Origin: Candidatus Heimdallarchaeota archaeon B3_Heim
GTDB lineage: Archaea > Asgardarchaeota > Heimdallarchaeia > Hodarchaeales > Hodarchaeaceae
Direction of reading: 5' to 3'
Length of the DNA stretch: 13,931 bases
Assembly (NCBI GenBank): GCA_003144275.1
Contig: NJBF01000064.1
Coordinates: forward strand, 1 to 13,931
Program-made: the position numbers and the translations under genes
The notes under the pieces: generated by a model
Databases searched by the model: none
What the model was told of the DNA's origin: nothing
What the model saw: the letters and a program-made list of their open reading frames with translations, nothing else
Shown: piece by piece, positions 1 to 13,931 of the stretch
How the letters are laid out: each line of letters begins with the position of its first letter
How positions within the stretch are numbered: position 1 is the stretch's first letter

Positions 1-2
1 TT

Positions 3-113
3 GTTGATTGGCTGGATTATGATCAAAAATTCGGTAGTACACTTTCAGATTTACTTACTGCCCTAACCAAGGTAGTTCCTTCAATGGAGGTTACGCGTTG
101 TAAGAATTATTAA
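3..113 (+). CDS. 3' end of an unidentified CDS entering from the left edge (VDWLDYDQKFGSTLSDLLTALTKVVPSMEVTRCKNY*)
   Basis: Frame 3 is open from the window edge to TAA at 111-113 and reads as protein-like. It converges on the next gene. Too short to assign. Confidence 0.5.
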   Translation, partial: VDWLDYDQKFGSTLSDLLTALTKVVPSMEVTRCKNY

Positions 114-120
114 AAAAAAA
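111..120 (-). terminator. Oligo-T tract, putative archaeal-type terminator of the ABM gene
   Basis: An A-run on + gives a T-run on - about 25 nt past the stop at 144, within a pyrimidine-rich stretch. Confidence 0.4.
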
Positions 121-143
121 GTGGGAAAAGAGAGTGGATTCGT

Positions 144-434
144 TTAGTCGATCACAACTTCACAGAGTTCTATTGTTGGTTCTCCTGTTAGATATGGTGA
201 AATTTTCGCCATTTGTTTTTTCATAAAGCCTTCTTGGGCTACTTTTTGGGCATCTTCTTTCGTATTCCACGATATTAATGCAGTGATTTTGCTTTTCTCT
301 CGATCTATGAGGACTCTTGTTCCTTTCCATCCTTTTTGTTCCTTTTGAGCTGGAATTATACTCTCTCTCATTATTTTTGTAGCTTCATCCAGTTCTTCTG
401 GTTTAAATTTACTTGTTACTATTCTATCATACAT
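144..434 (-). CDS. Antibiotic biosynthesis monooxygenase (ABM)-like dimeric alpha/beta barrel protein
   Basis: 96 aa. The pattern MYxRIVT..KP..LDEA...MRESIIPA.K.QKGW.G, then the strand LISW.T.EDA, resembles the ABM family. Confidence 0.7.
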   Translation of the reverse strand: MYDRIVTSKFKPEELDEATKIMRESIIPAQKEQKGWKGTRVLIDREKSKITALISWNTKEDAQKVAQEGFMKKQMAKISPYLTGEPTIELCEVVID

Positions 435-995
435 TGTATTTCTTCCTGTTCGTTTATTTGAATAATTACCAATAAAAAGTAATTTTACTTAGCATTTATC
501 ATGCGAAATTCACAATAGTTAAGAATATATTCAATCGAATGTCTCTTGATTTTGAAATAGGATAAAAAAAAGATAAGTAGCTAGAGGGGTTAATCTACAT
601 CTTCCTACCAGTTTTATCTATTATTTATAGCTGATGTGAATAAAACAACGATTAACGACACTGAAAAGTCATGTATAGCTGTAACAATTATAACACCAAT
701 TTTGCGACATCGAGAAGCTCGGAGGGAGATGATTATCAAGGAAACTTGCTATAAAGTTCGCATTCACATCTTTTTCGTCGTTTAAATGAATTTCCTCACC
801 TAATTTTGCAGTGATTTAAATTTCAAGAAGATTCGATTGTCTTTCCAAAATAGTATGTCAAAAGAAATCTCTCTAATTTATGAAAAACTCTAATGTCCTA
901 AGAACATTTCATATAGGATAAAAATTAAACAGATTAAAAAAGAAGTTCATCGACGATATCTATTAATCCTTCGATAAATTTTTGAAGGAATTGTT

Positions 996-1496
996 GTGGT
1001 TAAATCATTGAAAAATGAAAATAGGACTTTTGATTACTTATGGGGAATTTTCTTATTACTGGAAATTTTTTCTGGGGAATTCTTTAAAAATTATAACCCC
1101 TTTGTTTTACTCCAAATATTAGGTTTTTTCTTTCTCCTTTTAGCTATAAGTTTTATCCCCATTCCTCTAATACTTTTTCCTAGAAAGAGAGATGAAGAGA
1201 AGTATGAGCATTTTTTTGATGTTCCTCATGTTATTAAAACTGGTATTTATGGTCTTGTTCGTCATCCACAGTATTTAGGATGGATTTTCGTTATTATAGG
1301 TCTTTTTTTCATCAGACAGGAACCTGTGGGTGCTTTATTTGGAATTTTCGGATTGTTTTTTCTCAATTATTGTGTTGAAAATGAAGAAAATAATCTTATT
1401 AAGAAATTCGGTAAAGAATATGAATTATACAAAGCTACTGTTCCTAGATGGAACCTTATTTTAGGTTTTTATCGATATTTTAAGAAAGATAGTTGA
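996..1496 (+). CDS. Isoprenylcysteine carboxylmethyltransferase / PEMT-family membrane methyltransferase
   Basis: Several hydrophobic segments, the signature TGIYGLVRHPQYLG, and the C-terminal EE..L..KFGKEYELYKATVPRW. GTG start is uncertain. Confidence 0.85.
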   Translation: MVKSLKNENRTFDYLWGIFLLLEIFSGEFFKNYNPFVLLQILGFFFLLLAISFIPIPLILFPRKRDEEKYEHFFDVPHVIKTGIYGLVRHPQYLGWIFVIIGLFFIRQEPVGALFGIFGLFFLNYCVENEENNLIKKFGKEYELYKATVPRWNLILGFYRYFKKDS

Positions 1497-1761
1497 TTTA
1501 CAGTAATAATATTCATTTAGAAGTTTACTCATTATTCTAAAGCTAGCTTTAACAATAATAATCTGTGTTTGACGAAAGCTAGCTTTCAAAATACAAACAA
1601 AGATTTGGTGAAGTAATAGATCAAATAATTGTCTAGCTTAGATTTACAACAACCCGTATCTTACATCATAAGTCAACATTGAATCTTATTAGTGTTAACA
1701 GAACTAAGATTAAAAGCGATAGATAATCGGTTTTTATTGAATGAACTTTGTGTGAACCATC

Positions 1762-2778
1762 ATGAAAGCTAAGACACTGTTGTTTACAGAAGAGGAAATA
1801 CATTTCCAAATTGATGAAATTTCCCTTTCTGGAACATTAACAATTCCCCATAAAAGAGAAAAATCTCCAGTTGTGATTTTGCTCAGTGGTTATGGCCCTT
1901 GTAAACGTGATTTTGAGGGACAAGGGCTCAAGAAATTTCGTATAATTTCATCACACCTTGCAGAAAATGGCATTGCCTCTTTAAGGTATGATGATCGGGG
2001 TGCTGGTAATTCTTCTCCTGTAATATGGTCTGATTATACTTTTAATGATCTTGCTAAAGAAGTATTAGCCATTATTAAAGTTTTACAGAAGCACAGAAAG
2101 ACTTATTCGACGCAAATCGGATTACTTGGACACAGTTTGGGTGCAGCGATTGCACCTCTCGTAGCATCTCATTCTAAAGAAGTCAAATTTCTTGTGCTTC
2201 TTGGGGGTCACGGATTGATTGGAACTAAAACTGCAGCCACTACGAGAAAATATTTGGGTAGAATATTAGGTGAGACAGATAAAGAATCTGAAGAAGGAGT
2301 TAAATTAGTAGAGAAACTCTTCAAAGTAATCCTTGCAGAGGGAGAATGGGAGGAAGTCTGTTTATTGGTTCAAGAGAAGATTACTGGAAAATTCCTTAAC
2401 TTACCAGATGAATCTAAACAAATGTTTAAAACGCTTGATAATTATCTGAATTCCACATATGAAGGTTTCTTAATTACAGACGGAAATACTCCCATGTATC
2501 GTTCATTCTTAAAATATGATCCAAGTATTTCTCTATCTAAAACAACTTGTCCTTCTCTCCTACTTTTTGGAGAATTAGATATAATTCATCCACCTGATCA
2601 ACACATGGATGTTATGTTGAAGGCCCTAAAACACGGGGATAATAATGATGTTACGGTCAAAGTCTTTCCTCAAACCAATCATGAATTTACCACTTCAAAC
2701 TCACTAAAGAGAAAAGAATTTACCCCAAATTTCCTTCAGGTTATTATCAATTGGATTCAATCTATTCTTGAAGTGTAA
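1762..2778 (+). CDS. Alpha/beta fold hydrolase (S33/S9-like serine hydrolase)
   Basis: LRYDDRGAGNS motif, nucleophile GHSLG, acid FGELD and catalytic His in TNHEF. Confidence 0.9.
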   Translation: MKAKTLLFTEEEIHFQIDEISLSGTLTIPHKREKSPVVILLSGYGPCKRDFEGQGLKKFRIISSHLAENGIASLRYDDRGAGNSSPVIWSDYTFNDLAKEVLAIIKVLQKHRKTYSTQIGLLGHSLGAAIAPLVASHSKEVKFLVLLGGHGLIGTKTAATTRKYLGRILGETDKESEEGVKLVEKLFKVILAEGEWEEVCLLVQEKITGKFLNLPDESKQMFKTLDNYLNSTYEGFLITDGNTPMYRSFLKYDPSISLSKTTCPSLLLFGELDIIHPPDQHMDVMLKALKHGDNNDVTVKVFPQTNHEFTTSNSLKRKEFTPNFLQVIINWIQSILEV

Positions 2779-3097
2779 ATCAGAAGTCTTTCTTAAGAAT
2801 TTCTTGAATATTTAAGTAATTTCCAATTATTTTCCTACTTTAATTTCGCTAGGCGTTTTCGTCGTAATATTTTTGAAGCAAGGGTCATCTGTTCGAAGAT
2901 ATCTCCAGCCAAATGTTTTTTTTCACAGGATTTACAAAAAAAGAACTTCTATATGTGTATAAAAACAGAAAAATTTTCTGAAAGTGGCAATAAAAATGGG
3001 ACATTCTTATAGAGAATTCTGACTTGGTGAGCATTATTATTGATGTATTACCCTAGAACAAACTTTTTTAAAGAAGGATTGTTATTTTTTTCTCAAT

Positions 3098-3610
3098 ATG
3101 GACTCTAGAGTATTCCTCGCAAAGCAACTTGATCAAACAGGACAAATCATCGAATGGGCTATTTCTCTTTTCTCCGAAGAACGACTCAGTGAAGAGCCTT
3201 CCCATAGAACACACCCCAATGCACCTGAAGGGATAGAATCTTTTTTTGGGAAATGGTCTGCATTACGAGTCTTATTTCACCTTCTTTACTATGAAGAAAC
3301 CATTGCTTTACCCAGTTTAAAACACTGGGTAGGGGAACCTGTTCCCATTTATCCAAAGAGTTCTGAAGAAGAACAGGAATGGAAAAAGTGCGATAATAAA
3401 ACAAAATTGTTGGATCGTTTTCGTGAAGTCCGTAAAAGACAAATAGATATTATTAATAGAATCAATACAATAGATTGGGATAATGATAAGCTTGTCTACC
3501 ATGGACATGGAAAGGTATCAGCATGTTGGTTTGTTTCTAAAACCATTCAACATACGTTCTCTCATGGTGATAAACTTCTTCGGAAAGCGTTATATTGGGA
3601 TGATTTCTAG
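3098..3610 (+). CDS. DinB family protein
   Basis: 170 aa helical protein with W-S-A..VLFHLLYYEE and a C-terminal TIQHTFSH His pattern typical of the DinB/YfiT four-helix bundle. Confidence 0.75.
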   Translation: MDSRVFLAKQLDQTGQIIEWAISLFSEERLSEEPSHRTHPNAPEGIESFFGKWSALRVLFHLLYYEETIALPSLKHWVGEPVPIYPKSSEEEQEWKKCDNKTKLLDRFREVRKRQIDIINRINTIDWDNDKLVYHGHGKVSACWFVSKTIQHTFSHGDKLLRKALYWDDF

Positions 3611-3619
3611 TTATATTCC

Positions 3620-3627
3620 TTTTTTTT
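3620..3627 (+). terminator. T8 tract after the DinB gene
   Basis: Run of T starting 10 nt after the stop at 3610. Confidence 0.4.
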
Positions 3628-3934
3628 GATCAAATCTGCATAAATTCTTTCAAAATTGCCAAGTAAATAGCAAAACAACTGCAAAAAGGTTGAGGAAATT
3701 AGACATTGACCTGGAAATGGGAGAAAATTTATCTTATCTCAGGAATGGACGAAAATCAATTTGGTAAATCCTCTCTTCATCCACTACACATTCCCAATAG
3801 CTTAAGGTACAGATGAACTATTGGAGTAATCCAAAAGCTCTCCTCCTTCTTTTTTTGTTGTAGGTTGACCTTCCTTGAAATGGTTGTGATATAATGATAT
3901 TATTCATTTCTAATCTTGAATTAAGTGATGAATT

Positions 3935-4213
3935 TCGGAACGGATATGTTAAGTAAGATGTCAAGTATTTTATAGCTGAGAAATTAATAATTAGACTCGG
4001 ACTCAATGTTTATCCCAGAACTTCTTCTTCATCATAAGCGAATCCCTCCTGAAATCTTGAATTCTTTATAACAATTTGCCGAAAATCAGTATTGGGATAC
4101 CAAGGATTTCCATCAAATTGCTCAAGAATTAGAAGAATTTATCCATAATTTTCCCTCGGAAGAAAATTTAGATGAATTATGGTATGTTTTGATAAAAATT
4201 CTTTTCTTTGCTG
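3935..4213 (+). repeat. Diverged direct repeat, copy 1 (upstream region + 5' end of TPR gene)
   Basis: Aligns to 6508-6786 at offset 2573. Shares upstream tcggaac...atgttaagtaagatg. The coding part has 27 differences in 207 nt by manual count (~87% identity). Confidence 0.95.
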
Positions 4214-4236
4214 TATCACATCATAGATCATCCTGA
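4006..4236 (+). pseudogene. Truncated TPR-gene paralog/allele (first 69 codons) with an in-frame stop
   Basis: MFIPELLLHHKRIPPEILNSL*QFAENQYWDTKDF...ILFFA matches the N-terminus of the 6579-7715 protein. TAA at 4069-4071. Homology ends abruptly at ~4213. Confidence 0.92.
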
Positions 4237-4283
4237 TAAATCAAACTAAATTGCCCCCTATTGAAATTGAAGAAGACTGAGGA

Positions 4284-5027
4284 CTATGAGGATAATATAC
4301 TTATAACTTTTATTAATGATTGGGCGAATTCATGATTAATTGGAAATATAGATGATCCATGAGCCATTTCATAAGAAGTCTGGCAAGAGCAATTGATATG
4401 CCCTGCATATTTTATTCCATCACTTTGGAAATCACCCGCCCATTTCTCGAGATCTTTTATCATATCCACTTCGGGGACCTGGTTGAATAATAAGTAAATA
4501 TCTAAGTTGAGCCTCGGTTTTGCCCGTTTATAAAGAATTTCCAGCAATCTTTTTGAGCCATTCACTTCATAAGAATTTGGACGAAGAATTAATATTGCTT
4601 TATTCGATAAGGTGATCAAATTAACAAGGATTAGATGCCACCCAGGAGGAGAATCAAAAATAACATAATCATATTTTTCTTCAAGTATCTTGAGGTCTCT
4701 CATCAGTCGTCCTAGGAGATTAAGAAACCATTCTTGATCCGATCCCATGATTTTTTCCATAGGATCGAAAGTTTTGTTTGTGAAAATCACATCCAAGTTG
4801 GGTTTGATATCAGATACGATAACTTCAGTAAAACCCACACTTCCATTAAGATAATCGTTGAAATAAGTGTCAGGTTCACAATTAAAGATATTATAAAAAG
4901 AGGGCATACTAAAATCATTCTCTATAAGTAGTACTTCATTATCTTGTGATAAGATACTTGCCAGATTAACAGCTACTGTAGTTTTACCTGTTCCTCCCTT
5001 GTAACTATGGACGAATATCTTTTCCAT
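4284..5027 (-). CDS. MinD/ParA-family ATPase
   Basis: Deviant Walker A YKGGTGKT with the signature Lys, LLIEND and Walker B region VIFDSPPG. ATG at 5027 preferred over the GTG at 5048. Confidence 0.92.
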   Translation of the reverse strand: MEKIFVHSYKGGTGKTTVAVNLASILSQDNEVLLIENDFSMPSFYNIFNCEPDTYFNDYLNGSVGFTEVIVSDIKPNLDVIFTNKTFDPMEKIMGSDQEWFLNLLGRLMRDLKILEEKYDYVIFDSPPGWHLILVNLITLSNKAILILRPNSYEVNGSKRLLEILYKRAKPRLNLDIYLLFNQVPEVDMIKDLEKWAGDFQSDGIKYAGHINCSCQTSYEMAHGSSIFPINHEFAQSLIKVISILSS

Positions 5028-5047
5028 GATGGACCAACCTTTTGACA

Positions 5048-5581
5048 CTATTGGGCATAATAATAAATTTTACCGTGTGACTCTCTAAAATCAAGTAGAG
5101 AATCAGCCATAAATTTCTCAATATGAGTGCTTATAATCTTTTCATCTTCCCTCAAATGAGTTGCTAGATCTTCAATTGTCACTCCTGGAATCTTTTGTAC
5201 CTGTAATTCAAGTAATGCTACAGCTGTATCATTTTCTTCTTGTGAAAGGGTTTGCCGCATATTCCAGTTCTTTAAACTCCATTCTTTTCTTAATATAGTC
5301 AAAAATTCGCTTATAGCTCTCTTAATAAAATCATCCATACCGATCAACCCATACCGACTTTTAATTTGCCGACTAGAAATAATATTATGGATTTCATTAT
5401 TCAGATCTTCATCAATTTCTAGAGCGACTCCATGGTAGACTTTGTTAACACAAAATCGCAGTACATCAGCTTTGTTCTTCAGTTTGAATTTCTTTTGAAT
5501 ATTTTCAAACATTTTTGCGTCTTCTTTATCAAGGTCCACGCGAATGGGAAATTTGTGACTCTTTTCGCTATCATCCGCCAT
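5048..5581 (-). CDS. DNA-binding protein: N-terminal ribbon-helix-helix-like unit(s) plus C-terminal winged HTH
   Basis: IRVDLDKEDAKMFENIQKKFKLKNKADVLRFCV fits an RHH strand-helix-helix. A possible second unit ends in MDDFIKRAISEFL. VTIEDLATHLRED..IISTHIEKF....LL......GKIYYY fits a wHTH. Lies 20 nt upstream of the ParA ATG, so likely co-transcribed. Confidence 0.7.
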   Translation of the reverse strand: MADDSEKSHKFPIRVDLDKEDAKMFENIQKKFKLKNKADVLRFCVNKVYHGVALEIDEDLNNEIHNIISSRQIKSRYGLIGMDDFIKRAISEFLTILRKEWSLKNWNMRQTLSQEENDTAVALLELQVQKIPGVTIEDLATHLREDEKIISTHIEKFMADSLLDFRESHGKIYYYAQ

Positions 5582-5806
5582 CGATACTCACACTTACACA
5601 ACTAATTCTCATTAATGAACTAAGAAAAAAGATCCGTAAAACAATATTGGTTATTACGCATAATAAAATTAGCATCGTAAAGCTTATTAATACCATTGCA
5701 TTACAATAGTAACTATTAGAATATAATGATTAATACAATAAGAAAGATGGAAGATCTATGAGTGGTTATCATTTAGATTACCATTCACAACTCCAGAGGG
5801 CTTTCA

Positions 5807-5840
5807 TCATGGTGATGTCTCCTAAGGGGATATCACCTGA
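5807..5840 (+). other. 15-bp imperfect hairpin with a bulged T
   Basis: tca-(t)-ggtgatgtctcc / taa loop / ggggatatcacc-tga. Both non-Watson-Crick pairs are G-T wobbles on the + strand. Confidence 0.75.
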
Positions 5841-5843
5841 CCT

Positions 5844-5864
5844 AACAAAACAAACAACAGAAAA
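5844..5864 (-). terminator. U-rich tract, possible terminator for minus-strand transcripts from the mini-element
   Basis: Minus strand reads ttttctgttgtttgttttgtt, downstream of the orphan omega-RNA scaffold. Confidence 0.35.
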
Positions 5865-6005
5865 TCATAAGACTAGCACCCTTGTAGATAGTATCCTATT
5901 CGGGATAGCTAGCCGAAATGTGTAACTGAGTGGGGTTATATTATGGGACGAAACGGAAATCCTCCTATCGTCCCCTACACATTTTGCATAGATGAACGGT
6001 TTAGA

Positions 6006-6077
6006 GGAACTCATGACTAAATTTGTCAGATAACTCGTTAGAAGCGAGTTCTGGACAGGATGAGTCACACATCCGCT
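6006..6077 (-). ncRNA. Orphan omega-RNA (reRNA) 3' scaffold
   Basis: 31 nt identical to the tnpB 3' end (6047-6077 = 10714-10744). The hairpin has compensatory changes and the pseudoknot strand agtca is kept. The 5' and 3' limits are uncertain. Confidence 0.75.
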
Positions 6078-6192
6078 TCCAGAGAAAACCTATTCAAGGA
6101 TTGAATAAGTCTTCGAGGGACTCCTTGTTCCTATGGAGTTGACATTATCTCTTGATTCCTCAAATTTCAGTATCCACTGGTATTACATTCCT

Positions 6193-6228
6193 CGCCTTTG
6201 ACGGGTAACTCATCTAACGTAGTTACGA
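6193..6228 (-). pseudogene. tnpB: tnpB fragment just after RuvC-I (VTTLDELPVKG vs VTTSDGLLVKG)
   Basis: 32/36 nt identity to 10124-10159. Weaker similarity continues to ~6170 (cagtgg). Confidence 0.85.
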
Positions 6229-6507
6229 AGGAGCAACACCCAACCAGATTGTTTGGATTTAGTTCATCACCTCTATTTACTTGTATGGGAAGAAGAACCC
6301 CTTTTAAGGATGTTAGAGAGAGAGCGGTGAATATGACGAATACGACTTTGTCGGACAAATCATGCCATGGATTGGTTACTGGATTGTATGTTAAAACAGG
6401 TTTAGAACTAGGCATAATTTACACTGTGTCGGTTTTAAAATTCCGATAGGAATTTCCTGTATCCTTATACAAAGATAGAGAACCAATCAAAAATTCCGTG
6501 TTGATTA

Positions 6508-6786
6508 TCGGAACATAGATGTTAAGTAAGATGCTAAGGATTTTATAGTTGTAAGAAAAATCATTGGACTTGGAATCAATGTCTATCCCAGAACTCCTTC
6601 TTCATCATAAAAGGATACATCCAGAGATCTTGCAGTCATTACTTCAGTTTGCCGAAAATCAATACTGGGATACCAAGGATTTCCATAAAATTGCTCAAGA
6701 ACTAGAGGAATTCATACATAATCTTCCCTCGGAAGAAAATTTAGATGAATTATGGTATGTTTTGGTAAAAATCCTTTTCTTTGCAG
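6508..6786 (+). repeat. Diverged direct repeat, copy 2 (upstream region + 5' end of the intact TPR gene)
   Basis: Partner of 3935-4213. Includes a 41-nt perfect tract (6724-6764 = 4151-4191). Confidence 0.95.
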
Positions 6787-7715
6787 GAGATTTAAAGAAA
6801 CTTAGTGATGTATATACGTCAATTACTGCAACCAGTCAGGGGATTCCTGGGGTGCGGACCTTCTATGCGCTCGCCTTAACCTTTCAAGGCCATTCTGAAG
6901 AGGGTTTAAGAATTCTAAATAATACGAACATTGATGAAATCAGTGATCCCCAGATACGAATTGAAGCGTTAGGTATCAATCTTTTTTTCCATTCAATTCG
7001 TCGTGATCAGAAAAAAGTCGATGATCTTTATCAAAAGATAATTCATCTTTCTGAAACTGTTCCGGAACTCACTGAAAGGCAGAAAGCTCATCTACTTCCT
7101 TGGGCATATATTCGAAAAGCTTATTCGATTCGTGGACAAACCACCCGAGCTTTAGATCTTTTAAACAAAGTTCAAACGGAATTAAACATCTTTCCACATC
7201 GTTTCTTTCAGATTATGACGAGCTTAAGGATTGGCCATATCTATCACATTAGTGGAGACTTTAATAAGGCAATAGAGCTTTATGATCAAGCTATTGACCT
7301 TGCAATGGAAGTCCAAAGCTGGCATCTTCTTTCGATGATCTATAACCGAGTGGGGTTTATTTTGACTGCTCAGAGGCAGGTGAATGAAGCTAGAGGATAT
7401 TTTCAGGATTCTTTGGATTATGCAAAGAAATCTGGTGCAAGATGGTTAACCGTTGGCCCTCTGGTAAATTTAATCAGATGGAAGTTAAATCAAGGGAGGA
7501 TTGACGAAGCTATAGAGGATTATCATACATTTGCTAAAATCACTGAATCTGTTGGCGATGAACAGGAACAATTTTACGCTCTCCTTGCTCTTGCCGAACT
7601 CTATGCCCAAATTGATGATATGCCAAAGTCGAAATACTACTATTCCAAAGGGGTTAAATTAGGGTTAAAGCTTGGTTTATTTCGTCTGGTAGATCAATCA
7701 AAAGAGAATAACTAG
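6579..7715 (+). CDS. Tetratricopeptide-repeat protein
   Basis: TPR-like units such as LRIGHIYHISGDFNKAIELYDQAIDLA and IYNRVGFILTAQRQVNEARGYFQDSLDYA. ATG 6579 preferred because the duplicate copy keeps this ATG but has TTA in place of the TTG at 6564. Confidence 0.85.
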   Translation: MSIPELLLHHKRIHPEILQSLLQFAENQYWDTKDFHKIAQELEEFIHNLPSEENLDELWYVLVKILFFAGDLKKLSDVYTSITATSQGIPGVRTFYALALTFQGHSEEGLRILNNTNIDEISDPQIRIEALGINLFFHSIRRDQKKVDDLYQKIIHLSETVPELTERQKAHLLPWAYIRKAYSIRGQTTRALDLLNKVQTELNIFPHRFFQIMTSLRIGHIYHISGDFNKAIELYDQAIDLAMEVQSWHLLSMIYNRVGFILTAQRQVNEARGYFQDSLDYAKKSGARWLTVGPLVNLIRWKLNQGRIDEAIEDYHTFAKITESVGDEQEQFYALLALAELYAQIDDMPKSKYYYSKGVKLGLKLGLFRLVDQSKENN

Positions 7716-7748
7716 CACTACAAGTTAAGATCAATTTTGAAAGTTGGG

Positions 7749-9287
7749 TCAATTTTCAGTTGTTTGGTACTGCACGTACAGTTTTTCTAGACGTTTGGTG
7801 TCAAGGTTCATACTTAATTCCTCCATTACCTCATAGATATAGTTTAAATCTGCTTTGTGGATAATATTCGAAAGATTCATTTGTTGTAGAATCTTCTGCG
7901 ATATGGGGCGCTTAGCTTTCCAATAGACAAAAGTATTAAGAAATTTCAAAACTATAGGATGCTGTAGTAAAGCATAGAAGAGAAAAGCTTCCTCTTTAGA
8001 TGAAGTAGGGAGGAAATAACTGGTATCATCAAGAACTACAGGCTTATTTTGAATAGGTCCAATTAATCGAAAATGAAGCTGTTTATGAAGACCTGAGACT
8101 CCGATTTTCCAATGAGTAAATGTATAAGGCCCCACACCAAATACTGAGAACGCAGGTTTCCCCTTATAGATTGAGCTTCCTCGTTTCTCTAGTAAAGGTT
8201 TATTACGATTTAAATATGTCCATGTCTTTGGAGCAAGTCCTTTGATTTTTGAGGTATCCTCACCAACGAATTTTTGAGGGACTATCAACCAGCGATGGGT
8301 AAATTTTACCTCATTATGAGCCAGATCAGTACTTTTGAGGAGTGGATAGAGATACGTATCCTCAAGATTCACCTTCTCATTTAGTCCATTAACATAAGAA
8401 TTTTCTTCATTTTTCAAAATCATTATTTTCGCGGCGTCGTGTTTTATACCAGATCTCCATGGGATAGAAAATTTTCCATGAAGGAAATTCATTTCTTGAA
8501 AAGACGACATGTCATTAACTAAGAGTTTATCAATTATACCAAGAGTGGAAGAGGGATTAGTTGAAGTTAGTGAGGAAAAGACAGGACATACGTTGGCTGT
8601 TCTCCCTGGTTTTATAGAACAGGTGAGTAAACACGCATCAACCGATGCGTTAAAATTAGTCGTAGCGTCAATACGGTTTATTGTTATAGTTGATACCGAG
8701 AGTCGATTCGTATTAACATATTTAAAGATTTTTCGTGCGACACTTACCTTACAGAGAATAGCTAATATCCCTGATGAATCACTCATTGCTTCAAGTAACT
8801 TTAAAATCATCCATTCTGAAATATCAAAATTACTCTTCCCAGTGATAGAATCTAAACCTGTAAACTTATGTATATTACTTTTTCGTGGAAGATTTTTGCC
8901 TTTAAGCAATCCTTGTTCTGATGAGGTGACCCATGGCAAATTTCCAAGTATTAAAATAGGTGCTGTTAATTTAGAAATAAATTCGTGCCAATTTTTATTA
9001 AAAAAATTCGTGTGTTCAAGAAAAACGACTTTTTCTTTCTTGAGCTTACCAATCTCCTGATTTAATTGTCTTAAATATTCGTCATTGAGGTCAAATCCAT
9101 ATATCTTTGTATCTGGAAACTTTCTAGTGGCTGCAAGAACGAAAGAACCCGTTCCGCAAGTAGGTTCAATAATTGTGGAAGGAGAGATCCCATCAGATTT
9201 TAATTTTGTGACAATAGTTTCAGCAAGAATCGTGGGGGTTTGGAAATCTCCGTACTCCTTAATGTACTTTCCCTTGTGTGAGTTCAT
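7749..9287 (-). CDS. Amino (N4-C/N6-A) DNA methyltransferase, solitary; resembles NspV-type modification methylases (family call from memory)
   Basis: GDFQTP (motif X), IEPTCGTGSF (motif I), GNLPW (motif IV), and C-terminal WRSGIKHD / LYPLLKS TRD-like motifs. ATG 9287 preferred because the 30 upstream codons lack a conserved look and overlap the element end motif. Confidence 0.85.
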   Translation of the reverse strand: MNSHKGKYIKEYGDFQTPTILAETIVTKLKSDGISPSTIIEPTCGTGSFVLAATRKFPDTKIYGFDLNDEYLRQLNQEIGKLKKEKVVFLEHTNFFNKNWHEFISKLTAPILILGNLPWVTSSEQGLLKGKNLPRKSNIHKFTGLDSITGKSNFDISEWMILKLLEAMSDSSGILAILCKVSVARKIFKYVNTNRLSVSTITINRIDATTNFNASVDACLLTCSIKPGRTANVCPVFSSLTSTNPSSTLGIIDKLLVNDMSSFQEMNFLHGKFSIPWRSGIKHDAAKIMILKNEENSYVNGLNEKVNLEDTYLYPLLKSTDLAHNEVKFTHRWLIVPQKFVGEDTSKIKGLAPKTWTYLNRNKPLLEKRGSSIYKGKPAFSVFGVGPYTFTHWKIGVSGLHKQLHFRLIGPIQNKPVVLDDTSYFLPTSSKEEAFLFYALLQHPIVLKFLNTFVYWKAKRPISQKILQQMNLSNIIHKADLNYIYEVMEELSMNLDTKRLEKLYVQYQTTEN

Positions 9288-9355
9288 AAACAGTATCACA
9301 AAGTAATTCATTAAGAATCTTCCTCGTAATAATGCTCTTGTCGAATTCCTTTCCA

Positions 9356-9377
9356 CATGATCAAATTTGTCTGACAA
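9356..9377 (+). repeat. Left end motif catg-atcaa-atttgtc-t-gacaa (TIR-like)
   Basis: 16/22 match to the reverse complement of 10758-10779. The same consensus occurs at 6012-6033 and 6348-6369. Confidence 0.75.
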
Positions 9378-9462
9378 CGATATTTATTAGTATAGGCTAG
9401 GAAGAAAAAAGGTTCATTTTCGTCACATTTGTTATTTTCACTGATCTCTCTCTGTCTCGAGC

Positions 9463-9468
9463 TTATAA
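9463..9468 (+). promoter_or_regulatory. TATA-like box (TTATAA) for tnpB
   Basis: 22-27 nt upstream of ATG 9490, consistent with a leaderless archaeal transcript. Confidence 0.45.
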
Positions 9469-9489
9469 GAGCGAGTGAGCCTTACTGGA

Positions 9490-10788
9490 ATGGGAATGCG
9501 TACCAAAAAACACTCTCACCCCCAGTTAGCTATCCGAATGCAGATGAAACCACGGCCCATTTTTACTGATTTGTGCACCTGCGCCAAAAATCTGTATAAT
9601 CGTGCCACCTATGAGGTGCGCCAGGAATTCTTTAAGACAGGGAAATGGATACAATATATTAGCCTCTATCATCGCCTCAAGCACGAACCAGTGTATCTAG
9701 CATTAAAGGACATTTCGGATAGTTATTTACCGCAACAAGTCCTCCGGCAGGTGGAACAAATCTGGCGGAGCTTTTTTAACGGACTAAAAGCATGGAAAAC
9801 CGATCCGACCAAATTTCAAGCCCGTCCCCGAGAGCCGAGGTATAAACCCAAGAATGGGCTGCACATGCTGAACTTTCCCCGTCCACAGGTCCGAATTCGG
9901 GAGAAACAGATTCTTTTTGCTCGGAATCTCATGGTGCGCGGCTTTCCCACTTTTTCACTCGGAACCCTTCCATTAACTGCAGAAACGTGTGTGGGAGCTC
10001 GATTGGTACCGTATTATGATCGATTTGTGGTAGAATTACTCTATGAAGTGCAAGTTCACCCTTTTCCCACCACTGATTCGTCTTCTCCCCGAGCTATGGG
10101 AATAGATCTTGGTCTTAACAACCTCGTAACTACGTCAGACGGGTTACTCGTCAAAGGCGGGGTAGTTAAAACTATTAATCAGTGGTATAACAAACAACTT
10201 GCTCATTATCGGTCGATTGCAGCCACTCACAATCAACAGTTCTCCACTCACCGGATTCAAAGTCTTCAGCGAGGGCGGATGAACCGTCTGCAGAATTTCT
10301 TCCATCAAACCTCTCGGAGGATTATCACTTACTGTTTACAGCACAATATCGATACATTGGTCATCGGTTACAATGCGAGGTGGAAACAGCACTGTAACTT
10401 AGGAAAACGCACCAATCAGTCTTTTGTTCAAATCCCCTTCCTTAAATTCGTTCAGATGCTCGAGTATAAAGCGAAACTTGTGGGGATGACGGTAGTGCGA
10501 GTAAACGAGGCGTATACTTCCCAACAATGTAGTCAGTGTGGTTATGTAGACAAACGTAACCGAAAATCGCGCGGGTGTTTCTGTTGTCGTAAATGTGGTC
10601 ATCACCTGAATGCTGATTATAATGCCGCCCGTAATATCCTTCAGCGGTATATTAACCGCAGCCAAGTAATCCCTACAGTCAGTTCACCTTCATCGGTGGC
10701 TCACTTGCCGGATAGCGGATGTGTGACTCATCCTGTCCAGAACTATTTGCTAAATAGTTGTCTGACAAATCAAGTCATAACTCCATAA
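9490..10788 (+). CDS. tnpB: RNA-guided endonuclease TnpB with a rearranged RuvC-II site
   Basis: Residues numbered from GTG 9475: GIDLG (D211), LVIGY (G298 at the canonical Glu position), VNEAYTS (E345), Zn finger CSQC/CRKC, and NADYNAARNI (D381). Start is ATG 9490 or 9496. Confidence 0.96.
   Translation: MGMRTKKHSHPQLAIRMQMKPRPIFTDLCTCAKNLYNRATYEVRQEFFKTGKWIQYISLYHRLKHEPVYLALKDISDSYLPQQVLRQVEQIWRSFFNGLKAWKTDPTKFQARPREPRYKPKNGLHMLNFPRPQVRIREKQILFARNLMVRGFPTFSLGTLPLTAETCVGARLVPYYDRFVVELLYEVQVHPFPTTDSSSPRAMGIDLGLNNLVTTSDGLLVKGGVVKTINQWYNKQLAHYRSIAATHNQQFSTHRIQSLQRGRMNRLQNFFHQTSRRIITYCLQHNIDTLVIGYNARWKQHCNLGKRTNQSFVQIPFLKFVQMLEYKAKLVGMTVVRVNEAYTSQQCSQCGYVDKRNRKSRGCFCCRKCGHHLNADYNAARNILQRYINRSQVIPTVSSPSSVAHLPDSGCVTHPVQNYLLNSCLTNQVITP
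10640..10784 (+). ncRNA. omega-RNA scaffold overlapping the tnpB 3' end; guide predicted from ~10780-10785 onward
   Basis: Stems: gcggt/accgc; ggatg/catcc (10717-10733); long bulged hairpin 10734-10767 with core aactattt/aaatagtt. Loop tgtgact pairs with agtcata (10773-10779) as a pseudoknot. The 5' limit is a guess. Confidence 0.8.
10758..10779 (-). repeat. Right end motif (reverse complement tatg-acttg-atttgtc-a-gacaa)
   Basis: Inverted partner of 9356-9377. Lies inside the omega-RNA scaffold. Confidence 0.75.
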
Positions 10789-10840
10789 CAGGACTATAAG
10801 ATTTTTATAAACTCACGTTTACATTTTAGAAGACTGATAT

Positions 10841-12277
10841 ATGACCCATTTTTTAGATGAAATTCTGAACCCGAAATCGGTGGCATTCTTAGGAGCCTCA
10901 AATAACATAATAACGATGGGTACTGGCCAGTGTTATACTCTCAAGTCTCGATTTACAGGAAAAATCTTCCCGATTCATCCTTCCGAGAAAAGAATTCTTG
11001 GTCTTCCTGTATATCGCAAATTAGAGGATTTACCAGAAATTCCTGATCTTCTGATAATTGTCCTTCCTACTCGTCTTGTGACTGAATATCTCGAAGCTGC
11101 AGGAAAACTCGGTATTCCTTACGCCATTATTGTGTCAGCAGGTTTTGGCGAAGTTGGTGATGTCGACAGTCAAGAAAAATTGAATGAAATCGCCAATGAG
11201 TATAATATGCGTTTTATTGGGCCCAATTGTATTGGTGTCATAAATACTCATAGTTGTCATGGCATTCTGAATTGTACATGGTTTCCTTTCGAACTCCCCT
11301 CGGGACAGACAGGTAATATCTCCTTGCTAAGCCAAAGCGGATCGTGGATATCGCAAATACTAATATGGGCAGAAAGAAGGGGCATAAGAATTGGAAAATC
11401 GATTTCTGTGGGGAATGAAGCCAATACTAGTATTACTGAGTGTTTAGATTTTTTTCGCCAGGATGACCAAACTGAAGTAATAGGGATGTATCTTGAAGGG
11501 ATAAAGAGTGAAGGACGTAAATTTGTAGAGACATTACAGGCAACCGCTAAGGATAAACCAGTTGTCGTTTCATATCATGGAGGAACCACAGCGGGAGCTC
11601 GTGCAGGAATGTCTCACACAGCGTCATTAGGGGGTAACCCCTCAATCTATGAAACCATCTTCAAGCAATCAGGCGTCATACAAGCTGCCAATATGGAAGA
11701 ATTATTCGAATTTACTCATGCCTTTTCATTAGCCCATCCTCCCAAAGGAAATAGAATTGGACTAGTTACAAACTCGGGGGGACCAGCTGTGACATTAGCA
11801 GATTTATGTGAAAAAGAAGGACTTCGAGTAGTATCATTCTCTAATGATTTACAAAGTCAATTAAAAGAAATTATCCCTACTGTGGCTTCTGCTAACAATC
11901 CGATAGATTTAACCTTCGATATGAATTTCACTCTATTCTATGAAGACGTTCCTAAACTAATATGGCATTCAGGAGAAGTAGATGCCTTAGTTTTTTATGG
12001 AATTTTTGGTAGCAGTATGTTGGAGCGGTCTGTCCGCTATAACCATGGTGAATTCAAAGATCTTTTTCCGCTTGAAGGGATGAATTTTCTTGTAAAAGAA
12101 ACTCTAGACAGATTTTTTGAGTGGGTTCATACAAATAAGATACCTGTCCTAATTAGCTGTATTGATACTGCAGATAATCTCATTCCGATACTACAGGAGA
12201 ACAGGATTCCCGTATTTAAGTGGCCAGGCATGACAGTAAAAGCAATGAAGGCACTAGTAGAATATTATTCTAGATAA
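10841..12277 (+). CDS. Acyl-CoA synthetase (NDP-forming) alpha-type subunit / CoA-binding protein
   Basis: LNPKSVAFLGAS, FIGPNCIG, SQSG, SVGNEA, phospho-His motif SHTASLGG, TNSGGPAV and ANNPIDLT. No fused ATP-grasp domain. Confidence 0.92.
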   Translation: MTHFLDEILNPKSVAFLGASNNIITMGTGQCYTLKSRFTGKIFPIHPSEKRILGLPVYRKLEDLPEIPDLLIIVLPTRLVTEYLEAAGKLGIPYAIIVSAGFGEVGDVDSQEKLNEIANEYNMRFIGPNCIGVINTHSCHGILNCTWFPFELPSGQTGNISLLSQSGSWISQILIWAERRGIRIGKSISVGNEANTSITECLDFFRQDDQTEVIGMYLEGIKSEGRKFVETLQATAKDKPVVVSYHGGTTAGARAGMSHTASLGGNPSIYETIFKQSGVIQAANMEELFEFTHAFSLAHPPKGNRIGLVTNSGGPAVTLADLCEKEGLRVVSFSNDLQSQLKEIIPTVASANNPIDLTFDMNFTLFYEDVPKLIWHSGEVDALVFYGIFGSSMLERSVRYNHGEFKDLFPLEGMNFLVKETLDRFFEWVHTNKIPVLISCIDTADNLIPILQENRIPVFKWPGMTVKAMKALVEYYSR

Positions 12278-12330
12278 GATGCTTGGACAAGTCTAGAAGG
12301 ATTAATTTTTACACAGATCTCTGGATTAAC

Positions 12331-13626
12331 TCATTCAGAATTTAAAGACATCGTAAACTCTTTTAAAATGCCACAGGCACCCCTAAGATTTGGAGCAAAT
12401 TCATTGACAAAGTCTAAAGGATTCTTATCTATTGTAGACGCTCTTTCTGTGTATTCATCCAATACGAGTTTTCCATCATAATCAACTGTGGATAATCGAA
12501 GACAGAGATTTTTTTTCGGCATCCCGAACTCTGATCCTGGTAATGTGGCTAAATTATATTTTTTGAGTAAGAATTTGGCAAGTTTCTTTGAAGTTGTTAA
12601 ATCCATTTTTTTGAGCATTTCTTTCTTGTCATTCCAATCTGGGAAAAGATAGAATCCTCCTTTTGGAGAAACACATGATATTCCTGCCTCCGTTAAACGA
12701 TTATATACATAATTCGTCATCAAACTATGGATTCGTGTGCATGTTCGAATATATGCTATCAATTCCTTGTCAGGCTTATAGGCAGTGATTGCGGCGTATT
12801 GAATGGGAGAAGATGCTGAGGACCAAATCTCACTTATTATTGATAGAATTGAGCGTTTTACATCATCATTTCTTTTTGGAAGTAAAAGAACACCTAATCG
12901 GTATCCCCCTAGCGATCGATCTTTCGAAAATCCCCCAGTGATTATTGTACCTTCGGGGTAATATTCTGCGAGAGAATGGTGTTCATGGTTATTGTAACTA
13001 ATCAAGGAATAGATTTCGTCTGAAATAACAATTATGTTATGTTTTCTCAATATTGGGACTAATTCCTTAAGTTGCTCTTTTGAGTATGATTGTCCAGTCG
13101 GATTATTAGGATAATTCAATAACAATAGCTTCTGTCTAGATAAATCTAAAGTCGTCTTTTCTATTGAAGATAGTAAGGACGATGGAGTTAGAAGATAGGA
13201 GGATTCAGGAGATGTTTCTATAAATATAACCTTTTTATGGACTAGGTACGCTTGATGTTGGTAACTTACCCATGATGGCGTTGGTAATAGAAGAGGACCA
13301 TCAAGGGCTGCAATTGCGTGAAATATGAGCGATTTACTACCTAGAGCGACAATCACCTGCTTAGGTTTGAATTCTAAATTAAAAACTTCTTTGTAAAAAG
13401 AGCTTATTTGTTTCCGTAAAGCAAAAAATCCTTGAGTAGGTGAATAATACTTCTTATCGGCATGTATGCAAAGTGCTCTCTTAATTCTATCATGTACAGG
13501 AAATGGTGATTCACCAAATCCCATGTGATAAATCTTTTGCCCTTTCTTACGTTTTTTGATGACTAATTCATTGATTGCTAATGTTGCTGAGGGTCTGAGT
13601 CTCCTTATTTCAGGGATAATTTCCAT
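12331..13626 (-). CDS. Class I/II PLP-dependent aminotransferase
   Basis: GFGESPF, PSWVSY, LNYPNNPTG, ISDEIY, PLP lysine in GFSKDRSLGGYRLG, PKGGFYLF and LRLS. Confidence 0.95.
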   Translation of the reverse strand: MEIIPEIRRLRPSATLAINELVIKKRKKGQKIYHMGFGESPFPVHDRIKRALCIHADKKYYSPTQGFFALRKQISSFYKEVFNLEFKPKQVIVALGSKSLIFHAIAALDGPLLLPTPSWVSYQHQAYLVHKKVIFIETSPESSYLLTPSSLLSSIEKTTLDLSRQKLLLLNYPNNPTGQSYSKEQLKELVPILRKHNIIVISDEIYSLISYNNHEHHSLAEYYPEGTIITGGFSKDRSLGGYRLGVLLLPKRNDDVKRSILSIISEIWSSASSPIQYAAITAYKPDKELIAYIRTCTRIHSLMTNYVYNRLTEAGISCVSPKGGFYLFPDWNDKKEMLKKMDLTTSKKLAKFLLKKYNLATLPGSEFGMPKKNLCLRLSTVDYDGKLVLDEYTERASTIDKNPLDFVNEFAPNLRGACGILKEFTMSLNSE

Positions 13627-13931
13627 TAGTACACAATTCCCTTGAATGATCCATAAGAATTTCTGATGTTGTGGATTAAAAACAGTCAGTGTTGAATATC
13701 GCAGAAATCTTCCTTATAAAAATGTGATCAATTCCTAAGTTGAAAATCATGCATAATTTTCTGTCAGTTGATCATTGGTAAAAATCTTTAAAGTAGGATT
13801 TTTATTAACAATAGGATAATGAAAGAAAAATGGTGATTACTTTAATTGTACCTCTCCATTAAGGTCTATCATTTATTTTCTAAAAAAATAGAAATTGGTT
13901 TTTAATAATGTTGTCGGATATCGAAATTGCG

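Follow-up and report, generated by a model that had tools for sequence, protein, structure and literature searches.

We found that the analysed window, a stretch of 13,931 nucleotides, carries on its minus strand a 358-bp, protein-less, MITE-like element at positions 6012-6369. This element ends in an omega-RNA-like module, and it belongs to a mobile family that shares its ends with 1.42-kb elements carrying only tnpB. A pattern scan with both end motifs placed the left end of the element at 6369 and the right end at 6012. Taken alone, the identification of 6012-6369 as a MITE with an intact scaffold is, in our judgment, close to certain. The best explanation of the whole chain, which we consider probable, is a MITE copy of a 1.42-kb tnpB-only insertion sequence with a trans-acting guide RNA in an Asgard host of the Hodarchaeales type. 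For the trans-guide function of the 6012-6369 RNA itself, the present analysis puts the chances at about even.

The ends of the element are 22-bp inverted repeats, CATGATCAAATTTGTCnGACAA and TTGTCnGACAAATnTAGTCATG. On the minus strand, the left repeat (CATGGCATGATTTGTCCGACAA, 6348-6369) deviates at its positions 5-10 from the family consensus ATCA(A/T)(A/T), and the right repeat (TTATCTGACAAATTTAGTCATG, 6012-6033) finishes with the element terminus CATG. The family alignment and the sequence place a TATA-box-like motif, CCTTAAAAGG, at 6300-6309 (minus strand), which is a putative archaeal promoter. Most MITEs keep this motif as CTTAAAAGG or CATAAAAAG, and the full-length copies have CTTATAAGAG, which lies about 25 nt upstream of the tnpB ATG in the full-length element. 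In addition, a block at 6190-6226 (minus strand) goes back to the stretch of tnpB that encodes RuvC-I (nhmmer E = 7e-12 to full-length positions 750-819). The block folds into a bulged hairpin of 9 bp, GTAACTACGT..ACGAGTTAC, and is retained in all MITE copies, with a conservation second only to that of the 3′ module. Substitutions in this hairpin across the MITEs fall in the loop or the bulge or lead to G.U pairs, except in the more degenerate copies.

The first-pass annotation had confined the homology with the neighbouring tnpB element to 6006-6077 and had taken the locus for an orphan left by a deletion of that element. Two colinear matches were missed there, one between 6315-6346 and the left end of the intact element (9422-9453), and the other between 6180-6228 and the GIDLG...LVTTSDG (RuvC-I) coding part of tnpB (10124-10172). 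The RNA module also reaches 6127. The supposed orphan is instead a complete mobile MITE, colinear with 21 other copies in its own genome.

When the intact element was used as a query against its own 3.95-Mb assembly (G000), there were 48 matches, most of them spanning just the last 70-120 nt. With a 501-nt query around the gene-less locus, more than 20 contigs showed colinear matches some 350 nt long. This genome contains at least 22 complete mini-elements, 37 right-end RNA modules recognised by our covariance model R1, and six tnpB genes, and the gene-less elements outnumber the tnpB genes about five to one. The right termini of all copies read ...TTGTCTGACAAATnTAGTCAT(G) with divergence immediately beyond, and the left ends, CATGATCA(A/T)(A/T)TTTGTCnGACAA, are the inverted complement of the right end. 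Pairing of the end motifs gave size classes of 33 bp (n = 3), 146 bp (n = 1), 358-367 bp (n = 19; three more copies with degenerate ends complete the 22 mini-elements) and 1411-1424 bp (n = 4), the last comprising tnpB elements, including the one at 9356-10779 of the window. The 33-bp solo palindromes (C8:64499-64531, C35:1462-1494 and C50:11147-11179 of G000) consist of left and right repeats fused at a palindromic core, TTGTCnGACAA, and could be deletion products or minimal elements.

In a nhmmer profile alignment, positions 1-71, about 118-199 and 242-361 of the mini-element corresponded to positions 1-115, about 722-825 and about 1284-1424 of the full-length element, respectively. This shared three-piece alignment shows that the family arose once by internal deletions and then multiplied. 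Of the full element, the MITE keeps the left end with the putative TATA-like promoter, some 80 nt from the region encoding RuvC-I, and the final 120 nt or so, which hold the omega-RNA scaffold. The effector gene is absent from 6012-6369, where the remnant of the tnpB frame is open for only 66 codons and no ORF of Pfam scale is present. We also considered a coding mini-gene and rejected it: one subfamily is open for 105-121 codons, and the most recently active subfamily stops after 10. Since the frame is lost in other subfamilies, coding is not a feature of the family. The frame of 105-121 codons joins the RuvC-I fragment to the tail of TnpB, and it was seen in G000 on C23, C54, C86 (two copies) and C41 and at C88:41020 and C8:18882.

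Four sister genomes had 41, 20, 11, and 6 R1 copies and three more had one copy each, so that 8 of the 22 genomes of the genus were positive; there were no R1 matches in the 59 other genomes of the class that were searched. The host genome also encodes Ras-family GTPases, TFIIB, and CDC48 paralogues.

Orthologous sites provided the evidence for mobility. The mini-element at G000:C86:22165-22527 is absent at the orthologous site of the sister genome G013 (C150), which reads GGAGC-CATG-GCTTG (...GGAGC CATG GCTTGAGG...). The occupied site carries CATG at both element ends, whereas the empty site has a single CATG. Two further G013 sites agree, with CATA and CATC. Furthermore, several copies are nearly identical (for example, those at C67:3690 and C67:12462), which indicates that the family moved recently. 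Insertion of the elements into a pre-existing 33-bp palindrome was rejected because the clean empty site in G013 has CATG alone. The mini-element at G000:C82:112033-112394 was rejected as an empty-site case, its flanks lying on different contigs in G013 and G003. At this place G013 runs on colinearly with G003 past the site; the split flanks and this colinearity together show that the C82 MITE marks a synteny break in G000.

For the site of 6012-6369, the flanks lie about 94 bp apart in G018, without CATG, at an identity of about 75% that leaves the junction ambiguous, and an empty site for this copy was not found. In G013, the whole 3750-6431 segment that holds the element is missing from the syntenic region. 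This 2.7-kb segment comprises a ParA-like ATPase gene (4284-5048), an ORF of 177 aa, and the MITE, and it overlaps a 300-bp direct repeat (3912-4211 and 6485-6784, 83% identity) that duplicates the start of a TPR gene. An intergenic element of about 65 nt at 5916-5982 has nested stems (ATGTGTA..TACACAT and GGGACGA..TCGTCCC), gave no Rfam match, is kept with compensatory changes in G018 and G003, and is partially repeated at 3766-3805.

The intact tnpB-only element (9356-10779, plus strand, 1424 bp) has the same inverted ends, but its right end is CATA, not CATG. Should crossover or cleavage depend on CATG, the CATA at 10776-10779 may have left this element immobile. Its tnpB ORF (9490-10788, plus strand) encodes 432 aa from the first ATG and matches the Pfam families OrfB_IS605 (2e-18) and Cas12f1-like_TNB (3.4e-24). 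The protein contains GIDLG (RuvC-I), NEAYTSQQCSQC, a zinc finger, and NADYNAARN. The canonical RuvC-II place (LVIGYN) is without a glutamate, and a glutamate is found six residues before the first CxxC, within NEAYTSQQCSQC. Yoon et al. described such an arrangement, Ealt, for Fanzors and a related TnpB clade (PMC10711439); judging from its motifs, this TnpB of an Asgard archaeon has the Ealt arrangement. The left end of the element (9356-9377) abuts the 5′ end of a divergent N6-methyltransferase ORF (7749-9377), and the called TTG start of that ORF falls within the inverted repeat.

Five of the six tnpB ORFs of the family in the genome are full-length (417-432 aa), and one is cut by a contig end. 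The nearest relatives of the protein (70-93% identity) come from MAGs of Candidatus Heimdallarchaeota and Hodarchaeota, and the next ones have an identity of about 35%. Its relatives in PDB include ISDra2 TnpB (8bf8, E = 3.4e-8). In one bacterial relative with 35% identity (L047), which is among the nearest outside the Asgard archaea, the protein encoded upstream consists of an N-terminal extension followed by a resolvase domain, which suggests that this TnpB clade borders on IS607. A second tnpB family is present in G000 (C38:57987-59267 and five paralogues; 426 aa, with HTH_OrfB_IS605).

The omega-RNA-like 3′ module of the MITE (6012-6127, minus strand, 116 nt) scored 105.7 bits with R1 (E = 4.7e-23). 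Its parts are, in order, the CAAGGAGTCCC motif, variable hairpin 1, a GGATG/CATCC hairpin, a long stem, variable hairpin 2, and the AGTCATG end. The corresponding module of the intact element (10663-10779, plus strand) scored 116.9 bits and lies wholly within the tnpB reading frame. We aligned 43 distinct modules, taken from MITEs and full-length elements of the own genome, three sister genomes, and public Asgard MAGs. An invariant CAAGTAGTCCC motif, hairpin 1, the GGATG/CATCC hairpin, the long stem (UGUC-CAG paired with UCUGACA), and hairpin 2 are common to all of them, and the module terminates at the element boundary in all copies. In the E-value mode, an Rfam search of the whole window gave no family match at the locus.

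The alignment supports a conserved fold. In the 43 sequences, 90.9% of the cells were paired against 83.1% after shuffling, and the covariation score was 0.235 against 0.106 (none of 500 shuffles reached 0.235), with values of at most 0.108 when the partners were slid. Changes on both sides were found for 16 pairs of the structure. The variable hairpin 1 (GAAGACTTATTCA..TGAATAGGTTTTC, 6084-6114, minus strand) contributed such changes at all nine pairs of helix 1, and here the 6012-6369 copy has T-A in place of the A-T of its own subfamily. In the GGATG/CATCC hairpin (6058-6074, minus strand), helix 2 was 96.3% paired in the family alignment. Its loop, UGACU, can pair with AGUCA at 6014-6018, forming a candidate pseudoknot helix that was 99.5% paired; helix 2 and the pseudoknot vary solely to G.U, plus one A.C. 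In the variable hairpin 2 (AACTCG CTTCTAA CGAGTT, 6032-6050, minus strand), pairs 92/102 (AU 17, CG 17, UA 3, UG 1) and 93/101 (UA 30, AU 3, GC 3, GU 2) covary. The 116-nt module folds at −36.7 kcal/mol (z = −3.5; none of 200 shuffles was as stable), although its MFE fold favours an alternative helix, UCUGGA/UCCAGA, over part of the consensus long stem.

Pairs 92/102 and 93/101 bear on the compensatory changes reported by the first-pass annotation. The repeat it described is real (6013-6077 on the minus strand against 10714-10778; 65 nt, 86% match), as are the 31-nt exact run (AGCGGATGTGTGACTCATCCTGTCCAGAACT, 6077 to 6047 against 10714-10744) and the replacement of A-T by C-G and of T-A by G-C between AACTATT/AATAGTT of the intact copy and AACTCG/CGAGTT of the MITE. 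The full hairpins are AACTATT-TGCTA-AATAGTT and AACTCG-CTTCTAA-CGAGTT, respectively, so the apical pair is gone in the MITE, where it is now C.A. The family alignment confirms the hairpin as a covarying structural element. However, the changes were not made at this locus: C-G at the first pair is found in 17 of the 43 family members. The covariation is older than the 6012-6369 copy and came from a sister lineage, as the caveat attached to that annotation had allowed. The stem differences from the neighbouring tnpB element are an old, inherited lineage polymorphism of a constrained hairpin, not a local adaptation. Similarly, the ends do differ as stated (AGTCATA in the intact copy, AGTCATG in the MITE), but G is the family consensus and the A of the intact neighbour is the deviant. 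Helices 2 and 4 and the pseudoknot of 6012-6127 are the same as those of this neighbour. None of the full-length tnpB elements in the genome has the variable-hairpin subfamily of the 6012-6369 copy; thus, that it suits the resident TnpBs is an assumption drawn from the identity of the core helices.

Homology among 38 aligned copies ends directly after GTCAT(G). Thus, the guide is predicted to start at 6011 in the MITE, six bases before the start given in the first-pass annotation, and at 10780 in the intact copy. The predicted guide, AGTTCCTCTAAACCGTTCAT (5992-6011, minus strand), is the flank directly 3′ of the right end. The picture of a gene-less locus with a full omega-RNA-like scaffold adjoining the right end, and with its own flank in the place of the guide, holds. 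When 35 guides were compared with the 20,435 CATG-adjacent 16-mers of the genome, none except the own flanks had fewer than 3 mismatches; for the guide at 5992-6011, every other CATG-adjacent site of the genome had at least 4 mismatches over 16 nt. That no guide has another plausible target next to a CATG is in line with homing rather than with action elsewhere in the genome. Targeting of start codons found no support either: an ORF of 80 codons or more begins at the ATG of the terminal CATG in 6 of 31 cases on the right and 4 of 32 on the left, which is no enrichment over a background of 13%.

The base before the left CATG is A in 17, C in 12, G in 2, and T in 1 of 32 elements of G000 (for example, at 6370 and 9355 of the window). 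T precedes 37% of all genomic CATG, and its depletion at the left ends is significant (P = 8e-6). No bias was seen at the base that follows the right CATG; together with the bias on the left, this indicates an asymmetric preference for the target flank. Meanwhile, the right ends read TCATG in nearly all copies. These frequencies suggest that the TAM may be (A/C)CATG and that the T at −1 may shield an occupied site against cutting by the guide of the same element. Cutting of the element's own right-end CATG would be avoided only if the −1 base matters.

No transposase matching the element ends was found in the own genome or in the sister genomes. G000, an assembly of 94% completeness, gave no match to the Y1 (HUH) TnpA (PF01797), which is present in just 2 of the 22 genomes of the genus. 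For the IS607-type TnpA, NF033518 gave in G000 only a 29-bit match to an ordinary resolvase with a C-terminal HTH_7; this C-terminal-HTH protein is the sole resolvase of the genome and adjoins a reverse transcriptase. Cas1 was not found in G000. End-motif pairing in G000 detected no larger element with the same ends within 6 kb. Two multi-copy DDE_Tnp_1 IS families of G000 were tried as helpers and rejected for their unrelated ends, and the IS607 tnpA of sister genomes (G013, G012, and G016) was rejected because its elements are without TTTGTCnGACAA ends. The DDE_Tnp_1 families are represented by C32:60483-61661 and C54:5887-7143, with seven and three copies, respectively.

On these grounds, we propose the following mechanism. 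The element would be transcribed from the left-end promoter across the right end into the flank, and one of the six TnpB paralogues would bind the scaffold in trans. With the 3′ flank (AGTTCC...) as its guide, TnpB would then be led to the vacated site, 5′-(A/C)CATG plus flank, that is, to (A/C)CATG followed by AGTTCCTCTAAACCGT, and the T before the CATG of the right end would keep the occupied site uncut. After excision, break-induced copying would restore the gene-less element, as has been proposed for PATE-borne and standalone omega-RNAs. The circular junction of the excised element is expected to read ...TAGTCATGATCAAAT....

It is possible, though we think it unlikely, that 6012-6369 is an inert relic, in which case the fold would reflect recent descent of a dead MITE insertion from a constrained master copy, and the RNA would be idle if made. 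The copy forms a singleton lineage: its closest relatives, in G000 and G013, share 75-79% identity with it, and the sister genomes searched contained none closer. Positions 5-10 of the left repeat and the half with the putative promoter have diverged strongly, hairpin 2 has lost its apical pair, and a transposase was not found. As the left half is only 50-63% identical to its nearest relatives, the promoter of this copy may be dead. It may also be that only master copies, and not 6012-6369, were under the constraint that the family shows. However, the copy has diverged very unevenly: identity to the relatives is 81-86% in the 3′ module and the RuvC-I block, against 50-63% elsewhere, and the RuvC-I block by itself reaches 86.5% identity to the nearest copies, against 50-63% in the adjoining segments. 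Furthermore, 31 of the 32 model pairs form in 6012-6127, three changes relative to the own subfamily fall on both sides of a pair, and the R1 score of the module is within the range of the tnpB-linked modules (91.6-130.9 bits).

Another explanation, which we regard as improbable, is that the right-end hairpins are DNA structures recognised by the recombinase of the family, not parts of a guide RNA. The outermost 22 bp are inverted, and abutting the ends would place CATG within a nearly palindromic site of the crossover type. The transposase of IS200/IS605 has subterminal DNA hairpins as its substrate (PMC4810608). In the family alignment, G.U exceeded A.C by 57 to 21 overall and by 31 to 3 in hairpin 1; this excess points to a fold of the sense strand, but such strand specificity cannot separate RNA from single-stranded DNA. 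On the other side, about 116 nt with five helices and a pairing of a loop with the 3′ end go far beyond what end recognition needs, and the module sits exactly where a TnpB omega-RNA does according to PMC10691335, from the 3′ end of tnpB into the right end. In addition, the Y1 transposase, which acts on single-stranded DNA, is absent from G000, and the symmetrical ends argue for a double-strand mechanism.

A bolder version of the guide-RNA reading would have the Fanzor-like TnpB and its RNAs spread the elements alone, by cutting at (A/C)CATG and copying, with the −1 base distinguishing self from non-self and the RuvC-I hairpin serving as a new functional RNA or DNA domain; we hold this to be very improbable. 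Finally, the version of the first-pass annotation, a deletion derivative of the neighbour that was compensated in place and became a dedicated second guide for that TnpB, could appeal to the distance of 3.3 kb, the inverted orientation, and the core identical over 31 nt, but it is hardly credible, since the MITE belongs to a different, old subfamily with the common C-G pair, both of its internal deletions are shared with the 21 other copies, its whole segment is non-syntenic with G013, and, given 6 tnpB genes and 31 gene-less modules spread over 3.95 Mb, chance alone would put about 0.4 such modules within 4 kb of a tnpB gene. Nothing points to the neighbouring TnpB in particular as the partner of the MITE. 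The formula of one nuclease with two guides also understates the system, which would comprise about six nucleases and about 30 extra guides.

Omega-RNA-only elements are already known, and 6012-6369 is an ordinary member of this class, apart from some peculiarities. Omega-RNAs that stand alone, are mobilised and function in trans have been described (Altae-Tran et al. 2021, summarised in PMC10691335), and the omega-RNAs frequently encoded by PATEs depend on TnpB supplied by other elements (Meers et al. 2023, 10.1101/2023.03.14.532601), so the trans-acting premise of the earlier annotation is stated in the literature. Like these, the 6012-6369 element is an effector-less mobilised element that shares the genome with effector-bearing copies, and its family keeps the transposon ends and the scaffold and has an own flank per copy as guide. 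It has no effector gene, its scaffold is homologous to those linked to tnpB, and it is bounded by the ends of a mobilised family; the conserved structure at the 3′ end of tnpB and at the right end, with the guide in the flank, is that of the TnpB omega-RNA class. Trans use has been proposed or shown for the known standalone omega-RNAs and PATEs. PATEs have asymmetric subterminal hairpins, whereas our elements have 22-bp terminal inverted repeats with CATG at both ends and one CATG in the empty site. As regards the IS200/IS605 PATEs, neither asymmetric ends nor a Y1 TnpA in the genome was observed. The Asgard host, the extra RuvC-I hairpin block, and the helper transposase not being found are further differences from the known PATEs and standalone omega-RNAs.

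Meanwhile, the family shows some affinity with IS607. The alternative RuvC-II glutamate (ExxxxxxCxxC) is shared with IS607-linked TnpBs and Fanzors (clade according to Yoon et al., PMC10711439). IS607-family tnpB elements with a right-end RNA include ISXfa1 (PMC10711439), and the mechanism is treated in PMC4058570 and PMC6188088. As in IS607, either junction carries the same short motif, of which the empty site has one copy; a crossover at a matching motif predicts this. However, IS607 elements are described in PMC6188088 as being without terminal inverted repeats, which our family has; the motif is CATG, not GG, and the serine-recombinase TnpA of IS607 was not found in G000.

Like the omega-RNA of ISDra2 (8exa/8bf8; PMC10097598), the present module overlaps the 3′ end of tnpB and the right end, has the flank as its guide, combines several stems with a pseudoknot-type pairing beside the guide, and is linked to a homologous protein. 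The RNA sequences are dissimilar, with no Rfam match, and the catalytic glutamate is elsewhere. In addition, ISDra2 is a Y1 transposon with a TTGAT TAM, whereas our family has inverted ends and CATG. The place of the RNA also resembles that of the sotRNAs of archaeal IS1341-type tnpB (PMC4615843), which overlap the 3′ end of tnpB in sense orientation. The sequences are unrelated, and the sotRNAs were shown by RNA-seq in Halobacterium, whereas the RNA here is predicted.

Classical prokaryotic MITEs share with our family the length of about 360 bp, the terminal inverted repeats, the non-coding nature, and the high copy number; the CATG on either side could also be taken for a duplication of 4 bp. 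However, the source is a tnpB-only element and not a DDE transposon, the target flank preference is asymmetric, and a conserved structured RNA module fills most of the length. No repeats shared with an autonomous DDE transposon of the genome were found.

For genome annotation, the isolated 'omega-RNA fossils' in these genomes can be read as MITE copies. The practical yield is a compact, covariation-defined scaffold of 116 nt, a TAM prediction of (A/C)CATG in which T at −1 would shield the donor, and natural scaffold variants for a TnpB with a Fanzor-type rearranged active site. As for the biology of the family, the putative guide-RNA genes of this TnpB are mostly carried by protein-less mini-transposons and do not lie beside the nuclease gene. 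The family would thus illustrate in nature, in an archaeon closely related to eukaryotes, the trans-guide economy that has been proposed for OMEGA systems.

Follow-up and report, generated by a model that had tools for sequence, protein, structure and literature searches.

In archaea, the most frequent insertion sequences are those with TnpB alone. How such elements move when no transposase is linked to them has for the most part been assumed and not demonstrated. Among described systems, the IS607 family offers the nearest TnpB relatives of the element reported here. Published IS607 elements recombine at a core dinucleotide shared by element and target, make no target duplication, and are excised without a scar (PMC6188088; 10.1101/2023.11.20.567912). 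Their ends lack terminal inverted repeats and their core is GG (PMC6188088). In characterised TnpB and IS607 systems, the guide lies just past the right end of the element (PMC10711439; 10.1101/2023.11.20.567912). In one IS607 element, self-cleavage is prevented because a single position distinguishes the target-adjacent motif (TAM), TGGG, from the sequence at the right end, TCGG (10.1101/2023.11.20.567912). An alternative-Glu RuvC, termed RIIr-5 (PMC10691335) or Ealt with a D-hydrophobic-G motif (PMC10711439), characterises a very large prokaryotic clade; the combination of this Glu with DPG at RuvC-I is the fingerprint of Fanzors and pro-Fanzors (PMC10711439). Linkage of TnpB to DDE transposons with symmetric ends has also been reported (PMC10691335). 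TnpB-only elements, guide-RNA-bearing miniature copies (MITEs or PATEs), and the Ealt active site are thus already known. In the literature searched, no description was found of an Asgard TnpB family that combines an AT-in-CATG core with terminal inverted repeats and lacks a linked transposase. In this study, a stretch of 13,931 nt (hereafter, the window) was analyzed. Positions 9356-10778 are a real, recently mobile Hodarchaeales element that carries only TnpB and a putative guide RNA.

Results

The element and its inverted ends

The window is contig C69 of an archaeal genome of 3.95 Mb in 103 contigs (94% complete). The host is an Asgard archaeon, as the sequence-only reading had guessed, because the closest TnpB homologs carry the names Candidatus Hodarchaeales or Heimdallarchaeota and an archaeal 16S is present in the genome. 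A whole-genome search with positions 9340-10800 as the query returned 48 matches, in which similarity starts at 9356 and stops at 10778. By end-anchored BLAST and flank extraction in the genome, more than 30 right ends and 11 left ends were found to break off exactly at the element boundaries. In cold-seep metagenome contigs, many different flanks are joined exactly at 9355 and 10778. The G+C content is approximately 45% in the element vs. approximately 35% in its flanks. The features of the full-length copy are listed below, each with its basis.

9356..10778, + strand: full-length non-autonomous TnpB element, 1423 bp (boundaries sharp against more than 30 other copies; GC shift)
9356..9378, + strand: left terminal inverted repeat CATGATCAAATTTGTCTGACAAC, which contains the palindrome TTGTCTGACAA (copy comparison)
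9475..10788, + strand: tnpB open reading frame, 437 aa from GTG, with the likely start at ATG 9490 (MGMRTKK) (Pfam/NCBIfam, alignments)
10122..10159, + strand: internal RuvC-I coding piece with the hairpin GTAACT..AGTTAC, retained by all miniature copies
10663..10778, + strand: conserved 3' RNA module, putative omegaRNA scaffold, 116 nt (common to full-length and miniature copies)
10756..10778, + strand: right terminal inverted repeat GTTGTCTGACAAATCAAGTCAT, which doubles as the last part of the RNA module (copy comparison)
10779..10798, + strand: right flank AACTCCATAACAGG..., putative guide of the omegaRNA of the full-length copy (position past the right end, analogy)

The tnpB open reading frame crosses the right end and continues into the flank. 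An element spanning 9356-10788 had been proposed from the letters; its start was correct, but position 10788 is the stop of the open reading frame and the element ends at 10778. The last 10 nt of that span are flank and belong to the putative guide.

The left end CATGATCAAATTTGTCTGACAAC agrees at 20 of 23 positions with the reverse-complemented right-end consensus plus its nearly fixed next base, CATGACTAAATTTGTCAGACAAC; the window copy's own right end matches its left end at 16 of 21 positions. Across copies, the ends have the form CATG, seven variable bases, and TTTGTC-N-GACAA. Similarity reaches the outermost bases, beyond the internal palindrome TTGTC-N-GACAA, and the ends are therefore true terminal inverted repeats, not merely two copies of a palindrome. 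All family copies examined, from seven genomes of the genus, have such ends, and the left end lies 110-140 nt upstream of tnpB in each of them (only 119 nt in the window element). The supposition that the inverted motifs are real transposon ends was thus borne out, at a length of 23 bp. Homologous loci were checked for IS605 ends and tnpA(Y1); neither is present, so the proposed architecture was not refuted. In the genome that contains the window, approximately six full-length and more than 25 miniature copies are found, some of them 98-100% identical. We regard the family as specific to Hodarchaeales and the window as holding one non-autonomous insertion sequence and one miniature derivative.

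The TnpB protein

The tnpB product matches OrfB_IS605 (2e-18), the Cas12f1-like TNB domain (3.4e-24), and NCBIfam guided_TnpB (223 bits). By alignment, the RuvC residues are D211 in DLG and D381 in NADYN. The canonical RuvC-II Glu position is occupied by Gly298 (VIGYN), and an invariant alternative Glu, Glu345, lies six residues ahead of the first CxxC; the zinc finger consists of two CxxC pairs. D211, E345, and D381 are invariant or near-invariant in both TnpB alignments and are the predicted catalytic residues. With OrfB_IS605 and TNB zinc-finger domains and a RuvC D-E-D triad, the protein has the features expected of a TnpB/OMEGA RNA-guided nuclease. Between paralogous tnpB copies, dN/dS is 0.09-0.17, which indicates purifying selection; hence, the protein is maintained by selection.

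The rearranged RuvC noted from the sequence was confirmed, but its interpretation as a sign of Fanzor affinity was not. The alternative Glu is common to all 70 relatives collected, the IS607 TnpB of Helicobacter pylori included, and is an ordinary mark of a very large prokaryotic clade (PMC10691335; PMC10711439). RuvC-I reads D-L/I/F-G in 71 of 71 aligned sequences, with DLG in the window TnpB. In a profile search against solved structures, Cas12f (6e-28) and ISDra2 TnpB (4e-20) ranked above the Mimivirus Fanzor2 L79 (5e-16), and Fanzor1 was not among the matches.

Miniature copies and the RNA module

A miniature copy on the opposite strand of the window shares both ends with the 1.4-kb element. 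Its features are as follows.

6012..6369, - strand: gene-less miniature copy (MITE), 358 bp, older subfamily (both ends shared with the 1.4-kb element)
6348..6369, - strand: left inverted repeat of the mini-element CATGGCATGATTTGTCCGACAA (matches the full-length left end)
6190..6228, - strand: retained internal piece, 39 nt (similarity to the RuvC-I coding region)
6013..6077, - strand: right end and RNA module (86% identical to 10714-10778)
5993..6012, - strand: flank past the right end GAGTTCCTCTAAACC..., putative, different guide (flank comparison)

This copy is short, has no open reading frame, carries the inverted ends of a longer element, and belongs to a family of many copies, as expected of a MITE. 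It is 73-76% identical to the copies on contigs C82 and C57. Over positions 6180-6228, the internal piece shares 82% identity with 10124-10172, rising to 87% over the 39-nt core 6190-6228. More than 25 MITEs of approximately 360 bp, in at least three subfamilies, are present in the genome. Five copies of one subfamily are 98-100% identical and four copies of another 96-98%, all at different loci; transposition was therefore recent. In the cold-seep contigs, depth is 10-20 times higher at the retained internal piece and the right end than over the rest of the element.

RNAalifold was applied to an alignment of the 3' module from full-length and miniature copies. Twenty-five pairs were predicted, seven of them with compensatory changes. 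In one predicted helix, an upstream TGTC pairs with the GACA of the right inverted repeat, so that the terminal repeat belongs to the putative omegaRNA scaffold. A hairpin just inside the right repeat varies in sequence across copies and keeps its pairing. The 3' module, which overlaps the end of tnpB, may be a guide RNA (omegaRNA) that reads into the right flank. The flanks of the mini-element and of the full-length copy differ. The sequence-only reading had described a mini-copy with a preserved scaffold and a different guide, and this description held: the RNA module is kept and the flank, which would serve as the guide, is different.

Target sites and junctions

Two clean empty sites were found in the closest sister genome (G013). 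At the first (C150), a single CATG is present, and the corresponding MITE of genome G000 (C86:22165-22527) has CATG on both sides. At the second (C72), a single TATG is present, and the MITE (G000 C44:7889-8247) has TATG on the left and CATG on the right. A simple 4-bp duplication is therefore excluded, and the C of the right junction belongs to the element. The full-length window copy has a left junction of CATG and a right junction of CATA; the window element's own "empty" site in three relatives was not clean. The insertion target is C/T-AT-G/A, usually CATG; an empty site contains this sequence once and a filled site contains it at each junction, and the central AT is the only dinucleotide common to all junctions and targets. 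At both clean empty sites, the pattern is that of recombination at a short identical core without target duplication, with AT rather than GG as the core. In its shared AT core and the lack of any other duplication, the behavior of the ends looks more like that of a symmetric IS607 than of a captured eukaryote-type TIR transposon.

The base before ATG in the left flank is C in 30 of 36 cases, and the base after CAT in the right flank is G in 47 of 52. Position -2 is T in only two of 36 left flanks, and the right end always has T there. Beyond the left C, the right G, and the rarity of T at left position -2, no further flank conservation was detected. The pattern at position -2 is suggestive of the discrimination between self and non-self TAM by an IS607 TnpB, which it resembles. 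In the contigs of four cold-seep runs, no sequence bridging an empty site or a circle junction was found; the only joints were those of MITE structure. A restriction-enzyme-like cut-and-ligate route via CATG was also considered and found no support.

Search for a mobilizing enzyme

No open reading frame of the 13.9-kb window contains a transposase domain. In the 94%-complete genome, neither Y1 TnpA (PF01797) nor an IS607-type TnpA was found; the only serine recombinase is an unrelated resolvase adjoining a reverse transcriptase on contig C2. The genome also lacks a match to the IS630-type DDE_3 (PF13358). It holds three DDE insertion sequence families (two IS4/IS5-like and one IS701-like), and cross-mobilization by these was rejected since all three have unrelated inverted repeats.

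When all end motifs in the genome were paired, no pair enclosed a transposase; the contents were tnpB or a MITE. The one pair spaced more widely than an element (C8:61897-64531) consists of a truncated left end and a 33-bp micro-element, with a host gene for an M48 peptidase in between. The exact left-end motif was also sought across metagenomes, where only three contigs contained it, none with a transposase. Two of these three contigs carry 33-bp micro-elements. An identical homolog in six contigs was one locus seen across several samples, again without a transposase.

Transposase linkage was also examined in relatives. Beside approximately 20 family copies in seven genomes, no TnpA was found. 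The absence of a linked transposase, noted from the window, thus extends from the element and the window to these copies. The TIRs recur at the homologous loci, but the proposed check for co-occurrence with a specific transposase identified no partner. IS607 TnpA is present in five of 22 genomes of the genus, G013 included. These IS607 copies were rejected as carriers of the ends, being paired with other TnpB subfamilies and lacking these ends. The aloposons of Heimdallarchaeum (PMC8813620) are unrelated to the element.

Relationship to other TnpB lineages

Eighty related loci drawn from species-representative genomes were compared. In 17 of the 80, an IS607-family TnpA (NF033518, 150-194 bits) lies directly upstream of tnpB; the TnpBs of these loci are at most 39% identical to the window TnpB. 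Clustering of the genes beside tnpB at the 80 loci revealed no recurrent Y1-like or other transposase apart from IS607 TnpA. In a maximum-likelihood tree, 14 Asgard TnpBs (five from Hodarchaeales with these ends and nine Loki/Heimdall sequences) form a clade with 100/100 support and without a linked TnpA. Its sister is a clade of 57 sequences, the H. pylori IS607 TnpB included, with TnpA(Ser) linkage scattered throughout. In the Lokiarchaeial subclade, the ends are asymmetric and carry CCYTTTAGGG subterminally, which is closer to classical IS607; a search of these Lokiarchaeial sister elements (42-45% identical) for inverted repeats found none. The element is a variant of an IS607-related TnpB lineage, not a Fanzor relative. 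The Fanzor-like link suggested by the sequence-only reading was not supported: RuvC-I is DLG rather than DPG, and the sister TnpBs often lie beside an IS607 serine transposase.

Discussion

Comparison with known systems

The element shares with the IS607 family (IS607, IS1535, ISC1926, ISXfa1, CboIStron) a TnpB of the alternative-Glu, D-hydrophobic-G, NADxN lineage. One short core occurs at both junctions and in the empty site, with nothing else duplicated; the base past the right end is nearly fixed; and a guide RNA, putative here, lies at the right end. Unlike IS607, in which a serine transposase TnpA (MerR-like HTH plus resolvase domain) is encoded upstream of tnpB, it has no tnpA in cis and none was found in trans, its core is AT in CATG rather than GG, and its family is confined to Hodarchaeales. 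IS607 ends are unrelated to each other and carry scattered subterminal motifs, whereas this element has true 23-bp terminal inverted repeats.

With the IS1341-type TnpB-only elements and the PATEs or standalone omegaRNA MITEs of IS200/IS605, the element has in common that tnpB is the sole gene and that short gene-less derivatives, more numerous than the complete copies, preserve both ends and the putative guide-RNA module. In contrast to IS200/IS605, a Y1 partner was found neither in the genome nor in relatives, the two ends form an inverted pair instead of same-strand hairpins, and only a single base of the left flank is conserved, with no TAM-like pentanucleotide.

With Fanzor1 and Fanzor2* in TIR/TSD transposons and with the IS630-linked TnpBs (DDE-6 branch), the element shares a nuclease gene within symmetric ends. 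A terminal repeat folded into the putative guide-RNA scaffold and the alternative Glu are further points in common. It differs from Fanzors in having DLG, not DPG, and a prokaryotic host. It differs from both the Fanzor TIR/TSD and the IS630-linked elements in that no DDE transposase was found and its nearest TnpB relatives are IS607-linked.

Possible modes of movement

The reading we prefer is that of a non-autonomous derivative of the IS607 lineage that has symmetric ends and an AT core and that a serine transposase mobilizes in trans; it is plausible, at somewhat under an even chance. A recombinase encoded elsewhere would pair the two symmetric ends and exchange strands at the 2-bp AT core, and the element would be excised precisely and then inserted at another AT. 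Since serine transposases of the IS607 type accompany the sister TnpB lineages, such an enzyme would be the most likely candidate. TnpB and its omegaRNA would cut the vacated site, where a CAT-containing motif is rejoined to the guide-matching flank, and repair from a sister copy would restore the element. Miniature copies would use the transposase and TnpB functions in trans. When right and left ends are joined, an almost perfect palindrome around AT results. Such an RE-AT-LE joint fits the crossover site of a dimer-bound serine recombinase and is also compatible with a 2-bp duplication by a DDE enzyme.

Several results weigh against a serine transposase of the IS607 type. No such TnpA was found in the 94%-complete genome or beside approximately 20 family copies; where IS607 does occur in the genus, its TnpBs are of other subfamilies and these ends are missing; and described IS607 elements have a GG core and no terminal inverted repeats (PMC6188088). 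A DDE cut-and-paste transposon would equally be expected to show inverted repeats at its termini, a palindromic duplication of 2 bp, and many MITEs. The element may be a non-autonomous, MITE-like member of a so far undescribed cut-and-paste family (DDE or other) that captured tnpB, although we consider this somewhat unlikely. Its transposase would bind the 23-bp inverted ends and duplicate the target AT, much as IS630 and Tc1 duplicate TA inside CTAG. The 23-bp repeats, the palindromic target with a 2-bp shared core, the many MITEs, and the lack of a serine TnpA linked to the family argue for such a capture, and a precedent exists in TnpBs associated with IS630-type DDE transposases and symmetric ends (PMC10691335). 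On the other side, the genome has no DDE_3/IS630 gene, its three DDE families have unrelated ends, its end pairs enclose only tnpB or a MITE, and the sister TnpB lineages are linked to serine TnpA and not to DDE enzymes. Moreover, conserved TnpB homing presumably needs scarless excision, which is rare with DDE cut-and-paste. Capture by a DDE family would be a prokaryotic parallel to Fanzor capture, as the sequence-only reading had in mind. Under an unlikely alternative, movement would be due to a class of recombinase with no known tie to TnpB, or to a serine transposase now acting on symmetric crossover sites like those of resolvases; the near-perfect palindrome GACAAATTTAGTC-AT-GATCAAATTTGTC would then form the circle junction.

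The remaining explanations are far less probable. That the family is immobile in its host, a set of relics of an extinct transposase or of recombination with TnpB retained for another role, would explain why genome searches found no mobilizer. This is very unlikely in view of MITEs that are 98-100% identical at different loci, insertions absent from the sister genome, and the many different flanks at both ends in cold-seep contigs. TnpB-only elements are classically classed as IS200/IS605, and TTGTC-N-GACAA lies 11 nt inside both ends with a top-strand pyrimidine as its central base at each. It is nevertheless highly improbable that this is an IS1341-type element whose single-stranded DNA is mobilized in trans by a Y1 HUH TnpA and whose "inverted repeats" are subterminal hairpins. 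No Y1_Tnp occurs in the genome, no Y1-like neighbor recurs at the 80 related loci, the inverted similarity extends beyond the palindrome to the outermost tips, and the left flank shows one conserved base rather than a motif of 4-5 nt. It is equally improbable that this Asgard genome contains a direct forerunner of eukaryotic Fanzors, or a close prokaryotic relative of them. Apart from the Asgard host, this idea is favored by an alternative-Glu RuvC that fits E-6 residues-CxxC and by an inverted repeat within the predicted RNA scaffold, as reported for Fanzor1 (PMC10711439). Against it stand the missing DPG (D-L/I/F-G in all 71 sequences), the higher rank of Cas12f and ISDra2 TnpB than of Fanzor2 L79 in the structure profile search, where Fanzor1 was missing, and the placement of Fanzor origin in cyanobacterial IS607 "pro-Fanzors" (PMC10711439).

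Significance

The family is an unusually clean test case: its ends are sharp and symmetric, its target is AT within CATG, a sister genome preserves empty sites, its miniature copies have been active recently, and its TnpBs are intact and selected for. Symmetric inverted ends and a putative guide RNA formed partly from the terminal repeat, features so far discussed for eukaryotic Fanzor transposons, arose here within prokaryotic TnpB elements. On present evidence, this has no direct bearing on the origin of Fanzors. If a new kind of recombinase or a serine transposase with symmetric crossover sites is the mobilizer, the family would be the first prokaryotic TnpB lineage to live entirely as a TIR-bounded, trans-mobilized element, and an independent Asgard parallel to the entry of Fanzors into TIR/TSD transposons. 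Naming the mobilizer would either extend the known abilities of IS607-type serine transposases or reveal a new transposase partner of TnpB.

Retained tnpB piece and short derivatives of the element

A segment of 37-50 nt from the tnpB coding sequence, containing the hairpin GTAACT..AGTTAC, was kept in all subfamilies of the gene-less miniature copies (MITEs) at 83-89% identity, whereas the subfamilies overall were only ~60% alike. Its positions in the window are as follows:

10122-10159, retained piece in the coding region of tnpB
6190-6228, minus strand, counterpart in the MITE

The retained piece seems to be under selection in the non-coding copies.

Micro-elements of 33 bp (CATGATCAAATTTGTCTGACAAATTTAGTCATG) consist of the left and right inverted repeats of the TnpB element joined at their common palindrome. 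They were present in the window's own genome (G000) and in two of the three metagenome contigs that matched a scan for the exact left-end motif:

G000 C8:64499-64531, C35:1462-1494, and C50:11147-11179
Metagenome contigs L150:1114-1146 and L152:399-431

The micro-elements may have arisen by deletion between the two direct palindromes or through the action of the recombinase presumed to move the TnpB element. At G000 C82:62599-62640, a MITE right end runs through the shared CATG into the initial ~14 nt of a left end, an arrangement that is either the remnant of an insertion into the terminal CATG of another copy or a junction-like relic.

Other elements and repeats

A second TnpB-only family in G000 is ~1660 bp in length and encodes a protein of 426-430 aa whose N-terminal part is an HTH_OrfB domain. 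The family comprises ~8 copies, ~88% alike, plus short derivatives, and again no TnpA was found in the G000 genome. The copies include:

C38:57938-59598
C96:23643-25294
C82:50635-52295
C61:21532-23187

On a small contig of the same genome (C2:5532-7731), a 183-aa serine recombinase of the resolvase/invertase type adjoins a 416-aa ORF that looks like a reverse transcriptase. Two copies of a ~170-nt structured-looking repeat lie upstream, and the region is possibly a module resembling a retron or DGR. The window also carries a 300-nt direct repeat (3912-4211 and 6485-6784, 83% identity) unrelated to the TnpB element; its second copy overlaps the start of a TPR-protein ORF (6564-7715).

Insertion site and CATG targeting

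The window's insertion site (flanks 9340-9356 and 10779-10800) was free of the element in three relatives (G013:C7, G003:C45, and G018:C177). The element-free sites carry 20-33 additional nt with the terminus ATAGTCA(Y)TG.., which in sequence resemble the tip of a degraded right end; an element may once have occupied the site, or an insertion may have been followed by flank deletion.

The left inverted repeat of the TnpB element contains the end of the 5' part of the following ORF:

7749-9377, minus strand, N6-adenine DNA methyltransferase-like ORF

The ATG start codon of this ORF may be the CAT of the element's CATG. Since the insertion at C67:12462 likewise lies on a start codon, CATG targeting may often strike gene starts.

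Follow-up and report, generated by a model that had tools for sequence, protein, structure and literature searches.

It has long been puzzling how tnpB-only (IS1341-type) elements spread in genomes devoid of TnpA. Among transposons with terminal inverted repeats (TIRs), IS630/Tc1-mariner elements have short TIRs and insert at CTAG with duplication of TA. Fanzor-bearing TIR transposons of eukaryotic and viral hosts carry a TnpB-type nuclease and are moved by another enzyme, and the transposase superfamilies involved have been identified.

TnpB within TIR-bearing DDE transposons, as well as solo TnpB mobilized in trans, has already been described, and IS630-linked TnpBs have been reported (PMC10691335). 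In IS607 elements, the exchange spans an identical dinucleotide of 2 bp, the target is otherwise little specified, and no long duplication arises; their ends are not TIRs, and both termini and target are characterized by GG (PMC6188088). The IS1341-group/PATE elements of Haloquadratum, which have no TIRs, carry a long palindrome close to each end and are inserted 3' of a sequence of 4-5 nt; when the stretch between these two palindromes is deleted, terminal-only forms result, and copies are mobile without TnpA (PMC3119063).

Here, we analyzed a 13,931-nt stretch of DNA (the window), which is contig C69 of G000, a 3.95-Mb MAG with 36% G+C that is 94% complete. It was compared with the genomes of the genus (22, all MAGs), of which G013 is the closest relative of G000. 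A preliminary description of the window had noted the same inward-facing 22-bp motif at all four ends of two elements and had offered three explanations: true TIRs for a DDE-type or other transposase acting in trans, left-right pairing on single strands or RNA, or insertion at sites resembling the right end of the element.

Organization of the two elements

A pattern search of the window for CATG-N5-ATTTGTCNGACAA with ≤2 mismatches gave four matches versus 0.01 expected (none of 200 shuffles reached four). They were located at 6012-6033(+), 6348-6369(-), 9356-9377(+), and 10758-10779(-), exactly the four element ends reported before. The following features were assigned:

6012 to 6369, minus strand: gene-less derivative (mini), 358 bp, in which the two ends, promoter block, and omegaRNA region are retained
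6012 to 6033, plus strand: mini right-end TIR, inward-reading, followed by the covarying hairpin and TTCTGGACAGG, as at all right ends
6348 to 6369, minus strand: mini left-end TIR, bases 5-10 atypical (GCATGA), 16/22 identical to its own right end
9356 to 10779, plus strand: full-length tnpB-only element, 1,424 bp including both terminal 4-mers; genomic copies align from 9355/9356 to 10778
9356 to 9377, plus strand: left-end TIR, composed of CATG, ATCAAA, and TTTGTC-T-GACAA; dyad at 9367-9377
9356 to 9359, no strand: 4-mer at the left junction, CATG, with C from the flank, AT shared, and G from the element (filled/empty pairs)
9462 to 9469, plus strand: TATA-like box CTTATAAG, upstream of the ATG by about 25 nt; putative promoter
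9490 to 10788, plus strand: tnpB; ORF listed from GTG 9475, first ATG at 9490
10741 to 10759, plus strand: hairpin directly before the right-end dyad, with compensatory changes between subfamilies; ssDNA fold z = -2.9
10758 to 10779, minus strand: right-end TIR with its dyad at 10758-10768; the predicted omegaRNA scaffold has its 3' end here too
10776 to 10779, no strand: 4-mer at the right junction, CATA, with C from the element, AT shared, and A from the flank (filled/empty pairs)

The tnpB frame runs through the right TIR, and its stop codon lies in the flank (10786-10788). The deduced protein contains the Pfam domains OrfB_IS605 and Cas12f1-like_TNB and matched the NCBIfam model guided_TnpB with 223.6 bits. 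The catalytic aspartates of RuvC-I and RuvC-III are kept, and the canonical RuvC-II glutamate is replaced (rearranged RuvC-II site). The TATA-like box is preceded by a CT-rich tract and, 55-85 bp inside the left end, by two or three direct repeats resembling TCATTTTC. Judged from its sequence, this block may serve as promoter; it keeps its position in divergent family members and in minis. The left end lies ~90 nt upstream of the conserved TATA-like box and, being upstream of the putative promoter block, is probably outside the element's own transcript.

The repeats are the termini of a mobile family

BLAST analysis against the G000 genome showed that other copies of the full-length element align from 9355/9356 to 10778, and that the window mini aligns with more than 20 genomic minis, which match from 6011/6012 onwards. 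As the other genomic copies start and stop at the same positions, the motifs represent the element termini. Matches to metagenome contigs (four runs, fragmentary) stopped at 6011 and 10778, and the flanks differed past 10778. The span 9356-10779 given in the preliminary description needs a correction at its right edge: 10779 (A) derives from the flank, and the element itself contributes bases up to about 10776-10778. In G013, 92%-identical copies of the full-length element are found at other sites.

The core dyad TTGTCNGACAA is present in 69 copies in the whole G000 genome versus 4.5 expected. Of these, 59 are placed 11 nt inward of a terminal CATGA, decayed ends account for at least seven others, and ~3 are orphans, which corresponds to chance level. 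With so few dyads outside element ends, the suggestion that the motif could be a host transcription-factor site is hardly credible. The 22-bp TIR pattern was counted 51, 43, 21, 6, 3, and 3 times in six of the 22 genus genomes and was not found in the other 16; a reversed control pattern gave no matches. In the six family-bearing genomes, inward-facing pairs were always spaced by ~360 bp or ~1.42 kb, and no inward pair wider than 1.42 kb was observed. The pairs bracket either ~1.42-kb tnpB elements or ~360-bp minis, and no gene other than tnpB was found between paired ends in any pair. The smallest form is a 33-bp terminal-only copy in G000 (C8:64499-64531), which represents a 29-bp insertion relative to four relatives.

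Conservation and folding of the ends

Bases 1-22 of both ends were aligned in 24 complete elements. The two ends of an element agreed at bases 1-5 (CATGA), 8, 11-16 (TTTGTC), and 18-22 (GACAA) in 18-24 of the 24 elements; except for bases 1 and 20, agreement at the conserved bases was 21-24 of 24. At bases 6, 7, 9, 10, and 17, the ends almost never agreed, with bases 6-7 reading TC at the left and CT at the right end. The TIR identity per element accordingly amounted to 13-19/22, arranged in two invariant blocks; the left-end TIR at 9356-9377 matches the family consensus exactly and its own right end at 16/22 positions. The end repeats are conserved while the adjacent noncoding sequence diverges.

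As ssDNA, the left end formed no stable hairpin (-1.2 kcal/mol, z = +0.5); a hairpin was predicted for the right end (z = -2.9). These computed folds agree with the earlier view that a dyad with a 1-nt spacer fits duplex binding rather than a hairpin, and the ends are most likely read by the enzyme as duplex DNA. The hairpin preceding the right-end dyad is kept by compensatory base pairs between subfamilies (CTATTT/AAATAG, CTCTT/AAGAG, and CGCAG/CTGCG). In the RNA consensus fold, the terminal AGUCAU pairs with an invariant GUGACU ~55 nt upstream; therefore, the right repeat also appears to form the 3' end of the omegaRNA scaffold. The structured 3' noncoding block is conserved, and the omegaRNA module is also kept by the minis; an Rfam scan of the window gave no family match.

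These folds bear on the second of the initial explanations, according to which the likeness of the left and right ends reflects RNA or ssDNA pairing, for example sequestration of the omegaRNA 3' strand, instead of protein binding. In its favor, the right repeat is located inside the omegaRNA, pairing of its bases with upstream RNA segments is predicted, and the left end's bottom strand is nearly identical to that omegaRNA segment. We nevertheless regard such pairing as very improbable. At bases 6, 7, 9, 10, and 17, which differ between the ends of almost every element, no compensatory left/right change was observed in any of the 24 elements, including 100%-identical young copies. Moreover, the dyad pairs with itself, and the left end, by its position relative to the TATA-like box, is probably untranscribed.

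Target site and recent movement

Elements of G013 were taken and their flanks sought in G000, which yielded six clean empty sites. Each consisted of one 4-mer (CATG, CATG, TATG, CACG, CTTA, and TAAG) without the motif. In a seventh comparison, the site of the 33-bp copy, filled in G000 and empty in four relatives, likewise retained one 4-mer. The window mini is missing from G018 and G020, where the corresponding loci contain neither the motif nor CATG. Since empty sites keep only a Y-AT-R 4-mer, the repeats travel with the element.

Filled sites carry two 4-mers and empty sites one; the targets are Y-AT-R, with 85% being CATG. In non-CATG 4-mers, the outer base corresponded to the flank and the inner base to the element (L036, L030, the window pair CATG/CATA, C85, and C44), and at the right junction of the window element, the empty locus of relatives reads ...GTATAACTCC. 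Variation of the outer base was found at 13 of 118 ends versus 3 of 118 for the inner base. Only the central AT is thus shared or duplicated. The element proper accordingly extends from G to C, with C-AT-G as preferred target, and a fixed duplication of 4 bp is excluded. The previous statement that a target-site duplication is lacking therefore needs qualification: both ends abut a CATG-like 4-mer that occurs once at empty sites, and of this 4-mer only AT is shared. The junctions fit a 2-bp AT duplication, an AT crossover, or insertion 3' of Y-A-T equally well.

The same comparisons address the third explanation, in which the motif belongs to the target, so that insertion would occur at sites resembling the right end. 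One empty locus of a relative beside the window element has ATAGTCAT-like bases, and the A that often follows the right end gives CATGA at both junctions. All seven empty sites, however, hold a single 4-mer and no dyad. Neither of the two observations that the preliminary description had named as refuting, a motif abundant at promoters unrelated to tnpB or empty sites that retain the left motif, was made. Together with the empty locus of the window mini, the chance-level number of dyads outside element ends (~3/69), and the 16 of 22 genus genomes devoid of the motif, these results refute insertion at right-end-like sites, and a target or host origin of the motif has next to no probability. The left junction, which the third explanation had put at or near TGAC 9372-75, was placed at 9356-9359 by the filled/empty pairs.

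The base before the left CATG was mostly A or C (T in 3 of 62 cases), and A followed the right CATG in 33 of 56. The flanks on the two sides are not mirror images (chi-square p = 1.6e-9 versus a symmetric target, calculated with copies that are not fully independent). Thus, the target is V-CATG-A; the right end reads T-CATG. This difference suggests a TAM that would spare occupied sites. Such an asymmetric target is not predicted for a symmetric TIR enzyme alone and counts against the TIR-transposase explanation taken by itself.

Minis at unrelated flanks were 100% and 99% identical. As near-identical minis occupy unrelated sites, the family has moved recently. A scan for head-to-tail (right-left) junctions revealed one remnant only.

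Search for the mobilizing enzyme

No match to Y1 TnpA (PF01797) was obtained in G000, an incomplete MAG. Y1 genes were present in only two of the 22 genus genomes (G018 and G012), beside an unrelated TnpB (29% identity), and were missing from the other 20, including the three copy-rich ones. On inspection, the two Y1 genes were rejected as partners because their ends are unrelated. For an IS607-type TnpA, NF033518 remained below the cut-off in G000, and the enzyme was also absent from G020; the sole resolvase of G000 is of the classical type with an N-terminal catalytic domain. IS607 TnpA is present in G013, G004, G007, G012, and G016 within elements with different ends, which were discarded as partners as they carry neither the dyad nor CATG ends. 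Cas1 was not found in G000 and is present in 3/22 genus genomes; these loci have other CRISPR-type neighbors, no TnpB match, and no dyad, and were dismissed. An IS630-type DDE transposase (DDE_3) was found in none of G000, G013, and G020.

The multi-copy repeats of G000 comprise two other TnpB families together with IS4-like, IS701-like, and Mutator-like insertion sequences. The TIRs of these DDE insertion sequences are unrelated to those of the family, which disqualified them as partners. A further candidate, in which an end fragment and a solo palindrome lie 2.6 kb apart (C8:61897-64531), holds a host M48 peptidase gene and no transposase. A metagenome scan for the left-end pattern gave one match only, a further 33-bp terminal-only form.

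Taken together, none of Y1, IS607-type, Cas1, IS630-type DDE, and resolvase genes tracked the six family-bearing genomes, and no Y1, IS607-type, Cas1, or IS630 enzyme was common to the three copy-rich ones. An autonomous DDE partner with the same TIRs was not found in the 22 genus genomes; as no transposase with these ends was found, the family cannot be placed in a DDE family. Because all genomes are MAGs (94% completeness for G000), failure to find a gene says little in either direction, and an unbinned replicon (plasmid or virus) is a possible source of the enzyme.

The relatives of the TnpB provided information on the origin of the ends. Among Hodarchaeales relatives of the TnpB, inverted ends are retained down to 56-58% amino acid identity. 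At 43-47% identity, the next relatives (Promethearchaeota/Ranarchaeia) are solo genes that lack a TIR and carry at each end a classical hairpin on the same strand, so the symmetric ends look like a lineage-specific replacement of IS605-type ends. A gene from Altiarchaeum, 35% identical, is associated with a different TIR (19/22).

This ancestry is relevant to an IS200/IS605-type ssDNA transposition by a Y1 TnpA acting in trans, with the dyads as shrunken subterminal hairpins, CAT as left-flank target, and an inverted symmetry that would be incidental. Given the classical hairpins of the nearest non-Hodarchaeales relatives, the family probably descended from such elements. The junctions are equally compatible with insertion 3' of Y-A-T, the target is asymmetric as for Y1 elements, and the dyad of the right end is 10 nt away from the terminus. 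We nonetheless consider Y1-dependent movement improbable. The enzyme is missing from 20 of the 22 genus genomes, and the two matches stand beside an unrelated TnpB. No hairpin is formed by the left end, and a stem of 5 bp cannot close on a loop of one nucleotide. The bases at the four positions 5' of the right-end dyad are variable and change together with the RNA hairpin, and hence do not provide a fixed guide to the cleavage site. Finally, the symmetric CATGA and AAATTT extensions would be left without a role.

A second alternative dispenses with a dedicated transposase: the element would be moved by TnpB and omegaRNA, or by a host enzyme with activity at CATG (e.g., a CATG-specific nuclease followed by ligation), with the repeats as recognition sites. 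The known transposases co-occur with the family in none of the six genomes, every mobile unit has an intact and strongly conserved omegaRNA module, and the minis were recently active. However, TnpB cleaves inside a guide-matched target and not at transposon ends. The missing enzyme can also be explained by MAG incompleteness or by an unbinned plasmid or virus. The same puzzle exists in Haloquadratum, where IS1341-type elements are mobile without a working TnpA (PMC3119063), yet in the systems tested, TnpA suffices and TnpB is dispensable for transposition (PMC6188088 and PMC10691335). Overall, movement without any dedicated transposase appears distinctly unlikely.

Proposed mechanism

On balance, we favor with moderate confidence that the motifs are genuine TIRs of nonautonomous transposons of Hodarchaeales, moved by an enzyme acting in trans at the AT of a Y-AT-R target. 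The first of the initial explanations is retained insofar as the TIRs are true, element-borne, and flank tnpB-only as well as gene-less copies; the DDE or other partner that it implied was not found.

In this model, the ends and target, the overlap at AT, the recent mobility of the family, and the absence of a transposase encoded in cis are established, and we infer duplex recognition, the enzyme class, and the TAM. The trans-acting enzyme would read two end blocks, the terminal CATGA and, 11 nt inside, the internal TTTGTC-N-GACAA, and would join the element to the Y-AT-R target through a 2-bp AT overlap. This overlap could be generated either as a 2-bp duplication by a DDE-type transposase or by AT crossover of a serine-recombinase-type enzyme. 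The dyad arm resembles the half-site of gamma-delta resolvase, an enzyme for which the crossover is likewise at AT; spacing and orientation differ, and no weight was given to this likeness. After departure of the element, TnpB and omegaRNA would be expected to cut the vacated site, which reads V-CATG followed by the right flank, and the element would be copied back. Occupied sites would be spared, as the right end reads T-CATG. With V-CATG as predicted TAM, which would be the simplest way to account for the asymmetric target, elements in T-CATG sites would be lost over time.

In an unlikely but still tangible variant, an enzyme class without a known link to TnpB, or TnpB or a host CATG-specific activity itself, reads the bipartite 22-bp TIR and joins at the AT of CATG.

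Comparison with known transposition systems

The family behaves like a TIR transposon with MITE-like derivatives and does not qualify as a member of IS200/IS605 or IS607. It shares with both of the latter groups a TnpB with an omegaRNA at the right end (guided_TnpB, 223.6 bits). It differs from IS200/IS605 by the 22-bp inverted ends and the lack of a same-strand hairpin pair, and no Y1 gene was found in G000. Reminiscent of IS607 are the 2-bp overlap, short direct repeats inside the left end, and tnpB derivatives without TnpA in the same genomes; an IS607-associated TnpB in G013 is 38% identical. Unlike IS607, termini and targets are Y-AT-R instead of GG, the terminal 22 bp are inverted repeats, and G000 has no serine recombinase with an N-terminal MerR-like domain. 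Asgard Cas1-TnpB transposons have a Cas1 homologue next to tnpB, which the present family lacks.

With the PATE of Haloquadratum, the family has tnpB-only elements, gene-less derivatives that keep the ends, terminal-only forms, and mobility without TnpA in common. In contrast to PATE, the left end has no hairpin, the palindrome comprises 11 bp, and the ends are symmetric. Compared with DDE TIR transposons and their MITEs, TIRs are present, and an autonomous partner sharing them was not found. The DDE/TnpB transposons (PMC10691335) likewise have tnpB near the right end, symmetric inverted ends, and solo copies that seemingly rely on a transposase elsewhere. The family differs from them in that no DDE or other transposase with these ends was found in the 22 genus genomes, in its CATG target with AT overlap, in its restriction to Hodarchaeales, and in its rearranged RuvC-II site. 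The short TIRs and a palindromic tetranucleotide target with a central dinucleotide that may be duplicated are reminiscent of IS630/Tc1-mariner, but here AT in CATG takes the place of TA, and G000, G013, and G020 have no DDE_3.

The elements described here constitute a clean case of the puzzle posed by tnpB-only elements, with sharp ends, a V-C-AT-G-A target, young copies, a minimal 33-bp form, and no recognizable transposase. They indicate that, in a single Asgard TnpB lineage, symmetric inverted repeats can take the place of IS605-type ends. If the partner enzyme is indeed new, the set of transposition systems that recruited RNA-guided nucleases would become wider. If an enzyme so far without connection to TnpB, TnpB itself, or a host activity moves the family, this would represent a third route of TnpB mobilization beside Y1 and serine TnpA. 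Fanzor transposons resemble the family in that a TnpB-type nuclease rides a TIR transposon. The third route, if true, would have arisen in the archaeal lineage closest to eukaryotes, whose Fanzors also ride TIR transposons.

Active site and reading frame of TnpB

Inspection of the TnpB encoded by the full-length element revealed an intact RuvC-I aspartate, RuvC-III aspartate and zinc finger. The canonical RuvC-II glutamate is missing, the sequence reading VIGYNARW, and the motif NEAYTSQ holds a glutamate in its place (10330-10400, residues ~285-300, and 10500-10520). Thus, the catalytic site is rearranged, and it is of a type catalogued in the published TnpB survey (PMC10691335). Over 10758-10788, the tnpB frame of the window copy passes through the right terminal inverted repeat (TIR) and stops only within flanking DNA (10786-10788); homologues are ~10 residues shorter. 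Two further frames lie on the minus strand:

10402-10683, minus strand, 94-aa antisense ORF within tnpB, recurring in related copies
7752-9377, minus strand, 542-aa ORF with a TTG start inside the left-end dyad

The 94-aa frame was also found in a tnpB copy of 93% identity and, similarly placed, in one of 76% identity; it was absent from a 70% copy. Codon usage probably explains its occurrence. For the N6-adenine DNA methyltransferase gene, the ATG at 9287 is a more likely start than the TTG in the dyad. This ATG lies 69 bp away from the full-length element.

Insertion sites of full-length and gene-less copies

Comparison with four relatives (loci L012-L015) revealed that ~27-30 bp are missing beside the full-length element (9340-9360 and 10776-10800). 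In 4/4 relatives this segment is present, bordered by conserved sequence on its left and on its right, and it was therefore deleted with or after insertion of the element. The deletion is possibly a repair product of TnpB cleavage.

Through its insertion, the gene-less derivative (mini) in the window apparently interrupted the loop of an inverted repeat in intergenic DNA (flanks 5985-6012 and 6370-6400). In relatives this repeat reads GGAGGAAC...GTATTCCTCC, and it resembles a terminator placed between two genes. One CATG site is filled both in the B3_Heim genome (G000 C8:18882-19240) and in its nearest relative, G013 (locus L024:1501-1862). Its two occupants are minis of different subfamilies in opposite orientation, which share 68.6% identity within flanks that are 91-94% identical. 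This arrangement reflects either a hot spot that was hit independently or a replacement.

Terminal-only forms

Palindromes of 33 bp that consist of terminal sequence only were located at four sites:

G000 C8:64499-64531, 33-bp palindrome
G000 C35:1462-1494, 33-bp palindrome
G000 C50:11147-11179, 33-bp palindrome with left-type sequence on both sides
Metagenome locus L154:1114-1146, 33-bp palindrome

In these forms a single dyad is common to a left end and a right end. They may transpose as such or may be products of dyad-to-dyad deletion, and they resemble the terminal-only PATEs of Haloquadratum, which measure 52 bp. At G000 C82:62606-62640, a mini shares the CATG of its right end with the initial 12 nt of a left end, beyond which the DNA is unrelated. 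The arrangement represents either the remnant of a head-to-tail junction or an insertion into the terminal CATG of another element.

Other mobile elements and likenesses to known systems

The following elements of other types were identified:

G000 C30:3818-5423 and C31:8610-10215, two copies of a 1.6-kb element encoding a 470-aa protein
G013 L175:228-2160, complete IS607-type element with tnpA and tnpB

The 470-aa protein had no Pfam or NCBIfam match; by protein-language features it lies near Mutator/IS256 and IS6-like DDE transposases. The TIR of its element (GAGATTTCGC...) is similar to that of an Altiarchaeum TnpB element (L070, TGAGTGATTTCGC...). The site of the IS607-type element is empty in G000 (C14:21585-21591), and a tnpB-only derivative, 85% identical to it, lies elsewhere in that genome (C33:15721-16914). 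Therefore, several families of TnpB are represented here by coexisting derivatives that lack TnpA.

Alignment of the tnpB family revealed that a TCATTTTC-like motif is directly repeated two or three times, 55-85 bp inward of the left end (window 9415-9445); the repeats are kept in members with as little as 56% TnpB identity. These repeats could serve as an upstream promoter element or, like those of IS607, as additional transposase-binding sites.

Follow-up and report, generated by a model that had tools for sequence, protein, structure and literature searches.

Results

A tnpB-only insertion element in a Hodarchaeales genome

The window, by which we mean the whole 13,931 nt stretch of DNA analysed, belongs to a MAG of the Asgard order Hodarchaeales that is 94% complete. 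It carries an intact, full-length tnpB ORF of 432 aa, counted from ATG 9490, in an insertion element. A methyltransferase-like gene and a CoA-binding protein gene flank this element, which occupies their divergent promoter region. Homology at the DNA level with paralogous copies begins at 9355/9356 and ends at 10778, and in relatives an empty or remnant site lies between the same flanking genes. GC content is 44.7% in the element versus about 35% in its flanks, and the tnpB stop codon falls 7 nt past the right end. The features are as follows.

9356..10779 (+), tnpB-only insertion element, 1,424 bp, delimited by the homology limits relative to paralogous copies and by the relatives' sites
9356..9378 (+), left end: CATG target copy, then 23-bp inverted-repeat arm CATGATCAAATTTGTCTGACAAC
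9490..10788 (+), tnpB ORF; other possible starts are ATG 9496 and GTG 9475
10105..10107 (+), RuvC-I catalytic Asp D206 (D211 from GTG 9475), GID-LG, from homologue conservation and alignments
10105..10170 (+), nucleotide-constrained block within the CDS, from third-codon-position identity and retention in miniature copies
10366..10368 (+), Gly G293 at the canonical RuvC-II Glu position, LVI-G-YN, end of beta-4
10507..10509 (+), predicted alternative catalytic Glu E340, VN-E-AYTS, from alignments, conservation and secondary structure
10528..10596 (+), CxxC...CxxC zinc finger, C347/C350 and C366/C369, kept in 91-95 of 98 close homologues
10615..10617 (+), RuvC-III catalytic Asp D376, NA-D-YN, from the motif NADYN
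10663..10779 (+), right-end, omega-RNA-like module with two hairpins, overlapping the disordered C-terminal tail of the ORF
10757-10779 (+), right-end inverted-repeat arm, ...AAGTCATA
10780..10800 (+), candidate guide segment, the first flanking DNA beyond the right end (3' side), proposed on the model of characterised TnpB omega-RNAs
End motif of the element family: CATGAYYAAATTTGTCNGACAA

Since homologues start with MGMRTKK or MRTKK, ATG 9490 or 9496 is the likely start of tnpB. Residues are numbered here from ATG 9490 (D206, G293, E340 and D376). The initial annotation gave 9490 as the start, but its residue numbers (D211, G298, E345 and D381) fit only the longest ORF, from GTG 9475.

The ORF scored 223.6 bits against the NCBIfam model guided_TnpB (NF040570, cut-off 100). 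It contains the Pfam domains OrfB_IS605 and Cas12f1-like_TNB (PF01385, 67.2 bits for a cut-off of 30.5; PF07282, 85.2 bits for a cut-off of 26.3), and the RuvX family PF03652 matches it weakly (E 0.0027). Its closest homologues are found in MAGs named Candidatus Hodarchaeales, Hodarchaeota or Heimdallarchaeota.

A glutamate relocated within the RuvC site

Phmmer and profile alignments with solved Cas12f structures placed LVIG-Y against IQM-E-D, with Gly opposite the catalytic Glu, and VN-E-AYTSQ against IN-P-RHTSQ or ID-P-QYTSQ, with Glu opposite Pro. The Asp of GID-LG aligned with the Asp that is replaced by Ala in 7wju, a dead AsCas12f construct. E340 lies 47 residues after G293 and is spaced E-x6-Cys from the first Cys of the finger. 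The remark that Pro is usual at this position was correct for Cas12f and NADxN-type relatives, but not for the ISDra2-like chain 9yyg, which has Arg there.

Conservation was measured over 237 homologues, 98 of them close and 139 distant (31-49% identical). The RuvC-I Asp was kept in all 237, the Gly in 236, the alternative Glu in 235 and the RuvC-III Asp in 228; the N, A and D of the RuvC-III motif NADxN were each at least 90% conserved. On these alignments, the pairing of Gly with an alternative Glu is evidently not due to chance. The sequence features reported in the initial annotation, namely two intact Asp, a Gly in LVIGY in place of the RuvC-II Glu, a Glu 47 residues downstream in VNEAYTS and an intact zinc finger, were thus all recovered.

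The TnpB protein is under strong purifying selection: over residues 1-390, dN/dS was 0.07-0.12 in all ten paralogue pairs of this genome, and it was 0.12 between the window copy and its 93%-identical paralogue on contig C44. The C-terminal tail gave values of 0.4-1.3 among paralogues, with low dS, and a pLDDT below 50. A motif G-x-V-x-x-P-V is present in this tail in at least 90% of 146 homologues, so the tail may be more than incidental coding sequence.

The AF2 model of the protein had a pLDDT of 89.4 and a pTM of 0.84. VIA-align gave Z scores of 21-23 over 320-363 residues with ISFba1 TnpB, ISDra2 TnpB, AsCas12f and mimivirus Fanzor2, and Foldseek a TM-score of 0.75 to 8h1j. The predicted fold is that of a TnpB, with WED/REC and a split RuvC into which the zinc finger is inserted. 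In the AF2 secondary structure, beta-4 spans 289-293 and beta-5 334-338, and E340 stands two residues past beta-5, beside the end of beta-4. The superposition on ISDra2 TnpB and Fanzor structures that had been proposed as a check was approximated in this way, by a whole-chain match to ISDra2 TnpB and Fanzor2 and by the position of E340 just after beta-5. Beta-4 and beta-5 run parallel and side by side in the RNase H fold; a Gly on beta-4 would make room for the Glu, which could reach across from the end of beta-5 to the beta-1 Asp and to the Asp of the helix behind the finger, giving an active D-E-D site.

Ends, copies and movement of the element

In consensus copies the two ends, the right one reverse-complemented, agree at 20 of 23 positions. 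The inverted-end pattern was found 67 times in this genome, versus none for a reversed control. Insertion takes place at CATG, and CATG is left on both sides of the element; there is a single CATG target in filled and empty sites alike. The base preceding the left end is T in only 1 of 39 copies (binomial P 3e-6), and that following ...TCAT at the right end is G in 29 of 32.

This genome contains five or six full-length copies, about 14 ORF-less miniature copies of about 362 bp, one of which lies inside the window (about 6006-6369, minus strand), and solo right ends. The neighbouring genes differ at every copy. Recent movement of the element family is shown by insertions that are polymorphic between this genome and its closest relative.

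Y1_Tnp, Cas1 and DDE_3 are all absent from this 94% complete genome, and neither the element nor the genome encodes an IS607-type TnpA or IS607 serine recombinase. The single resolvase, on contig C2, was considered as an IS607 TnpA and discarded: it is a classic resolvase with HTH_7 and adjoins a reverse transcriptase. A 2.6-kb interval between a left and a right end on contig C8 was likewise rejected as an element, since its opposite strand encodes a host M48 peptidase. Scanning 24 genomes of the order with the end motif revealed no element larger than about 1.43 kb, and no transposase was found among the neighbours of the homologue on five other MAG contigs. Nor was a DDE, serine-recombinase or Cas1 gene carried by the elements examined, whether in this genome or in the related ones searched. 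Among the 24 genomes, Y1 TnpA occurs only as fragments, in three, and IS607 TnpA in five, beside TnpBs 33-38% identical to this one; these IS607 TnpA-TnpB units were dismissed as partners, their ends being unrelated to those of the Hodarchaeales family. Mobility would require a transposase supplied in trans.

An omega-RNA-like module and a constrained coding block

The right-end module is also present alone, in about 30 dispersed copies. The structure of its hairpins is kept despite differing sequences, with compensatory changes, and RNA fold z-scores were -2.1 and -2.7. Rfam gave no match for the whole window at gathering thresholds, nor for 10300-10860 when E values up to 5 were allowed, and a tRNA scan found no tRNA. 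Past the right end, flanks diverge completely in all copies. The right-end transcript may be an omega-RNA, whose guide would be the flanking DNA beyond the right end. The nuclease would then cut empty, guide-matching CATG sites and so favour persistence of the element, as for ISDra2-type TnpB. Were the TAM to be (not T)-CATG, the right-end junction of the element itself, with its T-CATG, would escape cutting.

A second segment is constrained at the nucleotide level. Within 10105..10170, third-codon-position identity is 0.84-0.91, versus about 0.5 elsewhere. About 45 nt from this RuvC-I coding block are the only internal piece retained in the ORF-less miniatures, and the block is also found in full-length copies of other genomes.

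Discussion

Class and predicted activity

The product of the ORF is very probably an RNA-guided DNA endonuclease, a TnpB of the class with an alternative glutamate, whose gene is carried by a multiplied tnpB-only element. It belongs to the group described as RIIr-5 (Altae-Tran 2023), TnpB2 (Jiang 2023) or Ealt with D-phi-G (Yoon 2023), so the initial annotation was right to call the subclade known. The alternative-Glu arrangement itself is already familiar from this large TnpB clade, and the interesting part is the Asgard host. The literature invoked in the initial annotation on enzymes with an inert RuvC-II residue and a downstream Glu, including that of Thermoplasma volcanium, was traced to two papers. 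RIIr-5 is a major clade in which the RuvC-II Glu is replaced by Gly and rescued by a loop Glu, in a RuvX-like arrangement (Altae-Tran 2023, PMC10691335). The Thermoplasma volcanium enzyme, TvTnpB, cuts DNA with the TAM NTGAC, and in a Fanzor the alternative Glu is essential, the E467A mutant being dead (Jiang 2023, PMC10530073).

Because the triad of Asp, alternative Glu and Asp is near-invariant, the protein is under purifying selection, the context is multi-copy and mobile with polymorphic insertions, and the fold is confidently predicted with E340 just past beta-5, we infer that the enzyme is active and not a dead regulator, in agreement with the initial annotation, which had preferred an active nuclease to a TldR-like protein. 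It is very improbable that the gene is a catalytically dead, exapted TnpB, such as a TldR-like RNA-guided repressor or another regulator, even though Gly replaces the canonical RuvC-II Glu and the element lies in the promoter region of two divergent genes. The alternative Glu accompanies both Asp in nearly all homologues, and the class is experimentally active. Moreover, an exapted TnpB occurs in one copy, fixed next to its partner gene, whereas this gene is found in several mobile copies that have intact ends, and its neighbours vary from copy to copy. A different question is whether the window copy itself can still move. At its junction CATA is found instead of CATG, about 5 nt are missing relative to the orthologous site of three related genomes, and the right-end arm carries two substitutions (AAATCAAGT versus consensus AAATTTAGT). 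In view of the junction and the missing nucleotides, this copy may be unable to move, and the register of its guide is uncertain. That it is an old, immobilised resident, whose intact protein may act, for example in trans on the miniatures, is conceivable but rather doubtful. In agreement with such an age, remnants of the right end (ATAGTCATGGTG-like) occupy the orthologous intergenic site in three congeneric genomes, one of which has a left-end remnant as well, so the insertion would predate their divergence; the arm substitutions, the altered junction and the lack of a detected transposase in this genome point the same way. However, more than one insertion at the same CATG could also have left the remnants, the full-length ORF has a dN/dS of 0.12 relative to the C44 paralogue, and the polymorphism with the closest relative indicates recent movement of the family.

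That the gene is an Asgard pro-Fanzor, an archaeal form directly related or ancestral to eukaryotic Fanzors, is as improbable as a dead regulator. The alternative Glu is common to Hodarchaeales TnpB and Fanzors, the host order belongs to the archaea nearest to eukaryotes, and the inverted ends with a duplicated-looking 4-bp target recall Fanzor1 and Fanzor2* transposons, which have TIRs and TSDs. Fanzors and pro-Fanzors are, however, defined by D-P-G in RuvC-I (Yoon 2023, PMC10711439), and the motif here is D-L-G, with D-L/I/F-G in 98 of 98 close (Asgard) homologues. Calling the site Fanzor-type is therefore apt for RuvC-II but not for RuvC-I, where DLG stands in place of DPG. Only 2 of the 139 distant homologues have D-P-G. 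The phylogeny proposed as a check was computed with FastTree on a set without named Fanzor sequences, and in it the two D-P-G sequences among the 139 distant representatives are not sister to the Asgard clade. Special Fanzor ancestry is thus disfavoured by the RuvC-I motif and the tree. Similarity searches also argue against it: the phmmer E value to mimivirus Fanzor2 (1.7e-8) is no better than that to ISDra2 TnpB (3.4e-8), the family profile did not reach Fanzor2 in the PDB at E <=1e-5, and the structural Z score to Fanzor2 ties with those to ordinary TnpBs and Cas12f.

Significance

We found no literature joining Hodarchaeales and TnpB; for Asgard or Heimdallarchaeia together with TnpB, only a general survey (PMC10691335) and otherwise unrelated papers were found. 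The relocated-glutamate site, a feature linking a subset of prokaryotic TnpBs to eukaryotic Fanzors, is present in the archaeal lineage nearest eukaryotes. A link has been drawn between this site and the absence of collateral cutting of single-stranded DNA, a property of use in genome editing (PMC10530073), and the well-conserved, multi-copy Hodarchaeales family adds compact (about 420 aa), mesophilic editing candidates. Around the gene, the main interest lies in the enzyme that moves a CATG-targeting, inverted-end element and in the role of the constrained RuvC-I block. The family might represent a distinct kind of TnpB transposon, duplicating the palindrome CATG, moved by a transposase outside the Y1, IS607, IS630 DDE and Cas1 types, and using a bipartite guide RNA that includes the RuvC-I module; we regard this as unlikely, but if true, the archaea most closely related to eukaryotes would harbour a prokaryotic equivalent of the TIR/TSD Fanzor transposons.

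Comparison with known systems

The nearest match is RIIr-5/TnpB2, of which TvTnpB is the tested example. Members share the Gly in place of the RuvC-II Glu, an alternative Glu about 45-50 residues further on and before the finger, NADxN in RuvC-III, a size of about 400-430 aa and mostly tnpB-only mobile elements, and the weak PF03652 match of the Hodarchaeales TnpB echoes the RuvX-like layout of the clade (PMC10691335). Identity to non-Asgard members is at most 35-49%. The TvTnpB element is of the IS605 type, with a Y1 TnpA and the TAM TGAC, whereas the Hodarchaeales element has inverted ends, CATG on both sides and no nearby transposase.

With Fanzor2 and pro-Fanzors, the protein shares an alternative Glu six residues before the finger (PMC10711439; 9b0l), and the overall fold is that of Fanzor2 (9b0l, Z 21.4, 363 residues aligned). 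Yet they are no closer to it in sequence or structure than canonical TnpBs are. Pro-Fanzors and Fanzor2 are accompanied by an IS607 serine recombinase, which the Hodarchaeales element lacks, and the host is archaeal, in contrast to the eukaryotic or viral hosts of Fanzor2 and the cyanobacterial ones of pro-Fanzors.

ISDra2 TnpB (8exa, 8h1j) has the same domain order and fold (Z 21.4-21.9), a comparable placement of the putative guide RNA at or beyond the right end, overlapping the 3' end of the ORF, and the same likely role in element retention by cutting of the empty site. It differs in having its catalytic Glu on beta-4 and DRDxN in RuvC-III, and its element has asymmetric hairpin ends, a Y1 TnpA and insertion 3' of TTGAT, a target that is not repeated at the right end. 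With respect to IS200/IS605 elements in general, the single CATG of empty sites fits, but the inverted ends and the CATG closing the right end do not.

Inverted or symmetrical termini are found in TnpB transposons linked to DDE-6/IS630 (Altae-Tran 2023) and in Fanzor1/Fanzor2* transposons (Yoon 2023). These symmetrical-end transposons and IS607 also have the same short sequence at both junctions, as here. The fixed base after the right end, G in this family, is a further likeness to IS607, although no copy of the Hodarchaeales element carries a TnpA. Finally, the miniatures resemble PATE-like or omega-RNA-only elements in keeping both ends and the right-end module without an ORF, but they differ from PATE-like miniatures in that they also retain the block of about 45 nt from RuvC-I.

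The tnpB gene and its catalytic site

The window is the entire contig C69, 13,931 bp of a 3.95-Mb genome in 103 contigs. Its longest plus-strand ORF around tnpB runs from a GTG at 9475 to 10788, with an in-frame ATG at 9490; since homologues begin with MGMRTKK or MRTKK, translation probably starts at 9490 or 9496. The protein scored 223.6 bits against NCBIfam guided_TnpB (cut-off 100), passed for Pfam OrfB_IS605 and Cas12f1-like_TNB, and matched RuvX weakly. The initial annotation had picked the right residues (D211, G298, E345, D381), but its numbers fit the frame of the GTG at 9475, not the start at 9490 that it gave. Numbered from 9490, they are:

10105-10107, +, RuvC-I Asp D206 (GI-D-LG)
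10366-10368, +, Gly G293 at the RuvC-II position (LVI-G-Y)
10507-10509, +, alternative Glu E340 (VN-E-AYTSQ)
10615-10617, +, RuvC-III Asp D376 (NA-D-YN)
residues C347-x2-C350 ... C366-x2-C369, zinc finger

Alignments to solved Cas12f chains, made with phmmer and with a profile, and conservation in 237 homologues confirmed the proposed rearrangement. Opposite LVI-G-Y these chains read IQM-E-D, and opposite VN-E-AYTSQ, IN-P-RHTSQ or ID-P-QYTSQ; the GI-D-LG Asp aligns with the Asp that is Ala in the dead AsCas12f construct 7wju, and NA-D-YN with the RuvC-III Asp. The ISDra2-like chain 9yyg has Arg at the position of the alternative Glu, so that the earlier statement that Pro is usual there holds for the NADxN/Cas12f-like branch only. 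The 237 sequences comprised 98 close homologues and 139 distant representatives (31-49% identity), the latter drawn from a search with 18,050 matches at E ≤ 0.001. The RuvC-I Asp was conserved in all 237, the Gly in 236, the alternative Glu in 235 and the RuvC-III Asp in 228. As judged from these alignments, the rearranged site is a shared pattern and no quirk of a single copy.

An AlphaFold2 model built from an alignment of 146 sequences was confident (pLDDT 89.4, pTM 0.84), disorder being confined to residues 1-4 and 392-432. It places the catalytic positions as follows:

residues 202-207, beta-1, RuvC-I Asp near its end
residues 289-293, beta-4, Gly at its end
residues 334-338, beta-5, alternative Glu two residues past it
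residues 375-388, helix, opened by the RuvC-III Asp

Strands beta-4 and beta-5 run parallel and side by side in the RNase H fold, so that a residue just past beta-5 sits next to the end of beta-4. The alternative Glu is thereby predicted to lie beside the beta-4 end, in a RuvX-like layout. Such a layout was described by Altae-Tran et al. (PMC10691335) for RIIr-5, a TnpB class having this Glu.

Ends, copies and recent movement of the element

DNA homology between copies spans 9356 to 10778/9, an element of 1,424 bp with 44.7% GC (flanks about 35%). Its termini are imperfect 23-bp inverted repeats (left end CATGATCAAATTTGTCTGACAAC, consensus right end GTTGTCTGACAAATTTAGTCATG). A scan for the end motifs gave 67 matches in this genome and 62 in the closest relative, and of 24 genomes in the order 10 had matches; the reversed control gave 0. 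Full-length copies number five or six in this genome (69-94% protein identity); besides these there are about 14 minis, which are ORF-less relatives of about 362 bp each, and many solo right ends. One mini is in the window, 3 kb away from the full-length copy there and in opposite orientation:

~6006-6369, -, diverged ORF-less mini (right-end module 6013-6077, internal block 6190-6228)

Three 33-bp palindromes, in each of which a left and a right end are fused, are explicable by deletion across an 11-bp direct repeat, TTGTCTGACAA, common to both ends:

contig C8, 64499-64531
contig C35, 1462-1494
contig C50, 11147-11179

Every full-length copy in related MAGs is tnpB-only in layout. In five other Hodarchaeales MAGs (loci L047-L051, ~5267-5788), a homologous element adjoins a short H2TH (Fpg/Nei-type) ORF with no gap; the insertion may lie within that gene or immediately upstream of it.

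The family has moved recently: at two clean insertion polymorphisms, a mini is present in the relative G013 and the site is empty in this genome; the empty site has one CATG, and in the filled site the insert is flanked by CATG at either end. Of 39 copies, a single one has T immediately before the CATG of the left end (binomial P 3e-6); the right end is always T-CATG, and of 32 copies 29 have G following ...TCAT there. We hypothesise that a target-adjacent motif (TAM) rejecting T before CATG would allow empty sites to be cut while sparing the element's own right-end junction.

The studied copy sits between divergent genes:

likely ATG 45-70 nt from the left end, -, methyltransferase-like gene
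starts 10841, +, CoA-binding/ligase-like gene

At the orthologous intergenic site of three congeneric genomes (loci L030 in G013, L031 in G018, L032 in G003) the element is absent and ATAGTCATGGTG-like right-end remnants are found, with a left-end remnant too in one of them. The insertion thus appears older than those species, which suggests that it predates them and that its body was later deleted there. In the window, about 5 nt are missing from the right junction, where the sequence is CATA; though its gene is intact, this copy may be unable to move.

A candidate RNA module and a constrained internal block

The part dispersed alone is the last ~115 nt, 10663-10779. It forms two hairpins whose sequence varies between copies with pairing kept (arms ACUAUUU/AAAUAGU, ACUCUU/AAGAGU, AUGCAGU/ACUGUAU, ACUAGUU/AACUAGU), and it folds better than shuffles (z -2.1 and -2.7). 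Its start coincides exactly with the onset of model disorder at residue 392, from which dN/dS rises to 0.4-1.3 with low dS, indicating that nucleotides rather than protein are constrained. Paralogue ORFs end at differing points within the module, and the studied ORF reads past the right end to a stop 7 nt into the flank. A caveat to nucleotide-only constraint is the motif G-x-V-x-x-P-V (residues 408-417), which at least 90% of the 146 homologues, bacterial ones included, share in this predicted-disordered tail. By analogy with characterised TnpBs, the module would be the scaffold of the omega-RNA, the guide RNA of TnpB, and the flank its guide; no Rfam family matches the right end.

A further block lies within the coding region:

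10105-10170, +, constrained coding block at the RuvC-I motif, GIDLGLNNLVTTSDGLLVKGG

Third-codon-position identity there is 0.84-0.91 among paralogues, versus about 0.5 elsewhere. The same ~45-nt block is the sole internal piece retained in the minis, in all of them, and varies hardly at all among full-length copies in other genomes. Between subfamilies, U-A in a small outer helix is replaced by C-G. The block may serve as a second omega-RNA module or as a site for a transposase, or it may be a gene-conversion tract.

Candidate transposases

No Y1 TnpA, Cas1 or DDE_3 was found in this genome (94% complete), and its only resolvase was rejected as a partner, being not IS607-like. The small contig C2 (locus L028, 1-7731) carries an ORF of 1,593 aa together with a reverse transcriptase (RVT_1) and a resolvase of the classic type with HTH_7, and may be a retroelement or diversity-generating cassette. 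Of 24 genomes in the order, 5 contain IS607 TnpA, adjoining TnpBs 33-38% identical to the one studied; these units were likewise discarded as partners, their ends being unrelated to those of the family. Two of them (L060, G013:C54, and L059, G007:C52) consist of a MerR-HTH serine recombinase followed by the 33-38%-identical TnpB, and the tnpB of the G013 unit appears frameshifted. Y1 fragments are present in 3 of the 24 genomes. Movement of the family may involve a crossover at CATG of the IS607 kind, a mechanism resembling that of IS605, or another route.

Activity

Among five full-length paralogues of this genome, dN/dS for residues 1-390 was 0.07-0.12 (dS 0.24 to >2), and the triad, including the alternative Glu, is conserved across homologues. 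The Thermoplasma volcanium TnpB cleaves with the TAM NTGAC and without collateral activity, and E467A abolishes the activity of a Fanzor (PMC10530073). Given this selection, the kept triad, the recent mobility and the published activity of the class, the protein is unlikely to be a dead, TldR-like regulator. The same points support, without proving, the original proposal of an active enzyme of a known subclade; activity of this TnpB is likely, on indirect but consistent evidence.

Classification and relationship to Fanzors

In sequence, the protein fits the class RIIr-5, also named TnpB2 or Ealt, with Gly in place of Glu and NADxN in RuvC-III. Its closest homologues (65-93% identity) come from MAGs named Candidatus Hodarchaeales, Hodarchaeota or Heimdallarchaeota archaeon, followed by Promethearchaeota (about 45%); among proteins from bacteria and Altiarchaeum, identity does not exceed 35%. 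This places the host genome among the Asgard archaea, in the Hodarchaeales. A literature search found no paper joining Hodarchaeales and TnpB; a general survey (PMC10691335) includes other, Cas1-linked Asgard TnpBs. The studied TnpB is another representative of a described class, in an Asgard host.

The genome also carries at least six copies of a second TnpB family (~430 aa, 24-25% identical), along with one TnpB of 38% identity:

C61, 21677-22672, second family
C48, 22993-23937, second family
C82, 50800-51744, second family
C96, 23789-24742, second family
C63, 47017-48003, second family
C38, 58092-59033, second family
C8, 90336-91448, 38%-identical TnpB

The site had been called Fanzor-type. 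According to Yoon et al. (PMC10711439), the RuvC-I motif divides Ealt into D-P-G (Fanzors and cyanobacterial pro-Fanzors) and D-phi-G (others). D-L/I/F-G was found in the studied TnpB and in 98 of 98 close homologues, and D-P-G in only 2 of 139 distant representatives. In a FastTree phylogeny of the 237 sequences, the Asgard ones formed a single clade (99 tips, support 0.99), to which the D-P-G sequences were not sister. The sequence score to Fanzor2 (9b0l, E 1.7e-8) was no better than that to ISDra2 TnpB (3.4e-8). A Fanzor relative was rejected on the motif, the tree and these scores, so that the term covers RuvC-II only. In whole-chain structural comparison, ISFba1 TnpB, AsCas12f, ISDra2 TnpB and mimivirus Fanzor2 were all tied (Z 21-23). 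Fanzor2 shares the alternative-Glu RuvC-II, whereas Fanzors and pro-Fanzors have D-P-G in RuvC-I where this TnpB has D-L-G.
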